64,000 bases of DNA, from IMG/VR virus record IMGVR_UViG_3300028888_000125, positions 5,567 through 69,566 of that record. One strand, written 5' to 3'. Positions 1 through 64,000 of this stretch are shown piece after piece. This DNA is from a virus. Lineage: Duplodnaviria; Caudoviricetes. Within the stretch, counting starts at the first letter, position 1, and every line of letters starts with the position of its first letter. The notes under the pieces were generated by a model. The model had not been told where the DNA came from and did not search any database. It was given only the letters and a program-made list of their open reading frames with translations. The position numbers and the translations under genes are program-made.

Positions 1-3000
1 AGACGTTCCTCGATGGCGACCGAAACGTCTTCAACCACACGACCAGACGGATCCAGCCACTCGGAAATCTCCCACGGCCATTTGTCGACAAATGACCACC
101 AGGATGTTTCAATATCGAGATTCCAGTTCGGAATGGCGTGATAAACCGTTTCACCTTCTTTTTTGATCAGAATGGCGTAGCCAGAGCTGACACCAAGCAT
201 TGTCTCAAAGTAAATGCGGGCGTTATCGAAAGAGGTTGTTCTCAAGAGACAAGTGGCGAGTCTATTGCCCTGGTAGACAAAGATAGCACCTGTCGGTGTG
301 TCACCTGTCGGATAGACACCGAAAACGGGGTTAGCCGCTTGAGCGTCCGTCACATCCGTGATGTAGACAAGACTGTTTTCAGGTGGATCAGACACCCTGC
401 TCGAGAAAGCCGAAATAGACGCATACTCGCGGGCATTTGTCACGACTTCTCTATAGTGTTTACAGTCATTTAGCGATATTCCCTGAATCTGTCGAGAATC
501 CGCATATGCTTGTAAATCCTCCAAAGAAGCCACTGTCATGAGTTTGATCCATGGGAAACGAGCTCGATTGACTTCTACAATTTTAGCAGGAGTCAACGAG
601 TACTTCGTTGCCAGGTTTGTAACGGTCACATCGCTTTCATCCAGATCCAATTTCTTGAGAGAGGTGAGATCTGTCAGAAGAGCGGAAAGGCGCTCTGTCG
701 TCGGTAGAACGGATGTGAAATCGTAATTGAAGAGAGACCAGTCTCGACGATAGATAGCTCCATTCCCTTCCAGGAACGTATTCTCCGCAGGTCTATCATC
801 CAGAGCACAATCACCAACAAAAATGAATTCACTTCCACGAGCTTCGGGTTCATAGAAGAAAACGCCGTCGTAGAGACTTCCGTTTCTGGAGGCGTTTTGG
901 ACATCTGAGAACGAAGGTACATCCGAATTCAGAATGTAGTCAAGGAGATCGACCGTCTCGATTGTGTATTCTACATCTTGATCGTTCAGGGAAACGACAA
1001 CGGGTGTACTGGTTGTCTCATCAATGACGGTAGATGGTGTCCAGACCAGTTCCTGGATGGTGTCTACATCCGCATCACCTTCTGCTTCAAAGAGAACGGT
1101 ATCGTCTCGTTTGAAGAGCCACTTCTCTGTTTCATCCGAGTAGGAAACCGTATATGAGACAGGGCCTACGGAACGTGACCAAACTCGAGCTCCGTCTGTA
1201 GCAGTCGGATTCACAAGAGTGTAACGACCAAGTAGTTCAGGCATCCCACAAGAGATAACCATGAGCATTCTAGCGACTGTCTTCCATCGATTTGCGTCAG
1301 ACGAACGAGCCGTCGGCGTTGAGACGAGTTCCAGAGTATGGATTGACTCTGCGTTGTCAGAGAACGTCAAGAGCTGATTGAATGTATTTTCAGATGTGGA
1401 TGAGAGAACAACGTCGCCCTTGTGATGGAGATACTCCAACGGAAAGACAAGCTGACCAACCATGGACGGTTTCACCGTCGTACCGTCCACATCATCTTCC
1501 GTATAACGACGGAAGACATCCGTTTGGTACGTAGCGAACACGGTTGTGGGATACTTCTTGTACCCTTCTTCGTTGATCGTGCAGTGGACGTTGTTCAGGA
1601 TGAAGTTCAGGGATTCACCAAAGGTCAACGTCATGCACTGCGACGCCAGCCAGACATAGTCAAGCTGTACTGCCGTCGGACGGTAGCCGACCGGGAACGG
1701 GTCGGAATAGGAATCATACGGCAAAGCTTCTTCACGGATGTAGACCTGGATGCTGAACCCGTCTTCTACACCCTGGAGTGGCAGGTAGCATCCTGCCTTT
1801 TCCGTCACGATATTGTAGAGATTCGTGATGTGAATATTGTCTTCATCATCGATGCGATAATCCGTCTGGAAGTTGAATATGAAATTGATCTTCTGATCGT
1901 CTCCGACCGTACGACCCATATACTCGCCCAGCATGTAAACGGTTTCTCCAGAAGACGCTTTCGTCGTCAGAACAACTTGGATGTTTTTGATGGAGTTGTC
2001 GTCACCCTCTTCCACAAAGACATTCTGAATGTCCTGCGTTCTATAAAGAGTAAGAAGAAGACGATATCCACCTGTCCCATTGTTCAAGTGAGTGAACGTG
2101 GCGGAGTGAACCGAAAGCTGTGTCGCTACGGAATCGTTGTCAGGAGCGATGGATGAAACAGGCGACTTGAACCGAATGTCTCTAACGAACGGGTTCATCA
2201 GATTGTAGGAACCAGCCAGCGGCCATTTGTCGTTCACGGTGAACTTCATGTGGAAGGGGCTGAACGTGTAGACATTCGAGTTAAGACGAGTCAGCTTATC
2301 CTTGACGGGAAGGCTGTCCAATTCTACCATTTCCTGGTCGGAAAGGAGGGTCATCGTGTCTGCGTCCGCATCGTATTTGTAGACAGCGGACGGAAGCACC
2401 ATGAATTCCTTTGGCGAGATGGGAACCTGAGATTGCCTGTAATTCTTCGAAACGAGCTGGCCGTTCTCTTCTACCGTCTGAAGCATGTCCGCTTTGAAGA
2501 CGGTGTCAAACTGTCCCGCACCAATAATAGAGTCCGTGTTGTCTCGAATCGTCTTAAGCGCCAAATAGATACGGTTCGTAATGTTGTCGACATACTTCTT
2601 GGACAGGAATCCCTGGTCTTTGAAATACGCAGCGACGTCCATGGCCGTGATCAAAACGCTGTAGGTTGAATCGTGCAAAATACGATTTCGAAGTTCGTCG
2701 AAGGATAGACCGTTAGAACCCGAAATGATCTTGCGTTCACGAGGCACCGTCACGATGTAAGAAACACGGCGAAGCGGTTCATTGTAGGAATCAAGAATCG
2801 TCATCTGGTCGTCCGCCAGGAATGACGTCTGCAAATCCGTCAACGGTAGAGACGAGATATCCTCATTCATCTCTCCCAACGTACTGTAGACGACCACACG
2901 AACACGGCTACCCATCATACCCTTCGTGAAGTAGATCTGAGGAATACGAATCTCAATCTGATCCATATCCGTCAGAACTTTCACATAGGCCGTCACTTGA

Positions 3001-3845
3001 TCCACGTCGTAGACAAAATCAGATAACGTTTGGTGCATTTCCCGCCATGTACCTTCCATGTAGTGGAAGACACGGACGGCGTAGAAACGATCGGTGTAGC
3101 CGTAACGCTTGGCGAAGCCAGCCGCCGAGACGGCGTCGTCTTCATACGAAACAGCCGTAAACTGATAACAGGGAACGACAATACCGACCAACTCGAGATT
3201 GTCCCGAACCATGTTTCGTACTTCGAGCAAATTCGTATCGATGGTCAGAAGAGGGTTTGCCACATTTGTATTGAACTGAGCACTGAATGAGCAATTTGCC
3301 GCATCGACGACCGTGGAAACGTGTCCCTGGCTGTCCGCTTTTACCTTGTAGACTTTCCGGACAAAGATATCAACAGGATAATGAATACCGAATTGGAACC
3401 GTCCAATCTGGATCTTCGTAGAGGTCGGCAACGTGATCTTTCCAACGGAAACATCCGTCGTCTTTTCCACATCTACGGTCGTGTCGGTGTTAGCATTGAC
3501 TTCGACACAATTATTGATAAGCCAGTTTCGTTCAAAGAAAAGAGTAACCTTTGTCGATGCTGGTGTGCTGTAGAGATGAGCGTAATCGAAATCGCTCATA
3601 TGCCGATACAGAGCGTTCATCGTATTCGCCCTGTACGGATACAGATTGTGAAGAATGTTCTGCGTTTCCGTGGCGTAGCCTGCCGTGATCGTAGCAGCCG
3701 TCTCCATCAGAAATGTGAAGACGTTGTTCGGATCCATGACTTTTCGACCACCAAGAACCGTATTCTGCAAGTCATCCACAATCTGTGACTGGATACGGAG
3801 AGGGTTTGTGAAGAGACCCAGAGTTATTTCTTCTGCTGTAGGCAT
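1..3845 (-). CDS. Large virion structural protein (phiKZ gp87-like baseplate wedge), C-terminus runs off the window (>1280 aa)
   Basis: ATG at 3845 with AGAGGA SD. Reads MPTAEEITLGLFTNPLRIQSQIV...DPNNVFTFLME...LYPYRANTMNALYRHMSDFDY, a phiKZ-type baseplate signature. Sampled stretches stay open to position 3; absence from the ORF track is consistent with no stop inside the window. Confidence 0.75.
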   Translation of the reverse strand, partial: MPTAEEITLGLFTNPLRIQSQIVDDLQNTVLGGRKVMDPNNVFTFLMETAATITAGYATETQNILHNLYPYRANTMNALYRHMSDFDYAHLYSTPASTKVTLFFERNWLINNCVEVNANTDTTVDVEKTTDVSVGKITLPTSTKIQIGRFQFGIHYPVDIFVRKVYKVKADSQGHVSTVVDAANCSFSAQFNTNVANPLLTIDTNLLEVRNMVRDNLELVGIVVPCYQFTAVSYEDDAVSAAGFAKRYGYTDRFYAVRVFHYMEGTWREMHQTLSDFVYDVDQVTAYVKVLTDMDQIEIRIPQIYFTKGMMGSRVRVVVYSTLGEMNEDISSLPLTDLQTSFLADDQMTILDSYNEPLRRVSYIVTVPRERKIISGSNGLSFDELRNRILHDSTYSVLITAMDVAAYFKDQGFLSKKYVDNITNRIYLALKTIRDNTDSIIGAGQFDTVFKADMLQTVEENGQLVSKNYRQSQVPISPKEFMVLPSAVYKYDADADTMTLLSDQEMVELDSLPVKDKLTRLNSNVYTFSPFHMKFTVNDKWPLAGSYNLMNPFVRDIRFKSPVSSIAPDNDSVATQLSVHSATFTHLNNGTGGYRLLLTLYRTQDIQNVFVEEGDDNSIKNIQVVLTTKASSGETVYMLGEYMGRTVGDDQKINFIFNFQTDYRIDDEDNIHITNLYNIVTEKAGCYLPLQGVEDGFSIQVYIREEALPYDSYSDPFPVGYRPTAVQLDYVWLASQCMTLTFGESLNFILNNVHCTINEEGYKKYPTTVFATYQTDVFRRYTEDDVDGTTVKPSMVGQLVFPLEYLHHKGDVVLSSTSENTFNQLLTFSDNAESIHTLELVSTPTARSSDANRWKTVARMLMVISCGMPELLGRYTLVNPTATDGARVWSRSVGPVSYTVSYSDETEKWLFKRDDTVLFEAEGDADVDTIQELVWTPSTVIDETTSTPVVVSLNDQDVEYTIETVDLLDYILNSDVPSFSDVQNASRNGSLYDGVFFYEPEARGSEFIFVGDCALDDRPAENTFLEGNGAIYRRDWSLFNYDFTSVLPTTERLSALLTDLTSLKKLDLDESDVTVTNLATKYSLTPAKIVEVNRARFPWIKLMTVASLEDLQAYADSRQIQGISLNDCKHYREVVTNAREYASISAFSSRVSDPPENSLVYITDVTDAQAANPVFGVYPTGDTPTGAIFVYQGNRLATCLLRTTSFDNARIYFETMLGVSSGYAILIKKEGETVYHAIPNWNLDIETSWWSFVDKWPWEISEWLDPSGRVVEDVSVAIEER

Positions 3846-3860
3846 ACGGGTATTCCTCTT

Positions 3861-5300
3861 TTATGGGTTAACGAAGAACTTCCGATACATGCTGTCGAAA
3901 GTCTCTTCCATTTGAATCTGATTCGGATAGTAGTAATCTCGTGCAAAGTCGTTGGCGCTACGGCGTGTTCGCAGACCAAAGTCCAGATCCATCAGGGAAT
4001 TGATGAATTGCTTGGTGGCATCGTCACGCAGGGTTGGAACTTCAACTTGTCTCCATTCCATTCGGAAACCGTTTGGATCGGACGTAATCCAGGGAAGCGC
4101 CGTGAAGTTTGCGAATTTGTCGAAATACGGGACTCGCCGATGCAACAGTTCCGGAGCACGGCCGTTGGACTTGTTTGGAGACGCGGAGGTGCCGTTCTTC
4201 GACTGATTGATCGTGGGGCAATAGCGTTCTACGAGTCGGTTGAAGTCATAGAGAATGGGGTATTTGTCATACTCAATCACGTTGCAGGTGAACGGAACCG
4301 AGATGTGCTTTGCCGCTTCAATGGAGTAATCACCTTGTTGTTTATTGAATATTCCGCCAATCGGGATGACCGACGGAAAGCACCCTGTACATTTGACATA
4401 GTGACGAATATACGGTGTACCTGGCTCCATAACAAAACTGTAGATGGAGACGGTGTAATTCATCCGAAGGGTGTCGATATCGTCCGCATAGGCGCGCATG
4501 ACGTTATACCGAACATTGTGAATATAGCGTACCCAGTAGTTGATGATAGAGAGAATAGGTCCACCCTGAACATCCTTGAACGTGAGATTCAACGTGTAGT
4601 TTCCTCTAGCCCCCATGACATCGTCCGCATCAACGACAGATTGGGCTTCTCCGAAGTAACCGCCATCCGTCGAGCCAACAGACAATGACAAATCGGGGAA
4701 ACCCGAGATATTCTCATACGAGTTCATCAACGGGACAAAGAAAGCGTTCTGCGGATCGTGGATAGGACAGTTATTGACCAAGTTCCAATAAGGGTTCTCT
4801 TCTGCACGGCCAATCTTGACTTTATGTAGGTTCGTATCCAAAAGAGCCCGAATAGCAAACGCCGTGGAGTTGACATTTGTTGTATCCAGTGGAACCATAG
4901 CTGGATCAGCACGCAAATTCGAAGATTGTAAACAAAGTCTTGGACGGGAGAAGAACGTCAGACCGTGTACCTGGTGGTTTGTCGGAAGTGGACAGGAATG
5001 AAGACGATCGATTGCCGAGAAGAATTCCTGTTGCTGGTTGAAGTATCCGCCCAAACCTTTGCTACGCCAGATAAGGTCTTGAATCATCTCCTGTTGAACT
5101 TTGTTGAGATACTGGTCCGGATTCTCACTTGCGAAACGAATCCGCTGGAGTGTCTTCTCTACGACTTCGGGTTCCTTGAGAATCGTATCCAGACTGGCAG
5201 ACGTGTATTCTTCAGGCACAAATGTTTTGAAATAATCCAGGAGTTCGGAGTCACTGTAGTGTTCTCCTCGGTCCATGAAATTAGGGGTGGATTGGGTCAT
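3861..5300 (-). CDS. Virion structural protein (phiKZ gp88-like baseplate/tube-initiator family)
   Basis: 479 aa ORF with SD GGAGG. Motifs GLTFFSRPRLCL and NYTVSIYSFVME...TGCFP resemble tail-tube-like folds. Synteny with the adjacent wedge gene. Confidence 0.65.
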   Translation of the reverse strand: MTQSTPNFMDRGEHYSDSELLDYFKTFVPEEYTSASLDTILKEPEVVEKTLQRIRFASENPDQYLNKVQQEMIQDLIWRSKGLGGYFNQQQEFFSAIDRLHSCPLPTNHQVHGLTFFSRPRLCLQSSNLRADPAMVPLDTTNVNSTAFAIRALLDTNLHKVKIGRAEENPYWNLVNNCPIHDPQNAFFVPLMNSYENISGFPDLSLSVGSTDGGYFGEAQSVVDADDVMGARGNYTLNLTFKDVQGGPILSIINYWVRYIHNVRYNVMRAYADDIDTLRMNYTVSIYSFVMEPGTPYIRHYVKCTGCFPSVIPIGGIFNKQQGDYSIEAAKHISVPFTCNVIEYDKYPILYDFNRLVERYCPTINQSKNGTSASPNKSNGRAPELLHRRVPYFDKFANFTALPWITSDPNGFRMEWRQVEVPTLRDDATKQFINSLMDLDFGLRTRRSANDFARDYYYPNQIQMEETFDSMYRKFFVNP

Positions 5301-5475
5301 AGACCTCCTCCTTATATACCTTATAGTTATATTTCAAGTCGAGCATAGGATGAAAAACTTCACGTTAGAAAAGATAATATAGCAGGAGGCGGGAAAAGAC
5401 ATCATATGCTTCCCAAGTACTATAGTAATTAAGGGTTAAGACTATTTTTCCATCCTTTGCAAAGGAACCACTCTT

Positions 5476-6696
5476 ATGCCTATTCCATCCAACGAATCTT
5501 CCTTCTTGAGAGCCATCGACAGGCTCTCAGGCGATGCGGGATCAAAGGTGTCGAAAACCACCCTTGGTCTGGCAGATCTTGTGGCTGCCATCCGAGACGC
5601 CAAGCAGGGCATGACATCCTCTCTGACGCAGTTCACGAAGAACATGAACGTGATGGGCCGTGTCTACATCGAAGACTCCATCGCCGCAGATCCGATCGCT
5701 CCCTCTCTGATGAGTTCCTATCACCAGATTTATATAAGCTACATCATGTCGGCTCTCAATCTGGACAGCTACTGCATGAACGGTCGTACGGTCCGCCAGC
5801 TCTACGAAATCGTCCAGACGGAAGACTTCCACAGGGATCCCTCTTCGGTTATCGCGGACTATTTCAGCCACGTCATTAAACCCGTTCTGACGCACGCTAA
5901 CAACGACAACGTCGGCGAAGTCTCGGATGAGTACTACTTCAACTGGCTGAAGACAAAGTCGATCGCCCCCATCAAAGGGTCGTTTGAATCCAACGGCATT
6001 TATCAGCTCGACAACGACGCACAGCGTCTTGTCGCCGGCCGTCTTCTGGAATTCGAACTGCAGGCTCCTGTCACGCAAGGTGACAAAATCGTCAATCAGA
6101 CGAACTTCAAAGCCTACATGTACGTCCAGCTCATTCCGTACATTATGAACAGCGAGACGATGGCGACGTTCCTGCGTGCCAACTACGAGACGAACCTGAA
6201 GATTCGTTGGGACAAACTGCGGACAGGTGAAATCGCCTTCTGGCACGACTTCGTATTTGCATTGGATCTCGTTCGTCAACAGGCCCAGGTCCTGAAGAAC
6301 GATCGTACGGGTGTTGTCTCCGAAATGATGAACATGAACCGCAACAAGCTGTTCCGCTGGTTAGCCGGTCTCATCGACATCATGCCTGAGTCCCACAACT
6401 TGGCAAACGCCATCATGATCATTGACCGCAACACATTCCGTCAGACGACCAATGAGTATCACATTGATTTCCGCAACACGGAAGTGCGTCAGAAGTTCTT
6501 CAACAAGACCTTTACGATGATCATCGGCGTCGTCGACCTGACGTATCAGACCGTAGACATGTACTTCAACGGTATCCAGATGATGGGTACGTACACGTTC
6601 GACATGATCAACAAGGTCGGTACAAAGGGGAAAGACAACTTCAATCTCAAGGAAGTCATGCAGGCTTTCAGCCAGGGCATGACGCCTCGTTTCTAA
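5476..6696 (+). CDS. Major inner-head/virion protein (phiKZ gp89-like)
   Basis: 406 aa with strongly biased codons. GRLLEFEL...YVQLIP motif and S-x-E (SFE) processing-type site. Divergent from the gp87/88-like pair as in phiKZ. Confidence 0.6.
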   Translation: MPIPSNESSFLRAIDRLSGDAGSKVSKTTLGLADLVAAIRDAKQGMTSSLTQFTKNMNVMGRVYIEDSIAADPIAPSLMSSYHQIYISYIMSALNLDSYCMNGRTVRQLYEIVQTEDFHRDPSSVIADYFSHVIKPVLTHANNDNVGEVSDEYYFNWLKTKSIAPIKGSFESNGIYQLDNDAQRLVAGRLLEFELQAPVTQGDKIVNQTNFKAYMYVQLIPYIMNSETMATFLRANYETNLKIRWDKLRTGEIAFWHDFVFALDLVRQQAQVLKNDRTGVVSEMMNMNRNKLFRWLAGLIDIMPESHNLANAIMIIDRNTFRQTTNEYHIDFRNTEVRQKFFNKTFTMIIGVVDLTYQTVDMYFNGIQMMGTYTFDMINKVGTKGKDNFNLKEVMQAFSQGMTPRF

Positions 6697-6705
6697 GGAG
6701 GCACC

Positions 6706-7719
6706 ATGAACATACTCAAGCAACCGTTTCGTCTTGGTCTCACAGACGATCAACTCGCCGAAAAGGTGGAGAAAGAGTTGGGACCCGAAACCCGCATTAA
6801 GAAAATCAAGAAGGAGAACTTCGTCGAAGACTTGAGCATCACACAGCGTCGTCTAGACGGTGTCCTCCAGAGCATCTCCCGTTTCGAAGAACCCGAGCGT
6901 CAAGCCATTGCGGATCGTATCTTCGAATTCAGCAATCAGAACGGCAATCATGCCTGCGAAATCTATGTATCACTCGCCAAGGATGTTCAACGTGACGATC
7001 TCCGATTCGCGTTCAATTCCATCTTGACGACGGGTGCCGCTTTTTCTACAATCCTCAATGAAATTGCGGCGTCAACGAACGAGATTTTCTCCGAAAACAC
7101 GATGACCATCCATAACACGAAGATCTCTCATCTGACGGTCTTTGGTATCGTGGCGGAAGCGAATATCTTCACGGACTACGCGGTCTATCTATTTGATTGC
7201 TGCAGCGCCGAAATCGTGACTCATCGGAACGTTCCCGAACTCGGTCGTGTGAAGCCATACAAATTGAAGTATCTCGACGAGCATTACGACCACATGGTCT
7301 ACATGCTCAAGAATTACATCAACCCGAGGATCTACCTGGATGACATCAAGCATCTTCGCAAGTCCCAGTACGATATCCAGCTTGTCAACAACAACCAGCG
7401 ATTCAACGGCGGCTTCTTGAACAGCGGGAAGATGGGTACCTCCCGTAATTTCATCTCCTCGATGGCGTTCAACCCCTTTTACTGGCTTGGTGAGCAGTAC
7501 AACCTGTACAAACAGGCTCGCTTCATGAAGCAATCAAAGGAAAAAGAGTACCTCGAATCTCATGTCGCTCTGCTCCGCATGGAACTGGCCGGTGTCGATC
7601 CGAATACAGACGAGTATCGCAAGCGCACCAAGACCATCCAGGCGTATGACAACATGATTGCCCAGCTTGACCAGAAGATGGCCGAGTATATGGACGATAA
7701 CGGCGGAGGTACACAATGA
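6706..7719 (+). CDS. Head structural protein (phiKZ gp90-like)
   Basis: 337 aa, SD AGGAGG. Ends FNPFYWLGEQYNLY...KEYLESHVALLRME...IAQLDQK, typical of this family. Synteny. Confidence 0.6.
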   Translation: MNILKQPFRLGLTDDQLAEKVEKELGPETRIKKIKKENFVEDLSITQRRLDGVLQSISRFEEPERQAIADRIFEFSNQNGNHACEIYVSLAKDVQRDDLRFAFNSILTTGAAFSTILNEIAASTNEIFSENTMTIHNTKISHLTVFGIVAEANIFTDYAVYLFDCCSAEIVTHRNVPELGRVKPYKLKYLDEHYDHMVYMLKNYINPRIYLDDIKHLRKSQYDIQLVNNNQRFNGGFLNSGKMGTSRNFISSMAFNPFYWLGEQYNLYKQARFMKQSKEKEYLESHVALLRMELAGVDPNTDEYRKRTKTIQAYDNMIAQLDQKMAEYMDDNGGGTQ

Positions 7720-8705
7720 GCAGAGATCGTTACTACGACGGCTGGAGACGGGATCAGCAGGCGCGTGCCGAGTTTGCTAAAAACTACGTCATTGTCGACT
7801 CCATTTCTCGTCTCAACCCAAAAATTGATGCGAACGCCTATAGGCTATATGCCGCCGCCTACAAGAAAGAATACCTGACCCTCAATCGCGACGATCTGGC
7901 TCTCGCCGCCGAAGCGAACAAAGATGCTATTCTGATGTTCTACATGGAACGTCTGAAGGACATCCTGCGGAAGATCTGTATCACGATCTATCTGCATCAC
8001 TACGGTGATGGGAAGACGACCACGTTCACGTTGAATCAGGATTCCCTAAATATGATCCAAAACTTCATCAATCAGACTGAACACGTCGAAGATGCCGACT
8101 ACGACGATACTCAGCTCCGAATGATGGAAACCATCCGAGCGAACGTTCTACACGACGGAACCATCCACGGCGAATGGCGTTGGATGCCCGAAGTGAAAAA
8201 AACGTTCCTCTATGCGCCAAGCCATCTCATTCGTGGATTGCTCAACCGCACCCTTCAACGTATCGACAACTACAAGCTGAATCTCATGAGGCTGAACGAT
8301 GCCGACAACTATGACGGGTTGAGGGATTTCATCGGAAACATCATGCTCTCGGTGAAGACCCTCGTGTGGCTGGGTCACACGTATGAGGCCTCCAGTGAAC
8401 CCGGCAATGGACTCGAGATGTTTGAAAGCATCTGCGAGCCGACTGAGAGCGCATATCAGGACATTGACCAACGGGTTTTCCCCTACAGCGGTCTACCATT
8501 TGCCCAGGCGATGTGCCTTGACATCACGGGCGACAACGAACAACTCGAGCTTGACCGCAACAACCTCAACCGCATCTCCGACGCCTACCGCTACCTCTAC
8601 GTGAACGCCTACTACAAGGCGAAAGAGGAAGAGCAGGAATGGAAGAATCTCGAGACGTATCCGAAAGAAGCAGAAGACGTAAAGTACTACCTCAGTATGC
8701 TTTAA
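7716..8705 (+). CDS. Hypothetical protein, probably virion-associated
   Basis: 329 aa ORF with ATGA overlap on the upstream stop, in the head operon. Confidence 0.5.
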   Translation: MSRDRYYDGWRRDQQARAEFAKNYVIVDSISRLNPKIDANAYRLYAAAYKKEYLTLNRDDLALAAEANKDAILMFYMERLKDILRKICITIYLHHYGDGKTTTFTLNQDSLNMIQNFINQTEHVEDADYDDTQLRMMETIRANVLHDGTIHGEWRWMPEVKKTFLYAPSHLIRGLLNRTLQRIDNYKLNLMRLNDADNYDGLRDFIGNIMLSVKTLVWLGHTYEASSEPGNGLEMFESICEPTESAYQDIDQRVFPYSGLPFAQAMCLDITGDNEQLELDRNNLNRISDAYRYLYVNAYYKAKEEEQEWKNLETYPKEAEDVKYYLSML

Positions 8706-8715
8706 AGGAGGGGCT

Positions 8716-9591
8716 ATGTTCGACATTGACAAAATGATAGAACTATCAACCCTCGAAGCGACGCTCGTGGAAGCCCAGAAAAACGTGTTGTCACAGCTAG
8801 ATGTAGCTTGTGAATTTACACGGAAAGCCAGCAACCACGAACCCGTTTCTCTCGAGACTCTCTACAGTGAGAAGGATGCCCTTCCGCTCGTCCAGAAACA
8901 ATGGGAAGATCTTGAAACCTTCTTCACGACGTTTCGGTCGAGTATGGAAGAGCTTTCTTCCTACGTCGTCAACGAATCGGCAGACATGCGGAAAAACTTG
9001 CTATTGAGTGTCAAGTGGATGCAGGACAACAAAGCGAATCTTGGAAGAGCATCGAGCGTTTCGACGAAACTCGTCTCCCCAAGACTCTTCAACGCCTACA
9101 CCACCAAAATGGAATCTCTCTGCAAGTCCATTACCAGGCGGGAATACAAAGCAATTCCTTCCCGTCTCTCCGACTTGAATTGCACCGTAGCGGACGGAAA
9201 CGTCCAAAGATTACCGGAATACTACGCCTTGGAAAAGACGCAGAACAACCGGTTTCTCACCTCACCTTACAATTGGTCATTCGAGCTCCTAAACAATACG
9301 ACAAATGCTTTTTGTCGTCTCCTCTCCTCCATCGAAAACATGAATCGTGTCTTGGGTGCTTACGCTCAGAACACAACTCAACAGGCACTTCAGAACATCT
9401 ACATCGCCAAGGGTCGTCCCATGATGAAGAAGAATCTGGAACTTCAGCCTATGATTGGAGAAGCCGCACAAAGCCTAGGATTGCTCTACAACGCCTCGAT
9501 TGTAGAACAATACTATGCGGACAATTTGAGTCTGCAGCTCTATAATGCGTATTTGAATCTCAAATCGTACAGTGTGAACAACAAAAATTAG
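8716..9591 (+). CDS. Putative inner-head protein
   Basis: 291 aa, SD AGGAGG. Contains VSLE and TLE motifs like prohead-protease sites. Confidence 0.45.
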   Translation: MFDIDKMIELSTLEATLVEAQKNVLSQLDVACEFTRKASNHEPVSLETLYSEKDALPLVQKQWEDLETFFTTFRSSMEELSSYVVNESADMRKNLLLSVKWMQDNKANLGRASSVSTKLVSPRLFNAYTTKMESLCKSITRREYKAIPSRLSDLNCTVADGNVQRLPEYYALEKTQNNRFLTSPYNWSFELLNNTTNAFCRLLSSIENMNRVLGAYAQNTTQQALQNIYIAKGRPMMKKNLELQPMIGEAAQSLGLLYNASIVEQYYADNLSLQLYNAYLNLKSYSVNNKN

Positions 9592-9601
9592 GAACTTATC
9601 T

Positions 9602-10804
9602 ATGGCTAGAAAAATAACCGTCCTTGATGAAATCGAAGGCGATCTCTCTGAAGAGATTGCGGAAAACGCTGAAAGCGGAAAGAAAGTCTCTCAGGAACCC
9701 GATGAATCCGAAGCGGGTCCCGAGAAGGAAGAAACCATTCCGGAAGGTGCTCCTGCGGCTGGTACGTCCCCCGAAGAACCGTCGGATGAAGTTTCCGATT
9801 CCCAGATTCAGGATTATCTTTACGGCAAGAAAGGAAAAGGCAAAAAGAAACGCCGCTTCCGTGATGAAGATAATCCCGACGGGGATGACGGTGACGATGA
9901 CGGTGAAGGCGATGACGACGGCGACGGCGAAGGTGAAGGATCCGACGGCACCGACGACGATGGTGAAGGCGGCGGAGACGATGACGAGACTCCGAACGGT
10001 GATGAAGATTGCCGCAACCGCAAGAGTAAGAAAGGCAAGAAAGGCAAAGGCCGCCTGAAGAATGGTCCCATGACCGTCATGAACGAGATCGAAGGCGATC
10101 TCTCTGAAGAGATTGCCGACGAGCCCGAAAAGGCCGGTGACATCGACGAACCCGAAGAAAACGATGTCAAGCCCGACGAAGCTGGTGACAACCGTCCGAA
10201 CGCTGGTTCCGATGAAGCTGGTACCACTCCGGAAGAGCCCTCTGACGAAGTCACGGACTCCCAGATTGAAGACATGCTCGAAAACGGCTGCAGTGGCGGT
10301 AAGAAGCGCAAGAACAAGAAGCACAAAGGCGCCCGCAACGAAGACGGTGGTTCCGACGATGATGACGATGATGACAGCGGTGATGACAATCCCGACAATC
10401 CCGATGACGCCGATGCCCAGGCCGCCGCGGAACATCCCGATGATGACGATCCCGACAACGAAGGCAGTGATGATGACGGCGACGGGGATGACGATGATGA
10501 CAGCACCCCGTCCGAAGACAAAAAGAAGAAAAACAAGAAAAAGTCCCGCAAGGGTCTGACCAACTGGGACAAGTGGCGTGCTGAACTCGAAGAGTCCAAC
10601 CCCACGACTCCTGACGGCCTCGATACCGATCGTCCCGACGGTTTCGATCAGCAGGATGATGAGGCGAAGCCGAACACTCCGCCCGAACTGACGGAACCCA
10701 TCGAAAAGGAAGTCGAAGGAAACAATCCTGACGATGAAGGTGATGACATCAATCCGGAAATCCCGGATTCGACGATCACCAACATCCTCAAGACCTCCTG
10801 GTAA
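9602..10804 (+). CDS. Intrinsically disordered acidic protein with basic blocks and an internal duplication
   Basis: 400 aa, very D/E/G/P-rich with four Lys-rich blocks. Duplicated EIEGDLSEEIA...PEEPSDEV.DSQI unit. Confidence 0.75.
   Translation: MARKITVLDEIEGDLSEEIAENAESGKKVSQEPDESEAGPEKEETIPEGAPAAGTSPEEPSDEVSDSQIQDYLYGKKGKGKKKRRFRDEDNPDGDDGDDDGEGDDDGDGEGEGSDGTDDDGEGGGDDDETPNGDEDCRNRKSKKGKKGKGRLKNGPMTVMNEIEGDLSEEIADEPEKAGDIDEPEENDVKPDEAGDNRPNAGSDEAGTTPEEPSDEVTDSQIEDMLENGCSGGKKRKNKKHKGARNEDGGSDDDDDDDSGDDNPDNPDDADAQAAAEHPDDDDPDNEGSDDDGDGDDDDDSTPSEDKKKKNKKKSRKGLTNWDKWRAELEESNPTTPDGLDTDRPDGFDQQDDEAKPNTPPELTEPIEKEVEGNNPDDEGDDINPEIPDSTITNILKTSW
9632..10116 (+). repeat. Exact 29-nt direct repeat (9632-9660 and 10088-10116) marking an intragenic duplication
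   Basis: ATCGAAGGCGATCTCTCTGAAGAGATTGC occurs at both positions. Confidence 0.9.
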
Positions 10805-10824
10805 TTCCAATCATTAAACACTCT

Positions 10825-10860
10825 ATACTGCACCTGGGGTTTTGGCCTCAGGTGCAGTAT
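10825..10860 (+). terminator. Intrinsic terminator hairpin after the head operon
   Basis: ATACTGCACCTG...CAGGTGCAGTAT inverted repeat just after the stop at 10804. Confidence 0.75.
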
Positions 10861-11058
10861 ATGAGATTTTGTTTACTTATATATTCCAAAGATGAGATAA
10901 TGAGTAATTATCTTAGATATGCGAGACGATTCATCATTCCCTAGCTTGTGTCCAAAGATCGCAAGGTACCACCCGTTTGTGGTACCACTCGTCTCGCATA
11001 TCTTTTTTCGCCTTATGACATCCTTTTAAACCTACCACACCACAAGGAGAAATTCCAA

Positions 11059-11493
11059 ATGAACCAGCAACAAGAAATTAAACAACTGCTCGACGTTGGC
11101 AAGACAGTTTCCTGTCGTGTCGTTGTCGGGAAAAAGAATGGGAATCTAATCAGCGTCAAGGACAACGGCAAGATTATGATTCCCACAAAAACCCTTTTCA
11201 CCATAAAGAATAACGATGGTAGTATGAAAATACTATCAGGGCTGACCCCAGAAACAAGACTACTGGGAGTCGTTGTATCGACACACGATACTTACGACAA
11301 TGTGGAGCTATTCTGCGCGTATGATGTAAATGGGACTCTCATCATAGCTCCCGCATACGCTGACTATACTGCCTATTCTGATCAGCTACGTTTCATTGCA
11401 GAGAAACCAGAATGGGCAAGCATCCAAAATGAAATAAAAGAGTGGGTCGCCGCCGGATCCAGTCTTGAAACCGCAAAAACGTTATGTCTATAA
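11059..11493 (+). CDS. Hypothetical protein
   Basis: ATG 11059 preceded by AAGGAG; 144 aa. Confidence 0.6.
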   Translation: MNQQQEIKQLLDVGKTVSCRVVVGKKNGNLISVKDNGKIMIPTKTLFTIKNNDGSMKILSGLTPETRLLGVVVSTHDTYDNVELFCAYDVNGTLIIAPAYADYTAYSDQLRFIAEKPEWASIQNEIKEWVAAGSSLETAKTLCL

Positions 11494-11645
11494 GGACTAT
11501 AACGTATGAAGAATTCAAACGTAAGAACCCAAACGTGGCTAACCAGATAGACCAGATAAAACGAGAATATTGGCGGATCTGGCCTGATGGTGACCTACAG
11601 AAAAAACAGTTTGAAATTATAAGAAACATTCTTGGGAGACATTAG
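11484..11645 (+). CDS. Small hypothetical protein (53 aa, not in ORF track)
   Basis: MSIRTITYEEFKRKNPNVANQIDQIKREYWRIWPDGDLQKKQFEIIRNILGRH* exactly fills the gap between its neighbours. Confidence 0.5.
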   Translation: MSIRTITYEEFKRKNPNVANQIDQIKREYWRIWPDGDLQKKQFEIIRNILGRH

Positions 11646-11647
11646 AC

Positions 11648-11887
11648 ATGATGGAGCGGAAAAGTGAAAAATGGTTAAAAGAACACAACGTGGCCATAGA
11701 TGCTCGGCGTTTATCTCCCACGAGAACGAACATCTACTTGTCCCGTGAAATAAGTGAGAAGGAAGCAGGTGAGTATCTCAAACTCGAAGGCCATATATGC
11801 GCTATAGCTCCTGTCGGTTTCTTTGATGTGCGATACGATCCTGAAGAAAAGAAATACTTCATCTACGTCGACGATTCGACGGATTGA
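11648..11887 (+). CDS. Small hypothetical protein
   Basis: 79 aa ORF with GGGAG upstream, followed by a terminator. Confidence 0.55.
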   Translation: MMERKSEKWLKEHNVAIDARRLSPTRTNIYLSREISEKEAGEYLKLEGHICAIAPVGFFDVRYDPEEKKYFIYVDDSTD

Positions 11888-11912
11888 TGGAGTCGAAGAT
11901 TAGATGTTAACT

Positions 11913-11948
11913 AAAGGTGCATGTGCGACATCGTATACATGCACCTTT
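11913..11948 (+). terminator. Intrinsic terminator
   Basis: 12-bp stem AAAGGTGCATGT/ACATGCACCTTT followed by a T-rich tract. Confidence 0.75.
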
Positions 11949-11979
11949 ATCTTTATTTTTTGTTCAAAGGAGACCTACA

Positions 11980-13530
11980 ATGCCTGTATTTGGCTCCAAT
12001 ATATCCGGTCTGGAAGCACTTGATTTCCAGGTAGCGAGAGGCGGCAGTCCTCTCGCTATGGATCTTGTGGCTTGCTTTCAGCGAGTCATGAATCTACGGG
12101 ATTCCATCACGTCCAGTATCACGGAACGTGTCAAGAAGATTACCGATCATACCAGAAAAGTCGTCATCCCTGAACTCAAGGATATCATCAAAAAACATAC
12201 AGGTATGGAAATGGCGAAATGTCATGTCTCCAGTTCTCTTGCCTGTAATTTCGCCATGTACCTGATTATGGGCGATGACAGCAGTGGCTGGCAGATGGCA
12301 AATATCATGCGTCGTTACTCTGGTCTAGAAACCTTAGATGAAGACCCGATCTACAGTCAATTTATTAAAGACCCCATTACGGCGGAGGAAATGATCGCCG
12401 TTGCGGATTCTTTCAACAAGAAGACTGGGTATGTGTCACATCTTAAAGTGGATAGAGTCCCCGCAGGTATTAAGTTCTGCCTTTTCTTTGATCCATATGC
12501 AGCGTTTCTCATCAAAGAAGTCGGTAACCGTAACTGTGAGTATCTGACATCTGTCGAGCTGGCCGCCATTATTCTACATGAAATCGGTCATGCGATTACC
12601 ACCCTTGAACTGGGAGCTGACTTATATCTACGGGCTGAAACCTATAGGAATTCTCTAGCGTATTTCCTACAGAAAGCGCCCCGTGAGGAGAAAGCCAAAT
12701 ACACGACGTACGTCCTCCAGCAGATGATGCCCGAATACTTCAAGCAGGTGGACAAGAAAATAGGTGAAGCCTCCAAGACTCGTGACTGGAACAAAGACCA
12801 AGGAAGTATTGTTCTGGACGTTATTACGTTGTTTTTCTCAACGGTCATATCCACCGTCGGCTACACGGCTTATTTTCTGATAGACCAGATTGACAATATC
12901 TTCACCGTTTTTGGAAACAACAATACCTACCTGGCAAACAAGAAATCGGATTTCTACCGCTTCAACAAGAACCCGCGCAACTGTGAACAGATTGCAGACG
13001 AATACGTAGGCAGACACGGTATGTCCCGTGGTCTCGTTGGTGGTCTCCAGAAGCTCTACGACTGGTGCACGACATCCGGGCTCGGCCAACTCTGGAATTC
13101 CCAGACCTCTAAGTTCATGTATTACGCCGACAAGGTTCCGTATGTCCTTTTCGTTACACTGATGGGTGACGTAAGTAATGGTGGAGACGACTCCTACGAC
13201 AAAATGAGTCAGCGTTTTGAACGAGCCTATCGGAATACGCTCGGCAATATCAAGAAGCTGGATATTCCGCCAGAGATGCTGGAATACTACGTCCAAGACG
13301 CCGAACAATGTGAACGGATGCGTCAGAATGCAAAGCCTGTCGTCAACTACATCATGGAAGCGAACCGTGTTCACGAAGCACTTGCTTTCCTGATTCGCTA
13401 CCCGTTTATGCAACTCGGTAACGGGGAATTTGAACGCCAGTATGAAAAACGTTTCCTGACAGGCGAGAAACTCCAGAACAATGATTTGTTCCTAACCGCT
13501 GGCAAGCTACGTGTCATGTCTCAACAATAA
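11980..13530 (+). CDS. HEXXH zinc-metalloprotease-like virion protein (M48-like motif; phiKZ-like inner-head family)
   Basis: ATG 11980 after AAAGGAG. Motifs ELAAIILHEIGH and EQIADEYVGRHG. N-terminal SGLE processing-type site. Confidence 0.65.
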   Translation: MPVFGSNISGLEALDFQVARGGSPLAMDLVACFQRVMNLRDSITSSITERVKKITDHTRKVVIPELKDIIKKHTGMEMAKCHVSSSLACNFAMYLIMGDDSSGWQMANIMRRYSGLETLDEDPIYSQFIKDPITAEEMIAVADSFNKKTGYVSHLKVDRVPAGIKFCLFFDPYAAFLIKEVGNRNCEYLTSVELAAIILHEIGHAITTLELGADLYLRAETYRNSLAYFLQKAPREEKAKYTTYVLQQMMPEYFKQVDKKIGEASKTRDWNKDQGSIVLDVITLFFSTVISTVGYTAYFLIDQIDNIFTVFGNNNTYLANKKSDFYRFNKNPRNCEQIADEYVGRHGMSRGLVGGLQKLYDWCTTSGLGQLWNSQTSKFMYYADKVPYVLFVTLMGDVSNGGDDSYDKMSQRFERAYRNTLGNIKKLDIPPEMLEYYVQDAEQCERMRQNAKPVVNYIMEANRVHEALAFLIRYPFMQLGNGEFERQYEKRFLTGEKLQNNDLFLTAGKLRVMSQQ

Positions 13531-13539
13531 GAGGAACCC

Positions 13540-15366
13540 ATGAAATTTGATAAATCTATATCGTCGTTCATGCAGAAGTCGAACGAAGCCGTAGAAACCA
13601 ATCTGGCTCTCGTTGACCGTCTGTTTAGTCAATACAATCAGATCACCGAATGCATCGACAACGTTTCCAGTTTCGGTCTGACTCCTGCTACAGAGAGAAT
13701 TATGCGTTCTCTTCCTGACACAGGACACCTTGTCAGCTATTCCTTCGAACAAATAGAGAATGCAAAGCCTGCTGTCAGAGACATGATGGCTCTGGAAGGA
13801 TTCTTTGAAATTCTCGGTGATATCGTGTCGAAGATCTTCAATGCGATTATCGCTGTCTTTCAATGGATTATTTCCATGATTGGCAAAGTGATCAGCTATA
13901 TCTTCGGTGGTGTAGCGGCGGCTGGCGGCCTTAGTGGAAGAGGTAATAACAGCGCCGAGGGGAAAGCTCTTACCAAGAAACTGGAAGATATTTTCAAAGT
14001 CGATGGGACCAAACTCGTCGGCGACCTGCCGACGGATATGGAATCAATCGAAAAAGTTCTAACAACCATCAACAGTCTCAGCGGCGCCAGCAAGGTTACT
14101 TTGCCGAACCCGATTGATACGATTTCGATCCCTGGACTTCAAGGTGCATTCCGCATCACTATTCCTGGATACGAAAAGAATCGTAAATTTGTCGATATCA
14201 TTCTGCCTGGAAAACGGGTCAACATGTCGGACGGTGTGACAGATGTCATCATGTACAGTCTTCCGAATTTCCTCGATGAAATCTTACGTGAATGGAACAC
14301 GTATAAAGTTGAACATAAAACAAATAATACAGTTGTTCGTACGCAAAATAAGCCGTATATCGACAACACAACGGGCGCAGTTAGTAACAAATCTATCCCC
14401 TCTGTAACAAAAAATAACGAAACTCGTTCTTATTACAATTTGCAGGATGGCATCGACAGTCTCAAGAAATTCATGACTCAAGAGCACTGGCAGTTTGCTA
14501 AACTGTACACGGCTCTTTTCACCGCTCTTTTCAATGCGCAGAAATCTGCCGCTGGCGGTGGACCAAAGATGGTCATTCTACCCATGGTGGATTTGCACGG
14601 AAATGATGTCTCGGGTCGTATTGAGGACGAAGTGGACCGGATGCTTTCGTCTTATGTGGACGAGATCTTAAGAGCTAGCGTGGACAAGAAGAACTCTATC
14701 GGAAACATTCTGTCCAAAGATTCCATTACAGCCAACAAAGGTATATCCGATCCTACCACGGCCGGCAATGTCGATGACACCGACTACCTGAACAATACCT
14801 ACAACAATGTTATTGAAAGTGGAAGGGATGCGGCAGATATAAAACACTACGGTGTTGATACGAACAAATATCTTGCCTCGTTTACACGGCTTTATACGCT
14901 TATTGGTGATCCGACGGATACCAATCGTTACCGCTTTGCAGGCATCAAACAAGCACTCGAAGATATTGCCAAAACACAGGAACAAAATAGAGAACTTGTT
15001 GAGAAAGCCAAGACCCGAAACGAGAAAGTCAACAATGATATTCTGCTTTATCTCAAAGCTTGTATCGAATTCGCATCGAGAGAAGACGCTCTTCCGCCCA
15101 TTGGAAGTATCGTGCTTCAAAACGCTCCAGACGGTTACGATGATGTGAAGCTTAAGATGGATATCGCTCATGCTTATGCTACGTCTATCAACATCCGTCA
15201 CATCAGCAAGTTCCTGAACGTTTACTACACGACGATCCAGAAACTCATCAAACTGACAACGGTCTACACGGCTCGTTATCAATCTCTCATCAAAACTATT
15301 CAGGATACTCAGCTCGCCAACATCCAAGTCGGCGGACAGGAAGTACCCCTCCATTCTACGAAATAA
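13540..15366 (+). CDS. Internal head protein (phiKZ gp93/gp163-like)
   Basis: 608 aa. Propeptide-like region with SFE/ALE followed by the amphipathic helix GFFEILGDIVSKIFNAIIAVFQWII, typical of phiKZ inner-body proteins. Confidence 0.65.
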   Translation: MKFDKSISSFMQKSNEAVETNLALVDRLFSQYNQITECIDNVSSFGLTPATERIMRSLPDTGHLVSYSFEQIENAKPAVRDMMALEGFFEILGDIVSKIFNAIIAVFQWIISMIGKVISYIFGGVAAAGGLSGRGNNSAEGKALTKKLEDIFKVDGTKLVGDLPTDMESIEKVLTTINSLSGASKVTLPNPIDTISIPGLQGAFRITIPGYEKNRKFVDIILPGKRVNMSDGVTDVIMYSLPNFLDEILREWNTYKVEHKTNNTVVRTQNKPYIDNTTGAVSNKSIPSVTKNNETRSYYNLQDGIDSLKKFMTQEHWQFAKLYTALFTALFNAQKSAAGGGPKMVILPMVDLHGNDVSGRIEDEVDRMLSSYVDEILRASVDKKNSIGNILSKDSITANKGISDPTTAGNVDDTDYLNNTYNNVIESGRDAADIKHYGVDTNKYLASFTRLYTLIGDPTDTNRYRFAGIKQALEDIAKTQEQNRELVEKAKTRNEKVNNDILLYLKACIEFASREDALPPIGSIVLQNAPDGYDDVKLKMDIAHAYATSINIRHISKFLNVYYTTIQKLIKLTTVYTARYQSLIKTIQDTQLANIQVGGQEVPLHSTK

Positions 15367-15383
15367 GTGAAATAATGAAAAGT

Positions 15384-15417
15384 GCACCAGGGGAGGCCCG
15401 AAGGCCTCCCCTGGTGC
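15384..15417. terminator. Bidirectional terminator between convergent genes
   Basis: Perfect 15-bp GC-rich stem GCACCAGGGGAGGCC-CGAA-GGCCTCCCCTGGTGC. Confidence 0.85.
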
Positions 15418-15460
15418 GTTCCTGTGTTTATTCCGTAAGCATGAAATCACTTGAAAGTGC

Positions 15461-15856
15461 CTACGAAAGCTTGCAAGAGTAGTTATACCCTTTCAGAATG
15501 GAGACAGCCGCATTCGCGTCGGCGGCGGATGCATTGAACAACGTAATCGTGTAAGTCTTTCCTTCTTCGATACGCTCAATGCTCTTAATCCACTCAAACG
15601 CAAACGGTCTCGGTCTGTCTTCCGAATCCAGTTTGACAATCATGTAAGTCTGGTCCTTGACGCTGGAGAGATCATCTTCCTCAGCCTGAGCGACTTCCGT
15701 CTGCATGGCACCAACATCGCCGTAAGCATGAGCAATGCTGTATGCGGCGATGGCAAGCACTTTACCACTGTAGACCTTTTCGCCCATCAAGGATTTTACC
15801 TTGAATTTAACTGTATCACCCGTTGTTAGACGATATAGTAGAGTTGGTATGCTCAT
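15461..15856 (-). CDS. Conserved small beta-barrel (SH3-like) protein of phiKZ-like phages
   Basis: ATG 15856 with GAGGAGG SD; 131 aa, GDTVKFKV...YSGKVLAI pattern. Confidence 0.5.
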   Translation of the reverse strand: MSIPTLLYRLTTGDTVKFKVKSLMGEKVYSGKVLAIAAYSIAHAYGDVGAMQTEVAQAEEDDLSSVKDQTYMIVKLDSEDRPRPFAFEWIKSIERIEEGKTYTITLFNASAADANAAVSILKGYNYSCKLS

Positions 15857-17708
15857 CTTTTTCCTCCTCAGGTAAGTAGTATGACATCGGGACAATGATC
15901 GTTTCCGTCCGCAGGAACTTAAGGGCCAGATCACCGAAACGCTTTAAGAACTCTTTTGCCATCGTGACAGGTTCTGTGGCGATAGTCAACGTATCATCGT
16001 CGGCGCACGCAACCAGAAAATCATCAATGGAATCGTAGTTTTTGAGTGTGATCAAATCACCCGGTTTCTCAAAGGAGAAGACTTTTGGATCATCTCGTTT
16101 GACATTGATATCGCGATAGGCACTCCGGAAGAGAATATCCTGGATGTAGTCAATACCGCTAATCAACGCTTTTGCAACGGCATTCACGAAGAATTTCTTA
16201 CGTTCATCCTGATCGTCCGCGACAAACGATACAGCGAGGTTGATCGCCTGCTTCATTGTAATGTTTGCACCCGGGACGATACCTTTGATGAGAGCTTTTC
16301 GTGTTCCGATCAAAGCGTCTGCGACAATATCCCGATTACGTAGATGATCATACTGCATACCACCCAGCTTGATAAACGTGTGACCGACTGTACGCACCTT
16401 GATAGCGTGTTTGTTGAGTCGATCAATCGTCTCCGCCACGTTGGTCTGTGAGCGATCGTTTGAGAGGATCTTGATTTGCTGATCGATACCAAGAATGTAG
16501 TCGTTTAACGCCTGGTGGTTTTTGCAGTCACCGATGTACGGATTCTTTCCTTTGGTTCCCTCTGGATAGAGGCCTGTCATGATGAAGAAACTGTCGCCAG
16601 CCAATTTGGCCGTCCAGCCTTTTGTTACAAACGGCTTCAGTTTCTCGTTACCGAGAATGTAGGAGAGTGTCCGTAGGTCGTTGACATCAAACTGGGTGAG
16701 ACCAGTTCGGACAAAACCAACAGTTCTGCACCGTGTCTTCTTCAGGAGATCGGTGAAGAAATCTTCCGTCTGGTTGTCACATCTAGACGGCATGATGACG
16801 CAAAGCTTCTTGTTGTTTTCGATCGCGTCTTTTATCTTCTCAAGAAGCGGTATGTGAGACTCGATTCCGATAGCTGGCGATTCGACAAAGAGTATAATCT
16901 CTGTCTCCTCGTCAATTTCATACATGGTGCCGAGATTGCGGTTCCATGCTTCAATCGGCGTAAGCGTTACATGCTCGATTGTGAACTGCGCATCATCCTG
17001 GATGACGGTGATATCTTTGTCCGTCTCATAACGTTCCGATTCAATCGTCGTGTAGTCCCAGACTTCCCGTGGATTGTTGGCAAAGAACGTTGCGACGATA
17101 TTTGCCAGTTCACGATTGCCGTGGGACGACGTGTACGCCTGAAGGAATGCCAGCTTGTAGACGATGTCCCGTTCTTCGAGACCTGTCCGTTCGTGCATTT
17201 CCCGCAACTGATCAGGATCACCTGGTTTGCAAGCGAGGTCGTCCAGATAACGACCAACCTTATTGACGAAAACGTCAGTATAATAGGATTCCAACTCCGC
17301 AACCGTATAGTTGTAGGGGCAATCCGCAAACTCTTTCATCAGTTCCAGAATACCCGTGGAACCAAGAATCATCGCGCTGGTTGTACCATCACCAGCGGCA
17401 ACCTCTTCACGGTCACCAAGATAGGTGATATTCTTAACCAGGATCTTCTGGAGTTTCGATGCGTAACTAAAGGCACGGATGATGTTGACACCGTCCTTCG
17501 TGAAGACAGGTTCTGTCCAATCGGACGTTGCCACCATGGCGTAACGGCTATACGGACCAACGTGATTTGACAGAATAGCACGGACTTCTTCAAAGGTTCT
17601 CATCAGGACTTTCTGGAATTCTTTCTTGGACATGGTGTTCTTCACGTCCAGCCCCGAATTGAGAATGGTTGGTTTTTCGCCCAAATTGGGATCAAGTGAT
17701 TCAGTCAT
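15816..17708 (-). CDS. groEL: GroEL-like phage chaperonin
   Basis: 630 aa. Equatorial-domain motifs VFTKDGVNII, AAGDGTTSA and DIVADAL..TRKALIKGIVPG. SD AGAGG. Confidence 0.85.
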   Translation of the reverse strand: MTESLDPNLGEKPTILNSGLDVKNTMSKKEFQKVLMRTFEEVRAILSNHVGPYSRYAMVATSDWTEPVFTKDGVNIIRAFSYASKLQKILVKNITYLGDREEVAAGDGTTSAMILGSTGILELMKEFADCPYNYTVAELESYYTDVFVNKVGRYLDDLACKPGDPDQLREMHERTGLEERDIVYKLAFLQAYTSSHGNRELANIVATFFANNPREVWDYTTIESERYETDKDITVIQDDAQFTIEHVTLTPIEAWNRNLGTMYEIDEETEIILFVESPAIGIESHIPLLEKIKDAIENNKKLCVIMPSRCDNQTEDFFTDLLKKTRCRTVGFVRTGLTQFDVNDLRTLSYILGNEKLKPFVTKGWTAKLAGDSFFIMTGLYPEGTKGKNPYIGDCKNHQALNDYILGIDQQIKILSNDRSQTNVAETIDRLNKHAIKVRTVGHTFIKLGGMQYDHLRNRDIVADALIGTRKALIKGIVPGANITMKQAINLAVSFVADDQDERKKFFVNAVAKALISGIDYIQDILFRSAYRDINVKRDDPKVFSFEKPGDLITLKNYDSIDDFLVACADDDTLTIATEPVTMAKEFLKRFGDLALKFLRTETIIVPMSYYLPEEEKDEHTNSTISSNNG

Positions 17709-17725
17709 ATGTGTTCCTCTTTATG

Positions 17726-18091
17726 TCAGACAGACGGCTGTTTCATCAGCGCCTGCATTTCTGTTTCTTTTGCTTTGCTCAGCTTAGCTCTTTCCTCAGC
17801 TATCTTCTTGACTTCATTTTCAATCTTCTCGAATTTTACAAAGTCAAGGTCCATTAGATCCTGGTAGGACAATCCGTAATATTCCATGACGATTCCGTAT
17901 CGACAAAGCGTTGCCGCTCGCTGATGATACTCGTCAACTAGATGTTCAGATTCACGCCATCTCAACAGGAAAAACGGATCGTCCTCGTGGAACGTAGATG
18001 GATAGATAGTCTGTCTGGTAAGAAAATCCAAGATGGTTGTACGCCATAGTGGATGTGCATTGATGAGATGCCTCAACCCACTATCCATCAT
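17726..18091 (-). CDS. Tail/baseplate assembly chaperone C-terminal part, probably expressed via a -1 frameshift from the upstream gene
   Basis: Frame is open 30 codons upstream of the ATG into the upstream gene, with no SD. YYGLSYQDLMDLD pattern resembles T4 gp51 and GT-type chaperone tails. Confidence 0.6.
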   Translation of the reverse strand: MMDSGLRHLINAHPLWRTTILDFLTRQTIYPSTFHEDDPFFLLRWRESEHLVDEYHQRAATLCRYGIVMEYYGLSYQDLMDLDFVKFEKIENEVKKIAEERAKLSKAKETEMQALMKQPSV

Positions 18092-18135
18092 GAGCTTGAA
18101 GAAGTTGTCCAGGCGTTCTTCAAGCTCTTCTTTGG

Positions 18136-19986
18136 TTAAACGCTTATTCCCGTCCTGGTAAGCTTCTGCAAGGATATCGCGAAAAAAAGCGTACTGGGCT
18201 CCAAGACAAAGAAGTCATTCTTGTTGAAGTCAACACGCTTTCCGCAATGATTGCAGTAGAGACCATACAGACCGCAGAATGTGGCACGGGTGGAATTCTG
18301 ATAGTTCGTCACGATGGAGGTGATGTTCGTGTTGTCACCATAGTCAAGATTCATGGCTTCTTCGATGGCGAGTGGATCTTCAATGTGACGAAGATCGTTT
18401 CCGTCCGCATCCAGCATGGTGATACGTTCAATCCAGGGAACATACATTTTGTAGACGTTCAACTGGATTTGCTTTGTCACTTCCGTGAACTCAATCTCAT
18501 TCCGGACCTTGTCATCATCACCGTGTTTCTCTTTAATTTTGAAGAGAACGTCACTTCCGTTGCAGATCGATGTAATCTTGCTCAGGAAGCGATGACCACA
18601 GCTCAGGTATTCATGCATGGTCGGAACACGGAGGCGAAAACGGTCGTTCTTGGACTGATAGACGACCGTCACCGGGCAGGCGATCATGTGGTGCTGGTAA
18701 TGGGCGATCTCTTCAGGTGAACGACGAGCACCCATGTTTCCTTCTTCAAGGAATTCCATCGGCGTTTGCTTTTCACCTTGAGCCAACGTATTCAAAAGAT
18801 CTCCATCCAGTTGGATAGCACTCGGCAGATCGGCGATGATTCGTTCCGTGTGATGGCACTTCGGACACGGAACTTCGATCTCCGTTCCTTTTGGATTGAC
18901 CATGACACAGGCATAGAGAGCCAGGAGCTCGTAATCATGATAGGAAACCAGACGGGGAAGCATGTCACGAGCGGTGCTCGGTCCAAGACCCGCCACATTA
19001 GAATCTACCAAATGGTCTGCAATCAGCTCCATTAAGGATTCACGGATGAGCATGTCGTGATAATGGAAAGAGAATCCACCCAAGACATGTCCATACTTGG
19101 CACGCTGTATATCCACGCTCTGGACAAAGCGACTCATATCCGACAAAGTCAGCGGCGTCAACGAAATCCAGAAACCGGAATTGTAGAGAGTGACTTTGTA
19201 GATACCGAGCTGACGAGCACGGACGGCAAGAAGTGCTTCAGCACCTCTCAGGACAGGCACGGAACCATCATCATTCCGTTTCATGTTGACGGCCACCTTG
19301 GTGGGACGTGTCTTCGGAGACTGATCGATAAACAGATGACCGTCGTCGACGCGCTGTTTGTAGGCGGCGGCGTTGTGAATCTGCTGTTGGTTGAAGTGAC
19401 CCCTGAGACTCATGTCGCGAGACATGGACATCCGATCGCTAAATCCAACCGGGGGATTGTCGCTTTTGTAGATGGGGTTATTCGATTCCTCTTCAGCGGC
19501 GCTATTATAGGCCTCAACAAACTCAGTGATGTTTTCCGCCAAATCCGTTACAACGTAAGAAATGTCAGAATTTGGGTCGACATCTCCTACAAATTTGTAA
19601 TTTTCCTTGTGCTTTTTTGGCTCTGTCGGGTTATCATCCGCATTGACGGTAATCGTCGTTTCTGGAAGAGGATCTGCTGGTGCAGGCTCTTCATGCTGAG
19701 GCGACGCGTGTACCGTCGCTGGTTCGATATTAGGCTGTGGCGGCTGGGCGAAAGATGTCGGTGCCACAGGATTCACTAGAGGCTTGTCTACATCGTCTTT
19801 GTTCCGCGCTTCGTCAAGTTTCTTCTGCCAGTCTTCTTCTGACATTGGGTTTGCTTCTGCTCCTGGTTCAATAACAATCTCTTTCCGCATAGGTGCGGCT
19901 TCTTCGGGGGACACCAACGGTGTCTGGGCCACGCCAACCATCTCCTGCTGAAGCGGTTGTCTCACGACAGGTTGATTTTCTGACAT
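18136..19986 (-). CDS. Baseplate-hub/tail assembly chaperone-like protein with two CxxC motifs
   Basis: 616 aa with low-complexity N-terminus, CPKC and CNHC. Slippery U UUU UUC near the 3' end. Confidence 0.55.
   Translation of the reverse strand: MSENQPVVRQPLQQEMVGVAQTPLVSPEEAAPMRKEIVIEPGAEANPMSEEDWQKKLDEARNKDDVDKPLVNPVAPTSFAQPPQPNIEPATVHASPQHEEPAPADPLPETTITVNADDNPTEPKKHKENYKFVGDVDPNSDISYVVTDLAENITEFVEAYNSAAEEESNNPIYKSDNPPVGFSDRMSMSRDMSLRGHFNQQQIHNAAAYKQRVDDGHLFIDQSPKTRPTKVAVNMKRNDDGSVPVLRGAEALLAVRARQLGIYKVTLYNSGFWISLTPLTLSDMSRFVQSVDIQRAKYGHVLGGFSFHYHDMLIRESLMELIADHLVDSNVAGLGPSTARDMLPRLVSYHDYELLALYACVMVNPKGTEIEVPCPKCHHTERIIADLPSAIQLDGDLLNTLAQGEKQTPMEFLEEGNMGARRSPEEIAHYQHHMIACPVTVVYQSKNDRFRLRVPTMHEYLSCGHRFLSKITSICNGSDVLFKIKEKHGDDDKVRNEIEFTEVTKQIQLNVYKMYVPWIERITMLDADGNDLRHIEDPLAIEEAMNLDYGDNTNITSIVTNYQNSTRATFCGLYGLYCNHCGKRVDFNKNDFFVLEPSTLFFAISLQKLTRTGISV
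18181..18187 (-). promoter_or_regulatory. Putative -1 programmed ribosomal frameshift site (U UUU UUC)
   Basis: In-frame X XXY YYZ heptamer at codons 600-602. The -1 frame continues open into ORF 17726-18091. Confidence 0.6.
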
Positions 19987-20059
19987 TGGGTTTTCCTCTT
20001 TGTTTTAACATGCATACGCAAGTGCGTATACGATAGTTTCAATTTGTCCGTGGATAATT

Positions 20060-20632
20060 TTACTTACGAGTCGGGGGCGTTGAAATCGTCCCCGTTCCAT
20101 CAGGGTCGGTAAGAATGTCGATCTTGTCGCAGCGCTGCACCAGTCTCTCCAAAAGTCGTCGATTCTCCTCAGGAACTTTCTTTGGATCAAGACCGAGCGA
20201 CGTCTGTTCAAAGTAACCTGGTTTGTATCCGACACCCGTTATCAGGTAAGCGGCACCTGATCTGTAGAAGAGCGTATTCTTAAATGCCTCCTCCGAATAG
20301 GCATAAACGGAATGGGTAAACAGGAAAATCTTCCCCAGCCCGGGTACAGTCACGACTTGGGCCAGTGCTCCAGTCTCATTCCAGGTCTTCAAGGCATATG
20401 CTTGATCCTGTGGATTCAGGGATTGAAGACGACAGACCAACGGCGCTCCCGATCCTCTTTCTACAAAGAGGACATCGTTGAAATCAAACTTGTCCAATGT
20501 AGCATTGAAATCATGCACCTGGCCATTGATCGGTCGAGTGTTGACAATCTTGATGTTCAAGTTGTAGTCAAGAGCTCGAGCCATTCCAATCATAAAGACA
20601 AACAAGACGACGAGACGAATAACGGTTTTCAT
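20060..20632 (-). CDS. Exported protein with N-terminal signal peptide
   Basis: MKTVIRLVVLFVFMIGMARA|LDY shows n-region, h-region and AxA site. SD AGAAGGA. Confidence 0.6.
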   Translation of the reverse strand: MKTVIRLVVLFVFMIGMARALDYNLNIKIVNTRPINGQVHDFNATLDKFDFNDVLFVERGSGAPLVCRLQSLNPQDQAYALKTWNETGALAQVVTVPGLGKIFLFTHSVYAYSEEAFKNTLFYRSGAAYLITGVGYKPGYFEQTSLGLDPKKVPEENRRLLERLVQRCDKIDILTDPDGTGTISTPPTRK

Positions 20633-20656
20633 GGTTTGGTTCCTTCTGTGTGGGGT

Positions 20657-21460
20657 TTATAACTGCTCGGCCGGGGGAATCCTGGTCGAGACGATTCGGC
20701 GATTAATCCAATACGACGACACACGGACAAAATCGTCACTATAAATGACGACGAAATTGGTCGAGCCTTTCTCCATCTCCCAGAGACAGTAGAAACGGGA
20801 GGAATTGTTCTTCTGCTTCAGGTACTCGCCCCAGGCAATCGTTGTGATTCCTGAAATCATCTGGATAAAGTAACGATACTCCTTGCACTTCTTGTCATCT
20901 GAGATTTGAAGATACTGGCTGTGAAGAGACGGGTCTGTCCCTGGAGAGATCTCTGTCAGAGTCATACGAGGGACACCTGCGTGAATGTAGTCCTCAATGA
21001 TTCGCCAGTAGTGTTCAAAGTCTTCTGAAAACTGATGACCAATCAACGTGTCTTCTGTCTTCATGCAACCGAAGCTGTCTGTCATTTCGCAACGAGCCAT
21101 CAGAGCTCCATCTTCTCGTCTGAGAATAATAGGCAATTCGTCTTTCTTCGTTTTCTCAAACTTGTTTAGGACAACAAGGAACTGACGAATGTCAATCCAC
21201 GAGCTCTTTAGAAACATCTCAGGGAAGTACTGGACGAGCTCGTTGGCGAAGTCCCCATCCTGGATAGTTACCTCGTGAACATGTTGACTGGCGACGGGCT
21301 GGAAGATGTAGACTTGGGTCTCTTCAATGTCCGTAAATTCGACAAGGCCTACCTTTTCTGGATAACGCGTGCACAGAGTCGGCATCTTCCGTGCGAACAG
21401 GGTCGAAAGAAGTTTGCGGAGCTTCTTTTTAAATTGGACAATAGGGTTTTGTGCTGGCAT
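20657..21460 (-). CDS. Hypothetical protein
   Basis: ATG 21460 preceded by CAGGAG; 267 aa. Confidence 0.6.
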   Translation of the reverse strand: MPAQNPIVQFKKKLRKLLSTLFARKMPTLCTRYPEKVGLVEFTDIEETQVYIFQPVASQHVHEVTIQDGDFANELVQYFPEMFLKSSWIDIRQFLVVLNKFEKTKKDELPIILRREDGALMARCEMTDSFGCMKTEDTLIGHQFSEDFEHYWRIIEDYIHAGVPRMTLTEISPGTDPSLHSQYLQISDDKKCKEYRYFIQMISGITTIAWGEYLKQKNNSSRFYCLWEMEKGSTNFVVIYSDDFVRVSSYWINRRIVSTRIPPAEQL

Positions 21461-21660
21461 GGTGATTTTCTCCTGGTAAAATGAAATAGGATGCATTTAG
21501 TGATGGGCAACCGTATTTTTTCACTTTCCAGAACTAAGAGAAAGTAACAAAGAGAATCTAAAGATCTCAATAATACATCTCCAGTTAAAATAAAGGGATT
21601 ACAGTCTTCGACTGTAATCCTAGTAAATACATTCAATACTTGACAGAATAGATGTTATCA

Positions 21661-21694
21661 CATTTTGAATAGAACTAACGTTCTATTCAAAATG
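21661..21694. repeat. Perfect 15-bp inverted repeat in an AT-rich intergenic region
   Basis: CATTTTGAATAGAAC-TAAC-GTTCTATTCAAAATG. Confidence 0.85.
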
Positions 21695-21811
21695 GAATAG
21701 TAACACTGTGTTACAATATACTTTGTATATCAAAGATAATATTGCACGCGCGCGTACATGCGCGCGATATAATGATAGCATTGTAAAACGCTACCGCCTG
21801 AGCAAACAACC

Positions 21812-22022
21812 TACCAGACCCAACTAGCGTTGGGTCTGGTATTTGTCAAGGATAAAGAGCCCTTTCCTCCTCCCTGTAAGGAGTCGGAAAGACTCTGTCT
21901 CCCTTTACACCCCGAGACCTGCCGGTCCCAGGGTGTGTTTCAATGGACGTGGTCCTATTTTCTTTGTCAAATATTGAAGAAAAGAACTAGCAGACGGAGT
22001 CTGCCATTTTCGGCAGGTCTCG
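21812..22022. ncRNA. Putative multi-stem structured RNA or 3' UTR element
   Basis: 13-bp hairpin 21812-21841; long hairpin ~21857-21895 with G-U pairs on the minus strand; perfect 12-bp long-range helix 21913-21924/22011-22022 enclosing further hairpins. Confidence 0.4.
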
Positions 22023-22030
22023 CGACAATA

Positions 22031-22573
22031 CTAGAGTTGCTTGAAGAAATCTGCTGGGAGCAAGGCGCCGTAGCGATTCTCTATGGCATCCACGTTTTCC
22101 TTGAAGAGAGGCATATACTTCGCCTTCAGGTTTTCGAGAGCGGAGAAATACGCGTTGCGAGTGGTAATGACCTCCTTGAAGGCGTCGGCGTCTTTCGTCT
22201 TCGCCTTGGCGGCGACGAGGGTGACGACGTCGTTTGTAAAGGCGTCTACAGGTTTTTCGCTATTGCCACCGTAGTAGGCGGAAAGGCCTTCGAGGGTGGC
22301 TTCAAATTCGGCGGAGGAGAAATCACCATTCTTGATGGCGGCTTCGAGGATCTTCGTGCAGGTGTCCATGCAGGCCTGCTGATTGGCCTCATTGGCTTCC
22401 GTGGAGATGGAGTCGTGGGCCTTGCAGTAGTCGACGTAACGTCTCAGGAAGGCGTCAAAGCAGGCAGAACGAATCTGGATGTCGAGAGCGGCGGTGAGAC
22501 CTCCTTCCGGAACGGAGTCTGGGAAGATGACCGTGTCTTTGGAGGCATAAGCGAACGGAACGGATGTTGCCAT
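22031..22573 (-). CDS. Hypothetical helical protein with highly-expressed-type codon bias
   Basis: ATG 22573 after AAAGGAG; 180 aa; C-ending codons dominate. Confidence 0.7.
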   Translation of the reverse strand: MATSVPFAYASKDTVIFPDSVPEGGLTAALDIQIRSACFDAFLRRYVDYCKAHDSISTEANEANQQACMDTCTKILEAAIKNGDFSSAEFEATLEGLSAYYGGNSEKPVDAFTNDVVTLVAAKAKTKDADAFKEVITTRNAYFSALENLKAKYMPLFKENVDAIENRYGALLPADFFKQL

Positions 22574-22711
22574 GGGGAGCTCCTTTAAAAGGTTAAAATG
22601 AACGTTATAATCCGATCTACAGGACCGGAGCCTAGGCATATCATGATTTTTAAAAAGTACGGCAACTCGTCATTTGGTGCATGGCTCAGCCAAACAAAAA
22701 GGAGAAATCAC

Positions 22712-24796
22712 ATGGAAAACACACACCAAACGAGACCACATCTCATGCAGTCGTACCTGCAGAATATGGTCGCCTACTTGCATGGGGTAACACGAGACGA
22801 TCCGGCGGAGATCGAACAGTTCGTCAAGGGCATGATGAAATCCTGTGTCCAGGACCATGAAGTCTACATGCTGAACAAGACGAAGACGGGAGACTTTGAA
22901 TCCCAGAAGACCACCCTGTTGAACTTCTGCAATTCGACGAGCGATCTGATCGTGACACCGAGTGGAAGCGCTTTCTACCCTGACAACATGAAACAGAGCC
23001 GAGTATCGGCCATGGTGACAGAGGAGAAGGCGAAACGGAAGAAAGTCAAGAAGCAGCAGTTACGAGCGGAGGCGGATGGAGACGAGGGTGGAGCGAACTT
23101 CTTCAAGAACCAACAGACGTCCATCAAGATCAATCTGAACTCTCTTCCTGGCGGATACGCCTCATCGAGAAATATCTTCTACGACAAAGGCTGCTACAAC
23201 GCTATTACGAGTTCAGCACGATGCATGATTACTCGTGCCTACACAGTGGCGGAGCAGTTGCTAGGGGGAAACTTTCCGTTCTTCGACGTGACGACGGTGC
23301 TGAATCATATCGTTATCCACTTGAAAGGGAAGCCAAGTGATGAGGCGATTCAAGCGGCCATTACGAGATGGAACCTGAAGATACCGACCGTAGACGAGCT
23401 TTTGGACTTCTACACAAAGACGGTGAAACAATACAAGAGCTCGGCGGACATGACACCTGTACGAGAGTACATCTTCAATTTGAGTCCGTCGGAGATTGCG
23501 TACCTCTACTATTTCTGCAATCTGCGTCATCTCTTCTGGGAGAATGAGTCGACGTTCAAGCCATACTTGGAAGGACTGTTTTTGTTACCATGGGATTTGG
23601 AGATTCCACAGGATGCGACGGTGGACGATGTCTACAAATTCGATGACACGGTACTGGCGGTTGTGGGTGTGGCGTTTATTGACGATTTGAATGGTCACAG
23701 CATTGATGTCATTACCAGAGAACACAAGGAGATGATTCCGAAGCTGGTGGCTATCCTGAAATTGATGAGTGATCGTTTGTCGGCTCTACAGGAGCTGGTG
23801 ACGTTGTTTGTTGACACGGATGTGGATGTGCCTGATGCGACAAAGCTACCTGCCATGTTTCGGTCGACCGTTATCATATCAGACACTGACAGTGTCATTT
23901 TCACAGCGGAGGCATGGCACCAGTGGTACAATGACAACGCGTATGCCTTGTCCACACGAAGTTACCAGATTACCAGTCTGGTCATCTACTGGTTACATCA
24001 TGCGGTCCGACACGCATTGCTCGTCTTCAGTCGCAAGTTCAACGTGAGTCCTGCTCGTGAACGGGTCTTGGCAATGAAGAACGAGTTCCTGTATTCCATC
24101 TCTATGCTCTTCGATATCAAGAAGACCTATGCCAGTCTGGAGATTGTCCAAGAGGGCGTGTATCTCCAGAAGCCGAAGCCTGATATCAAAGGACAGCAGT
24201 TGCGAGGGAGTATTCTATGCAAAGAGAGCTTGGACTTTGCAGAGGAATTTCTCGTCAAACGGATCTTGGAGCCTGCAACGAAAGGACAGTTGTCTGCGAG
24301 GGATCTCGTGGAAGCGGCTGTCCAGCAGGAGCACATCATTCGGGATTCTATTTTGGCAGGTGAGTCGAAGTTCCTTGGGATTACGAGCCTGAAGTTCGAA
24401 TACGAGTATTCCAATCCTGATACACAGAGCCAGGTTCGGGCGCATCGGTGCTGGAAGCAGGTATTCGAGAAGAAGTATGGTGAGATACGACCGCCTTGTA
24501 AGGTGACGGAATTCCCGATCATTGCACCAACACCGTTGTATTTCGCGAATCTACGAAAGATGGATCCAGAAATCTACGAACGGTTCAAAGGGTGGTATGA
24601 TTCACTCTCATCCATTCCCGCCAAGCTGATTACAAATCCTACACTGGAACACATTCCAGAAGAATTGGTTCCGCTGATCAACATTCGTGAAGTCGTCTAC
24701 ACGAATATGAAACCTGTGTATCTGGCCTTGTCGAGAATTAACATTTCTCCTGGGCCTGATGACCAGAAGATGCTCTTTATGGATTACGCTGGATAA
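22712..24796 (+). CDS. Family B DNA polymerase, phiKZ gp50-like polymerase domain
   Basis: ATG 22712 after AGGAG. Motifs IVTPSG, Q.SIKINLNSLPG, YNAITSSAR and ISDTDS. Confidence 0.85.
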   Translation: MENTHQTRPHLMQSYLQNMVAYLHGVTRDDPAEIEQFVKGMMKSCVQDHEVYMLNKTKTGDFESQKTTLLNFCNSTSDLIVTPSGSAFYPDNMKQSRVSAMVTEEKAKRKKVKKQQLRAEADGDEGGANFFKNQQTSIKINLNSLPGGYASSRNIFYDKGCYNAITSSARCMITRAYTVAEQLLGGNFPFFDVTTVLNHIVIHLKGKPSDEAIQAAITRWNLKIPTVDELLDFYTKTVKQYKSSADMTPVREYIFNLSPSEIAYLYYFCNLRHLFWENESTFKPYLEGLFLLPWDLEIPQDATVDDVYKFDDTVLAVVGVAFIDDLNGHSIDVITREHKEMIPKLVAILKLMSDRLSALQELVTLFVDTDVDVPDATKLPAMFRSTVIISDTDSVIFTAEAWHQWYNDNAYALSTRSYQITSLVIYWLHHAVRHALLVFSRKFNVSPARERVLAMKNEFLYSISMLFDIKKTYASLEIVQEGVYLQKPKPDIKGQQLRGSILCKESLDFAEEFLVKRILEPATKGQLSARDLVEAAVQQEHIIRDSILAGESKFLGITSLKFEYEYSNPDTQSQVRAHRCWKQVFEKKYGEIRPPCKVTEFPIIAPTPLYFANLRKMDPEIYERFKGWYDSLSSIPAKLITNPTLEHIPEELVPLINIREVVYTNMKPVYLALSRINISPGPDDQKMLFMDYAG

Positions 24797-24810
24797 TAAA
24801 TTGAAAAAAA

Positions 24811-24843
24811 GACACGCCGTAGGCATCAAGCCTACGGCGTGTC
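24811..24843 (+). terminator. Intrinsic terminator after the DNA polymerase
   Basis: 14-bp perfect stem with ATCAA loop. Confidence 0.75.
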
Positions 24844-24863
24844 GATATAGGTTTTTGACCTCA

Positions 24864-24881
24864 TATATTACTACGGTGTAA
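24864..24881 (+). promoter_or_regulatory. phiKZ-type early promoter motif
   Basis: TATATTAC-TACG-GTGTAA upstream of ORF 24944. TATATTAC is the phiKZ early promoter consensus. Confidence 0.55.
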
Positions 24882-24943
24882 TAGGTTAAATGAGTGTTTA
24901 ACCGAATGTACAGAAACTCCAAAGTGCACAAAGGAGAACAAAC

Positions 24944-25342
24944 ATGAGTGAAGCATCTGCTACACAAAAAACCGAGACGGCTCCGGTTCCCGTCGATCCG
25001 AAAGTTGCCCTTGATCAGGGTAACAAACTGTTTGATGAGATCAACCGCAAACTTGCAAACGATCTTTCCACTGGAAAGTCTCGTAACATTGGCACTTATG
25101 GTCTCATACCGATTCACGGTATGATGTCGATGGGCGCTGATCAGAAAGACGCTGAAAAATTCAGTGATGAACATGACGCCGCCCGCGAAGGCACGATCTA
25201 CGCATTTGGTCGTGTCAACATGACTTCCGAAGAGCGGAAGGAAGTGGTTGATTTCCTGGCAACACAGGAATTGATCAACATCCGTCTCTATGGGGTCGCG
25301 TGTGCGATTCAATTTAACAAAGAGGAGGAAAACGAAAAATGA
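24944..25342 (+). CDS. Hypothetical protein
   Basis: 132 aa, SD AAGGAG. Confidence 0.65.
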   Translation: MSEASATQKTETAPVPVDPKVALDQGNKLFDEINRKLANDLSTGKSRNIGTYGLIPIHGMMSMGADQKDAEKFSDEHDAAREGTIYAFGRVNMTSEERKEVVDFLATQELINIRLYGVACAIQFNKEEENEK

Positions 25343-25950
25343 GTGAACTGTTATTTAATGCATATCGCAACCAGGTTGCTGAGCAGCTTAAAATCGCAAC
25401 CGCCGGGGGTTTCGATTATGATACCCTCAAGAAATTCATTCCTGCGCCGATTGATGGAGCCGACGCCTTCAACACCGATCTTGGAATCTATAGTGATTCC
25501 TTGAAGACGACTGTTGAAGTTGCGAATCGCGTCTTGGCAACAGCGCCCGATGACAAATCCCGGGAAGAATTCAAGACCAATTTCCTCAGCGGAATGGTCG
25601 AATTGAAAGTTCTCGCCGAGAAGATCACGATTGCCGACGGTTTCGCCGCCAAGTACGACGCGATGGCGACGTTCGAGAAGTTCAAAGAGAATCTTGCGGA
25701 ATGCCGTCAGCGTTATGCCCATAAGGACAATGGAGTCTACATTTCCAACGTCCTACCGCCGCCTGCGGGTAAGACCAAGGACGGTGACGGCGGGAAGAAA
25801 CAATACGTGAAAGAGGTCATCGCCGGCGTAGCGATTGGCGTCTTGACGTTTGTCGGGATCGTCCTGATCTCTGTGTTCCTTCCAACCGCCGAAATCATGG
25901 CCATCGCCAATGCGGCATCTTCCGCTGGTCTTGGACTGATGTTCGTCTAG
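25339..25950 (+). CDS. Membrane-anchored protein with C-terminal transmembrane helix/helices
   Basis: 203 aa ending VIAGVAIGVLTFVGIVLISVFL...AGLGLMFV. Confidence 0.65.
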   Translation: MSELLFNAYRNQVAEQLKIATAGGFDYDTLKKFIPAPIDGADAFNTDLGIYSDSLKTTVEVANRVLATAPDDKSREEFKTNFLSGMVELKVLAEKITIADGFAAKYDAMATFEKFKENLAECRQRYAHKDNGVYISNVLPPPAGKTKDGDGGKKQYVKEVIAGVAIGVLTFVGIVLISVFLPTAEIMAIANAASSAGLGLMFV

Positions 25951-25973
25951 TCTGAACGCATACGCCGCTCATA

Positions 25974-26002
25974 GAGGAGGGAGCTTATTCAGCTCCCTCC
26001 TC
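25974..26002. terminator. Terminator between convergent genes
   Basis: 12-bp stem GAGGAGGGAGCT/AGCTCCCTCCTC followed by a T tract. Confidence 0.75.
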
Positions 26003-26038
26003 ATTTTCTTTTTGTTCTACGTCAGAAAGACGAGATGA

Positions 26039-26542
26039 TTAATGACTACAAAGTTGTCGACCCATGGAATTTGCGGCTTTATCGACGACGTGGTTACCGA
26101 GTGCGTCTGTCGAAATCTTTCCTGTATGCGCTTTCTGATGGACAATGGAAATTTTGCCACCAGGCTCCTGAAGTTTCAGGGCAATGTCTTCCAGAATATC
26201 CGCGTTCGGGATGTTGCGAGTGGGGTCACGAAACGCTCCTTGTGCAAGCAATTGCGTGGCGCGCTTTTCTACACTTCCGATGGCGTAGTTACTGTCCATG
26301 ACGATTTCTACGTTTTTGTCAGGGAAGCACTGCTTTGCGATGGCGACCGCATGGTAAGCGGCCGTCAGTTCTGCTCGGTTGTTGGAAGAAAAGTTGTCGT
26401 TCCCCTTGATAAGTGTTGGAAAGTGAACATGGTCGTCTACAAAGACGGCCCAGCCTCCTACTTTGTCTTGAGGAAAGAAAGATCCGTCAGTGTAGATACG
26501 AACAGGTTGTTCTTCGGTTGTTTTCTTTTTGGGCATCATCAA
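26039..26542 (-). CDS. rnhA: Ribonuclease HI
   Basis: IYTDGS, NNRAEL, IVMDSNYA, NADILE, KAHTG and GNHVVD match the RNase HI catalytic motifs. Confidence 0.92.
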   Translation of the reverse strand: MMMPKKKTTEEQPVRIYTDGSFFPQDKVGGWAVFVDDHVHFPTLIKGNDNFSSNNRAELTAAYHAVAIAKQCFPDKNVEIVMDSNYAIGSVEKRATQLLAQGAFRDPTRNIPNADILEDIALKLQEPGGKISIVHQKAHTGKISTDALGNHVVDKAANSMGRQLCSH

Positions 26543-26627
26543 AATCCTTTTTACATATGGGTTATCTGTATCTGTACATGCGATGATAAATGCTCGTAAA
26601 ATATGATTACCAAGACAACGTAAGGTA

Positions 26628-26645
26628 GATATTACACTTGTGATA
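26628..26645 (+). promoter_or_regulatory. Early promoter-like motif
   Basis: GATATTAC-ACTT-GTGATA upstream of ORF 26689. Confidence 0.45.
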
Positions 26646-26688
26646 TGACTGTGTTATTCAATTAGACATTAAAAAGGAGAAAACGATT

Positions 26689-27258
26689 ATGAACTTTATG
26701 AGTGCCGCCATGTTGCAAGCTATGGATGTTATGGAATATCCATTGAACAGTGTGAAATTGCAGGAATACTTCTTTCGCAATCCTGGAATACTGGAGTCGT
26801 TTAAGTATCCCTACCAGGTCATGATTAAGCATTTGCTTGATCCGTCGAAACTGGTATCCGTTGGTGTACAAGTTAAATTCGTTCAACCGGATACATCAGG
26901 GTTTGTGGTCATATATCACGAACCAGATTTTTTGAATCGTCCAGAGGCTACCATTTGGTTTGAAGAACGAACGATTGGATTTTTACGTCATCTGGGCGTA
27001 CTGGGTGTTCATTTGTACTGGAAGAAGGATCATTCCTTTCGTTTTGTTATTGAATTTGATAATGTATTTGCATACTGTGTAACACCAACTACCTTCATAG
27101 AAACTGAGGAATGCACGTTACGTGTCATTGGCCACAGACAGATGTACACATGGCATTCACTTGTAGTTAAGATCAATGGTGATGAGGTTATCTATTCATT
27201 GAAAGAACCTGATGGTAAGATAGATGTTCCACACTTGATAAGCAGAGGAAACGTTTAA
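26689..27258 (+). CDS. Hypothetical protein (motif-sharing cluster member 1)
   Basis: 189 aa, SD AAGGAG; FVVIYHEPDFL. Confidence 0.65.
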   Translation: MNFMSAAMLQAMDVMEYPLNSVKLQEYFFRNPGILESFKYPYQVMIKHLLDPSKLVSVGVQVKFVQPDTSGFVVIYHEPDFLNRPEATIWFEERTIGFLRHLGVLGVHLYWKKDHSFRFVIEFDNVFAYCVTPTTFIETEECTLRVIGHRQMYTWHSLVVKINGDEVIYSLKEPDGKIDVPHLISRGNV

Positions 27259-27277
27259 ACAAAAAGGAGACATTAAA

Positions 27278-28546
27278 ATGAGTTACAAATCAAAGAAGAC
27301 CTGGGAGTACGTGGTTGACTATTCGAGTAAGGATGGAGCGAAACATCAACAGGAGATTTCCTTCGCTTACGTTGAGAACGACGAGAATAGTCAAGACAAG
27401 TGGACTTTCCGTTTCGAATTTCACGACTATGTTACGGGGAAGATCTATCTACTGGACAACCTCCATGATATTCTCGACCATGTTTCCGATCATCGACATG
27501 AGCTTGTCGATTCTTATTTGGAAGAAATTACCAATAATGGTCTTGTCGACAATCCTGACATTTCTTTACAGGTAACTAAGCTTCCAATGGGGAATCCGAA
27601 GCTTTATTCTGTTCAACTCGACAGGTTACCTCCATGGATGCGAGGACCGTACGATGTTGTCTCAGTGGAAGATCTCTGCCAGACTATCCGTTCACAAGAC
27701 TGGTACGACAAGAATATCCTTTGGGACATCGAAGAGATGATGGATGCACTCGAAATCGATCCAGACACCTTCAACGGAGAGAAGGAACCGGATGACGATG
27801 ATGACGAAGACGACAAAGATCTCCATGAAGAGGCCAGACCTGAAACGTCATCAGGACCATCACAGTTTTCAGACTGGGATGGAGATCCAACAGGTTTTTC
27901 AACGGGAGTTCCGATCGTTTTTGGAATGACGAAGACCCACAGCTACTGGATCTCACAGTTCATTGTCGAAAACATCCTCAAGAATCCGAAAATTGCCGAA
28001 AAGCTTATTGAAAGATACGAAAAGGAAAAGTTCAATGTCGTTTATCCGAGAAAAGTGGACAATCCAAATGGGTTAAACGATCTGGAGACTTGGAATTTTG
28101 ATGATCTGTGCGACGGGTTATCCGATAAGTTCTGTTTCCGTAGCTGGGAGAAATGTATCAGCGATGTGATGGTTAAACCAAACACATCTCGCCATGATTC
28201 CGAAGACGGTGACCATCTCATTACTGTCAAGTTCAAGTACCCTGCATTCATGTACAAGATTCATCTGCGCGATCTGCGTAACGAGTATCATGAACTGTGC
28301 AGGTCTCAGTATCTCCTGATGGGCTCTTCCAAGATCGTTGTTGGAATGAAACATGGAGAAATTGAAACAGCCAAGCTCGAATGGGATGCTCCGTTCATAA
28401 CACAAATGCTGCCGCATCAACCAGACTATATAAAAGACACATTGACGGTGTACTTCATGAAGCACTATGTAGAGGACGGGATCGTATCGAGCACGTTCCG
28501 GTTCCAGCCAGAGGACATATGCCCTGATAATCAAATTTGCAAGTAA
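27278..28546 (+). CDS. Hypothetical protein (cluster member 2)
   Basis: 422 aa, SD AAGGAG; acidic linker; ITVKFKYPAFM. Confidence 0.7.
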   Translation: MSYKSKKTWEYVVDYSSKDGAKHQQEISFAYVENDENSQDKWTFRFEFHDYVTGKIYLLDNLHDILDHVSDHRHELVDSYLEEITNNGLVDNPDISLQVTKLPMGNPKLYSVQLDRLPPWMRGPYDVVSVEDLCQTIRSQDWYDKNILWDIEEMMDALEIDPDTFNGEKEPDDDDDEDDKDLHEEARPETSSGPSQFSDWDGDPTGFSTGVPIVFGMTKTHSYWISQFIVENILKNPKIAEKLIERYEKEKFNVVYPRKVDNPNGLNDLETWNFDDLCDGLSDKFCFRSWEKCISDVMVKPNTSRHDSEDGDHLITVKFKYPAFMYKIHLRDLRNEYHELCRSQYLLMGSSKIVVGMKHGEIETAKLEWDAPFITQMLPHQPDYIKDTLTVYFMKHYVEDGIVSSTFRFQPEDICPDNQICK

Positions 28547-28556
28547 AACGTCAAGG

Positions 28557-28584
28557 GTGTAGCAGGTGAAATACCCTGCTACAC
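28557..28584 (+). terminator. Terminator-like hairpin
   Basis: GTGTAGCAGG/CCTGCTACAC stem after the stop at 28546; no clear U-tract. Confidence 0.55.
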
Positions 28585-28609
28585 TCCAGAAAAGTTAAAA
28601 GGAAATTCC

Positions 28610-29209
28610 ATGCGTAAGAACAACCATTTAAAAGAAATCCGGAAGCAAAACGAAGTTGTGTTTGCTTCCATGAAAATCCACAACACGAATACGGAAGCGG
28701 ACAAGTTCTCATCGGAAGTGAAACTGTATACCCAGTTTCTCTTCAAACCGGAAGATGAATCCAAACGTTTCACGTTCGCTGTTGATATTTCAAACGACCC
28801 CCATCTGGTACCTTACGGTGTCACCTGGTGGAAGAACCGTTCTCTTAAATCACTTAAGCCGTTCCTACGGACGAGTGTGCCAGATCTGGCAAATATTCCT
28901 GTAAAGAACGTAGACGTCTATGAAGGTACAGATTCGTTTAACACACGAGTCGTTACGTTTATCCTAACGTATGAGCATCCTGTTCTCATGAGTGTTCATT
29001 ACGATCCTCAGGTACCCGTGGACGACTTGTCGAATCCTTTCTTCGAACCGACAGACCTATACGGTCGTCTCTACAACCAAATCTCTATTGCGATACGGAA
29101 ACATCTAGAAGGACCATCTTTCATCTACGGATCGTATGGTCACTACGACGATACAGACTACGGAATGATGCATTATCGCAACGGATTCCCCATTCGTGAG
29201 ACGGTGTAA
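28610..29209 (+). CDS. Hypothetical protein (cluster member 3)
   Basis: 199 aa; FILTYEHPVLM. Confidence 0.65.
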   Translation: MRKNNHLKEIRKQNEVVFASMKIHNTNTEADKFSSEVKLYTQFLFKPEDESKRFTFAVDISNDPHLVPYGVTWWKNRSLKSLKPFLRTSVPDLANIPVKNVDVYEGTDSFNTRVVTFILTYEHPVLMSVHYDPQVPVDDLSNPFFEPTDLYGRLYNQISIAIRKHLEGPSFIYGSYGHYDDTDYGMMHYRNGFPIRETV

Positions 29210-29271
29210 CGATTTACGTTTTTCGTGTCATGAGAATGAATAACTGAATATTTAACGTAAATTACTAAAAC

Positions 29272-30597
29272 ATGGAGCATAAAACCATGGAATTTATCAA
29301 CAACATGAAAAACTTCTTCTGGGTCAATTGCCAGTACAACCTGAAAGATGAACCGAGAGCCGCTCAGCCACTCCCCAACGAAATCTTTCAGTTCTTCGTC
29401 ACCCACGTGATTAGTGCAAGGGGTGTCGTCGATCTGATACGGAAACGTTACGGTAGAAATTTGTTTTTCCTGATAGCCCGCAACCCGCACGAACAAGACG
29501 AGAACAAATTCTTCAATTTCTTTCAGATTCCTCTGGATTTTGATTCTTGCAATTCTCCTAAGACGCTATTGGATATCTGTAGTCAACGTCCAGATCGCAT
29601 GATCAGACGACTTTATATTCACTCGTACAATCGAGTTTCATCGATTATCGATATCGAATTCATGCGTCCGATCTTCTACCAACGGATGACAGATCCCATA
29701 ACACCTACAGATGCCATCGCGGCTACCCGGTGCATGTCGATCACGATTGAAAACGGAGTACCGAAAAGTGCCGAGTTGTTCTGGGATCCGATTTTCTTCA
29801 CAGACGAATACGATAGTGATGAAGTTTGTATCACAGCTCGTTATGCCCCCCGTGGTGATAATCACTGGGAATTCAATATGGATTTTGCCGGAAAGCTAGA
29901 TGAACTCCCATCCGAGTATCATCGTCGTATTTCAAACCATTCCCCTAGGCCGACTGTTCCTCCCTATAGTACATACTGCATGTCCGTCACGGAGTTCATA
30001 GACAGACGGGTTCAGACTCTTTTTAAGAAGATGAACGTCTACTCGTTTATCCGGAAAATAAATTCGGATATCTGTTGTCTGGGCGTCATTGAAAAATTCA
30101 AAGATGATCTGCCGAACTACGCTAGACCGTTGGACAGCTTTAGACTTAATGTTGTGAATGATAAAGAGAACGGCGACGAGGATTTCTTGAAGCTCTATCA
30201 AAGTTGTCATGAAGATAAAAACGAGAATTTCGTGACGAATGTTCAGGAATCGTACGATTTCATTCGCGAGGAAATGACGATGAAAATAGAGTGGTGTCGG
30301 CCTGTGTTCTTCACTATCCGGAAAAGCAGGGATGATGAGAATACCTACATCGCCAACTTGCATCGTTCCATGTGGGTGACGTATAGTTTGGATGCTGTTG
30401 AAAAAGTAAAGTTGAGACACGTCATGCTTATCCGAGACGCAAATATTGCCATTCCGTCAGTCTACAATGTTTTCCCAGGAGGTGATCGGAGTCAGGTCGA
30501 CACAACCTTCCTGACACGTGAGATAGTCACTCGCTACAATGTGAGAGACGACGTCTGGACGTACACTATACCTTACATCAGTCCATACAAGAAATAG
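29272..30597 (+). CDS. Hypothetical protein (cluster member 4, motif present twice)
   Basis: 441 aa; IDIEFMRPIFY and MKIEWCRPVFF. Confidence 0.7.
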   Translation: MEHKTMEFINNMKNFFWVNCQYNLKDEPRAAQPLPNEIFQFFVTHVISARGVVDLIRKRYGRNLFFLIARNPHEQDENKFFNFFQIPLDFDSCNSPKTLLDICSQRPDRMIRRLYIHSYNRVSSIIDIEFMRPIFYQRMTDPITPTDAIAATRCMSITIENGVPKSAELFWDPIFFTDEYDSDEVCITARYAPRGDNHWEFNMDFAGKLDELPSEYHRRISNHSPRPTVPPYSTYCMSVTEFIDRRVQTLFKKMNVYSFIRKINSDICCLGVIEKFKDDLPNYARPLDSFRLNVVNDKENGDEDFLKLYQSCHEDKNENFVTNVQESYDFIREEMTMKIEWCRPVFFTIRKSRDDENTYIANLHRSMWVTYSLDAVEKVKLRHVMLIRDANIAIPSVYNVFPGGDRSQVDTTFLTREIVTRYNVRDDVWTYTIPYISPYKK

Positions 30598-30609
30598 GAG
30601 ACATTCAAC

Positions 30610-31149
30610 ATGACAGAACAAAAAGAATCACCGGGAACCAAACATCGACTGAGTCAGAAGATTCTCTATGCGGGATTCAACAAGGCCCTCTTTTCTATAT
30701 TAAATCACGAAGATCGTAAGGTTTACGAAATCGGATTGAACGAGCGACGGGAACCTGTTCTAAAGGGTCTTCTAAGGTATCTTCATCTTGGTTTTGAATT
30801 CCACAACGGTGATTTCACTAGACTTTCGATTGAAGGCAAGCGACGTGTTGATATGATTAACACGAGAGTACGTGATATGGTGGAGTCCAAGACGTGTACA
30901 GAAGAAAACGGTTCTGGGAAAGTTCAGCACTGGACGATCACGTTTAAACGTCCCTTCATCATGCGGTATTGGGACATCTCGTATTCGACAAGTTGCGGCT
31001 GGCAGTATGTTCGTCAATTGCGCATTACTGCCGAGACGCAGCCTTCACGTGTTTTGGACGCAGGATTTGATTGGAGTGAAGATCGTCTTGCTTCTAAGTA
31101 TCGTTTTGAGGAAGAGTTAAAGAAAGATTTAGAAGGAACAAAGAAATGA
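30610..31149 (+). CDS. Hypothetical protein (cluster member 5)
   Basis: 179 aa, SD AGGAG; WTITFKRPFIM. Confidence 0.65.
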   Translation: MTEQKESPGTKHRLSQKILYAGFNKALFSILNHEDRKVYEIGLNERREPVLKGLLRYLHLGFEFHNGDFTRLSIEGKRRVDMINTRVRDMVESKTCTEENGSGKVQHWTITFKRPFIMRYWDISYSTSCGWQYVRQLRITAETQPSRVLDAGFDWSEDRLASKYRFEEELKKDLEGTKK

Positions 31150-31733
31150 ACAAGTTATCGCTCTTACTACTGTTATTGGTGTTTCAAGTCACCTGCTGGT
31201 CTCTTGACCTGAAGGATTTTCTTACCAAAAATCCCTGCGAAGAGTGCGCCAGAATGGATTACCTGCAAGCCATCTACGATGAGAAGAAGGAACCGGATCC
31301 TGTTCTCACCCTCATCCGTAGCAAGACGGAGCACTTCACACCAACAGATGAGAAATCCATTGCGGCGGATTTCAACGACTTGCCTGCTCGATGGATTGCC
31401 ACGCAGGCGAACATGTCCGTTTCCTACTATCAGGAGAAGCAGCCTGGTATTCGGTTTCTGAAACGGTACGAGCTCTCGTCGTTCTACGATCTATGCTTCA
31501 ATGCCTGGCTTGAAAAGGCGAGTGTCCTCTATAATCCCCAGACGGGATCGGTTGTCCTACTGCTGATCTTCCGAGATCCGATTGTAGAAGCGGATTATCT
31601 GGATCCAGGGAACGGGAATCAGTTCATTGTCCGATCCCACGGTATTCGAATCATAAATCCATCCACGTTTAACTACAAATTTGAATTGTGGATGGATGAT
31701 CCAAAAGCACAGTATTTCAAGAAACTAAAATAG
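31146..31733 (+). CDS. Exported protein with signal peptide (cluster member 6)
   Basis: MNKLSLLLLLLVFQVTCWS|LDL; LLLIFRDPIVE. Confidence 0.65.
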   Translation: MNKLSLLLLLLVFQVTCWSLDLKDFLTKNPCEECARMDYLQAIYDEKKEPDPVLTLIRSKTEHFTPTDEKSIAADFNDLPARWIATQANMSVSYYQEKQPGIRFLKRYELSSFYDLCFNAWLEKASVLYNPQTGSVVLLLIFRDPIVEADYLDPGNGNQFIVRSHGIRIINPSTFNYKFELWMDDPKAQYFKKLK

Positions 31734-31743
31734 GAGGATTGAG

Positions 31744-32202
31744 ATGAATTGCAAAGAGGTTACGGAAGCACTTTCTAAATTGAAGCCGTTGGAGAACTTC
31801 AACTTTGGTCGCCTGTCTCAAGACCTGTCGATGTCTCCGGCCAATTTCGTTCTTCGTTATTGGAAATGTAAACTCAACTTTCTTGACAGACGGATCAGAC
31901 CGGTGAATGCTGGTATCAAAACCATAGAAGATCTCTTTACTTCATACAAATGTGAAGATGTCAGCCTCGCCTATGAACCGAACTACGGTTTTATTATGCG
32001 ATTCTTCTTTGCAGAACCGATCTTGCGATTTGAAATACGTCAGGAAGGCGACATGTGTTTCGGTGAACACTCGGTTACTCGTTTTACATCAAAGACGTTG
32101 AAAATCGTCAATCCAGAGTACATCGGAAAGATTGTCTTTGAGTTTGAGACGGCTGTGGTTGCGAAGAACATTGGTGATTTTCCTGTGGAGGTGAAAGAAT
32201 AG
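31744..32202 (+). CDS. Hypothetical protein (cluster member 7)
   Basis: 152 aa, SD AGGAGG; MRFFFAEPILR. Confidence 0.65.
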   Translation: MNCKEVTEALSKLKPLENFNFGRLSQDLSMSPANFVLRYWKCKLNFLDRRIRPVNAGIKTIEDLFTSYKCEDVSLAYEPNYGFIMRFFFAEPILRFEIRQEGDMCFGEHSVTRFTSKTLKIVNPEYIGKIVFEFETAVVAKNIGDFPVEVKE

Positions 32203-32221
32203 CGATTTATTTTTGAACGTA

Positions 32222-32239
32222 TATATCACCAAAGTGTAG
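32222..32239 (+). promoter_or_regulatory. Early promoter-like motif
   Basis: TATATCAC-CAAA-GTGTAG, but followed by a terminator-like hairpin. Confidence 0.35.
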
Positions 32240-32266
32240 CATGTAGACAAAGGTTTACACTCCAAC

Positions 32267-32299
32267 CCCACTACGCTGGCTGCGTAGTGGGACTTTTTT
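32267..32299 (+). terminator. Intrinsic terminator
   Basis: CCCACTACGC/GCGTAGTGGG stem plus T tract. Confidence 0.75.
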
Positions 32300-32368
32300 C
32301 TTTTTTGTTTGTTTACCTTCACTTTAGCATTCTATGCATCGTTATGACCACCTAAAGTGGAGATATTT

Positions 32369-33379
32369 ATGACTAACAAAGAACTTTTGGAGCAGTGCCG
32401 AGCGTGCTCCGTAAAGATAGATTTATACTTCGCCGACGAGTCCTGGCGTGCCGATGTTGAAGATGAAGACTCCGTAAACGAAGCTTGGCTTGCCCAAAAG
32501 GCGGCTTCGCTTATGCTGGAAGAGTTGGAAGATATTGGCATTACGACCAACCTTGAGTTGGATGACCTTTTTCTTTCGGAGCTTTCTACAAAATCGCTTT
32601 TTCTTTTCCGCAGAAAGTTCGATTACGAAGGCTTCCGAGAGTATTTACGGACTCGTCCTGAAACCATTGTGGCGCATGTTCGGGACCTTCTTGAGAACAC
32701 AGGCACTCCCGAGGACCTCCTGACGGAACTCGTCATGTACCTGAAAGACGGGGATCCTCTCGATATCGCCTGGACAGTTCTTTCTGAAGAGCTTGATTAC
32801 TGGTGTTCTACAAATCGTTTCTATTCTCATCTTCACGCCATTATGAATGAGCTGGATGGGAAAGTGGATGTCGACGACACCATGGAAGATACGGACGTTC
32901 CGAAAGTCGCTCAAATGATTGGTAAGATCAGTCTTATCCGTCAGACGATGAAACGTTGTATCGAGCCTCTCTGTACAGCTATCGACTTCGATATTGACGG
33001 TAGCAACCAGTTGTGTGTACTGGTGTCCCAGTATGATCATCAGTTTGTGCAGGCGGATATGGAAGCTCTTTATGCTTCCGTTTACGACGATCCTAAGTCG
33101 GATCTGATGAAGAAACATCGTCGGACGGTTCGTCATCACGTGGAGTGCTGGCAGAATATTAAAAAGAGAGCGGAAGAAGGAAAACTTGATGGCGACATGC
33201 CTGCGTCGTCTCGTATCGAAATGATTTCTCGACCACAGTTGGCACTACTGGCTATGTGCGCCGTTATCGAAGAAGACAATCCAGGACACCTGAAAGATCT
33301 GGAACCTATTCTGTCCAAGGAGAACTATACCCTTCTTTTGAAAATGGCGGACATTGTCCAAGAAGTGAAGGAGAAGTGA
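32369..33379 (+). CDS. Hypothetical acidic helical protein
   Basis: ATG 32369 after GGAG; 336 aa; directly upstream of an RNAP subunit. Confidence 0.65.
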   Translation: MTNKELLEQCRACSVKIDLYFADESWRADVEDEDSVNEAWLAQKAASLMLEELEDIGITTNLELDDLFLSELSTKSLFLFRRKFDYEGFREYLRTRPETIVAHVRDLLENTGTPEDLLTELVMYLKDGDPLDIAWTVLSEELDYWCSTNRFYSHLHAIMNELDGKVDVDDTMEDTDVPKVAQMIGKISLIRQTMKRCIEPLCTAIDFDIDGSNQLCVLVSQYDHQFVQADMEALYASVYDDPKSDLMKKHRRTVRHHVECWQNIKKRAEEGKLDGDMPASSRIEMISRPQLALLAMCAVIEEDNPGHLKDLEPILSKENYTLLLKMADIVQEVKEK

Positions 33380-33380
33380 G

Positions 33381-35102
33381 ATGGGAAAGGTTAGTGATCA
33401 TGTCAAGAGATATCTCTTGACTTTCAAAGGGCGTCTTATTGAGCGCATTATTCTGAACGACTTGATGATGAATGTCCGTAACCGGACGGTGCTTGGCTGT
33501 TTTCAGGAAGAGTATGATGCCGCTATTCGGACAGGCGAACTCATCATGAACATTGTTCCGAAACTCAATTTTGCCAAGTATGATCCTATTCTGGCGTTGA
33601 AGACACAGGCTCCATCTATAGAGACGAATGTGGAGAACTGGTGTAAGGAGAACAATCTTACGTTGGTTCGTCGCTACGACAAGTGGATGGATACCCTGAT
33701 GACATACCGATTCTACAGTCTGATGTCTGAGGAGCAACGCCAGAAGGCGAACGATCAGAGTGTTGAATTCTACGGATTCGCCTGTGATCGTTTGTTTGCA
33801 CAAATCTGGGATGAGGGAATTTTAGCAGAGCCTGTGCCAAACATCCCAAGGGATGGAGACATCGTCCGTCTAGTTCCCTACGGAAAGAAGGAAGAGGAAG
33901 TTGAAGCAAACCTTTTCTACATTGACAAGATGGATGACTGGGGCGGTGCTGATGATGATTCGGGACCAAAAACACCTGGACGGATTCATCTGCGGGTATT
34001 GTCCACGGCCTTAAGCGACCGTCTTATTTCAGAAATCGACACGATGCACCTTGATAAAGGCGACCTGACGTGTGTCAAGGAATCGATGGATACGACGGTT
34101 GGCCGTTTCTTTGTCAATCTCTATCTCCTTGAATATCCGTTTCAGGGGGCTATTCCGTACATCAACGATGTCTGGGATATCAGTGATGTGGAGAAACTTA
34201 TTTCCGCTTATGTCGTTTCCGCAAAGGACAAAGATCAGGCGATTGGTCAGCTACAGGACTACGAGAACAATCTTTTCTATTTGGGTCAATACACAGAAAT
34301 GTGTGTTCCAACGTATTCTCGGAAATCTTTCTCCACAGATCCGAATATGCGGGCGTATCGTAAGCAACTGATCAAAGAGGCTGGTGACTCCGCTGCAGAT
34401 CCTCGTGTTCGGATGGAGATTGAGAATAAGCTTATCCAGAAGGATAAGGAGTATCTTGCCGGTGATTCTTCCATGCGTTTCTACACACCGATTGCGAAGA
34501 AAGCGTTCGGTATTGCACGGAAACGTATGTTTAGTACGTTTGGTGTGACGGAGGCGTTTGAACGGACGGGTGGTAACTACGAGTTCATCGAGAATTCTCT
34601 GTCCGAAGGTTGGGATAAAACAAAGATCTCGACCATTGGTAATGAAATCCGGCGAGGGTCATTCAACCGTGGTCACCAAACGGCACTGGGTGGCGCCCAG
34701 ACGAAATACATGACCCGTGTCTTCCAGGATTTTCGTGTGGTAGATGGTGATTGTGGAACGAAGAAAGGACTCGTCATCGATCTCATCAAACATCCGATTC
34801 TGAAAGAGTTGATGGGACAGGAAGTCTGGCTGAATGGTCGCTGGGTTCTGTTGGAGGCCGGGAACTTTGACCATTTCAACTCTCAAAAGGAAATCATTCT
34901 ACGGTCGCCGATGTACTGCCGTTCCAAGGATGGTATCTGTGAACATTGCGCTGGTTCCATGTTGAAGCAGTGTGATACAAAAGCATTCAACGCCATGGCT
35001 ATGGAGATTTCGTCAACGTTCTTGACTGCATCCTTGAAAGCCATGCACGGAACGACGCATTCCTCCATTACTGTAGACGATTTGACTAATTACATTATTT
35101 AA
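33381..35102 (+). CDS. rpoC: Virion RNA polymerase beta' subunit, C-terminal part (phiKZ gp80-like)
   Basis: Bridge-helix region GSFNRGHQTALGG, DCGT, LRSPMYC...ICEHCAG zinc site and trigger-loop-like LTASLKAMHG. Confidence 0.88.
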   Translation: MGKVSDHVKRYLLTFKGRLIERIILNDLMMNVRNRTVLGCFQEEYDAAIRTGELIMNIVPKLNFAKYDPILALKTQAPSIETNVENWCKENNLTLVRRYDKWMDTLMTYRFYSLMSEEQRQKANDQSVEFYGFACDRLFAQIWDEGILAEPVPNIPRDGDIVRLVPYGKKEEEVEANLFYIDKMDDWGGADDDSGPKTPGRIHLRVLSTALSDRLISEIDTMHLDKGDLTCVKESMDTTVGRFFVNLYLLEYPFQGAIPYINDVWDISDVEKLISAYVVSAKDKDQAIGQLQDYENNLFYLGQYTEMCVPTYSRKSFSTDPNMRAYRKQLIKEAGDSAADPRVRMEIENKLIQKDKEYLAGDSSMRFYTPIAKKAFGIARKRMFSTFGVTEAFERTGGNYEFIENSLSEGWDKTKISTIGNEIRRGSFNRGHQTALGGAQTKYMTRVFQDFRVVDGDCGTKKGLVIDLIKHPILKELMGQEVWLNGRWVLLEAGNFDHFNSQKEIILRSPMYCRSKDGICEHCAGSMLKQCDTKAFNAMAMEISSTFLTASLKAMHGTTHSSITVDDLTNYII

Positions 35103-35111
35103 GGAGCCATC

Positions 35112-35825
35112 ATGGCAGAGAAAGTTTTTGACAATAAATCCATTCTGATAAAACAGAAGAATCTTATTCGGCATATCTCGTATCACCGTAGTTTCGGGAT
35201 AGAGACTCCGTTTCATGTCCAGGAAATGGTGATACAGGGCGGTACCGGTGTGATGAACAACTTTATGGTTGTCATCTTCGGGTATTCTCATTACGGACCA
35301 TCAACAGATGCGGATCGTTACGTCAACGCCTATCAGGAATACCAGAAACAGGGCTTTGTCGTCAATACGGAAATGACGAAGCAAACAGCGGAATACATCT
35401 GCACCGTTATGACAAAACCCGTCGTTCCAGTTCAAAGTGCTCCTCCTATGTATCAGAAGCCTGACGGCACGCCATCTCCAGTAGGTGAAACTATAAAGAC
35501 GGTGACAGAGAAATCAGCTTCAAAACCTGAACCGACTCCAGAAACACCCGCAGAGCCTCCTCCGCCTGAGAGCCCGAAAGAGCCCGAACAGCCTGCTGTA
35601 GAGACGAAAAAAGAAGACGACGTCTTGCTTCCTGAGTGCGTTTCTGCTTTTCTCAACGATCCGAACAGAAAAGAGAATGCTCACGAAGTGACGTTGACGG
35701 ACGAACAATCGAAGTCCCTTACGAAGTACAAGGATCTCATCTCCGCCAAATACAAACTGACGGCAAGATTCATCTATCTCTCCAAGAACGAGAATGGTTC
35801 TGTCTATCGTCTCAGAGTTAAATAA
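35112..35825 (+). CDS. Hypothetical protein with Pro/Glu-rich linker
   Basis: 237 aa, SD AAGGAG. Confidence 0.65.
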   Translation: MAEKVFDNKSILIKQKNLIRHISYHRSFGIETPFHVQEMVIQGGTGVMNNFMVVIFGYSHYGPSTDADRYVNAYQEYQKQGFVVNTEMTKQTAEYICTVMTKPVVPVQSAPPMYQKPDGTPSPVGETIKTVTEKSASKPEPTPETPAEPPPPESPKEPEQPAVETKKEDDVLLPECVSAFLNDPNRKENAHEVTLTDEQSKSLTKYKDLISAKYKLTARFIYLSKNENGSVYRLRVK

Positions 35826-35851
35826 CGGCATTGCAAAAAGAGGAAAGTACG

Positions 35852-36454
35852 ATGTCAGATAAAGATACAAAAGAAGTAAAAGAGAAAGGAACTCAGCCAT
35901 CCGTAACTACACCTGCGGCGCCAGCCCCAGAAGAACCGAAGAAAGCTCTTCAGCCTGTAACGACTTTTGCCACGCCGAAAACGGAGGTCGTCTCATCGCA
36001 TCCAACGAAACCGACGCCCACGGTACCTATCCATAGGAACCAGACGAATGTTGAAAAGCTGAATGCGATTCTTGCGCAGATTGATGAGATTCTTCCTGAC
36101 AAGACGACACTTGAACGGTTTGGCTATCGTTCCGACAACGGTGTTGCCATTCTGCGCCGAATCTATGAATTCGTCAGTGTGACAAACGATGCAAAAGTGT
36201 TTGATGCGCTGCTTGAGTTCTTCAAGCGGGAATTGAATGGAAAAGCCAACCAGCAGGTTCTGCTTGCAGGATGCCAGGGACTGCGGGATACGAATCTTCG
36301 TTCCCGTCTTTCCGTCTTTTTTACGACGTTCAACCAGTTGGCAACAGCGAGCAAGTTCCACCACCCGATGACACTCAACATCAATTGCATTTCCCGTTTC
36401 CTTACGAACCAGGCACTGATTCGTTGGATAACGGTTAAGAAATCAAGCATTTAA
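35852..36454 (+). CDS. Conserved phiKZ-like hypothetical (possibly virion) protein
   Basis: ATG 35852 after AGAGGA; Pro/Thr-rich N-terminus followed by a helical domain. Confidence 0.55.
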   Translation: MSDKDTKEVKEKGTQPSVTTPAAPAPEEPKKALQPVTTFATPKTEVVSSHPTKPTPTVPIHRNQTNVEKLNAILAQIDEILPDKTTLERFGYRSDNGVAILRRIYEFVSVTNDAKVFDALLEFFKRELNGKANQQVLLAGCQGLRDTNLRSRLSVFFTTFNQLATASKFHHPMTLNINCISRFLTNQALIRWITVKKSSI

Positions 36455-36462
36455 CCATATCT

Positions 36463-36497
36463 CTACAGGGAGTACCCATCAAGGGTACTCCCTGTAG
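36463..36497. terminator. Bidirectional terminator
   Basis: Perfect 15-bp stem, ATCAA loop, between convergent genes. Confidence 0.8.
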
Positions 36498-36508
36498 GAT
36501 TATGCTGA

Positions 36509-37000
36509 TTATAAGCTATCAACTTTGGATTCTTTTTCTTCTTCTCCAACCCCTTCGAGAGAGAGTTCACTATCGTCGATTTCGTCTTCGAAGAGAGTTT
36601 CGACGTTTTGTTCTTCTTCAGGATTGTCCATGACCTCCGTACTGGAGATAAGTGCTTTAGCATCTGCCGGCTTGATTCGTTCCAGAATGGAGATAACGCC
36701 TTTGGCAAGGTCCGCATGTGCGTCCGTTTCCTTCTTGGCCATTCGAATCTTCGCTTCGGCAAGAGCCGCTTTTTCCTGGGATGCCAGAACGGCATCCGCT
36801 TTCGTAAAGATTTCAATTTGGGCTTCAAGCAGTTTCGGCGAACATTCGTTTGGATTGATGGTCAACTTCTCGACAAGGTCCATCAATTTATTAGCCAGGA
36901 ATTCACGACGTTCCTTTGTCGTCCCGAATGTCTTCTCTATATTTTGTATCGCCAATTCGACAGGCGGAATCTCGTGTTTTGTTACTTCTTGTTCTTGCAT
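36509..37000 (-). CDS. Hypothetical coiled-coil protein with acidic tail
   Basis: ATG 37000 after GGAGGGG; 163 aa. Confidence 0.6.
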   Translation of the reverse strand: MQEQEVTKHEIPPVELAIQNIEKTFGTTKERREFLANKLMDLVEKLTINPNECSPKLLEAQIEIFTKADAVLASQEKAALAEAKIRMAKKETDAHADLAKGVISILERIKPADAKALISSTEVMDNPEEEQNVETLFEDEIDDSELSLEGVGEEEKESKVDSL

Positions 37001-37076
37001 ATATTTATACACCCCCTCCAAAAAGCGTGAACGTTCATGATTGTATAGGATGCTTTTCTCGGGTGCACAAGTCGTA

Positions 37077-37100
37077 TATATTACCTACATGTGTATATTT
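37077..37100 (+). promoter_or_regulatory. Early promoter motif upstream of the topoisomerase gene
   Basis: TATATTAC at 37077-37084 plus a second degenerate copy. Confidence 0.5.
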
Positions 37101-37159
37101 ACGATGTGAATCTATACCTATAGGTAAAATTTAAAATAGTCAAAAGCAAGGAGAAGACT

Positions 37160-39625
37160 ATGGCAAAAGAGTACGATGAATCTTCGATTCGGACCATGGA
37201 GCCGTTGGAGTACATTCGTCACCGAATGGGACTCTACCTGGACTCCAAGGATGTCTCCGCAGACACCCAGATTCTCAAGGAGTTGATTGATAACTCTTGT
37301 GACGAGTCTCTTGATCCAAAGAAACTCTATCACATTAAAGTCGTTATCTTCACGAACGATAATAAAACGTATCAGGCGGCGGTTATTGACCACGGTCGTG
37401 GTGTTCCGCTTAAGAAGCTGAAAGATGCTTATACGAATACTCAGACCTCTGGTAAGTTCTTCTACGATTACGGTGGAGCGACTACCGGTAGCTACGGTCT
37501 TGGTTCAAAAGTGACTGTCGCGTTGTCGACGCATTTCTTGGCATATTCGAAACGTGCGGATGGTTTTGCCTATTTGAAAGTGAAAGACCAGCACGTGGTG
37601 GACAATAAGGTTCTATCACCTCTCGACAAAGATGATTCGACGATTGGTACGACGGCATTCTACGTTCCCGATCCAACGGTTCTTCCCGAAACACGATCGT
37701 ATTTGTCCGATCCAAATGGTCTGGCCAAGACCATTGACACGTTGAACTTCATGGCGGCTATCAAACCGAACACGATTTTCACGGTCTACAAAGTCAACAC
37801 ACTTCTGGATCAGACATTCTTCGACAAATCTCCGATTGCTCAGTGGAAATATTTCCGTGATGTGACGGGAGAGGTGATCTATCAGAGCCCGTCGGATTTC
37901 AGTGTTGAAAAATACGTGATGACTCGGTTCGGTATTACGTGCCAAAAACCCGAATGGAGTCTGCATCTAAAGAACTCTGTTCGTAAAGAAGCTCAGACCC
38001 TTGAGTACGATATCCATCTCTTCGTATCAGATGGCAAGCGAAAGCAAACGGGACTGCTCGGTTCCGTCAATACCGTTTTGATTCAAACATCCGAATCCTA
38101 TCACTTCTCGGTTCTACGGGAAGTCCTGAAGAAACGGATTGCTCCGTATTTGGATGACACCGATGCTGATCTGATGGCATACTTTAGTACGACGTATGAT
38201 TTTCCCTTCTACGGGCATGTGGTTATCAGTTTCCTGGGTGCTGAGTATGTGACACAGACTAAGTCAATTTTCAAGGATCCTGCATTTGCAAGCATCTACA
38301 AGCACGACTTGAACAAACTGATTGACCAATCCGTTCCTGATGAAGTCTGGGGTCGTCTCTATGCGGCGATTGCAGACGATCTGAACGAACGATTCATCCA
38401 GGCGAACAACCGTGCTTTGAAGTTGACAGCAGGTCTCAAGAACATCGCCTATGACATGTCGAATCCCGACTGTTACACGCCGTGTCGCTCAAAGGATCCA
38501 ACCAAGACGGAACTGTTCATCACAGAAGGAAACTCCGCTGGTAATTCCGTCCGAAAAAATCGAGACGCCAATTACCAGGCCGTTTTCAGATTGCGTGGTA
38601 AGCCGATCAATCCGTTGACGGCATCCGCTGCAGAGCTCAAGGTGAACCGTGTCTATCAGGATCTCGTGCGTCTTATCGGTGTTTCTCCCAGAGATACGGA
38701 TTTGTCCCACATGAACTTCAATCGTATCGGTCTCCTAGCTGACGCTGATCCGGATGGTTACCACATCGTGGCTCTCCTTATCGGAACGCTCATGAAGATC
38801 AATCCGAGAATCATCATGTCAGGCCGAGTCTTCGTGGTCAATCCGCCATTGTACATTATCACGAACAAGTCGAACAATATCTTCATTCGTGATGCGAACG
38901 CTCTTCTGGATATTCGCTCGTCCATCTATCAGCGTATGCTGAAGATATCGGCGTATTATCCGTATACAAAGACATTCCATCAGCTCAACAAGAACGAATA
39001 TCGAGATCTTGTCTATTTCGTCAGACGGTATAGTGCTATCATGATGAATGTCTCGAAGCACCTGAACGTCGAGCCGCTCGTTATTGAAAAGCTGATTGAC
39101 TGCCTGCCCTACATGGAGCCAGGCAATATCAAGACGGAAGCTATCAAGAAGCATCTGAACTTGATGGATTGCCGGTATAACCAGACGTTGAACTCTCTCA
39201 TGCTCATCTTTGATGGTGGCGTTGAGAAGTCTGTTCAGCTCAATCGATTCAAGCCCGAAGTGGAAGCGTATGTCAAGCCCATGCTGGAGCGTTTTGGCTG
39301 GAGGCACTTTGTCTTAATCGCATCGTCCATCCTCTCTGGAGAAATCGACGAACGTCCTGTTTCGTTCATGATGTTGGATGATATTTTCAATGAAATTGAT
39401 CGGGTGTTCCCGATTCATCGATTTAAGGGTCTAGGTGAGTATTCCAACGAACAGCTTGAGAATACTTGTATCAATCCAATTACACGTTCAATATCAGTTG
39501 TGAAGGATATAGGCGATGTTCAATCTATCTATCAATGCCTGGGCGTGGATACGTCATATCGTAAGAGTCTGGTTAAAAAACAGCTACGGGATTTATTCCG
39601 AGAAGTTGATTCTGAAGCCGTCTGA
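37160..39625 (+). CDS. gyrB: Type II topoisomerase B subunit (GyrB/ParE-like) with TOPRIM insertion
   Basis: GHKL motifs ELIDNS.DE, DHGRGVP and GSYGLGS. TOPRIM motifs ITEGNSA, LRGKPIN, DADPDG and RFKGLGE. Confidence 0.9.
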   Translation: MAKEYDESSIRTMEPLEYIRHRMGLYLDSKDVSADTQILKELIDNSCDESLDPKKLYHIKVVIFTNDNKTYQAAVIDHGRGVPLKKLKDAYTNTQTSGKFFYDYGGATTGSYGLGSKVTVALSTHFLAYSKRADGFAYLKVKDQHVVDNKVLSPLDKDDSTIGTTAFYVPDPTVLPETRSYLSDPNGLAKTIDTLNFMAAIKPNTIFTVYKVNTLLDQTFFDKSPIAQWKYFRDVTGEVIYQSPSDFSVEKYVMTRFGITCQKPEWSLHLKNSVRKEAQTLEYDIHLFVSDGKRKQTGLLGSVNTVLIQTSESYHFSVLREVLKKRIAPYLDDTDADLMAYFSTTYDFPFYGHVVISFLGAEYVTQTKSIFKDPAFASIYKHDLNKLIDQSVPDEVWGRLYAAIADDLNERFIQANNRALKLTAGLKNIAYDMSNPDCYTPCRSKDPTKTELFITEGNSAGNSVRKNRDANYQAVFRLRGKPINPLTASAAELKVNRVYQDLVRLIGVSPRDTDLSHMNFNRIGLLADADPDGYHIVALLIGTLMKINPRIIMSGRVFVVNPPLYIITNKSNNIFIRDANALLDIRSSIYQRMLKISAYYPYTKTFHQLNKNEYRDLVYFVRRYSAIMMNVSKHLNVEPLVIEKLIDCLPYMEPGNIKTEAIKKHLNLMDCRYNQTLNSLMLIFDGGVEKSVQLNRFKPEVEAYVKPMLERFGWRHFVLIASSILSGEIDERPVSFMMLDDIFNEIDRVFPIHRFKGLGEYSNEQLENTCINPITRSISVVKDIGDVQSIYQCLGVDTSYRKSLVKKQLRDLFREVDSEAV

Positions 39626-39641
39626 AGAGGAGAAGAAAACC

Positions 39642-40463
39642 ATGTCCAATGTACCCATGCCAAATTTCACTGTAGAAGAAGAAGCCAAAGATCTCTTGGC
39701 TCAATTCTACTCCATCCGTGATCCGAAGATTGATCAGGATCCGTTGACTCCGACAAAGACGTGTCTGGAATACCAGATGGGACCGAAGTATTTCGACGTC
39801 CTGGCGGCGTATGCGTTGCAGTTAGGGGATCCGGACAATCACGATCCGAAGATCGTCCCGTTCGCCAACGAATTCGCTGTGGAGATGGTGCTCCGTGCCA
39901 ATAAGCGGTTGCACTTTGTCCCTGAGGACGGAGAGTCGAAGTTGACCACCTCCATCGAATCCTTGGTGAACAGAGGCGTGATGGGCAAGGTGACGTCCAG
40001 TCATATCGTCACACGCCTCATGTCCATGAAGGAAGACGAAGTCAACTTCTACTGGCTGATCATGTGCGCGTGTGTCTTTGCCATGTGGAGACCACGGGTC
40101 GAAATTGTTTACAAGATGCAGGCAAATGCGTATCTGACGTACGCGAATCGTTTCTTTACGGTTCCCGACGCAGGTCAGCAGGATTACAATCTGTATCTGT
40201 GTAACGATCGAGCTGGTTTTATGAAGTCTCTCCAGCATATCTTGAAACGTTATACAGTGGAATCCACGGTCAATGATGTGTCCAAGACACAGATGGAGAT
40301 GGTGGCAATCATGAGCCGCATCCTGATTGCTTTTACGTTGAGCCGAACAGCCGAAAAGGACGAATATCGAAAGCTTGGTATGGCATATATTACAAAGCTG
40401 AATCAGTTCTTCGCGAGCCGTATTCGATTCTATCAGAAAACCACACCAACGGAGATCAATTAA
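39642..40463 (+). CDS. Hypothetical helical protein
   Basis: ATG 39642 after GAGGAG; 273 aa. Confidence 0.65.
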   Translation: MSNVPMPNFTVEEEAKDLLAQFYSIRDPKIDQDPLTPTKTCLEYQMGPKYFDVLAAYALQLGDPDNHDPKIVPFANEFAVEMVLRANKRLHFVPEDGESKLTTSIESLVNRGVMGKVTSSHIVTRLMSMKEDEVNFYWLIMCACVFAMWRPRVEIVYKMQANAYLTYANRFFTVPDAGQQDYNLYLCNDRAGFMKSLQHILKRYTVESTVNDVSKTQMEMVAIMSRILIAFTLSRTAEKDEYRKLGMAYITKLNQFFASRIRFYQKTTPTEIN

Positions 40464-40465
40464 CC

Positions 40466-41038
40466 ATGGAAGAGGAAACGAAGAAATCACCCATCCCGAT
40501 CGTTTCCAGTCGAATCGTAACACCGATTCAATCGACTGACCAGGACGACGGGGCACTGGATTATGAACCCTTGAAACGGGAGGGTCAGCTTATTTTCACG
40601 CAGGAGGATGTCAACAACAGTATTTCTCCTCTGGATCATTTGCTGCGCTCTCTCTTTGTCAAGATGGGCGTCACGGATGCCTATTTCAACGCACGTCATC
40701 GGCAGTATGCAAACGACTTGCAGATGGACTTCCAAACGGCGACGAATGCGAAGAATAACTTGATGAAAGCTCTACGTAAAGGCGGTATCACATTCAGTCG
40801 TTTCATTGAAGCGCTGGTCAATGTGCTGCACCTTGTCATTCGAGATATCCGTTGGGAAGTTGTGGATGAGGCTGGTGAGGTCAAGATCATTGATCTGACG
40901 CACGGCTATGTCACCAAGGCGGAAGCGGATGAGATGGATCGGAAACGGGAAGAACAAAAGAAGAAACCTCTTACTCTCGATCCAACGATTATCAAGCTTC
41001 CAGAACATATCGAACTGGACGATGTTGTCAACTTGTAA
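40466..41038 (+). CDS. Hypothetical protein
   Basis: 190 aa, coupled to the upstream gene. Confidence 0.6.
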   Translation: MEEETKKSPIPIVSSRIVTPIQSTDQDDGALDYEPLKREGQLIFTQEDVNNSISPLDHLLRSLFVKMGVTDAYFNARHRQYANDLQMDFQTATNAKNNLMKALRKGGITFSRFIEALVNVLHLVIRDIRWEVVDEAGEVKIIDLTHGYVTKAEADEMDRKREEQKKKPLTLDPTIIKLPEHIELDDVVNL

Positions 41039-41096
41039 CAATTAGACATGTGAGTGTGTAGTGGAGTTAATCCACTGCACACTCGAAAGGAGGATT

Positions 41097-41759
41097 ATGA
41101 ACGTTTGCATTCAAATTCAGGAGAGTAGTTACTTCGAGAAATTCCCGGAAACGGACAAGATTGTCCAGTGTTTCAATCCTGATAACAAGAAGTGTATCAT
41201 TCCACTTTGCAATCTACAATCTTGGCAAAGTATCCGAAACAAGGATGTCCTGCAGGATGTGAAGACGAAAGTTCGTACGATTATTATTCGTGGCAATGTT
41301 AATGCCCTCAATGCACATGACGTGCAGTTGTTTTCTACGAAGCTGATGCATGAGTTCCCGAAGATTATCGACTGGACGACAGAAGGAAAAGGTTGCTTGA
41401 ACAGCTCTTGTCTTTCAGTGCAGCAGTTCAAAGCGGTTCTTTATCACGAGCCGATCATGTGTCTGCGGGAGATTACATATTTGGATTGTCATGTTGCCTA
41501 TGACAATGTGGGAAGAATGGTTGGAACAAAATGGGAGTGGATGGTTCGAGATTTGGCAGACGAGAAGTGGCCTCTTCGTTCCGAAGAAGAGTTGAAAATG
41601 GTTCCGACATCGAACAAGCAGGCACAGGAGGAATATGAGAGAATGCGCGAGTCGTGGCTGATGCGTTTGTTGGACACCTACGGAATACAGTCTCTTCGGA
41701 AGACGTTGGTTGTGTGGCCGGGATGGGAACTATATGCTAAGAAAGTAGATATGAAATAG
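41097..41759 (+). CDS. Hypothetical protein immediately upstream of the cassette array
   Basis: ATG 41097 after AGGAGG; 220 aa; no recognisable recombinase motif. Confidence 0.6.
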   Translation: MNVCIQIQESSYFEKFPETDKIVQCFNPDNKKCIIPLCNLQSWQSIRNKDVLQDVKTKVRTIIIRGNVNALNAHDVQLFSTKLMHEFPKIIDWTTEGKGCLNSSCLSVQQFKAVLYHEPIMCLREITYLDCHVAYDNVGRMVGTKWEWMVRDLADEKWPLRSEEELKMVPTSNKQAQEEYERMRESWLMRLLDTYGIQSLRKTLVVWPGWELYAKKVDMK

Positions 41760-41766
41760 AGGTTAG

Positions 41767-41806
41767 ACGTGGTAGACAGTAATGTCTACCACGTTTTTAT
41801 TTTTTT
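41767..41806 (+). terminator. Intrinsic terminator insulating the cassette array
   Basis: 12-bp stem ACGTGGTAGACA-GTAA-TGTCTACCACGT followed by a long T tract. Confidence 0.85.
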
Positions 41807-42759
41807 GGACGCCATCTACTTTTCTTGATGTAGATATCAAACTATCTCCATTCGGGGTAACCATTATCTTTGTAGTTCCTACACTTCCACTATTACCGGT
41901 AGTTATGGACCTATATACATTAGAGTAGCTGATACATCAGGACATCTGACAACAGGTAATACGGCTGGATCTACATCATCTGGCGTCCCTTGGACGCCAT
42001 CATCAATCCCTTGAGCTGAATGACGATTATATCCTCCTTGTACATTAACGTAAACAACTAGACTTCGTCCATTCGATCCTGTTTCAGCACTACCGGTAGT
42101 ACCTCTTACGCTGTACAGCAAATCACTCAGAGTGGTGGTTTCAGTGTTCGATACAACATAAGTTCCATCGATGGCGTCCTTTCAAGGGACGCCATTTTCT
42201 GTCAGATCTGCGTTTGTTCGATTGATCGTTAGAACACCTAAATTATTTGGTGCATACACTCTCCATTGATTAGTACTACCGGTGGTGGATCTGCTGTACT
42301 TATGTATAGAGTTGTTTCTCTAAGTACAAACGGAGAACACAACAGTCCTATGATACCTAGTTATGATTATGGCGTCCTATGGACGCCAAGATTGGAGACA
42401 GGCCTGACATTATTGTAGGGTATACCTCCAGATGGAGTAATATGATACAGAAAAATAGAACTACCGGTGAGCAATATCAAGGTGCTGGTCGCGTCAAGTA
42501 TGTTAGAACAAATGCGATATATGACTACGGTATACCTTTTACAGATAGTTATGGCGTCCACGGGACGCCATAGAGATAGTTCACAGACGAGAACGTTGCG
42601 TTCTCTCCAGCAGGAGTTGCAGAATGAACGTTAATCTTTAATGGAGCATAATTCTGACTTTGATTACCGGTAGTGATCAATCGACCTGGCGTCTCTATGC
42701 GGCTACAATTAATACATCGATTTCACCGTCGGCACAACCCAAGTCTCTCTATGGCGTCC
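41807..42759. repeat. Array of ten silent in-frame variable cassettes in alternating orientation, bounded by ACCGGT and TGGCGTCC sites
   Basis: ACCGGT at 41895, 42092, 42278, 42463, 42666. TGGCGTCC at 41981, 42172, 42370, 42552, 42752. GGACGCCA at 41807, 41992, 42187, 42381, 42563. All ten ACC-to-GGC distances are multiples of 3 and stop-free. Confidence 0.92.
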
Positions 42760-42824
42760 AGCCCCAAAATCATGATATGATTCCCCTGTCCATCATGTTA
42801 TCTGTACCGTAAGGAGGTACCGTT

Positions 42825-44249
42825 ATGCTGACTCATATGGCACAGATCTCCGAGACCCTGACCCACCTCATCAATCCTATCGCAGAGCAGGCCTGTCGGA
42901 AGATCCTCGACCAGCTCGCCCTTTCTGATGTCGTCGGACCCATGTTCCAGATGGTCTCGGACATTCGAGCTTCCTCCAAGTCCTGGGAAAGGCGTTTTAA
43001 ACCAAAGGTCAAATCCGAAACGTCTTTTAAAGGCGTCATTAAGTACAATCCTGTTTCTACAGGACTCAAGTACGATGTCTCCCTCCCTGGTCAGCACATG
43101 GATGCCCAGCTCATGCGCTCGGACACCTTTGTGACAAATCCTCTCTTCTTTGACCCGACACACAACATTGTTCTCTTCGAACGGTTCCACCCAGCCAACA
43201 TTCAGGTAGACTGTTCCTTGACGTTCATCGATCGCGTGCAAGGTTACGACGCCATTAACCGTTTTCATTCTCTCTTCAATCGCGGAGAGTATTTTCAACT
43301 TCAGGACTTCACGACAAACTATCCGTTACCGCCAGAACATCTTGTCGCTCTCAACAAATTAGCTAAGTTGGCTGGCATTGAAAAAGGCTGTTTTGGACAA
43401 TGGCTAACCGCCTGTTCGAAAGATCGTATCACGTGGGAGGCATCCAAGCGTCTCCGTAATAGGACTTACGAAGTCGTTGTCAAATATGATACGTTTGAGG
43501 CGATGGTTTACATCGACTACACTCCTGAAGCTCTACAGATCGATTCTCCTGGAAAGGCCCCGCAGAATCTTGTGCTGAACTTCCAGTTGACGATTCAGTT
43601 CTCCCGCCCTGACCGAATCTACATGCGCTATCCGATTGTCATTCACAATCAGCTCATCCCTGATTCTCTCATCACGTCGGATCGTAGAGATGCCTACAAT
43701 GACACGTATGACGTTTTGCACCATCGTTTCAAGGGAATTGACGAGGCGCACCAGATGTTCAAGGAGCACGCTCGGAAACCGAAACGTCTTCCCTGGTACG
43801 ATGACTGGCTTGTTCCTCGTTTCTCTTCGTTCCATGAAGAGGGTGCGGAGGCGTTTCTTATCGGAGTCGTCCTGCAGGACACGGAACCTGTCATGACAGG
43901 TAAACTAGAAGACCCGAAACCTCCAGAGTACACGACTGTTGATCTGACATCCGACATTGATAATTATTATCTTTCCACAGATGTCGTCGCTTATTTTGAG
44001 AAGAATCTACGGGATTGCCTAAAGCCAGAAGCTCTCTACAATATAGGGGTTTATATCGGTGACCGTCAGGTATCTCCTAACTGTCTCAAGTTTGACGGAC
44101 ATGTCCTCTCGATTCCTAATTCAATTTTTGACCATGACAAGATCTGTCGTCTCGTCCTTTCTCGCACACCGCCAAGAGCCGAGGGTAATAACCCCTGGTT
44201 CTTTGTGTTAAAATGTGTTATTGAGGTCGGAGACGTTGGACGTAAATAA
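42825..44249 (+). CDS. phiKZ-like virion structural protein (baseplate/tail region)
   Basis: 474 aa, SD AAGGAGG; FSRPDRIYMRYPIVIHNQLIP motif. Confidence 0.55.
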   Translation: MLTHMAQISETLTHLINPIAEQACRKILDQLALSDVVGPMFQMVSDIRASSKSWERRFKPKVKSETSFKGVIKYNPVSTGLKYDVSLPGQHMDAQLMRSDTFVTNPLFFDPTHNIVLFERFHPANIQVDCSLTFIDRVQGYDAINRFHSLFNRGEYFQLQDFTTNYPLPPEHLVALNKLAKLAGIEKGCFGQWLTACSKDRITWEASKRLRNRTYEVVVKYDTFEAMVYIDYTPEALQIDSPGKAPQNLVLNFQLTIQFSRPDRIYMRYPIVIHNQLIPDSLITSDRRDAYNDTYDVLHHRFKGIDEAHQMFKEHARKPKRLPWYDDWLVPRFSSFHEEGAEAFLIGVVLQDTEPVMTGKLEDPKPPEYTTVDLTSDIDNYYLSTDVVAYFEKNLRDCLKPEALYNIGVYIGDRQVSPNCLKFDGHVLSIPNSIFDHDKICRLVLSRTPPRAEGNNPWFFVLKCVIEVGDVGRK

Positions 44250-44261
44250 GTGAGGTGTCCT

Positions 44262-45872
44262 ATGGGATTAGTTCCAGCAGGCGGCGAAGCCGATATTCGG
44301 CGTGGCCCCCACATCGTACACAATCAAGATTGCTTCCGCAGTCCATCCGCAAAAGACGTTGATCTTATTCCGAAGACGGTCAAAGTGGCTCCTTCAGCTC
44401 AGCAACGACTACAGGAGGAAGATTGGGTCAAACGGACGAAAGACGGACTGCTCTCTACGGAAGTCCTTTCTACTGGTTCAGGCATAGATGATAACGCGTT
44501 GCTTGCCTACATTCAGGGCAACACGGTCACCTGTACCTACTACCATCGTCTTAACAACCTGTCGGAACAGGAAGCGGCTGAGATCGACTTCTCCTACATG
44601 CTCCATAATAACCACGTATCTTACCTGAAAATTAAGAATTTCCAGTTTAAGATGCAGGGTGAGATGAAGTATGAATACAATACGGATGATACGGCTTCCT
44701 CCATCACAGGCGAGGCAACGTTCTTTCCGTATTTCTGTCCCAATGTGGGTGACGTGTTTCTCTACCCCATGCACGATGGAACAGTCGGTCTCTTTGTCAT
44801 CTCTGAACCGCCTACTCGTTTATCCATTAAGCAAGCAACCGTCCACACGGCACCGTTCTACTGGATGAACGATCTGGAAGAAGATTGGCTCGAATGTCTG
44901 GAAGCTCGCGTTGAAGATGAAGCCACCTTCAATCTCGAGACTTATCTGACGACGAAGGGTGCTCTTTTGACGGATGCCGACGCGGATACGAAGGACCAGG
45001 CGGAACGCGCTCTTGCTCTCCTTCAACGCTACTACAACGAGACGTTCTATGATAAGTACCTCTATCGGTCTTACGTCAATACACATGACGTCTACGACCC
45101 GTACCTTGTAGAGTTCGTCCGTTCTATTTTCGACAGAAAGTACATGCCAGGTTACCCTGATCAGCTCCGTCCCGATCCAAAATATTGGAAATTGTCGTTC
45201 TGGGCGAAACTTCTGGATCCGGAGATGGTTCCAGACGAAATTATGGTCGACCGTTGTCATATCCCACTTGATGAAATCAACTATCGTACGGTTCATGTCA
45301 CGGCTTTAGCCGAGCATCTCTACGTTGAACTGGCGAAGGGGGCACCTTTCTGTTATCCGTTCTTTGCGATTCCAACGGAGTACGACAAGAACGACACGAC
45401 GATCCCCATGCAGATTACGCTCTACTTCCAACAGGGAAAGGTCCGTCCGAAGGTTCTTCTTCAGTTGGCAAAAGATGCGCTGACCATGGAACGCTGTGCT
45501 CGATTCTACTATATTCCGATTATCGTTTTTCTTTTGAAGCGTCTGGTCTCGGCTCTTGGCTCTGGTCAAGATATTGTCTCTGACGACGATGATGCACCGA
45601 CAGATAATACTACGGATGGAAATAATAATCTTCCATCCTGCTACGGTTGTCCATATGGTTGTGCTCATCGCATCAAGATGGATCGTGCCTGGTGGATGGC
45701 CCATCCGTTCAACTGGTGCTTTAATCGGCACGGCAGAGGACTGCCTCCATGTGGTGGTTCCTTTGCGAATGACCCGGCGGATGTCTCTCCTGTCATGCTG
45801 GATCGTCTCGGATCTCACTGGTATAAAGCGGTAGACGTGCTACCAGAAACACCTTACGAACACAGACCATAA
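44262..45872 (+). CDS. phiKZ-like virion structural protein
   Basis: ATG 44262 after GAGG. LLAYIQG...CTYY, YLKIKNF and PNVGDVF motifs. Cys/His-rich C-terminal tail. Confidence 0.55.
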   Translation: MGLVPAGGEADIRRGPHIVHNQDCFRSPSAKDVDLIPKTVKVAPSAQQRLQEEDWVKRTKDGLLSTEVLSTGSGIDDNALLAYIQGNTVTCTYYHRLNNLSEQEAAEIDFSYMLHNNHVSYLKIKNFQFKMQGEMKYEYNTDDTASSITGEATFFPYFCPNVGDVFLYPMHDGTVGLFVISEPPTRLSIKQATVHTAPFYWMNDLEEDWLECLEARVEDEATFNLETYLTTKGALLTDADADTKDQAERALALLQRYYNETFYDKYLYRSYVNTHDVYDPYLVEFVRSIFDRKYMPGYPDQLRPDPKYWKLSFWAKLLDPEMVPDEIMVDRCHIPLDEINYRTVHVTALAEHLYVELAKGAPFCYPFFAIPTEYDKNDTTIPMQITLYFQQGKVRPKVLLQLAKDALTMERCARFYYIPIIVFLLKRLVSALGSGQDIVSDDDDAPTDNTTDGNNNLPSCYGCPYGCAHRIKMDRAWWMAHPFNWCFNRHGRGLPPCGGSFANDPADVSPVMLDRLGSHWYKAVDVLPETPYEHRP

Positions 45873-45880
45873 TTCACAAG

Positions 45881-45907
45881 ACACCACGATGTTATGCATC
45901 GTGGTGT
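45881..45907 (+). terminator. Intrinsic terminator
   Basis: ACACCACGATG/CATCGTGGTGT stem plus T tract. Confidence 0.7.
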
Positions 45908-45934
45908 TTTCTTTCTATTTTACGGGAGTTGATT

Positions 45935-46465
45935 ATGCCAGAATATAGTACACATATTGAACAGGAATTGGCGGAGAGAGTTTTCCCTGTTTTCGTGGCG
46001 GAGTACTACGATCCCCTCATTTCGAAATATTTCATGACGCCACAGCAAGATCCAGGTCCGATGGTAGATGGGGTGCCGTTGTCTCATGAAGAATACAAAG
46101 CTCTTCATCCGGATTATGAAATCCCACCTCAATGGACTCCTAGAACCATCTATCAAACGTTCGATTTGGATATGAGCCGTTCGTTCCGTTCTACAAAGGA
46201 ACTGATCGACATGCTTGCGAATGGCGTGCCGTTCAAATTTGAGAATCGTGACGATATGTTGATATCGGTTGCCATTGCCGATGCATTTCTGGTTCTGTTA
46301 CAGCAGGTTCGAAATCGTATGCCCGTTGAGGATTTCATCGAGCTCACATCCAACTACATCCATACGCTTAAAACGACGAGAGATACTCTTATCAAAATCG
46401 AAACGGCCAACGGAAGTAAAAATACGCAGCATATGACCGTGTCTGATTTCATCCAGTTCCTGTAG
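45935..46465 (+). CDS. Hypothetical protein
   Basis: 176 aa; GGGAG upstream. Confidence 0.6.
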   Translation: MPEYSTHIEQELAERVFPVFVAEYYDPLISKYFMTPQQDPGPMVDGVPLSHEEYKALHPDYEIPPQWTPRTIYQTFDLDMSRSFRSTKELIDMLANGVPFKFENRDDMLISVAIADAFLVLLQQVRNRMPVEDFIELTSNYIHTLKTTRDTLIKIETANGSKNTQHMTVSDFIQFL

Positions 46466-46475
46466 GAGAAGTTTC

Positions 46476-48200
46476 ATGACTCAATTCCAACCACAACTAT
46501 CTCCTCAAATGGAGGCGAATGTTGGTGACATTATTGGTGTCAAGACAGGGTCTCATCTGGGGGATTCCCAGACAAATATCCGTATTTCGGATCGACCGAA
46601 GCGTTCCTGCTACGATATCCAGGTACTCTTTCACGGCATCAACACGGTTACCAAAAAGAAATATGAGTATGCCCCTGATCAGGTCACACTCTTTTCTCTA
46701 AACCAAAACTACGATATTAACTGGCAGGATGACATCGAAGTAGAGTTGACAATTTTTTCAACAACGTTTTTGCTTCTTTTCTATAATCTGCAAGACCTCC
46801 TCTGCAATATCACGGTTCGTCGTAAAGGCCAGAATGATGACATTGTAGACGGAATCGATAATGATGAAAAGGAAGTTCTTACGTTGGAGAACTACCATGC
46901 CATTCTCAAGTCAGATCAGGATATCCGGAAGATCATCCCAAAGGAGTCGCTTGTTCCAACAGACACGGACTTGAATACACAAGAGACGACGTCCATGCGA
47001 ATGGACCATGTCCGCTTCCAGCTTATGGACGACTTTTCTTACACGCTCCGTACAAAGCGCATGAATTTCATGTCTAGAGATACGAAGCTTCGGGATGCGA
47101 TTATCTCCATCGTGGCTAAATCTGGTATCAAAAAGATCGCCATTGTCGACCCCGATAATACGACGGAGTATAAGAATTTCATCATTCCGCCCATGCTGAC
47201 GCTTCCCGAAACAATGCTGTTTCTGCAGGATTATTACGGTGTGTATAATAAAGGTATGGGATTCTACTACACGGACGATACATTCTTTGTCTATCCAAAA
47301 TATGAAACAAATCCTCAGATACCACCAACTCCGAAACCGATTACTCACTTCTACTACATTGGTGAAAACAAGTATCCCGCTCTAGATGTCAATCATGCCA
47401 TAGATAGTGAGTTTGAGGGACGAAACGGGAATACACATGTTATTATCAATTCATCAGCCGATGTTCAGGATAGAACAAAGAAGGGAATGGAAAACGTCGC
47501 TTCTGGATTCTTCCTTCAGCACGATGACCGTGTCATCGACGATTGGCGTTACATTCATGAACCGATCGGAGAGCATTTCGCCACACAGGGATTGGGTCGT
47601 ATCGTTATCCCACGGGAACCCAATATGGAGACACTTCTGGACAAGGATGAAAAGATTGGTATTACGAAAGATTCTAACAATATCATCTTCGCTCAGTCGT
47701 TTTGCAATATCTACAAATACAAATCCTATTCGGCAGATTATCGACGTAGCGAAGTCTTCTTCCGCTGGCCGAATGCTGTTCCAAACCAGTTCCGACCAGG
47801 ATACCGAATTGAGTGGCATTACGATGATGAAGATCCCGCCTCTCGTGATCCCGATCAGGAATATGGGGTCAATAGCTACCGTTATATGACAAAGACGGGA
47901 ATCGTAGAATCTGCTTCATTTATCTTCACCCCCGAATCAAGGGATTCACGCTGGCGATATGTCTATTATTGCAATGCGGATATTCTGATTACAATTGACA
48001 AGGAAGAAGCGGAACCTCTCTCTAAGGACTACGAAGAGACTTCCGTGGATGAAGCTCTTGTCAATCGTGAAGCTTCCGCTGGTGGTGAGAATGTTGGTGC
48101 CTTGTCTACGGGTACGGTTGGCCAGAGAGCCGTTGCCACTGCAGATAAGACAGAAACTACTTTAAGCTCTGGTCAGCGCGTAAACTTCTTCAAAACATAA
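46476..48200 (+). CDS. Virion structural protein, baseplate-hub-like
   Basis: 574 aa, SD AGGAG. LQDYYGVYNKGMGFYY and W.NA.P..F.PG motifs recalled from phiKZ-like hub proteins. Confidence 0.55.
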   Translation: MTQFQPQLSPQMEANVGDIIGVKTGSHLGDSQTNIRISDRPKRSCYDIQVLFHGINTVTKKKYEYAPDQVTLFSLNQNYDINWQDDIEVELTIFSTTFLLLFYNLQDLLCNITVRRKGQNDDIVDGIDNDEKEVLTLENYHAILKSDQDIRKIIPKESLVPTDTDLNTQETTSMRMDHVRFQLMDDFSYTLRTKRMNFMSRDTKLRDAIISIVAKSGIKKIAIVDPDNTTEYKNFIIPPMLTLPETMLFLQDYYGVYNKGMGFYYTDDTFFVYPKYETNPQIPPTPKPITHFYYIGENKYPALDVNHAIDSEFEGRNGNTHVIINSSADVQDRTKKGMENVASGFFLQHDDRVIDDWRYIHEPIGEHFATQGLGRIVIPREPNMETLLDKDEKIGITKDSNNIIFAQSFCNIYKYKSYSADYRRSEVFFRWPNAVPNQFRPGYRIEWHYDDEDPASRDPDQEYGVNSYRYMTKTGIVESASFIFTPESRDSRWRYVYYCNADILITIDKEEAEPLSKDYEETSVDEALVNREASAGGENVGALSTGTVGQRAVATADKTETTLSSGQRVNFFKT

Positions 48201-48207
48201 CAGAATG

Positions 48208-48239
48208 TAGCTCTCCTGGTTTGTATCCCAGGAGAGCTA
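48208..48239. terminator. Bidirectional terminator
   Basis: 12-bp stem TAGCTCTCCTGG/CCAGGAGAGCTA between convergent genes. Confidence 0.75.
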
Positions 48240-48295
48240 TTACTATTTTACAAATATGCCGCTATTATATGTTAGGAGGCCGCAAGGTTTCCTAA

Positions 48296-49429
48296 TCAGA
48301 GGGGCAGTGTGTCTATTTCACGAGTAACCTGTTCCACAAGGGAAATATACAGCTCACGATAACGAGGATCGCGTATTCGCATAGACGTCTTTCGCCGTTC
48401 CATACGGCCGACGTACTTCCGGAACAGCTTGAATTCGTTCTTGAGCTGGCTCTTTCCAATCATGTGGAAATATTTGGCTAACAGGAGAATATAGGGAACA
48501 CTAATGATAAAGTCTAGATGATAATGGTCAGTACGCTCAGGTACACTGCATGTTTGGTCGATCTCGTTCATGACATCGATCAACGAATAGCTTCCAAACC
48601 ATTCGAAGCTCAGCAGAGATCCAATGGGTGTATTGTGCACGTTATTGCTGGCGTACACTTCATTAATGTTACGGATTGCCTTCTCGACGTTGCTACTGCT
48701 GATGGAGAACACCGGGCCGATGGAAATCTGCCGAGGATCAAAATCAGCGGAGCACATGGATATCAGAATGTTCGTAATCCAGATTCGCATGGCGTCATCG
48801 AAGATACCGGGAAGAAGGAAATACTTGATGAACGCTTTCTTTGCAAGAAGCTGTTCGTTTTCGTCTTCCAGGTATTGTACGTAACGGGCATACATGAAAG
48901 CTATCGCCATCGGGTCAACCGTTGCGACGAAGTATTCAGGAACCTGCTCAAACGACAACTGATAGGAGTCGAACGAGTTGAAGAGTTCCAGACTTGGATA
49001 GTGAATGACTCGGACAGGTCGTACCTCTCGCCAATACCGAAACGGTTTGTCGAGCGGCAGATCCGTCAATGGTTCTCTGTGTTCAACGCTGACGATAATC
49101 TCCTTTGTTGGTTCCTTGCAGAATGTTCGTTCAATATGACGAACAGCAAGTTCTGGATCAAAGAGGTTTGTAACGTCACCGTTTAGATAACCAGCCAGAT
49201 CCAGGTATTTTTCGAAATCACTGGAGCCGTTGTTAATATAGGAAACAGGAATCTTGTCGAGGAGAGCTTCGAGAAACCGAGTCAGTTTCGTATCGATATA
49301 CGCGGATGAGATAAAACGGTTTCTGTAGTGCCGAATCCTCGCAGACATCGTCGCCATGAAGTACTGCCAGGCCTTAATTTGACGGACTGGTTGACTAGGG
49401 TGAATATGCGAGAGGAACAGGTTCAGCAT
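48296..49429 (-). CDS. Conserved phiKZ-like protein divergently upstream of chimallin (gp52-like)
   Basis: 377 aa; synteny; W..VRPVRVI.YP motif. Confidence 0.5.
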   Translation of the reverse strand: MLNLFLSHIHPSQPVRQIKAWQYFMATMSARIRHYRNRFISSAYIDTKLTRFLEALLDKIPVSYINNGSSDFEKYLDLAGYLNGDVTNLFDPELAVRHIERTFCKEPTKEIIVSVEHREPLTDLPLDKPFRYWREVRPVRVIHYPSLELFNSFDSYQLSFEQVPEYFVATVDPMAIAFMYARYVQYLEDENEQLLAKKAFIKYFLLPGIFDDAMRIWITNILISMCSADFDPRQISIGPVFSISSSNVEKAIRNINEVYASNNVHNTPIGSLLSFEWFGSYSLIDVMNEIDQTCSVPERTDHYHLDFIISVPYILLLAKYFHMIGKSQLKNEFKLFRKYVGRMERRKTSMRIRDPRYRELYISLVEQVTREIDTLPL

Positions 49430-49538
49430 AGAGAACGTGACCTTCTGATAGATATAATGAATGGGTAGGTAGGCATAAAATGTTTTTCATAGAAATACTG
49501 AATGCCCGTACCGAAATATTTCATTACAGACACGAGTA

Positions 49539-49556
49539 TATATTACGATAAGGATA
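49539..49556 (+). promoter_or_regulatory. Early promoter motif upstream of the chimallin-like gene
   Basis: TATATTAC at 49539-49546. Confidence 0.55.
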
Positions 49557-49631
49557 CATGTCGTATCAATAAGTTTGTCCTGTTTGACAGACTTAGTGTT
49601 GCAACACACAAAACAAAGAGGAAAAAGAAAA

Positions 49632-51452
49632 ATGAGTGAATCTCCGTTTGGCGATCTCGTCAATGGCGGCAACAACGCCGCACCAACTGTCACCCCGTCG
49701 TCCGCTCCTGCGGGAAATGCCGCTCCCGCGGCACAGGCTCCAACCCAGGCAGCACCTGTCGTAAACACACAGCCGGTCGCTCGAAGCATTTCGGATTTCC
49801 AGCTTTCGACCAACTTCCTCCGTCCGACCTTGATGACCAAGGCTGGCGAAAAGTTCGTTGATGATCTGCGTTCCGAATCCGCTCGCGCCGCCGAAGCCGT
49901 CCACTTTTCACTGAACATCCAGCCCGTGAGCTATATCGAATCCTGCGCTGGTATTGCCGTGACGGACGCTCCGACGAATCCGAACTACGTGTTCCTCCTG
50001 GTGTTCGCCGATTCTCTCCAGGATCGTTCCGCAAGCAAACTCCCGGCTGACTTCGCAACCCGCATCCTCAAACAGTCTGGCCTGCTTCCGAAGGGCTATG
50101 ACGTGAACATGCACACGGGTGAAGTCTTCACGCGCAGCGGCGCTGAACTTGGCAAGACTCCGTCCCTGATCGGTGTCAAAACCGTCGATCCCACGGACTA
50201 CGTCAATCCGGAAAAGATCATGCGTCTGATCTACAATCGGTTCTCCACGCTCATGCACATTGAGCACACGATGACGATCAACAGCATCCTCAATCCGAAC
50301 GAATCCCTGTACATTTCCACGAATCTCGACACGGTCCGCAACTTCACCGAATTCTACTCGATGGATACGGTTCCGCCGCGCTGCGACTACGGCTTCGTGG
50401 CCTACATCGCCCCGACCGCCTATCTGGCCGATCTGAAGAATCGAAACCAGATGAATCTCGTGAACACAGCGTCCGAAGGATTCAAGCCGCTCGTCGGCTG
50501 CGCCGGTTATACTACGTTCATGCTGAAGCCGCAAAATTTCTACAGCATGAACAATCAGCTCGTCGCGAATCCGTATGCGCCTGTTCCGCCGCCGTTCATG
50601 CCGGCTGTCCATTTCGAAGTGATCTCACCTGTGTCGTCTCTGCGTCTCGCCGTTCTGGCGCAGGCTCTTGCCGCGCAGTATTTCATCAAGGATCGTCTCT
50701 GGATGGCACCGTTCAACACGTTCAGCGAAAACAGCCCGTTCAACCTGGGTCGTCTCCTCCTGAATCAGCAGGAACGCGTCTTCGACGTGGTTGACAGCCA
50801 GCAGAAACTGAACCAGTACTTCATGCAGTATATCGACGGCGCCAACCCGCTGCTGATCATGGATGTTGTTGAAGGTCGTGACTGCATCACGGGAAGCAAC
50901 ACGTTTGCGATGCCGACCATGGCACCTGCCGTGGCTGGTTTGCTGAATGCGTTCTTCGAAGATCCGAACTTCATGATAGTCGATCCGAAGAACGGCAACG
51001 CTCCGTGGATGATCAACAACATGGTCTGGCGGAATATCATCGGTATCTACCAGAACGAACGTTCGGAATACCGCGATATCCGTGAGCTTGACCAGTTGCG
51101 CGTCGGCACCCTCCTGGATCCGAAGCAGGTCGATCCCAGCATTTGGGATCTGCTCCAGAACCAGAGCTTCAAGCCGCAGGCGTTGATCGAAGGTCTGAAG
51201 GAACACTTCAAGACTGTCAAGCCTCTGTATCTCCAGTATGCCATCCCGTTGGCAGCCACCTTCGTGAACAGTCTCGCGTCTCGTATCGTGACGGCTCTCG
51301 GCGCCCGTATCTATACGGACATCATCGAATCCTCCAGCGGAAACGTCATGTTGGGTCAGTTCGTCACCCAGCAGAACTACGCGGGCAATCTCTCCAGCGG
51401 TGGTACCTATCAGTGGGGCTACTCGCAGACGGCAGGCCTTAATTTCATCTAA
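49632..51452 (+). CDS. chmA: Chimallin (phage nuclear shell protein), divergent
   Basis: 606 aa with Ala/Pro/Gln low-complexity N-arm and Gly-rich C-tail, extreme codon bias and its own terminator. Lies immediately upstream of the non-virion RNAP beta' N subunit, as gp54-gp55 in phiKZ. Confidence 0.72.
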   Translation: MSESPFGDLVNGGNNAAPTVTPSSAPAGNAAPAAQAPTQAAPVVNTQPVARSISDFQLSTNFLRPTLMTKAGEKFVDDLRSESARAAEAVHFSLNIQPVSYIESCAGIAVTDAPTNPNYVFLLVFADSLQDRSASKLPADFATRILKQSGLLPKGYDVNMHTGEVFTRSGAELGKTPSLIGVKTVDPTDYVNPEKIMRLIYNRFSTLMHIEHTMTINSILNPNESLYISTNLDTVRNFTEFYSMDTVPPRCDYGFVAYIAPTAYLADLKNRNQMNLVNTASEGFKPLVGCAGYTTFMLKPQNFYSMNNQLVANPYAPVPPPFMPAVHFEVISPVSSLRLAVLAQALAAQYFIKDRLWMAPFNTFSENSPFNLGRLLLNQQERVFDVVDSQQKLNQYFMQYIDGANPLLIMDVVEGRDCITGSNTFAMPTMAPAVAGLLNAFFEDPNFMIVDPKNGNAPWMINNMVWRNIIGIYQNERSEYRDIRELDQLRVGTLLDPKQVDPSIWDLLQNQSFKPQALIEGLKEHFKTVKPLYLQYAIPLAATFVNSLASRIVTALGARIYTDIIESSSGNVMLGQFVTQQNYAGNLSSGGTYQWGYSQTAGLNFI

Positions 51453-51471
51453 GCGAAAATCCGTCTAGTTT

Positions 51472-51503
51472 CCCCCAGCTCGTGGTTATCTGCGAGCTGG
51501 GGG
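51472..51503 (+). terminator. Terminator after the chimallin-like gene
   Basis: CCCCCAGCTCG/CGAGCTGGGGG stem. Confidence 0.7.
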
Positions 51504-51531
51504 TGTTCTCAATTTTTTAAAGGAAATTACC

Positions 51532-52980
51532 ATGATACAGAAAAAGTTGAGACCGAAGCTGGTTGATTTTGATAAAGAGTTCGAGAATACGCCGAATGCG
51601 AGAATCGTCCCGTGCGGTATTGAGGCAACGACTCAAGAAGATCCGATGCAGACAAACAAGGATCTCTTCTTCCTCATGGGTGACGACCCGTTGACGGTAA
51701 TTGCATCATGTAACTGTGGAGAACTTCGCGGAAATTACTACGATGGTCTTGAATGTCCCATCTGCAAGACGGTCTGTCAGACCCGTTTCGTCAAGGAACT
51801 GAAGTTCAAGATGTTCTACGAAGTTCCGGAGTTCTGTCCACCCGTTTTGCATCCTATCGCCTACGTTGTGCTGAACAAATGGCTAGGTAGTGCGAAAAAT
51901 GGAAAAGCGTCACTCCTGGACAGAATCCTGAATCCGCGAGAACAACTCCCGGACGATCTTGTTGGACTCATTCCGCAGGGATATCGGGCTTTCTACGAAA
52001 ACTTCGATGACATCATGCGGTTCTTCTTGCATGAATACAAGAAGTTCCAGAATGCGGCTGGTCGAAAACGAATGGCGTTCATCCCCGCCTTTCTAAGAGA
52101 GTATCGGAACATAATCTTTGTACGGCACATCCCCGTCCTGAATGAATCGCTGCACATGCTGACGAGTTCAGGTACCATGCTGTATACGGACGAAGCCGTT
52201 TATCCTCTCTTGGACATGAAGACGAAGATGACCGCTATCATCAACGACTATTCCGTCGGCAAGAAGAATCAAGAGACGTACATGCTTGGTCGGCTCTTCG
52301 CCTTCTCAAAGGCATCGGTCGCCTATATCACATCCATCATTGATACGAAGCTTGTTCACAAGGCAGGACATATCAGACGTTCTGTCATGGGAACACGGTT
52401 GCATTGCACATTCCGAGCGGTCATTGTTCAACATGATGGAGTCGTTCGGAGTGATGAAGTCTATCTTCCATGGAAACTGGGTGTCACGATTTATGAACTG
52501 GAGATCGAGAATCTCCTCATGCATCGGTATAACTTCAGTATGCCAGAAGCGGTCGAACGAACACGAACGGCTGTACTGGCGTACGATCCACTCATCGACG
52601 AAATTCTTCAGACACTCATTCGCGAATGTCAGGAAGGAACAGGCAGACGTGGCCTGCCCATTCTTTTTGGACGTAACCCCACTATTCGTATAGGGGGTAT
52701 CATGCTCTTGTTCGTGACAAAGATCAAGCCAGATATCAACGACGATACCGTTAGTATTTGTGCCAAGATTTGTCCTGCCGCGAACTTCGACTTTGATGGT
52801 GATGCCATGAATGGGCTCTCTATCAAGGAGCAAGACAAAGTAGACGTCTATATGAAACTCCATCCACGAGTGCTGCTACTAGCATCTGGTGAGATTGGTA
52901 TTTCTTCTGATGTTAAGCTGACCTCCCCAGTCATGTGCGCTTTGAACGCGTGGCTGACAGATCCATCTCAGTTCGATTAG
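51532..52980 (+). CDS. rpoC: Non-virion RNA polymerase beta' subunit, N-terminal part (phiKZ gp55-like)
   Basis: Zinc finger CNCG...CPIC, GTRLHCTFRAVI, GRNPTI and catalytic NFDFDGD. Confidence 0.9.
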   Translation: MIQKKLRPKLVDFDKEFENTPNARIVPCGIEATTQEDPMQTNKDLFFLMGDDPLTVIASCNCGELRGNYYDGLECPICKTVCQTRFVKELKFKMFYEVPEFCPPVLHPIAYVVLNKWLGSAKNGKASLLDRILNPREQLPDDLVGLIPQGYRAFYENFDDIMRFFLHEYKKFQNAAGRKRMAFIPAFLREYRNIIFVRHIPVLNESLHMLTSSGTMLYTDEAVYPLLDMKTKMTAIINDYSVGKKNQETYMLGRLFAFSKASVAYITSIIDTKLVHKAGHIRRSVMGTRLHCTFRAVIVQHDGVVRSDEVYLPWKLGVTIYELEIENLLMHRYNFSMPEAVERTRTAVLAYDPLIDEILQTLIRECQEGTGRRGLPILFGRNPTIRIGGIMLLFVTKIKPDINDDTVSICAKICPAANFDFDGDAMNGLSIKEQDKVDVYMKLHPRVLLLASGEIGISSDVKLTSPVMCALNAWLTDPSQFD

Positions 52981-53007
52981 ATATAACGTTGATGTAGCGT
53001 GTTGTAG

Positions 53008-53186
53008 TGAGAATTGCCGGAATTGGCAAACGGTTGCTCTGCAAGGACCTGAAGCAGTTGTACCTGATATATTGGACCTTTTCCCTATATGCAGTCTTGG
53101 GGTGGAGCGGGATACCTATCCGTAAGGACGGTACGCTGGAGTTCGAGTCTCCATAAAAGGTGCTGTGACTGATAGCCTGATCTCAA
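53008..53186 (+). ncRNA. tRNA-like structured RNA (non-canonical)
   Basis: D-arm-like CCG-GAATTGGCAAA-CGG (53017-53033), T-arm TGGAG-TTCGAGT-CTCCA (53137-53153), GNRA hairpin and helix 53076-82/53155-61. No canonical cloverleaf or CCA. Confidence 0.45.
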
Positions 53187-53235
53187 TACGCGATTTGACG
53201 TTTGAAATAGGTGTATGTTGACTAAGGAGGAAACT

Positions 53236-53511
53236 ATGAATTCGTTTGAGGAATTTCGTGCCGCAATGCTTCGGCGAATCGCAACCGTCGTGCACGTGGC
53301 GACGGTCCGGTCTACCGATAAAGTGAAAGATCTTGAAGTGGATGATCTCTATTTCAAGAACATCGTCATGTCGGCTGAATGCTTGACGGGTCGTGACATT
53401 CCGGAAGCGACCGTGGAAGAATTGTCGAAGAAGATTGTGAAGTCTGAAAAGACGGTTCAGGAAATGCTTGAGACGATCTGGAACACGGATCGTGAGGAGG
53501 CAATCGCATGA
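53236..53511 (+). CDS. Hypothetical protein
   Basis: ATG after AAGGAGG; 91 aa. Confidence 0.65.
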   Translation: MNSFEEFRAAMLRRIATVVHVATVRSTDKVKDLEVDDLYFKNIVMSAECLTGRDIPEATVEELSKKIVKSEKTVQEMLETIWNTDREEAIA

Positions 53512-54152
53512 ATGCACCTCTGAGTGCTGCGCCATCAGCAGCCGCCCTCCTGGGGACTTTCCGAACAACGGAAGTTATGGACCAGGTTATGCAGTCCTGG
53601 GGAAACGGCGATAACAGCGGTGTTCTCTTTGGATTGCGTGGCGATCCCTATGCGGAACGCTTCAAAAATTTCATGAACATTACAATCAACAATATCTCAG
53701 AATCCAATGCGGTTGCACTGGCGATTGCGAACAGTACAGAGCAGGAAGAGACCTATGTGCCGATTCAGACTCTGGACGATCTGGCGTATCCGACCCCGAC
53801 GATGCAAGTCGTTATCTCGATGTATGAGCCTGTCCGCCAGCTTATTCTGGATGAGAAAATCGCAGGATATCCAGGCATCTCGAAGGAGTATCTAGAAGAG
53901 GAAGATGACAACCCCTACGAGCGCTTGGCGATTAAGAACGGACTGGCCGTCTACGACAAGAACAACCCGTATTATCAGGACATGATGACATGGGAATGGA
54001 GAAGTAGCGACCCAGATTTAAAGGATGAGGAACTGGAAGCGATTCGGACAACCTATGGATTCATCGACTCGTTCCTGGAAAGGGAACTCAGTCCGAAAGG
54101 AGAGCGTAGAGATCCAACCGATCCATATTACTCGAATATCGGTACGTACTGA
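53508..54152 (+). CDS. Conserved phiKZ-like hypothetical protein
   Basis: 214 aa; PTPTMQ.VI.MYEPVRQL...I.GY motif; ATGA overlap. Confidence 0.6.
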   Translation: MNAPLSAAPSAAALLGTFRTTEVMDQVMQSWGNGDNSGVLFGLRGDPYAERFKNFMNITINNISESNAVALAIANSTEQEETYVPIQTLDDLAYPTPTMQVVISMYEPVRQLILDEKIAGYPGISKEYLEEEDDNPYERLAIKNGLAVYDKNNPYYQDMMTWEWRSSDPDLKDEELEAIRTTYGFIDSFLERELSPKGERRDPTDPYYSNIGTY

Positions 54153-54160
54153 AAACAACG

Positions 54161-54196
54161 CGAGACGTAGGGAGTGTCATAGCTCCCTACGTCTCG
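54161..54196 (+). terminator. Terminator hairpin
   Basis: 14-bp stem CGAGACGTAGGGAG/CTCCCTACGTCTCG. Confidence 0.7.
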
Positions 54197-54238
54197 TCAT
54201 TAGATGCATCCCTTTATTTTTTCTCAAGAGGAGAAACT

Positions 54239-54652
54239 ATGAGCGAAGTCATCCCTACTCTCTATGTTAACAAACCGATCATCGAAACGACTCCTGAAAA
54301 AGTAGCCTACATGATCAAGCAGTTACTCTACAATCCAGGCAACATTTCATCCTGTTTTGAGCCTTATCTTTTATCGTCCAGAAAAGCCGTATCGTTCAAT
54401 AAGCGGGAGCCTTCGATCATGGCTTCCGCAATCGCCGCACAGTTGAACGGTGTTCTGACACATCATGGGCTTTCGGCAGAAGTCACTTACACACAACCAA
54501 AGGATACACCTTTTCAGTGTCATTTGATTATTACCGTCAAGGATGGTGGTGGAAACCTTGTCACTCAAATGGACGACTTTGCTATTTTGGCAGATGGACA
54601 GATGGTATTGACGGCGGCATACAAGCAAGATAACGTTTATGGAAATCAGTGA
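54239..54652 (+). CDS. Conserved phiKZ-like small protein (possibly gp25-like fold)
   Basis: 137 aa, SD GAGGAG; N-terminal IPTL motif. Confidence 0.45.
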   Translation: MSEVIPTLYVNKPIIETTPEKVAYMIKQLLYNPGNISSCFEPYLLSSRKAVSFNKREPSIMASAIAAQLNGVLTHHGLSAEVTYTQPKDTPFQCHLIITVKDGGGNLVTQMDDFAILADGQMVLTAAYKQDNVYGNQ

Positions 54653-54663
54653 GGTGAACTCAC

Positions 54664-55296
54664 ATGGATACGGAATACGCATACCGAGTAGACCAGCTCT
54701 CTTCAAAGTTTCTGCAGGGAAAACGTCAACAGCACAATGCCGTTGCTAGTCAGATTCTAGCAGTCTTGAAGATCGAGTCTTACAGACGAAACACGATTAC
54801 ACTGTCCGAATTCTCCAAGTATCTTCCTATTTTCGATACGAAACTAGTTAGTAAGATGAGCTACGAGGATTCCGTCTATCTGGGGCAGGAGTGGGCAAGT
54901 CGCATTGATCCGTACGAGGAAGTCCGAATCGTTGAGTACGAGGACTCCAAGGAACCTCTCTTTGTTCTCCCAGCTCTCTACACACGAGTTCCTTCCGTCA
55001 ATATGGCTGGCGCTGCCGGTCTTTATGCTGAGGAGGCTCTTACCAAAAATGTTGCAAACGATTCTCCGATATCGACAGATGCTGAACGATGCACTCGTCG
55101 ATATGCTGACATACTCGATAGGGTTCGACATATTGTTCGGCCGTACTACGAAGCTAGGCAGAATCAATATGCCAAAACGATGGATGATTTGAAAAAGAAA
55201 AATATCCTGTCATCGAATGAAATTCCTACAAAGAAAGAACAGGCGCCCGAACAGGCGGAATCATCCAATCTTGAACTTATCGAAGAACCCTTATGA
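54664..55296 (+). CDS. Conserved hypothetical protein
   Basis: 210 aa, SD GAGGTG. Confidence 0.6.
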   Translation: MDTEYAYRVDQLSSKFLQGKRQQHNAVASQILAVLKIESYRRNTITLSEFSKYLPIFDTKLVSKMSYEDSVYLGQEWASRIDPYEEVRIVEYEDSKEPLFVLPALYTRVPSVNMAGAAGLYAEEALTKNVANDSPISTDAERCTRRYADILDRVRHIVRPYYEARQNQYAKTMDDLKKKNILSSNEIPTKKEQAPEQAESSNLELIEEPL

Positions 55297-56408
55297 GAAA
55301 CAAAGTCGTCTTCATTACGGATATTCATCTGGGACGTGATCCCATCAGTCCATGGCGTGTATTAGAACACTTAGAACGTTATCTATATCCAGTGTTAGCA
55401 GGTGTTGACGAAGATCCGCCCTCTCTTCTCCTTTTCGGGGGAGACTTCTTCGACCGACTTTTGGACTTGAACCAGGATGCGGGTCGTATCGCCGTCACGA
55501 TTGTCGATCACGTTGTAGAATTGGCTGTCAAACACGGATTCTTTGTCCGTGTCCTAGCGGGAACGTTCTCGCACGATCGTTTTCAGAACAAGCTTTTCAA
55601 CTACGGAAAGATACCCGATCTGAAACGGGACGATACTCAGATTGTCCGTGTCTTTGAGGAACGAGGAATTGAGTACATCAAGCCACTCAATCTCCACATC
55701 CTCTATTCACCTGATAATCAGAATGTAGACGACTTGACGGAAGCCGTATTGAAGACACTTTCAGATGCGAATCTCGACCATGCGGATATTCTCGCATCTC
55801 ATACGTATTTCGATCATCTCTACAAGAACCAACGGGAAATCCATCAACCGAGCAAGCAGATTGTTTCCCAAGCAGTCCGTAAGAAATTCACGGTAATCCT
55901 TAACGGTCACATTCATGTCAAGTCTATCGTTCGGAATATCGTGACAGGTGGGTCGTTCGAACGATTCTGTCACGCCGAGGAAGCTCCGAAAGGTTTCCAC
56001 ATTATCACCCTGAATGATGATAAGCTGGAGAAGATCGAGTTCCGTGAGAACTACGATACAGACCTCTTCAATACATACGAAATCACAGATGACAACAATG
56101 ACGCAGTCCTTGATCAAATTGAGGCGGATATCGTCGCTAGCCAGAAGAACGACCGTCCCATTCATATTCGTCTTGTCGGTGAATACGAATCCGCTCGTGT
56201 TTACCTGAAAGAGAAATATCCGACCATCGACGTAGCCGTAAAATCAACGGGCGCCCTGACCAGAGGCGACGATCCGTATGTAGAATCCATTATCGATGAT
56301 TTACCCACGTTGACCCCCGCAAACATCGTATCCTTTATTGTCGATGAAGTCCATCAGAAACTCACCAGGGAAGAAATAGAGGAAATGCTCCATGCCAGTA
56401 CCAAGTAG
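55293..56408 (+). CDS. sbcD: SbcD/Mre11-like metallophosphoesterase nuclease
   Basis: ITDIHLG, FGGDFFD, AGTFSHD, ASHTY and NGHIH motifs. Confidence 0.82.
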   Translation: MRNKVVFITDIHLGRDPISPWRVLEHLERYLYPVLAGVDEDPPSLLLFGGDFFDRLLDLNQDAGRIAVTIVDHVVELAVKHGFFVRVLAGTFSHDRFQNKLFNYGKIPDLKRDDTQIVRVFEERGIEYIKPLNLHILYSPDNQNVDDLTEAVLKTLSDANLDHADILASHTYFDHLYKNQREIHQPSKQIVSQAVRKKFTVILNGHIHVKSIVRNIVTGGSFERFCHAEEAPKGFHIITLNDDKLEKIEFRENYDTDLFNTYEITDDNNDAVLDQIEADIVASQKNDRPIHIRLVGEYESARVYLKEKYPTIDVAVKSTGALTRGDDPYVESIIDDLPTLTPANIVSFIVDEVHQKLTREEIEEMLHASTK

Positions 56409-57285
56409 CCATCCTGAATGGACGGACGACGCCAAATACTCCATTGGCGCCCAGCCCGTCCTTCAAACACTGCAACGTCTTTTTCTAAGCAACGCGTCTC
56501 TGAATAAGACATCTATTGATACCGTTTTGATTAATACGTCTACGGTTGTAAGGAATTGTGGTTCCAAACAAACCGTCTCGACCATGAAAGCTCATGATCG
56601 ACAGATGGGTCATACCTCTGCCGAGCCAGGCATCCAATGTTATAAAGAAGCTCGTCAGGAACTTCTTAATCTCGTCGAAGATGTCACCCGTATCTTGGAT
56701 GATTGCAACGATATTTCAAATCCATGTGTTATCTTCTATAACGGTCTTTACCAGAATATCATCCCCTCCGCTTATTGGAGGGGATTTCGTGAATCCGAGA
56801 TGGATCAGAAGCTGGCGAATTCCAGAATCATGATGGACATGGGGACGAAAACGACAACGACACAGAAACGACGTGTCACGGTCATCGAACTTCCTTGTCT
56901 CGGAAAGCTTCTTCCTTACCAGGAACTCTCCATTATCTTGAAGAAAGTCATCAACAATCATAACGTCCTTTTGTGGTCGCATCATACACTTGACTTTCAT
57001 ATTAAGGAATTTGCCAACTCGTTTCGTCTGGTCAATTCCTTCACAGGAGATTTGATTGAAGAACGAGACCTTTCCGAGAAAGTATTTCAAAACAAACACG
57101 TGCCATTCAACAGAATCAGTCATGTCCTCCTAGGAGACCGTCATGATCTGAGAGGTTCTTTATCTTATACCGACCAGAGATCCCTGAAAGAACTTGCGAC
57201 AAAAGAACGTTGGGATCTTAAGACGGAATACTGGATGCAACAGCAAATCACTAAAAAGAATATTGTTCTACCATACACCATATAA
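56392..57285 (+). CDS. Conserved phiKZ-like protein, possibly a degenerate 5'-3' nuclease fold
   Basis: 297 aa downstream of sbcD; INTSTVVRN and LLWSHHTLD motifs. Confidence 0.45.
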   Translation: MPVPSSHPEWTDDAKYSIGAQPVLQTLQRLFLSNASLNKTSIDTVLINTSTVVRNCGSKQTVSTMKAHDRQMGHTSAEPGIQCYKEARQELLNLVEDVTRILDDCNDISNPCVIFYNGLYQNIIPSAYWRGFRESEMDQKLANSRIMMDMGTKTTTTQKRRVTVIELPCLGKLLPYQELSIILKKVINNHNVLLWSHHTLDFHIKEFANSFRLVNSFTGDLIEERDLSEKVFQNKHVPFNRISHVLLGDRHDLRGSLSYTDQRSLKELATKERWDLKTEYWMQQQITKKNIVLPYTI

Positions 57286-57296
57286 GGAGAATCAAC

Positions 57297-58061
57297 ATGC
57301 CAGGTATTAACGAATCCGATTGGAAACCCGTGGAAAGACAGTTCTTTACAGCGGACAGAAAGGCGAAGATCGTCTTCTCCGTCTACAACGGGAATTTCCA
57401 GTTCGCTATCAGAAACACGGAACAGAAGAATTCCATTGTTCTTTCTCGTTCCATGAACGCTACGGCGCTTCAGCGTTTTCTCATGCTCTTTGCCGATATT
57501 CGAACCCAGAAGCCAGCGCCTGGCGCTTACAAACGTTCGCTCGATGTCGGCAAATTCGACCAGAACGCCAAAGGTCATCGTCTGCCCGATTATACACTCG
57601 TTGTCACCTACGACGATCAGAAAGTTTACCATCTGACGGTTGTTAGCGCGGAACAGGATATTGGTACGTACGACTTCATCATTGATTGTCCGTCTCGTGG
57701 TCTTATCTCCATTGATGGAAACGATATGGATATCGTCGCTGGCAGTGCTACGGGTGTCGAGATGTTCACCCAGTACTTGATCTGGATTGTCCCCCACATG
57801 ATTGTTCTGACCAGCAAACGTTACGATCCGTCCCGCTTCGGCGAGGGAGAGAGTGGTAACGGTGGTGGCAATCGTGGTGGATACCAGAATGGTGGCGGCT
57901 ACAATCGTGGTGGAGGAGGCGGATACCGCAATAACGGTGGAGGCTACAATAAGGGTGGCTATAACCGTGGCGGCGGTGGAGGTGGTTATCACGGTGGTGG
58001 TGGTGACAACGGAGGCGGAAACGAATCCTCCATGCCGAGTGGCGTAGACGAGCTGTTCTAA
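57297..58061 (+). CDS. Putative ssDNA/RNA-binding protein with Gly/Tyr/Arg-rich tail and acidic end
   Basis: 254 aa; beta-rich N-domain, GGYNRGG repeats, terminal SGVDELF. Confidence 0.6.
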   Translation: MPGINESDWKPVERQFFTADRKAKIVFSVYNGNFQFAIRNTEQKNSIVLSRSMNATALQRFLMLFADIRTQKPAPGAYKRSLDVGKFDQNAKGHRLPDYTLVVTYDDQKVYHLTVVSAEQDIGTYDFIIDCPSRGLISIDGNDMDIVAGSATGVEMFTQYLIWIVPHMIVLTSKRYDPSRFGEGESGNGGGNRGGYQNGGGYNRGGGGGYRNNGGGYNKGGYNRGGGGGGYHGGGGDNGGGNESSMPSGVDELF

Positions 58062-58180
58062 AGAGGACAAATCATTGTATACCCGGTGTGGCCCGCATTA
58101 TGGGCAAGTCTAGGTGCGGTCATCTCCTTGCACATCGGTTCTGATGATTTTCCTTCCTCTTTGCATCAGACGACTTGCTG

Positions 58181-58220
58181 TACAGGGATGGGGTCTCACG
58201 CGCCCCATCCCTGTATTTTT
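58181..58220 (+). terminator. Intrinsic terminator
   Basis: 13-bp stem TACAGGGATGGGG/CCCCATCCCTGTA plus T tract. Confidence 0.8.
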
Positions 58221-58235
58221 ATTTTTGGAGGTTTT

Positions 58236-58682
58236 ATGTCATACAACCGTGTAATCAACATACCAGAGTATATTCCATTCTACACGATCCGTAAGAAGAA
58301 CACCGTTGTCTGGGGAACCATGGGTGTTGGCATCAACATGAATATCTGGCTTCCAAGATACCATCAGGATCATCACAATCTGGTGACACTCATTCGATTT
58401 GTCGTAGGTCCGATGATATGGGAGAAGTATTTCCCCATTCCTGAGTTTTACTCGTTTGACACCTTGTATTTCCTATACAAACGCCAGCAGGAAATTGACA
58501 AAATCGTCGACAAGGATGGTAACCCTGGCGGAGTCGACACGCTCATTAAGTACTCTAAATCTTATATGGTGGCAGAAATTAAAACCCCTGTAATTCAACC
58601 AGGTGAGCTTTCACGTGGAGCAGGTATATTGATGGACACCATATCGAAGTCTTCACCCACATCATTAGGAGAATTTGTATGA
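58236..58682 (+). CDS. Hypothetical protein
   Basis: ATG 58236 after GGAGG; 148 aa; stop overlaps the nrdD start. Confidence 0.6.
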   Translation: MSYNRVINIPEYIPFYTIRKKNTVVWGTMGVGINMNIWLPRYHQDHHNLVTLIRFVVGPMIWEKYFPIPEFYSFDTLYFLYKRQQEIDKIVDKDGNPGGVDTLIKYSKSYMVAEIKTPVIQPGELSRGAGILMDTISKSSPTSLGEFV

Positions 58683-61600
58683 CAAGTTTTAAGAAACGTA
58701 ATGGTACGATTGTTCCGTTCAATATTGGAAAAGTCGTCGCTGCGATTGATGGAGCTATTCGGGACATTGCTATTTCTGGTTATCCTGCTCAGTATAACAG
58801 TCAGGAGCTGGCGACAGCCGTTCGAAACGAAGTGACACCACAGGAATCGGATACGATTACCTACGAATCCATTATGGCAGCATTACACAAAGTGTTGGGT
58901 CCGTATCCTGAACTGCACGCTGCCTACTTCAATTATGCGGAGAAACGAGACAAAGTCCGCAAGTGTATCACCGTTGTGGATAAGTCTGGTAAACAGAATT
59001 CGAAAGTTGACGTAACCGACAAATCACTGTTGCTGGTCAATACAGGTGCATCTGCAGATGTGGCTGGCTGGGATCGTTCCAAGATCGAGAACAAGCTCCG
59101 TACGGTCTTTCCCGATATGCCCGAAGTCGACGTGATTACCATTGCAAAACGTGCGGAAAACCGTGTCGTCCTCGGAAAGTTTACACAGATTACTACGGCG
59201 ATCATTCGGGAAATCGTGAACAACGAACTTGAAATCCACAATTATCCCAAACTTCCCGCAAACAAGATGTATGCCATCTCGAAGGAACATCTGGATGAGA
59301 TCCTTCTCCAGAAGTCCGTTGAGAATTCCAATGTTTCCGCCAACACACCTGAAACGGTGAATGAGAACATCGCCGAGTACATTCTGAAGAACTATGCCCT
59401 CGACAACATTTTCTCACCGGAAGTGGCGGAGGCCCACAATTCGGGTCGTATCCACATCCACGACCTGGGATTTGCTCCCACTCGTGTCTACTGCAGTGCC
59501 CACTCCATCGAGTATATCAAGAAGTACGGCCTCAAGGGTTTCGAGAACCTGAACACGGAATCGAAGCCTGCTCGTAGCGCTTCTGTTTTGACGTCCCATC
59601 TGAACACCTTCCTGGCGTCGATGCAGGCGAACTACGCTGGCGCTCTTGGTCTTGCCTATATCAACACTCTCTATGCTCCGTATATCGTCGGACTGGATGA
59701 GAAAGAAGTCCATCAGATTGCACAAGAGCTTATTTTCAATGCGTCACAGAACGCCTTTTCCCGTGGTAGTCAGACGATCTTCACGGACTTCAACATCGAC
59801 CCCGGTGTTCCGTCCATGCTGAAGGACACACCTGCTATCCATCCTGGCGGTGTCTACAAGATTTTGGTTCCGGATGAAAATGGTGTCGCCGAACCGCGTA
59901 TCATGCATGAGCGTGAATATGCTAAGGAAGGTCCTGGTGGATATCCACTCTACGAGTACTTCTACAAAACGATTGATGGCCCAGATGTTGTTGTTCGTCG
60001 GGAGTGCTACGATGAAAAGAGCGGTTTCCACTACGATGCCGAACTGGAAGAGAAGACAAAAGAAGCGGGTTGTCACATCGTCACGTACGGTGATTTCGTT
60101 TACGAGTCATCCAGGATGTGCTCGGCCCTCATTCGTGTCTTCAAGGAAGGCGACGCCAATGGCAAACAGTTCTTCTTCCCGAAGTGCCAGTTTCACGTCA
60201 GTGAAGAAATGTTCAAGGATGAAGGCAAAATGCGTCTCTACAGAGAGGCGTGCGACCTGGCCGCCCATAACGGCAGCACCTATTTTGTCTTCGACCGTAG
60301 CGCTGTCACTCTGTCGGCTTGCTGCCGTCTGTTGACGACGATTGACGATACCTCGCTTTTGAAGCATCCTGAACGTCTTCGTTTTTCTTTCCCAGGAAAC
60401 GAGTCAATTGTTGTTCGTGGAAAGGACAAAGTCGAAAAAGTCATGTCCTTCAAACAACTCTTTGAGATCGCCGCCAACGGGAACACCCTTTCTGTTGAAG
60501 AAGGAAACGAGATCTACTACACGGATGATTTCGAACTCCTCGACAATGGAAAATGGGTCAAGATGTCCCGTGTTTTGCGTCATAAGAAAGTAGACGACGG
60601 TTCCCGTAACTTGATTGCTTTCCAGACACGTGACGGTCGTATGAAAACCATGACGGCGAACCATCCTGTGTTCCTGAATGACATGGAAGGATTGTTCGAT
60701 GCTCGTCGCGTCGGTCCTGGCGTCTCTTTCAAATATGTGGGTGAGTTCTACGATCCTACGACAGCTACGATGTCTCTTTCTGATGAAGAGATGGCGATTG
60801 AATCCCAGAACATCAAAGCGAGTTTTGAAGAGGATCGCTACAACTTCACCTTCTCGTCTATTCTCTTGCATTACGATTGGGAAACGTTCATCCGTATCTT
60901 TAATGCATTCTGTCATATTCCTGGTATTGCGAAGTTTGATCCTACGTGCCAGATGATTCAGCTCATCTGCACATCCAAGACGGCGCTCGATCAAATCCAG
61001 ATGGTTCTCATGAAAAATCGTCGTGTCTCCTCGATGCGCGTGGCCCAGGTTCGCATGGGCCAGATTCGCGAGCATGGCAGAATGGCATACTGTCTCATCA
61101 TTCCAAACGTCATTGCAACCGTGAACGCAGATGGTTCGTATTACGTCAACGACTTTGAGAAGATTGAATCTTCCAAACCTCTTCACTACGATAACTTCAT
61201 CCATGACACGGAGGAGTTCCGTGATGATGAGGAAGAGTGGGTCTATGACGTCACGACAGAATCCCATACGTTCGTTGCCAACGGGTTCCATCTCCACAAC
61301 TGTGGTTTCGCCAACACAACGACGTCTCTACCGCACGCCGCCTACTTGACGAAGATGCAGGTTGAAAAAGATCCGTCTCTCAACGTCGAGGAAGTCTTCC
61401 TGAAGGAAGTCGACCGTTCGATGGATCTTTCTGTTCAATCCCACATGGAGAAGAAGACTCACATCGCTCAGATGATGGCTGGTCCCGGCCGTCCTCTATG
61501 GCAGGTCGGTAAAATCGCCTGCGATGGTCAGCCTTACATCAATCTTGACAAATGCACCTACATTCTCGGTATCATTGGTCTCAACGAAGCGGTCAAGGTC

Positions 61601-62236
61601 CTCTACGGAAAGGAACTCCATGAGTCCGACGAGATGCAGGACAAGGGTCTCCGGATCATCGCTCATATGAATCTCCGTCTCAAGGAGTACACTGAGAAGT
61701 ATCACCTCAAGTTCTCGATCGAAGAGACGCCTGCGGAAAGCGCGGCTCGTCGCTTTGCCCGTGCAGACTTGATTCGGCTTCCAGACTACGCCAAGGGAAT
61801 TGTCAAAGGTGCTGAAGACGCGGAGTACTACACGAATTCGATTCACTTGACGGCAGATGCTCCTGTTGTCCTGGTGGAGAGAATTCGCAAGCAATCCATG
61901 TATCATCCGATGATCGCCTCTGGCGCCATTATCCATGCGTTCATTGGAGAGGAGCAACCGAGTGCAGGTGCCATTGAAGAGATCGTTACGTTGACGTTCT
62001 TCCGTACCCAGTGTGCCCAGTTGACGTTCTCACCTAACTACACCTATTGCAACGTCTGCAAACGTCGTTCCATCGGACTCCATGACGTGTGTCCTTACTG
62101 CGGTTCTGAGGATACGGATCAAGTGACCCGTGTTGTCGGATACTTCTCGAAGATCAAGTCGTGGAACAAGTCCAAACGGTTCGGTGAACTGGTTGCCCGG
62201 GGTCGTGGCAACTATGCGGTTCAGAGTGCAGACTGA
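58679..62236 (+). CDS. nrdD: Anaerobic (class III) ribonucleoside-triphosphate reductase with two ATP-cone-like domains and an intein
   Basis: IHIHDL, finger loop SACCRL, EETPAES, zinc site CNVC...CPYC and glycyl-radical motif RVVGYF. Confidence 0.93.
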   Translation: MTSFKKRNGTIVPFNIGKVVAAIDGAIRDIAISGYPAQYNSQELATAVRNEVTPQESDTITYESIMAALHKVLGPYPELHAAYFNYAEKRDKVRKCITVVDKSGKQNSKVDVTDKSLLLVNTGASADVAGWDRSKIENKLRTVFPDMPEVDVITIAKRAENRVVLGKFTQITTAIIREIVNNELEIHNYPKLPANKMYAISKEHLDEILLQKSVENSNVSANTPETVNENIAEYILKNYALDNIFSPEVAEAHNSGRIHIHDLGFAPTRVYCSAHSIEYIKKYGLKGFENLNTESKPARSASVLTSHLNTFLASMQANYAGALGLAYINTLYAPYIVGLDEKEVHQIAQELIFNASQNAFSRGSQTIFTDFNIDPGVPSMLKDTPAIHPGGVYKILVPDENGVAEPRIMHEREYAKEGPGGYPLYEYFYKTIDGPDVVVRRECYDEKSGFHYDAELEEKTKEAGCHIVTYGDFVYESSRMCSALIRVFKEGDANGKQFFFPKCQFHVSEEMFKDEGKMRLYREACDLAAHNGSTYFVFDRSAVTLSACCRLLTTIDDTSLLKHPERLRFSFPGNESIVVRGKDKVEKVMSFKQLFEIAANGNTLSVEEGNEIYYTDDFELLDNGKWVKMSRVLRHKKVDDGSRNLIAFQTRDGRMKTMTANHPVFLNDMEGLFDARRVGPGVSFKYVGEFYDPTTATMSLSDEEMAIESQNIKASFEEDRYNFTFSSILLHYDWETFIRIFNAFCHIPGIAKFDPTCQMIQLICTSKTALDQIQMVLMKNRRVSSMRVAQVRMGQIREHGRMAYCLIIPNVIATVNADGSYYVNDFEKIESSKPLHYDNFIHDTEEFRDDEEEWVYDVTTESHTFVANGFHLHNCGFANTTTSLPHAAYLTKMQVEKDPSLNVEEVFLKEVDRSMDLSVQSHMEKKTHIAQMMAGPGRPLWQVGKIACDGQPYINLDKCTYILGIIGLNEAVKVLYGKELHESDEMQDKGLRIIAHMNLRLKEYTEKYHLKFSIEETPAESAARRFARADLIRLPDYAKGIVKGAEDAEYYTNSIHLTADAPVVLVERIRKQSMYHPMIASGAIIHAFIGEEQPSAGAIEEIVTLTFFRTQCAQLTFSPNYTYCNVCKRRSIGLHDVCPYCGSEDTDQVTRVVGYFSKIKSWNKSKRFGELVARGRGNYAVQSAD
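60386..61300 (+). mobile_element. Intein in NrdD (305 aa, Ser1...His-Asn, +1 Cys) with degenerate homing-endonuclease remnant
   Basis: Starts SFPGNESIVV, block B MTANHPVF, block F/G WVYDVTTESHTFVANGFHLHN|C. Removal restores RLRF-CGFAN. Confidence 0.88.
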
Positions 62237-62249
62237 GCGGGGGTGTAGA

Positions 62250-62645
62250 ATGGAATTGGACGTTGTGATTTTCGGTAAGCACGGATGTGCAAAATGCGAA
62301 CTTCTGCAGAAACGGACACGTGCTCTGTTAGAAGAACCTCAATACAAGGAGCGCTACAATTCGCTCGTTGTACACGACGCTTTAACAATTGACGGTCTTG
62401 TAGCTCTTTGCAAGGCTGAAGTTGTTGGAGCAAACAAGATACCAGCCATCGCGTTGGTAGATCACGAAACAGGTCAGTTGGTTGACGACGATGTCTTACG
62501 AGAAGAAGAAACGGATGTAGAAATGCTTCCAGGTCAGTTCTCAGGGAAAATCGGTCTGTCGACGGACTACGATGGAGAGGGTCACGGTGTCATCTCTCCA
62601 GGCATGATCCGTTTTGTATTGGACACTGGGTTAAAAGTTAAATAG
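62250..62645 (+). CDS. Thioredoxin/glutaredoxin-like CxxC protein
   Basis: N-terminal VVIFGKHGCAKC and KIPAIAL (cis-Pro-like); directly after nrdD. Confidence 0.7.
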   Translation: MELDVVIFGKHGCAKCELLQKRTRALLEEPQYKERYNSLVVHDALTIDGLVALCKAEVVGANKIPAIALVDHETGQLVDDDVLREEETDVEMLPGQFSGKIGLSTDYDGEGHGVISPGMIRFVLDTGLKVK

Positions 62646-62654
62646 TGGAATCAT

Positions 62655-62685
62655 CAGGTGCAGAGGTATAAAACCTCTGCACCTG
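62655..62685 (+). terminator. Terminator hairpin
   Basis: 13-bp stem CAGGTGCAGAGGT/ACCTCTGCACCTG. Confidence 0.7.
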
Positions 62686-62707
62686 GTATTCTACGTTGCA
62701 ATTGGTA

Positions 62708-62725
62708 TATATTCCTATTGTGATA
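62708..62725 (+). promoter_or_regulatory. Early promoter-like motif
   Basis: TATATTCC-TATT-GTGATA upstream of ORF 62778. Confidence 0.45.
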
Positions 62726-62777
62726 CGGCTAGATGGTCGTACAAAATACAAACCCTAAAACAAAGGAGAATCAAATC

Positions 62778-63509
62778 ATGTTAACTCTCGAAACGTTCAT
62801 CCATTACTACAAGTCGTCGACTATTCCAGACGATGTCATGCAACACGTATCTTTACGTCTACCTGGAGATAATCCATTTCAGGCAAACGAAAGAAAGCAG
62901 GCCGTGAAAGACAAGCGCCGTTTCTACTACGAAATGAACTGGAACACTCCGTCTCTTATTTCTCGTACGCTTGGTCACGCCCCTGTTGAGAAGTTCAACA
63001 AGAAAACGGATATCTGCAAGGAATACACGACAGTCGATCCTACCACACAGGACGAATACCATGTCATCCATGTCAAACTTGCAGTTCCTGTTGGTTGGAC
63101 GTATGTCCCGGAAGTTCGTTGTGTCATTCCCTTCATGCCTGTCACTTGGCTCGTTGACGACGTCGATGGTGATGTCCTTCTCTATCTTTCTCGTGGTGGC
63201 AGGGCATGGGAATTTGTCAGAGACGACGGTGATGCGGATGCGAAATATGTCATTGATTCGTGCATTCCGCTACGCAAAGAGAATGCATTCAAAACGGTAC
63301 CTGTTCTCAAGAACTTGAACGAAGTGAGTATAACGTTCAAATGGGATACCGGAGACGGGTGGAAGTTCCACAGTTTCACACCCGGTGGTTTCCGCGCCAT
63401 TATGAAGGATGATTGGACAGGTCTCACATTTGATGGTATACACGGTTACGCCGAAGTCATCACCTGGAAAGAAGCCTCTCTTCGTCACATCACCAACTTT
63501 GCATCATAA
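62778..63509 (+). CDS. Hypothetical protein
   Basis: ATG after AAAGGAG; 243 aa. Confidence 0.65.
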   Translation: MLTLETFIHYYKSSTIPDDVMQHVSLRLPGDNPFQANERKQAVKDKRRFYYEMNWNTPSLISRTLGHAPVEKFNKKTDICKEYTTVDPTTQDEYHVIHVKLAVPVGWTYVPEVRCVIPFMPVTWLVDDVDGDVLLYLSRGGRAWEFVRDDGDADAKYVIDSCIPLRKENAFKTVPVLKNLNEVSITFKWDTGDGWKFHSFTPGGFRAIMKDDWTGLTFDGIHGYAEVITWKEASLRHITNFAS

Positions 63510-63521
63510 GGAAAAACAACC

Positions 63522-63992
63522 ATGCAGAAAACAACAAAAGTTCTAGTTGAAGTCACCAAATCTGCCTACGTGGAAGTCCCAGTCCCGTGTGCGGACGACG
63601 GCACTATTGATATCGATGCCATCAGTGCTGAACTTCGCGATCTCGTTGAACAAGGTCGTATTGATTTGAACCAGATGGATTTGTCCCTTGTCCAATGGAA
63701 TGATAAGGATGTCACCCTCGGTCAGTGGGAAGCAATCTATTTTGCTCCCAGAAAAGGTCGTTGGCCTGACGTCTCTATTCACACTGCGTCAAACGGTGAA
63801 GGACCGTGGAAACTGGATCTTACTGTTACAGCACAGATTCAGAATGGTCACAGCCTTTCGGTTGGTGACATCAAGGATGAACTCATGAAGCGTCTCCTCT
63901 CCTCCGATGGCGGTCAGCATCTCGAATGCATGAACTTCGAACCGGATACTGATGTCACCTTTACGGTGGCAGGAACCATCCCAAAAAATTAA
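63522..63992 (+). CDS. Hypothetical protein
   Basis: 156 aa, SD AAGGA. Confidence 0.6.
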   Translation: MQKTTKVLVEVTKSAYVEVPVPCADDGTIDIDAISAELRDLVEQGRIDLNQMDLSLVQWNDKDVTLGQWEAIYFAPRKGRWPDVSIHTASNGEGPWKLDLTVTAQIQNGHSLSVGDIKDELMKRLLSSDGGQHLECMNFEPDTDVTFTVAGTIPKN

Positions 63993-64000
63993 ACATTTAA

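Follow-up and report, generated by a model that had tools for sequence, protein, structure and literature searches.

A candidate library of silent, alternately oriented coding cassettes in rumen and gut jumbo phages

Described diversification systems and the array

Three routes by which phages vary their receptor-binding proteins are known: invertases, DGRs, and recombination between phages that co-infect a cell. The phage inversion systems such as Gin and Cin serve receptor-binding proteins and tail fibres. In shufflons and multiple-inversion regions (Rci/sfx of R64, Min of p15B, Gin of Mu and Cin of P1), coding segments lie in alternating orientation between short inverted sites. Silent-cassette gene conversion (Neisseria pilE/pilS, Borrelia vlsE/vls, Treponema tprK and Anaplasma msp2) uses promoterless, start-less, in-frame variable cassettes with short conserved flanks, kept apart from the site of expression, and the cassette content differs between strains. 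In the case of the T-even adhesin gp38, hypervariable segments, delimited by Gly-containing motifs, are sites of exchange between phages. To our knowledge, nothing like the array reported here has been described for phages, and we know of no described system that explains it.

The array lies at positions 41807-42759 of the window (the whole 64-kb stretch of DNA that was analysed) and consists of ten cassettes of ~30 codons, which run outward from five ACCGGT sites to TGGCGTCC. As in a shufflon, the arrangement is closed under inversion, and homologous segments are found inverted between relatives. However, the constant 5' part of a shufflon gene abuts the invertible region, whereas both ends of this array are dead ends: the end cassettes read into stop codons, the frame of the continuation is not kept in the related contig L020, and no constant gene part abuts the array. 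Shufflons also have an adjacent recombinase gene and sites of 19-26 bp, whereas the motifs here are of two kinds (6 and 8 bp) and no recombinase gene was seen, with no match to PF00589 (tyrosine recombinase) or PF00239 (serine recombinase/resolvase) in the 69.6-kb source record, which is 26% of the genome. Shufflon segments form the C-terminal end of a protein, whereas the modules here are bounded on both sides, so each would form an internal segment.

The cassettes are promoterless, start-less, in frame and variable, as those of the pilS, vls and tprK systems are. Those systems, however, are bacterial, mostly keep one orientation, have longer conserved framework DNA and have a known expression locus, whereas the present array belongs to a jumbo phage of lytic type and has strict alternation, minimal junction homology and foreign codon usage. 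The segments of gp38 differ from the cassettes in that they lie inside an expressed gene and are exchanged between co-infecting phages, with no silent library. Judged from these comparisons, the array would be most like a shufflon or multiple-inversion region, or the silent cassettes of antigenic variation, in its working, although it fails the defining tests of each that were applied.

Other repeat systems were considered and rejected. DGRs resemble the array in that a segment of ~30-45 residues of a phage receptor-binding protein is, or for the array would be, diversified and a GC-rich hairpin follows the variable region. A DGR, however, has a reverse transcriptase and a single template repeat that almost matches the variable repeat, with changes specific to adenine, whereas the arrays hold dozens of unrelated cassettes (about 48% identity) with changes of all kinds, not limited to adenine, and no reverse transcriptase (RVT_1) match was obtained in the 69.6-kb record (26% of the genome). 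CRISPR arrays and integrons are similarly intergenic arrays of unique units, with short structured repeats, strain-variable content and one end that appears to decay. CRISPR repeats are direct (23-50 bp) and the 25-50-bp spacers are non-coding, whereas the motifs here form inverted pairs and the units of 75-117 nt are coding and always a multiple of 3. Integrons carry whole-gene cassettes in one orientation with attC sites and IntI; here, coding fragments alternate. Dispersed repeats of the REP/BIME or MITE type were rejected as the motif is confined to the array in the 69.6-kb record. IMG/VR pattern scans for whole or hairpin-spaced units gave single chance matches only (unrelated, mostly GC-rich contigs), and a scan of GTDB genomes for the unit gave 41 single chance matches and no array.

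Structure, reading frames and composition of the cassettes

The stretch between 41760 and 42824 is the largest gene-free gap of the window. Within it, five units were observed, each composed of GGACGCCA, a minus-strand cassette, ACCGGT, a plus-strand cassette and TGGCGTCC (Table 1), which reproduces the predicted alternation of five ACCGGT sites with TGGCGTCC sites. ACCGGT occurs nine times in the window, five of them inside the array (41895, 42092, 42278, 42463 and 42666). These sites had been described as the centres of longer palindromes; the sites stand, but an extension to 12 bp is present in some units only. TGGCGTCC has ten copies in the window (five per strand), all of them within the array, when 1.5 are expected and none of 100 shuffles attained ten. 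Outside the array, no copy was found in the whole 69,566-bp record.

Table 1 Coordinates of the cassettes, junctions and bordering features in the window
Feature	Position	Strand	Remarks
220-aa ORF, always precedes the array	41097..41759	+	ATG at 41097; GTG start at 41061 possible (220/232 aa)
Intrinsic terminator of upstream gene, left border of array	41765..41805	+	14-bp stem, then T-run
Cassette 1	41808..41900	-	In frame, stop-free; homologues 68-70% in L019 and L068
Cassette 2	41895..41987	+	In frame, stop-free; homologue 81% in L068
Tail-to-tail junction	41981..41999		TGGCGTCC, 3-nt loop, GGACGCCA
Cassette 3	41993..42097	-	In frame, stop-free; L019 homologue 84%, on the opposite strand relative to flanks, 3-nt indel
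Cassette 4	42092..42178	+	In frame, stop-free
Equivalent tail-to-tail junctions	42172-42194, 42370-42388, 42552-42570
Cassette 5	42188..42283	-	In frame, stop-free; neighbours on both sides differ in runs X4 and X6
Cassette 6	42278..42376	+	In frame, stop-free; joined to cassette 9 at ACCGGT in run X6
Cassette 7	42382..42468	-	In frame, stop-free; homologue 85% in L019
Cassette 8	42463..42558	+	In frame, stop-free
Cassette 9	42564..42671	-	In frame, stop-free; joined to cassette 6 at ACCGGT in run X6
Cassette 10	42666..42758	+	In frame, stop-free; other cassettes in its place in L019, X4 and X6
Conserved leader and RBS of 474-aa gene, right border of array	42760..42824	+	Nearly identical even in the 75%-identical L020 lineage
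474-aa gene (phrog_3289)	42825..44249	+	First gene of virion (head-tail joining) module

Each module has ACCGGT as its head boundary and (A)TGGCGTCC as its tail boundary. The heads of neighbouring cassettes overlap on exactly one ACCGGT, and the tails are opposed across 3-7 nt in the window and 1-13 nt of filler across all arrays, the sequence of this loop not being conserved across arrays. Every cassette is flanked by inverted TGGCGTCC pairs and the palindromic ACCGGT, with only 6-9 bp conserved; the terminal inverted repeats of the units are 9-10 bp long, and a stable hairpin stands immediately 3' of each cassette tail. When the array was folded as a single strand, it was far more stable than its shuffles (z = -6.6), a signal that comes from the motifs alone.

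The ACC-to-GGC distances were reproduced by script as they had been predicted (87, 81, 93, 90 and 87 nt on the plus strand; 87, 99, 90, 81 and 102 nt on the minus strand), all being multiples of 3, and the ten peptides were obtained letter for letter, all stop-free. The regularity is therefore real, but the chance figure of (1/3)^10 given with it was corrected to (1/3)^9 for the window alone, because the frame offset was picked after the fact. When the arrays of relatives were added, 66 of 66 cassettes were in frame and stop-free, whereas the other five frames were open in 16%, and the lengths ranged over 25-39 codons without leaving the multiples of 3. Cassette composition was strongly 3-periodic (position 3 is T in 42%, A in 29% and G in 13%). 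The peptides share a framework of Thr-Gly, a beta-strand-like stretch with alternating hydrophobics, a nearly invariant central Gly and (Tyr/Phe)-Gly-Val, outside of which they are ~24% identical. The cassettes themselves are about 48-50% identical to one another and differ by all kinds of changes.

Homologous cassettes from different lineages were also compared. Cassette 3 and its L019 counterpart differ by an in-frame 3-nt indel. One cassette common to two lineages shows six synonymous and no non-synonymous codon changes; the synonymous to non-synonymous counts of the other homologous pairs were 2:15, 2:6, 4:7 and 8:10, and that of the neighbouring 474-aa gene was 73:6. By these codon changes, at least one module is under purifying selection and others change mostly non-synonymously, a pattern that is not one of neutral decay. 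On such sequence grounds we regard the cassettes as real coding modules.

When a single cassette was modelled by AlphaFold with the 66-sequence alignment (pLDDT 58), a two-residue beta bridge was observed on either side of the central Gly, and as a predicted structure it lends no real support to the beta-hairpin idea. Comparison of the cassette profile with the PDB gave summed weak matches to designed beta-propeller blades, which are taken as a lead only. The cassette profile had no match in Pfam, and the array had none in Rfam, ribozyme and intron families included.

No start codon or RBS was found at any cassette of the window, in agreement with the original prediction. At its left end the array adjoins a terminator and at its right end the leader and RBS of the 474-aa gene. 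The cassette frames close 1-30 codons past the tail, and cassettes of the same strand occupy different reading frames. By these features the cassettes are silent in situ. Read-through from cassette 10 into the 474-aa gene was considered and rejected; in the window the two share a frame, but they are separated by a TAA, and L020 does not keep the frame. In L020, some cassettes are placed head-to-tail, with two of the joins in frame via one codon (Gly-Val, one residue, Thr-Gly) and the remaining direct head-to-tail junctions out of frame, and a decayed direct run of cassettes adjoins the terminator.

The foreign composition proposed for the cassettes agrees with their AT-rich third positions in every lineage. 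Cassette GC3 was 0.24-0.31 in all lineages, below the intergenic GC of 0.41, while the GC3 of resident genes, the 220-aa gene included, was 0.48-0.62 in the lineage of the window and 0.72-0.76 in the L020 lineage. As this low GC3 is unlike that of the resident genes in all lineages, the cassettes form a compositionally separate pool that is unadapted to the carrier genomes. Such codon usage fits rapid turnover from a shared or external pool.

Carrier phages, companion gene and changes between relatives

The source record is an IMG/VR contig of 69,566 bp with a CheckV completeness of 26%. Proteins identical to those of its genes, the 474-aa and 220-aa proteins among them, are also encoded on a public contig of 269,795 bp. 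The contig gene content includes phiKZ-type split RNA polymerase subunits, DNA polymerase, NrdD, topoisomerase II and a head-tail joining protein. Completeness, identical proteins and the split RNA polymerase all agree with the jumbo-phage setting that had been proposed. Since the sequencing runs bearing the locus are sheep, goat, bovine and unspecified gut metagenomes, the carrier is a rumen/gut jumbo phage.

Relatives were gathered via the cluster members of the 474-aa and 220-aa proteins, and their contigs were drawn from assemblies in ENA and Logan. The locus of L015 is identical to that of the window, L019 is 93% identical to the window in the flanks, and L020, L021 and L022 share about 75% nucleotide and 91% protein identity with it; L023 and L068, from one run, represent a further lineage. 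All of these contigs have an array in the same slot, with at least 13 cassettes in L019, at least 24 (3.2 kb) in L020 and at least 18 in L068. At least four lineages of phiKZ-like jumbo phages from the rumen or gut carry the array. Decayed cassettes were observed at the terminator-proximal end in L020 and L068.

More distant relatives (32-42% protein identity) have ordinary genes in the slot and no array; three of them are complete IMG/VR genomes (278-361 kb). In the distant complete relatives L069-L072, neither an array at the syntenic site nor a cassette-like peptide anywhere was found, and the positive control on the genome of the window worked. Neither blastn of the locus nor tblastn of an array ORF gave a match in INPHARED, and a scan of JGI metagenomes with the 474-aa protein gave one distant relative only.

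Homologues of the 220-aa gene stand directly before the arrays in L020 and L068 and are absent from the array-less relatives. As the gene is present exactly where arrays are, the gene and the array look like one inserted module, and together they form an insertion relative to the distant relatives. An exhaustive HMM search with the 220-aa protein gave only three clusters among 1.84 billion representatives, and the third (P0015) was rejected as a chance match to a Fn3-repeat protein. Its homologues are 36-52% identical to the copy of the window, compared with 68-91% for neighbouring genes, and the GC3 of its gene matches the resident genome. No Pfam match was found for it, Foldseek gave nothing in the PDB at E<=0.001, the ESM Atlas gave nothing usable, and its AlphaFold model was poor (pLDDT 52.6). 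The neighbouring ORFs of the array had no Pfam family either. The 220-aa protein was rejected as the recipient of the cassettes, as it has no motif sites and its cross-lineage alignment is without a 30-residue hypervariable insert.

When the window was compared with L019, homology started exactly at the last TGGCGTCC (42752). Within the array only three cassettes are common to both, at 68-85% identity against 93% in the flanks, and the cassette matches stop at the two motifs. At least three pairs of homologues are inverted (cassette 3 of the window and cassette 9 of L019; cassette 8 of L020 and cassette 1 of L068; L020 4061-3951 and L023). Cassette 2 of L019 is 93% identical to cassette 3 of L068, yet has another neighbour across ACCGGT; partners across the hairpins also differ in X2, X4, X6 and L068, and a contig of run X6 has the join of cassettes 9 and 6 listed in Table 1. 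Order and content of the cassettes in relatives, the comparison suggested with the original prediction, thus reveal that cassettes are exchanged, inverted, gained and lost, the breakpoints lying exactly at the two motifs, and the array is therefore not invariant. By these alignments the cassettes are discrete recombination modules which are replaced, inverted and re-partnered between lineages without the frame ever being broken. Within a strain the arrays are identical (L020, L021 and L022 from three independent samples; L015 and the window). There is no rapid shuffling at the consensus level.

Explanations for the array

The reading that we place first, and on which we are evenly divided, is a silent donor library whose modules are swapped with the hypervariable segment of a gene as yet unseen, with the motifs as junctions and the 220-aa protein as a candidate factor. 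The modules would replace a hypervariable segment, probably a surface beta-hairpin, of a protein whose gene lies in another part of the ~270-kb genome; a virion protein that is exposed, for example one that binds the receptor, is the most plausible. Both ends of a module would take part in the exchange, with the two motifs as junctions, by site-specific or short-homology recombination, and if a dedicated factor is involved, the 220-aa protein is the best candidate. If these motifs also recombined with one another within the array, the inversions would be explained and the alternating pattern kept, and exchange would be too infrequent to blur consensus assemblies. As low GC3 is common to all lineages, the pool may turn over, or pass between phages, more quickly than it becomes adapted to the resident genome.

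Of the earlier proposal that the cassettes are donors for an expressed gene, the silent in-frame modules and their exchange were borne out, but a recipient with both sites or a cassette-like peptide was found neither in the 69.6-kb record (26% of the genome) nor in the flanks of the relatives, and no recombinase was found in the record; for that reason the analogy with vlsE, pilS, tprK and shufflons is still one that we infer. Cassette profiles also gave no match among proteins of at least 73 aa in a set of 5.8 billion proteins, a search of low power; as the profile is weak, such empty protein searches say little. Some observations run against the donor reading. The motifs (6 and 8-9 bp) fall far short of the length typical of recombinase sites, and the tail junctions are imprecise: the filler varies from 1 to 13 nt, and some cassettes carry an extension of 13 nt. 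The identity of the arrays of L020, L021 and L022, and of L015 and the window, likewise counts against it. The foreign codon usage complicates the donor analogy, as segments passing repeatedly through a resident gene would not be expected to show it.

The main rival to a donor library is capture, which we consider unlikely. The cassettes would then be pieces cut at the two motifs from a hypervariable gene that codes for a host surface protein or belongs to a competing phage, and stored; their origin in such a foreign gene would explain why they are in frame and stop-free. Their use would be as a record or a tool (exclusion, mimicry or decoy), not as donors for a phage gene. Capture is consistent with a cassette GC3 that is alike in lineages with an own-gene GC3 of 0.5 or 0.75, with the hardly overlapping repertoires of related phages, with the variable filler at the tail junctions, and with the decayed terminator-proximal cassettes of L020 and L068, which look like the old end of an acquisition array. 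However, no source gene was found in the low-power cassette-profile searches of proteins, known capture machinery is absent, and the 6:0 pair between two phage lineages indicates that the peptide is under selection during its carriage in phages. That pair, together with the frame-keeping indels, also argues against a relic, by which we mean a scrambled and disused repeat-protein gene (tandem Thr-Gly...Gly-Val), broken by inversions at its own repeats, whose open frames are historical. The head-to-tail runs of L020, two of them joined in frame by one codon, and its decayed direct run would suit such a relic, as would the lack of both expression signals and a recipient in view, but all 66 frames are open where 16% would be expected, despite ~50% mutual identity, and the great differences in array content and size among close relatives indicate active turnover and not decay. 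We consider the relic improbable.

Expression in place is a highly improbable explanation. Here splicing, bypass or circularisation at the motifs would act on transcripts of both strands, and repeat proteins would result from the joining or reiteration of cassettes on the same strand. The stop-free lengths in multiples of 3, the stable hairpin after each tail and the two L020 direct junctions that read Gly-Val, one residue, Thr-Gly are in keeping with it, but there is no start or RBS, the other direct junctions are out of frame, and no Rfam ribozyme or intron match was found for the array. It also needs symmetric expression of two strands and skips of ~100 nt, which are without precedent in bacteria or phages. 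A non-coding element (a replication, packaging or regulatory structure, or a MITE/REP-like hairpin cluster) with an accidental coding look is scarcely credible. The stable fold and the 9-10-bp terminal inverted repeats are what such an element would have, but the fold signal is accounted for by the motifs, the hairpin motif is not dispersed in the record, and the statistics of frame, stops and codon positions exclude an accident.

A wider proposal, which we put forward tentatively, is that the array belongs to a new class of diversification system, in which the 220-aa family, as a dedicated small protein, shuttles ~30-codon modules between the intergenic library and a virion protein that is exposed, or else acquires them from foreign genomes, and the pool is shared horizontally. 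The delimiters of its modules would be the 6-bp palindrome and the 8-bp motif, and the pool would outpace the base composition of the genome. The 220-aa protein with the 6-8-bp junction motifs is also a candidate for a new recombination or capture activity. If the donor library is true, a stored library of dozens of coding cassettes, internal and bounded on both sides, would add a fourth route of receptor-binding protein variation in phages, resembling bacterial antigenic variation, and would be the first such system in a nucleus-forming-type jumbo phage lineage of the rumen. It would also provide a concrete handle on the host-range evolution of uncultured jumbo phages. Should the donor model prove wrong, the array would still be a real feature that is under selection and evolves fast, and it is a puzzle how coding DNA retains a codon usage of its own in genomes whose composition differs so widely from it.

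The 13-nt extension is conserved after the tail in about a dozen cassettes and is inherited with its own cassette. It is in frame, and Gly-Val is continued by Arg-His-Gly-Pro. It may be left over from the sequence downstream of the variable segment in its native gene.

Composition and ends of the cassette array

In the start-less cassettes, the third codon positions are T-rich and GC3 is 0.24–0.31. The same values were observed across lineages whose own genes have a GC3 of 0.5 or 0.75. About a dozen cassettes carry a conserved 13-nt extension (consensus GCCWNGGTCCRYG) after the tail motif, and this extension is inherited together with its cassette. Tail and extension together form a 12-bp near-palindrome, TGGCG-TC-CGCCA.

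The larger arrays (L020 and L068) contain cassettes with degenerate head motifs, head-to-tail order and broken frames at the terminator-proximal end. Because the decayed cassettes lie at this end, their position suggests that the array has polarity and that the terminator-proximal side is the old one. At the opposite side, the 65-nt leader before the 474-aa gene is almost identical between lineages whose genes share only about 75 % identity; this stretch probably serves as a conserved late promoter or 5' UTR.

Features of the array and its surroundings in the window and in related contigs (L019, flanks 93 % identical; L020 and L068, other array-bearing lineages; L016 and L017, distant array-less relatives)
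Feature	Coordinates	Position
220-aa ORF and homologues	window 41097-41759; L020:805-1452; L068:1475-2110	before array
Cassettes, all	window 41808-42758; L019:79-1307; L020:1983-4648; L068:2255-4020	
Decayed cassettes	L020:1453-1980; L068:2111-2246	terminator-proximal end of larger arrays
13-nt extension	L020:1961-1989, 3363-3391, 4346-4374; L019:183-211; L068:2431-2459	3' of tail motif
Leader, 65 nt	window 42760-42824	between array and 474-aa gene
Slot contents, array-less relatives	L017:8795-9874; L016:9492-9881	

The preceding ORF and the array slot

The 220-aa ORF belongs to a near-orphan family, found among 1.84 billion proteins in its own lineage and two real clusters. The homologues are 36–52 % identical to the window's copy, compared with 68–91 % for the neighbouring genes; the ORF evolves much faster than these. 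His-Glu-Pro, Asp-x-Val-Gly-Arg and Arg-Glu-Ser-Trp motifs are kept, and judging from these residues the protein might be an enzyme. Distant relatives that lack the array carry either a small minus-strand gene or a member of the phiKZ internal-head-protein family (PF12699) in the same slot. Within this phage group, the contents of the slot vary.

Other genes of the window

The ORF listed at 39516-40463 overlaps the preceding topoisomerase II gene (37160-39625) by approximately 110 nt. Its true start is probably downstream of the listed one, since the gene call in a public contig begins later (273 aa). In the case of the 1185-aa ORF at 58679-62236, the match to the anaerobic ribonucleotide reductase NrdD is limited to the C-terminal ~270 residues, and a long N-terminal part lies outside the match.

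Follow-up and report, generated by a model that had tools for sequence, protein, structure and literature searches.

Phages are known to retarget by point mutation, by DGR hypermutation and by the inversion of whole fibre ends. The DGRs that act on DUF6273/C-type-lectin-fold proteins, among them BPP-1 Mtd, the gut-phage 'tentaclins' and the Faecalibacterium prophage targets, diversify the same domain family as the locus considered here. DGR variable regions lie at the C-terminus of the DUF6273 domain, which is C-type-lectin-like, and they form a surface hairpin (PMC10743442; PMC11792537; bioRxiv 10.1101/2024.10.15.618418). In the Borrelia vlsE/vls, Neisseria pilE/pilS and Treponema pallidum tprK systems, one expression site is accompanied by arrays of promoter-less and start-less donors, from which segments are transferred via longer flanking homology. 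In shufflons and inversion switches (R64 Rci/sfx; Mu Gin, P1 Cin, p15B Min), short crossover words lie between alternatively oriented coding segments, which encode the C-terminal end of a surface-recognition protein.

The window, which is the whole 64-kb stretch of DNA that was analysed (bases 5567-69566 of a 69.5-kb source contig rated 26% complete), holds an array of ten short cassettes. With a probability of about 0.8, we consider it to be part of a system in which at least four silent donor libraries of DUF6273 hairpins feed a single expression site, the gene of the protein P0010, by unit replacement at two short DNA words. No published description of silent cassette libraries in phages was found in full-text literature searches. 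As in DGR targets, the diversified place is a C-terminal surface hairpin between WW(L/T)RSP and GV(x)PA, the variable part comes last in the gene, with a hairpin after it, and the presumed purpose is a changed ligand specificity of a virion protein. In contrast to the single TR of a DGR, however, there are at least 51 pre-made templates here, which face both ways and which vary in length (75-111 nt) and at every base rather than at adenines only, A being involved in only 62% of the differences between equal-length cassette interiors. Neither RT nor Avd was seen in the 69.5 kb and the gene tables.

With vls, pilS and tprK the locus shares one expression site and promoter-less, start-less donor arrays, and the donor may likewise be kept after transfer. 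It differs from them in that the host is a virus, that whole cassettes are exchanged at two fixed words of 6-9 nt, and that the donors are unrelated in DNA, alternate strictly in orientation and are spread over several dispersed arrays. As in shufflons, the segments encode the C-terminal end of a surface-recognition protein and short words separate alternatively oriented coding segments, with the junction in one contig (L043) lying exactly at one word. Unlike in shufflons, the arrays lie 50 kb or more from the expressed gene, in intergenic gaps and not contiguous with it, no recombinase gene is found nearby, and the cassettes comprise about 30 codons rather than whole fibre ends. Moreover, an internal segment is replaced while the last eight residues are kept, so that two boundaries are needed.

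The array in the window spans 41807..42759 (953 bp) and consists of ten silent cassettes without a start codon, arranged as five divergent (head-to-head) pairs in the order B'-c10-A-c1-B/B'-c9-A-c2-B/B'-c8-A-c3-B/B'-c7-A-c4-B/B'-c6-A-c5-B, where A is ACCGGT and B is GGCGTCC. On the plus strand lie c1 (41895..41987; TG-SYGPIYIRVADTSGHLTTGNTAGSTSS-GV, in frame and open), c2 (42092..42178; TG-STSYAVQQITQSGGFSVRYNISSID-GV), c3 (42278..42376; TG-GGSAVLMYRVVSLSTNGEHNSPMIPSYDY-GV), c4 (42463..42558; TG-EQYQGAGRVKYVRTNAIYDYGIPFTDSY-GV) and, at the right-hand end, c5 (42666..42758; TG-SDQSTWRLYAATINTSISPSAQPKSLY-GV). The minus strand carries c6 (42564..42671; TG-NQSQNYAPLKINVHSATPAGENATFSSVNYLY-GV), c7 (42382..42468; TG-SSIFLYHITPSGGIPYNNVRPVSNL-GV), c8 (42188..42283; TG-STNQWRVYAPNNLGVLTINRTNADLTEN-GV), c9 (41993..42097; TG-SAETGSNGRSLVVYVNVQGGYNRHSAQGIDD-GV) and the left-hand end cassette c10 (41808..41900; TG-NSGSVGTTKIMVTPNGDSLISTSRKVD-GV). 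All ten start in frame with ACC GGT (Thr-Gly) and end with GGC GTC (Gly-Val), none contains a stop, and the distance from ACC to GGC (81-102 nt) is a multiple of three in 10/10, for which the chance expectation is (1/3)^10, or about 2e-5. The cassettes, which have no consistent start codon, are coding modules and not genes. Their ten peptides are present in the array as the original prediction had described them and share one pattern: xTG[SGN] leads into a small polar loop, whose length varies, and an alternating hydrophobic strand, after which come xxxG, polar residues and x-G-V. That prediction had also drawn attention to the tails of the two end cassettes, GVQP and GVQK; both are there, but they are plain read-through and do not resemble the recipient tail GV-LPAFSAIG.

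The array begins directly after a hairpin and T-run (41763..41806, plus strand; GTGGTAGAC...GTCTACCAC TTTTTATTTTTTT), which, as read from the sequence, is likely the terminator of the upstream 232-aa gene (41061-41759). On its other side, a spacer with AAGGAGG (42760..42824, plus strand) precedes the ATG of a 474-aa virion-module gene (42825-44249). With the putative terminator before it and a ribosome-binding-site spacer after it, the array occupies an intergenic gap.

Both words are arranged with regularity. The first A word (41892..41903; consensus ACTACCGGTAGT, with ACCGGT invariant) is common to two divergent cassettes, and the other four have their ACCGGT at 42092, 42278, 42463 and 42666. 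Every cassette terminates in (A)TGGCGTCC. The first B/B' junction (41981..41999) reads TGGCGTCC-CTT-GGACGCCA, further junctions are found at 42172-42194, 42370-42388 and 42552-42570, and lone half-sites close the array at 41807-41814 and 42752-42759. The array thus counts five ACCGGT and ten GGCGTCC, five per orientation, and these ten are the only occurrences of GGCGTCC/GGACGCC in the 64-kb window. In about 106 kb of the same phage outside the arrays, GGCGTCC is absent against an expectation of 9.1 +/- 3.0, and ACCGGT occurs 10 times where 20.9 +/- 4.3 would be expected, an avoidance of both words that would be expected were an enzyme reading them.

The contig encodes a split multisubunit RNA polymerase, a divergent family B DNA polymerase and a class III ribonucleotide reductase, as well as a tail-tube protein and head-tail joining proteins. 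Its proteins are only 22-24% identical to those of Erwinia and Salmonella jumbo phages, and the flanking DNA has no DNA-level match among cultured phages. Exact protein look-ups found the genes of the window on a 269,795-bp ENA contig. A metagenome scan with a strict cassette pattern returned, besides chance matches, four array contigs from two JGI samples, all of which use the ACCGGT and GGCGTCC words. Pattern scans of IMG/VR for cassettes gave chance matches only, and single-protein locus searches found no loci. The array L082 has 19 cassettes and lies about 7 kb to the right of the window, directly behind a gene of 416/420 aa, the TAG stop of which falls inside the terminal ACCGGT word of the array. 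The array L077 (also recovered as L043 and L151) adjoins thyX and has 10 cassettes plus one degenerate copy (11), and L055 (the same as L153) has 12 cassettes near a topoisomerase IV-like gene. All three share the 269,795-bp ENA contig with the genes of the window. This is a jumbo phage with a genome of about 270 kb, which carries at least four arrays and at least 51 stored cassettes.

Across the four arrays, all 51 cassettes are in frame, open and distinct, with ACC GGT and GGC GTC throughout and no synonymous variation in the words. Equal-length interiors share 30% of their DNA positions (maximum 42%), which is the random level. This agrees with the earlier view that the cassettes are unlike TR/VR pairs, and it indicates that the protein pattern and the two DNA words are under selection, whereas the intervening sequence is not. 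An all-against-all BLASTP of the flanking proteins revealed no gene common to the array flanks, no array has an in-frame constant region beside it, and Rfam searches of the window, of the array loci and of the DNA that follows the recipient gave no match.

The recipient became accessible through L043, the 51-residue junction peptide of which reads KYIRSFQGSARYWWTRSPY-TG-SVSDSYTAYVVTSIGNSNRSRAYQDNH-GVR. A word-index search with this peptide found P0010 (775 aa) and P0009 (781 aa, from a related phage), and a third protein, P0160, comes from the 90% cluster of P0010. P0010 is encoded on the 269,795-bp ENA contig and has a C-terminal DUF6273 domain, its residues 603-772 matching positions 27-169 of the 172 in the DUF6273 (PF19789) profile and scoring 62.7 bits where the cut-off is 23.5 (E = 5.1e-17). 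According to gene order, its gene lies about 2.0-4.3 kb past the left contig end on the minus strand in window orientation, which corresponds to roughly -7,600 to -9,900 of the window, about 52 kb from the array in the window and about 10 kb from the tail-tube gene. When six-frame ORFs from the 69.5 kb and from phage loci totalling about 100 kb were scanned with the cassette profile, the arrays were the only matches. The strict pattern of the metagenome scan has ACTACCGGT as left word, whereas the recipient has TACACCGGT there and was therefore missed.

All recipient proteins end in YWWTRSPY-TG, 24-29 variable residues and GV-LPAFSAIG. The variable part is ASCRHRILSYNGSDEAGNYPNKDY in P0010 (...YWWTRSPY-TG-ASCRHRILSYNGSDEAGNYPNKDY-GV-LPAFSAIG), whereas P0160 (...YWWTRSPY-TG-SDGKMYLYAMRTAEHSYPYTQLYTFVSTN-GV-LPAFSAIG) and P0009 (...YWWTRSPY-TG-STATFNQRACWRVSSVGERAVEYVYMYTS-GV-LPAFSAIG) carry other cassettes between TG and GV. 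In the DNA, the constant flanks read ...CCTTACACCGGT on the left and TGGCGTCCTCCCAGC on the right, and the boundary words of the gene are TACACCGGTAGT at the A side and TCTGGCGTCCTCC at the B side. The eight C-terminal residues are kept in the recipient, which means that both boundaries matter.

That the cassette of the recipient is replaced as a whole unit between ACCGGT and TGGCGTCC can be read from two recipient alleles, L152 and L154, which show about 96% DNA identity up to CCCTACACCGGTAGT, then defy alignment over about 87 nt, and from TGGCGTCCTCCCAGC on, into the downstream non-coding DNA, are identical once more. The cassette of P0010 is the same as the array cassette L153:4866-4952(-), an identity compared at the protein level only. 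It is found in the recipient from both ENA and JGI/IMG sources, and its array copy persists in both JGI samples. A second link is provided by L043 (sample 3300032030), which over 5.3 kb, rightward from one ACCGGT, is 100% identical to L077, a contig that comes from another sample. To the left of this word it differs from L077 and carries 58 nt of the recipient constant region, in frame with the cassette, so that the recipient 5' part is tied at ACCGGT to a second array cassette, L077:8085(+). In the same sample, the thyX array also occurs with its parental left side, which stops 23 nt short of the ACCGGT of L043, and both junction types thus occur in one population. L043 may be a true single crossover or a mis-resolved assembly path through a cassette present in both the array and recipients; under either reading the contig connects the recipient with a second array cassette. 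None of the ten window cassettes has been seen in an expression site (0/10). What is found is one expressed gene and many start-less donors, some of which turn up inside it, as in a silent-cassette system, and the recombinational cassette exchange at the DUF6273 loop that had been predicted is supported by an existing recipient, P0010, whose variable segment is replaced as a unit between TG and GV.

Several comparisons bear on the fold. With the C-terminal 220 residues of P0009 as query, an exhaustive HMMER search yielded 240 relatives, 25 independent ones of which were aligned. Their consensus, WWLRSPxxGxxxxVRxVxxSGxLxxxxAxxxxGVAPAC, confirms the DUF6273 motif that the original prediction had given, and in the DUF6273 relatives the stop codon follows directly after the GVAPAC end. 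When the 51 cassettes were aligned with the 25 homologues by hhalign, the sole match fell on columns 298-322, 'a..vr.V..sG.l....A....Gv', with P = 0.0017, and it ends on GV; the ten window cassettes alone are placed identically (P = 0.006). The cassettes thus align to the variable segment of DUF6273, as had been proposed. The natural fusion in L043 (19 constant residues plus cassette) matches DUF6273 at profile positions 127-165 of 172, with 25.6 bits against the cut-off of 23.5 (E = 1.3e-5). The ten peptides alone, for which a profile search had been suggested, match no Pfam family at E <= 10, as is expected of a hypervariable piece of 30 residues. In leave-one-out tests the cassette profile scores 2-25 bits, and a word-index search with the ten-cassette alignment against longer proteins found nothing. 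A search of the cassette profile against PDB sequences returned only a strand-turn motif of designed beta-propellers and was uninformative.

In an AlphaFold model of the domain (pLDDT 72.8, pTM 0.74), the cassette is predicted as a beta-hairpin with strands 190-194 and 200-204, which has the WWTRSPY strand on one side and the last strand, LPA, on the other. The modelled domain, a putative C-type lectin fold, matches a solved DUF6273 domain and, after it, TvpA and C-type lectins. Sequence comparison and model together support the assignment of the cassette to the C-terminal surface hairpin of the DUF6273 domain, which is the segment that DGRs mutate.

On the preferred reading, the ten cassettes in the window would constitute one of at least four donor libraries of alternative surface beta-hairpins with their flanking loops. 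A stored cassette would replace the resident one whole, with the left joint at ACCGGT (Thr-Gly) and the right joint at TGGCGTCC (Gly-Val), and a sequence-specific enzyme would presumably read both words. The purpose may be to change what the virion protein binds, and the shared architecture suggests that the ten cassettes of the window are used likewise. As to the form of the transfer, we lean slightly towards copying with retention of the donor over a reciprocal swap, since the same cassette is found in an array and in the recipient, though not seen together on one molecule. This stays a preference, because the recipient and array assemblies may differ in sample or haplotype.

A simple copy model assigns no function to the strict alternation of cassette orientation, which would fit a conservative site-specific reciprocal exchange, in which a crossover at ACCGGT inverts or excises, a second one at GGCGTCC restores the order and the old cassette is banked. 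The two invariant short words, of which A is palindromic and B stands in inverted pairs, agree with such an exchange, as does their avoidance outside the arrays, and inversion at either word would leave the array layout unchanged. L043 has the structure of the expected one-crossover intermediate (recipient 5' part, A, cassette, rest of the array), an empty slot in which an A word abuts a B' word is seen at L153:4858-4871, and the distinctness of 51/51 stored cassettes also fits. However, the cassette of P0010 is still present in the array in both JGI assemblies, although a swap should have removed it, and the B-to-B' spacers vary from 1 to 15 nt, so that the whole palindrome is not a fixed site. 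Nor is there a resolvase/invertase, a tyrosine recombinase or another known recombinase in the 69.5-kb contig and the gene tables of about 75 kb: the tyrosine (PF00589) and serine (PF00239) recombinase profiles have no match in six frames of the contig, and for a further 75 kb or so the Pfam gene tables list neither a known recombinase nor a reverse transcriptase. Reciprocal exchange is rather unlikely, and no candidate switching enzyme of any kind was found in these sequences and tables.

A DGR descendant, in which a reverse transcriptase encoded elsewhere copies cassette RNA faithfully and homes the cDNA, with GGCGTCC acting like the initiation site and ACCGGT as short 5' homology, appears improbable. 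It would explain why the target is the very DUF6273 segment that DGRs rewrite and why the transfer looks copy-like, and it fits the GC-rich 3' boundary and the strong hairpin and highly structured 550-nt non-coding stretch (z = -7.4) that lie 3' of the recipient gene. Against it, half of the cassettes would be antisense to any one transcript, and the cassettes are mutually unrelated at all four bases. A six-frame search of the 69.5 kb with RVT_1 gave no match, in line with the original prediction that the window lacks a reverse transcriptase, and this absence extends to the whole contig; RT/Avd families are likewise missing among the Pfam-listed genes that lie within 10 kb of the recipient, from the other gene tables, and from the Pfam and PHROGs assignments of the three conserved genes downstream of it. 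It is very improbable that the arrays are only a fossil, or a store that is seldom used, and that the allele differences arose from ordinary recombination between co-infecting relatives. In favour of this reading, the window array is identical in the two available assemblies, the L055 and L153 arrays are identical to each other, and relatives with 35-42% protein identity lack an array at the corresponding site. Against it, each of the 51 cassettes is intact and in frame, the words are invariant and are purged from the remaining genome, and one array cassette stands in a recipient while a second is linked to the recipient in one sample.

Unit replacement from silent libraries would, if true, parallel bacterial antigenic variation in a virus and would offer an alternative to DGRs that works on their scaffold without mutagenesis. 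We think it somewhat probable that jumbo phages possess a dedicated, so far undescribed machine that recognises two short words and can write dozens of pre-made, unrelated beta-hairpins into the binding face of a C-type-lectin-fold virion protein. Such a genomic store of ready-made loops, installed as units, would add a fourth route of retargeting and would link DGR targets with cassette-type variation in evolution. For ecology it predicts at least 52 binding specificities in one jumbo phage genome, and for enzymology it suggests an enzyme that recognises words of 6-8 bp, both of them purged from the remaining genome. In practical terms, the ACCGGT and TGGCGTCC joints may mark where loops of the scaffold can be exchanged without breaking the fold.

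Two further candidates were set aside. The sequence ACTACCGGTAGC at 37481-37492, considered as a recipient, lies within a topoisomerase gene at its ATP-lid motif GGATTGSYGLG and has no GGCGTCC nearby, and the 332-aa gene downstream of the recipient receives no support as a reverse transcriptase or recombinase from Pfam, PHROGs, PDB sequences or the Atlas. The N-terminal 600 residues of P0010 have no PDB relative; in the Atlas their leads, all below 0.9, are phage collagen/DUF6273 proteins. An SbcD-like nuclease (55293-56408) and an SMC_N/Rad50-like gene are also present; these are general recombination genes and were given no weight.

Outside the arrays, both joint words are avoided. In a count that left out the arrays and covered positions 1-64000 of the window together with about 42 kb from additional loci of this phage, the right-joint word GGCGTCC/GGACGCC was observed 0 times vs about 9 expected, and the left-joint word ACCGGT 10 times vs about 21 expected. 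An 11/12 match to the consensus of the left-joint word, ACTACCGGTAGC, lies at window 37481-37492 within the topoisomerase II large-subunit gene. This site encodes the ATP-lid motif GGATTGSYGLG; the resemblance is probably due to chance, and the site was rejected as a recipient.

The position of the window array was also compared in two relatives, L026 and L025, whose homologues of the 474-aa virion-module protein encoded directly right of the array are 37-42% identical. As a phiKZ_IP internal-head-protein gene (L026:8795-9874) and a small minus-strand ORF (L025:9492-9881), respectively, occupy this position, the comparison of loci indicates that the window array is a lineage-specific insertion. 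At the 19-cassette array of the phage that carries the window array, the terminal ACCGGTAG word (L082:6912-6922) contains the TAG stop of a 416/420-aa gene (P0007, phrog_2921), the reading frames of the gene stop and of the cassette being different. Likewise, a 120-aa gene stops 8 nt from a terminal ACCGGT at the 12-cassette array L153. The latter array also holds two irregular sites, namely an "empty slot" in which ACCGGT stands immediately against GGACGCC, one cassette and its right-joint word being absent (L153:4858-4871), and an additional ACCGGT inside a cassette (L153:5271-5276); the exchange reaction may have left both as footprints.

In a close relative, the recipient gene is followed by a non-coding stretch of 550 nt (L152:4963-5512) that is dense with perfect GC-rich hairpins, has an RNA fold z-score of -7.4 against shuffles and gave no match in Rfam. 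The gene of the recipient P0010 itself is followed by a gap of equal length. In the close relative, the first hairpin begins only a few bases past the stop codon of the recipient gene, a placement similar to that of the cruciform found 3' of the variable region in DGRs. A further stretch of 1.1 kb without ORFs (L077:8880-10028) separates thyX from the terminal ACCGGT in the neighboring array and opens with a hairpin with a 13-bp stem (8900-8930); it matched nothing in Rfam and shows no similarity to the stretch 3' of the recipient gene.

Palindrome-cutting enzymes (SbcD-like/SMC_N), which are frequent in large phages, are of interest beside arrays rich in short palindromes. An SbcD-like nuclease gene (Metallophos, phrog_100) is located at window 55293-56408, and on the 269,795-bp ENA contig an SMC_N gene encoding 858 aa follows about 14 kb beyond the right end of the window.

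Follow-up and report, generated by a model that had tools for sequence, protein, structure and literature searches.

Phages vary their receptor-binding proteins by single-site inversion (Gin, Cin and Min) or by DGR mutagenesis. In the R64 shufflon (Rci/sfx), p15B Min, Mu Gin and P1 Cin, some of which are phage-borne, one site type is used to exchange the whole C-terminal part of a protein, the invertase is encoded next to the cassettes, as is the constant part of the gene, and receptor-binding specificity is changed. DGRs, which are common in phages, use one template repeat, a reverse transcriptase and adenine-specific changes, and their variable region ends in the GC-rich IMH, which is followed by a hairpin. 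Borrelia vls and Neisseria pilS consist of short promoterless, start-less donors for defined variable regions of a single expressed gene; these donors may lie far from the expression site, and they are transferred as segments with the frame kept. The donor cassettes of tprK also form a gene-conversion donor library (PMC8480903), and libraries of this type are the closest to the locus described here in their layout of detached donors.

The closest systems in logic are the phase-variable hsdS loci, for which surveys are available (PMC7672463, PMC9881135) and in which start-less inverted segments undergo successive inversions with the frame kept, and internal or terminal parts are exchanged. In the Spn556II/ivr hsdS locus of S. 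pneumoniae, the repeats IR1 (15 bp), IR2 (298 bp) and IR3 (85 bp) lie inside coding sequence, and the 15-bp class alone depends on the local tyrosine recombinase PsrA (PMC4948785). Multiple-inversion switches of phages and plasmids are also mentioned in one of the surveys (PMC9881135). As far as the literature was searched, no virus has been described in which whole alternative loops are stored as a library with two junction sites.

The stretch of DNA analyzed here (the window) is 64 kb long and comprises bases 5567-69566 of a 69.5 kb IMG/VR virus record, for which CheckV gives a completeness of 26%. The record encodes beta pieces of a phage multisubunit RNA polymerase, the large subunit of topoisomerase II, a DNA polymerase, a GroEL-like chaperonin, an NrdD-like reductase, an SbcD/Mre11-like nuclease and head-tail structural proteins, and in GenBank it is closest to jumbo phages infecting Erwinia, Cronobacter and Klebsiella, with protein identities of approximately 23-27%. 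This gene content, together with the distant jumbo-phage relatives, indicates that the record is part of the genome, roughly 270 kb in size, of a novel jumbo phage. The NrdD-like match is limited to residues of about 902-1167 of a 1185-aa ORF (58679-62236) and does not extend to its long N-terminal part. The SbcD/Mre11-like protein (55293-56408; phrog_100, E 1e-20) resembles a subunit of a palindrome- or hairpin-cutting nuclease and belongs to the general phage recombination machinery, and it could act on the hairpin-forming junctions described below. Regarding the relatives used for comparison, the record named G003 (IMGVR_UViG_3300045988_163688, 361,040 bp) gave matches at mirror-image coordinates on opposite strands, such as 43047-43367 (+) and 317674-317994 (-), whose coordinates sum to 361,041. 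This record therefore has the appearance of an inverted dimer, with units of about 180 kb joined head to head, and not of a 361-kb genome.

The array occupies positions 41807-42759 of the window, in the gap between two genes: on its left, the upstream gene ends in an intrinsic terminator (41765-41806), and on its right comes the ribosome-binding site that serves the following gene (ATG at 42825). It consists of ten cassettes of 91-112 nt in strictly alternating orientation, and neighboring cassettes meet either head to head or tail to tail, as follows.

41765-41806, plus strand: intrinsic terminator of the upstream gene, directly abutting the array; 14-bp stem and T-run
41807-41903, minus strand: cassette wL1, 32 codons, TTGN...DGV; left end of the array formed by its tail half-site, GGACGCCA (41807-41814)
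41892-41988, plus strand: cassette wR1, ITGS...SGV; open frame from head to tail
41992-42100, minus strand: cassette wL2, 36 codons, TTGS...DGV; open frame from head to tail
42089-42179, plus strand: cassette wR2, 30 codons, TTGS...DGV; open frame from head to tail
42187-42286, minus strand: cassette wL3, TTGS...NGV; open frame from head to tail
42275-42377, plus strand: cassette wR3, TTGG...YGV; open frame from head to tail
42381-42471, minus strand: cassette wL4, LTGS...LGV; open frame from head to tail
42460-42559, plus strand: cassette wR4, TTGE...YGV; open frame from head to tail
42563-42674, minus strand: cassette wL5, 37 codons, TTGN...YGV; open frame from head to tail
42663-42759, plus strand: cassette wR5, ITGS...YGV; right end of the array formed by its tail half-site, TGGCGTCC (42752-42759)
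41892-41903, no strand: head-to-head site 1, ATTACCGGTAGT, with the core ACCGGT at 41895-41900
42089-42100, no strand: head-to-head site 2, ACTACCGGTAGT, a perfect 12-nt palindrome
42275-42286, no strand: head-to-head site 3, ACTACCGGTGGT, core ACCGGT
42460-42471, no strand: head-to-head site 4, ACTACCGGTGAG, core ACCGGT
42663-42674, no strand: head-to-head site 5, ATTACCGGTAGT, core ACCGGT
41981-41999, no strand: tail-to-tail junction 1, TGGCGTCC-CTT-GGACGCCA, DNA hairpin of -9.1 kcal/mol
42172-42194, no strand: tail-to-tail junction 2, TGGCGTCC-TTTCAAG-GGACGCCA, DNA hairpin of -11 kcal/mol
42370-42388, no strand: tail-to-tail junction 3, TGGCGTCC-TAT-GGACGCCA, DNA hairpin of -9.5 kcal/mol
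42552-42570, no strand: tail-to-tail junction 4, TGGCGTCC-ACG-GGACGCCA, DNA hairpin of -10.8 kcal/mol

The lengths of the ten cassettes (97, 97, 109, 91, 100, 103, 91, 100, 112 and 97 nt) are all 1 mod 3, and every one of them is open solely in one frame, in which the head encodes T-G and the tail G-V. One unit (42379-42573; antisense wL4 plus wR4) also forms a 64-aa ATG-initiated ORF, which is probably due to chance because the other units have no such ORF and it is absent from the protein collection searched.

An earlier sequence-only reading of this DNA had proposed two types of site and single half-sites at the array ends (41807 and 42752), and both proposals agree with the present analysis: ACCGGT is found at the heads, TGGCGTCC-N3/N7-GGACGCCA at the tails, and the window array ends in a tail half-site on both sides, without a head end. 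The details of the sites required revision. The head consensus given there, A(C/T)T-ACCGGT-(A/G)GT, is a perfect palindrome at 42089-42100 as stated, but only ACCGGT is invariant, and the ACT and AGT beside it are frequent, not fixed, codons. Likewise, the spacers CTT, TTTCAAG, TAT and ACG reported for the tail palindrome are present, but the tail is made of two 8-nt half-sites at variable spacing (3-7 nt in the window and 3-19 nt in the second array described below), and therefore the conserved unit is the half-site or the hairpin stem. All 10 copies of GGACGCCA in the 64 kb window are in the array (expected, 1.7; none of 100 shuffles reached 10), and TACCGGTRG occurs 7 times in the window against an expectation of 0.24. 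As DNA, the tail junctions of both arrays form hairpins with energies of -9 to -17.6 kcal/mol; no fold was obtained for the head palindrome. Outside the array, the window has a single near-match to the head palindrome, ACTACCGGTAGC (37481-37492), which agrees with it at 11 of 12 positions and codes for the TTGS of the ATPase motif in the topoisomerase II large subunit. As a recipient head site this match was rejected, as it is not accompanied by a tail site, and we regard it as a chance match. The number of 11-of-12 matches expected by chance in the record is approximately 0.03.

A strict pattern scan of the JGI metagenomes gave a single further locus, L142 (bases 1-4356 of the 28.3 kb contig Ga0247609_10001435), in which 12 cassettes at 718-1843 have the same cores, ACCGGT and TGGCGTCC, lengths of 1 mod 3, and an open frame in the same phase. 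The interiors of these cassettes are unrelated to those of the window and have diverged to near-randomness. The L142 flanks have no protein or DNA similarity to the 69.5 kb record, and the left flanks of the two arrays have nothing in common beyond the half-site. The tail spacers of L142 measure 3, 13, 3, 5 and 15 nt, and the one at the left end 19 nt; the 15- and 19-nt spacers (1735-1749 and 699-717) are themselves self-complementary and lengthen the hairpin to 13 bp. The strict alternation claimed in the sequence-only reading holds for all ten cassettes of the window and has one exception in L142, a deletion scar, ACCGGTAGGACGCCA, at 1165-1180, which is the sole break of alternation; L142 also contains a composite cassette with an internal ACCGGT at 1578. 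One end of the L142 array is a head site, located 4 nt past the stop codon of a minus-strand 120-aa gene and reading GTG ACC GGT, and the terminal half-site is part of a terminator-like hairpin. The 120-aa gene is a complete member of phrog_3455 and is out of frame with the cassette, and the GTG has no ribosome-binding site. Since phrog_3455 is present in all four distant jumbo relatives that were found in IMG/VR, L142 probably derives from a phage of the same broad group as that of the window. The neighboring genes in L142 gave no Pfam match.

We pooled the cassettes of the two arrays (10 from the window and 12 from L142, n = 22) and determined their coding properties. The distance from ACCGGT to TGGCGTCC keeps one frame in all 22 cassettes (p ~1e-10), and frame 0 is open in all 22 (chance by shuffling, ~1e-19), compared with 1-8 of the 22 for the other frames. 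Frame 0 was also the best of the six frames by codon log-likelihood. The core codons ACC, GGT, GGC and GTC, the preceding third-position T and the following C are fixed in 22 of 22. In the cassette interiors, ACC accounts for 6 of 57 Thr codons (10%), GGC for 1 of 61 Gly codons (2%) and GTC for 3 of 35 Val codons (9%); for the other fixed core letters, interior usage is 44% (GGT) and 41% (third-position T). The rarity of ACC, GGC and GTC in the interiors indicates that both motifs are kept as nucleic-acid sites read in a fixed frame, beyond amino-acid constraint.

The encoded peptides have a common pattern, xTG followed by 3-11 residues, an alternating hydrophobic strand, an (N/S/D)G turn, approximately 12 residues and GV, and the residues G, S, T, N and Y are each enriched about twofold. 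An HMM built from the cassettes scored every cassette at 18-33 bits and the rest of the record at 11 bits or lower. The cassettes have no family match; a profile search against PDB pointed weakly (3-5 bits per repeat) to PQQ-type beta-propeller blades, whose strand-turn the repeats resemble; this may serve as a faint lead on shape, not as homology. GC3 of the cassettes (41815-42750 and L142) is 0.26-0.275, compared with 0.555 in the phage genes, and their overall GC is 0.40 compared with 0.477; low GC3 combined with an open frame fits sequence that is seldom translated yet kept open. There is no start codon or ribosome-binding site at the cassette heads, and no consistent stop codon after GV, where 1 to more than 50 codons follow. 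In the five cases where the tail has no short spacer, it continues as TGGCGTCCA(G/A), that is, with CA(G/A) encoding Gln, which suggests that these letters reflect the downstream codon of a recipient gene.

The two ORFs to the left of the array had been put forward in the sequence-only reading as candidates for dedicated machinery, which the comparison with relatives did not bear out. ORF 40466-41038 has homologues at the same position in relatives that have no array, and none beside L142. ORF 41097-41759, directly upstream of the array, encodes a 220-aa ORFan; a search of 1.84 billion representatives gave just two clusters of homologues (51% and 38% identity), and this ORF too has no homologue beside L142. 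In the relative G001 a non-homologous 215-aa gene takes the place of the 220-aa gene. Homologues of the 190-aa and 474-aa genes are found in the same order in G001 and G003, with one gene between them, and in G001 the 474-aa homologue is preceded by approximately 100 nt of intergenic DNA with a terminator hairpin and no array. At the spot corresponding to L142, the phrog_3455 gene of G001, the one relative for which the downstream flank was read, is followed by a terminator hairpin only, and a hairpin scan at this spot in two more relatives showed no array. As the relatives have only a terminator hairpin at the syntenic spots, both arrays are insertions at different terminator-side intergenic spots. 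This pattern fits a site- or hairpin-directed process, not descent from a local gene.

It seems to us about an even chance that the array is a silent store of versions of one beta-hairpin, which would be joined into a recipient gene by two in-frame joins. The stored unit would be a beta-hairpin of approximately 30 residues (xTG, strand, (N/S/D)G turn, strand, GV), in which G, S, T, N and Y abound as they do in binding loops, and the recipient would be a phage protein encoded outside the 26% of the genome present on the record. One join would take place at the 6-bp palindrome ACCGGT, read as Thr-Gly, and the other at (A)TGGCGTCC, read as Gly-Val and then usually Gln; the recipient should contain ACCGGT, 66-96 nt and TGGCGTCC in frame, probably followed by CAG. 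The fixed phase of the tail is the strongest available support for a second in-frame junction, i.e. for replacement of an internal segment, because a fusion at the head only would leave the phase of the tail free, and it is fixed in 22 of 22 cassettes. A tail that has to be read as G-V and has no regular stop codon behind it is likewise as predicted for such a junction. That exchange at both sites swaps the internal loop had been suggested in the sequence-only reading; the two in-frame site types speak for it, but no exchange was observed, and we infer both the existence of a recipient and the occurrence of exchange. Because 6 and 8 bp would be too short for ordinary homologous recombination, a site-directed enzyme or short GC-rich annealing anchors would be used, and we know of no well-characterized recombinase site that is as short as this.

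Two routes, about equally likely, may be considered for such a donor library. By paired inversions, first at tail sites and then at head sites, an expressed and a stored segment would be swapped, with the intervening DNA restored and the alternation preserved, and flipping a unit between its two tail sites would expose its other member; on reasoning, the alternation, the inverted tail sites and the symmetric head site would be formally sufficient for swapping by inversion only. Alternatively, a non-reciprocal copy would pass from the donor to the expression site, being primed at one anchor and resolved at the other.

Several observations weigh against a donor library. No recipient, recombinase, reverse transcriptase or alternative arrangement was found in the searched data; an expressed gene and a recombinase are not adjacent, unlike in the known inversion switches; and the cores are only 6 and 8 bp, with a symmetric head site that would also permit deletions. 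The searches were as follows. By six-frame regex and HMM, no other ACCGGT...TGGCGTCC segment was found in the 69.5 kb record (26% of the genome), which excludes a recipient from the 47 kb upstream and the 21 kb downstream of the array, and no cassette-like segment was found in the complete relatives G001, G003 and G004. The 4.4 kb of L142 has no recipient gene with both sites. At the stringency of the strict pattern, no recipient was found in IMG/VR, the JGI metagenomes or the GTDB genomes, where the DNA pattern scans gave, apart from L142, single chance matches or REP-like hairpins. Protein searches with cassette profiles gave no match, the small ORFs of the array are absent from a collection of 15 billion proteins, and ESM Atlas has no match for the 220-aa ORF or a cassette. 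The window ORFs neighboring the array have no Pfam match. PF00589, PF00239 and PF00078 have no match in the 69.5 kb record (26% of the genome); the statements of the sequence-only reading that recombinase and recipient are not in view, and that no tyrosine or serine recombinase motif is nearby, thus extend to the whole record. No rearranged copy of the array was found in the collections searched.

It is also possible, though we think it unlikely, that the array is a by-product or fossil, in which segments excised from the variable gene at both motifs were joined like to like into an archive that no longer serves, or never served, as a donor. Joining like with like would by itself yield the alternation, the precise palindromic head joint and the variable tail spacers, and the GC3 far below that of expressed genes, the deletion scar ACCGGTAGGACGCCA and the composite cassette with its internal ACCGGT in L142, and the location of the arrays at different intergenic, terminator-side spots in two phages are in accordance with it. 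However, 22 frames are intact and both cores are invariant despite near-random interiors, which argues for continuing selection on the coding capacity and on the sites.

A shufflon exchanging C-terminal parts is improbable. There, the head would be the sole crossover, fused to a constant upstream part or a start codon, and the tail hairpins would end the unit. The L142 head end, 4 nt after the stop of the 120-aa gene and with GTG ACC GGT as a possible coupled start, and the strength of the tail hairpins would suit this arrangement, but a tail core in frame in 22 of 22 cassettes is needless for a mere terminator, and the 1 to more than 50 codons after GV show no consistent stop. Furthermore, the 120-aa gene is a complete phrog_3455 member, out of frame and with a GTG that lacks a ribosome-binding site, this gene is followed in relatives by a terminator only, and neither end of the window array is a head site, both being tail half-sites.

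Non-coding palindromic repeats, either BIME/REP-like or a protein-binding array for partition, packaging or regulation, would account for alternating conserved palindromes, an intergenic terminator-side position and hairpin-forming junctions, with spacers that are only seemingly coding. As an RNA element, the array has no Rfam match and no strong fold, the z of -2.6 for one unit being due mainly to the terminal stem; the evidence is thus neutral as to RNA. We consider non-coding repeats very improbable, as the lengths of 22 of 22 cassettes fall in one frame class, 22 of 22 are open in one frame only, and the cassettes have a common strand-turn-strand peptide pattern and a loop-like composition. 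Finally, although both arrays come from metagenome assemblies, the chaining of population variants of a hypervariable gene region by the assembler can practically be dismissed, since the shared motifs of 6-12 bp are far below assembler k-mers, the array is flanked by a well-formed terminator on one side and a ribosome-binding site for the following gene on the other, the same architecture with other cassettes was assembled independently in another sample, and the flank proteins of 474 and 220 aa are letter-for-letter identical on a second contig (Logan/ENA, 269,795 bp).

Taken as a donor library, the array can be compared with the systems introduced above. As in hsdS loci, two classes of inverted repeat, here the two cores, lie inside coding sequence. 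An hsdS locus, however, contains the expressed gene and the recombinase and exchanges domains of 150-200 aa, whereas the cassettes are of approximately 30 codons and neither gene is adjacent; hsdS segments are target-recognition domains located by hsdM/hsdR, whereas these are hairpins without a family match, and their neighbors are phage genes. The packing of 10-12 segments with shared 6- and 8-bp sites and the carrier, a lytic-type jumbo phage, also differ. With the shufflon, Min, Gin and Cin, the array has in common clustered cassettes in both orientations and inverted sites inside coding sequence at a fixed frame (22 of 22). Unlike them, it has no recombinase (PF00589 or PF00239) at either locus, the record covering 26% of the genome, and no adjoining constant part: the window array ends in tail half-sites, and the gene abutting the L142 array is complete and out of frame.

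Promoterless, start-less, in-frame segments with common borders are found here as in tprK, vls and pilS, but those libraries are bacterial and have no strict alternation, shared palindromic junctions or paired invariant GC-rich cores. Like a DGR, the array has a variable region resembling a binding loop, a short GC-rich 3′ border and a GC-rich hairpin nearby; unlike a DGR, it has 22 unrelated stored cassettes, and the record has no PF00078. It does not qualify as an integron, as PF00589 is absent and the cassettes are gene fragments in alternating orientation, compared with the gene cassettes of integrons with attC in the same orientation. BIME/REP elements share the alternating, hairpin-forming sites and the intergenic terminator-side positions, but they have non-coding linkers, in contrast to intervals that are open, in frame and common in peptide pattern. 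The pdif modules are bounded by inverted sites and contain whole genes, whereas the intervals of the array are in-frame gene fragments. In total, the array departs from hsdS loci, inversion switches and conversion libraries in five respects, namely that it is carried by a lytic-type jumbo phage, that its units have only approximately 30 codons, that its cores measure 6 and 8 bp, that its sites are shared in strict packing, and that it is detached from recipient and enzyme alike.

These comparisons place the array with cassette-based protein diversification, and there is a serious possibility that novel machinery is involved. More tentatively, and in our estimate doubtful, it may belong to an undescribed programmed diversification system of lytic jumbo phages, in which a compact library of alternating orientation would supply replacements for one surface hairpin of a virion protein or other binding protein. 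Two minimal DNA signals, the 6-bp palindrome and the 8-bp hairpin half-site, would direct the replacement, and the enzyme would belong neither to the classical tyrosine and serine recombinases nor to the reverse transcriptases. Such an enzyme might be, for example, a nuclease that is directed to hairpins or palindromes and acts together with phage recombination, and the record encodes a nuclease of the SbcD/Mre11 type. If active, the system would represent a third route to the switching of host range or target, operating through very short, portable DNA signals, and its carriers would be jumbo phages of the nucleus-forming type from anaerobic habitats.
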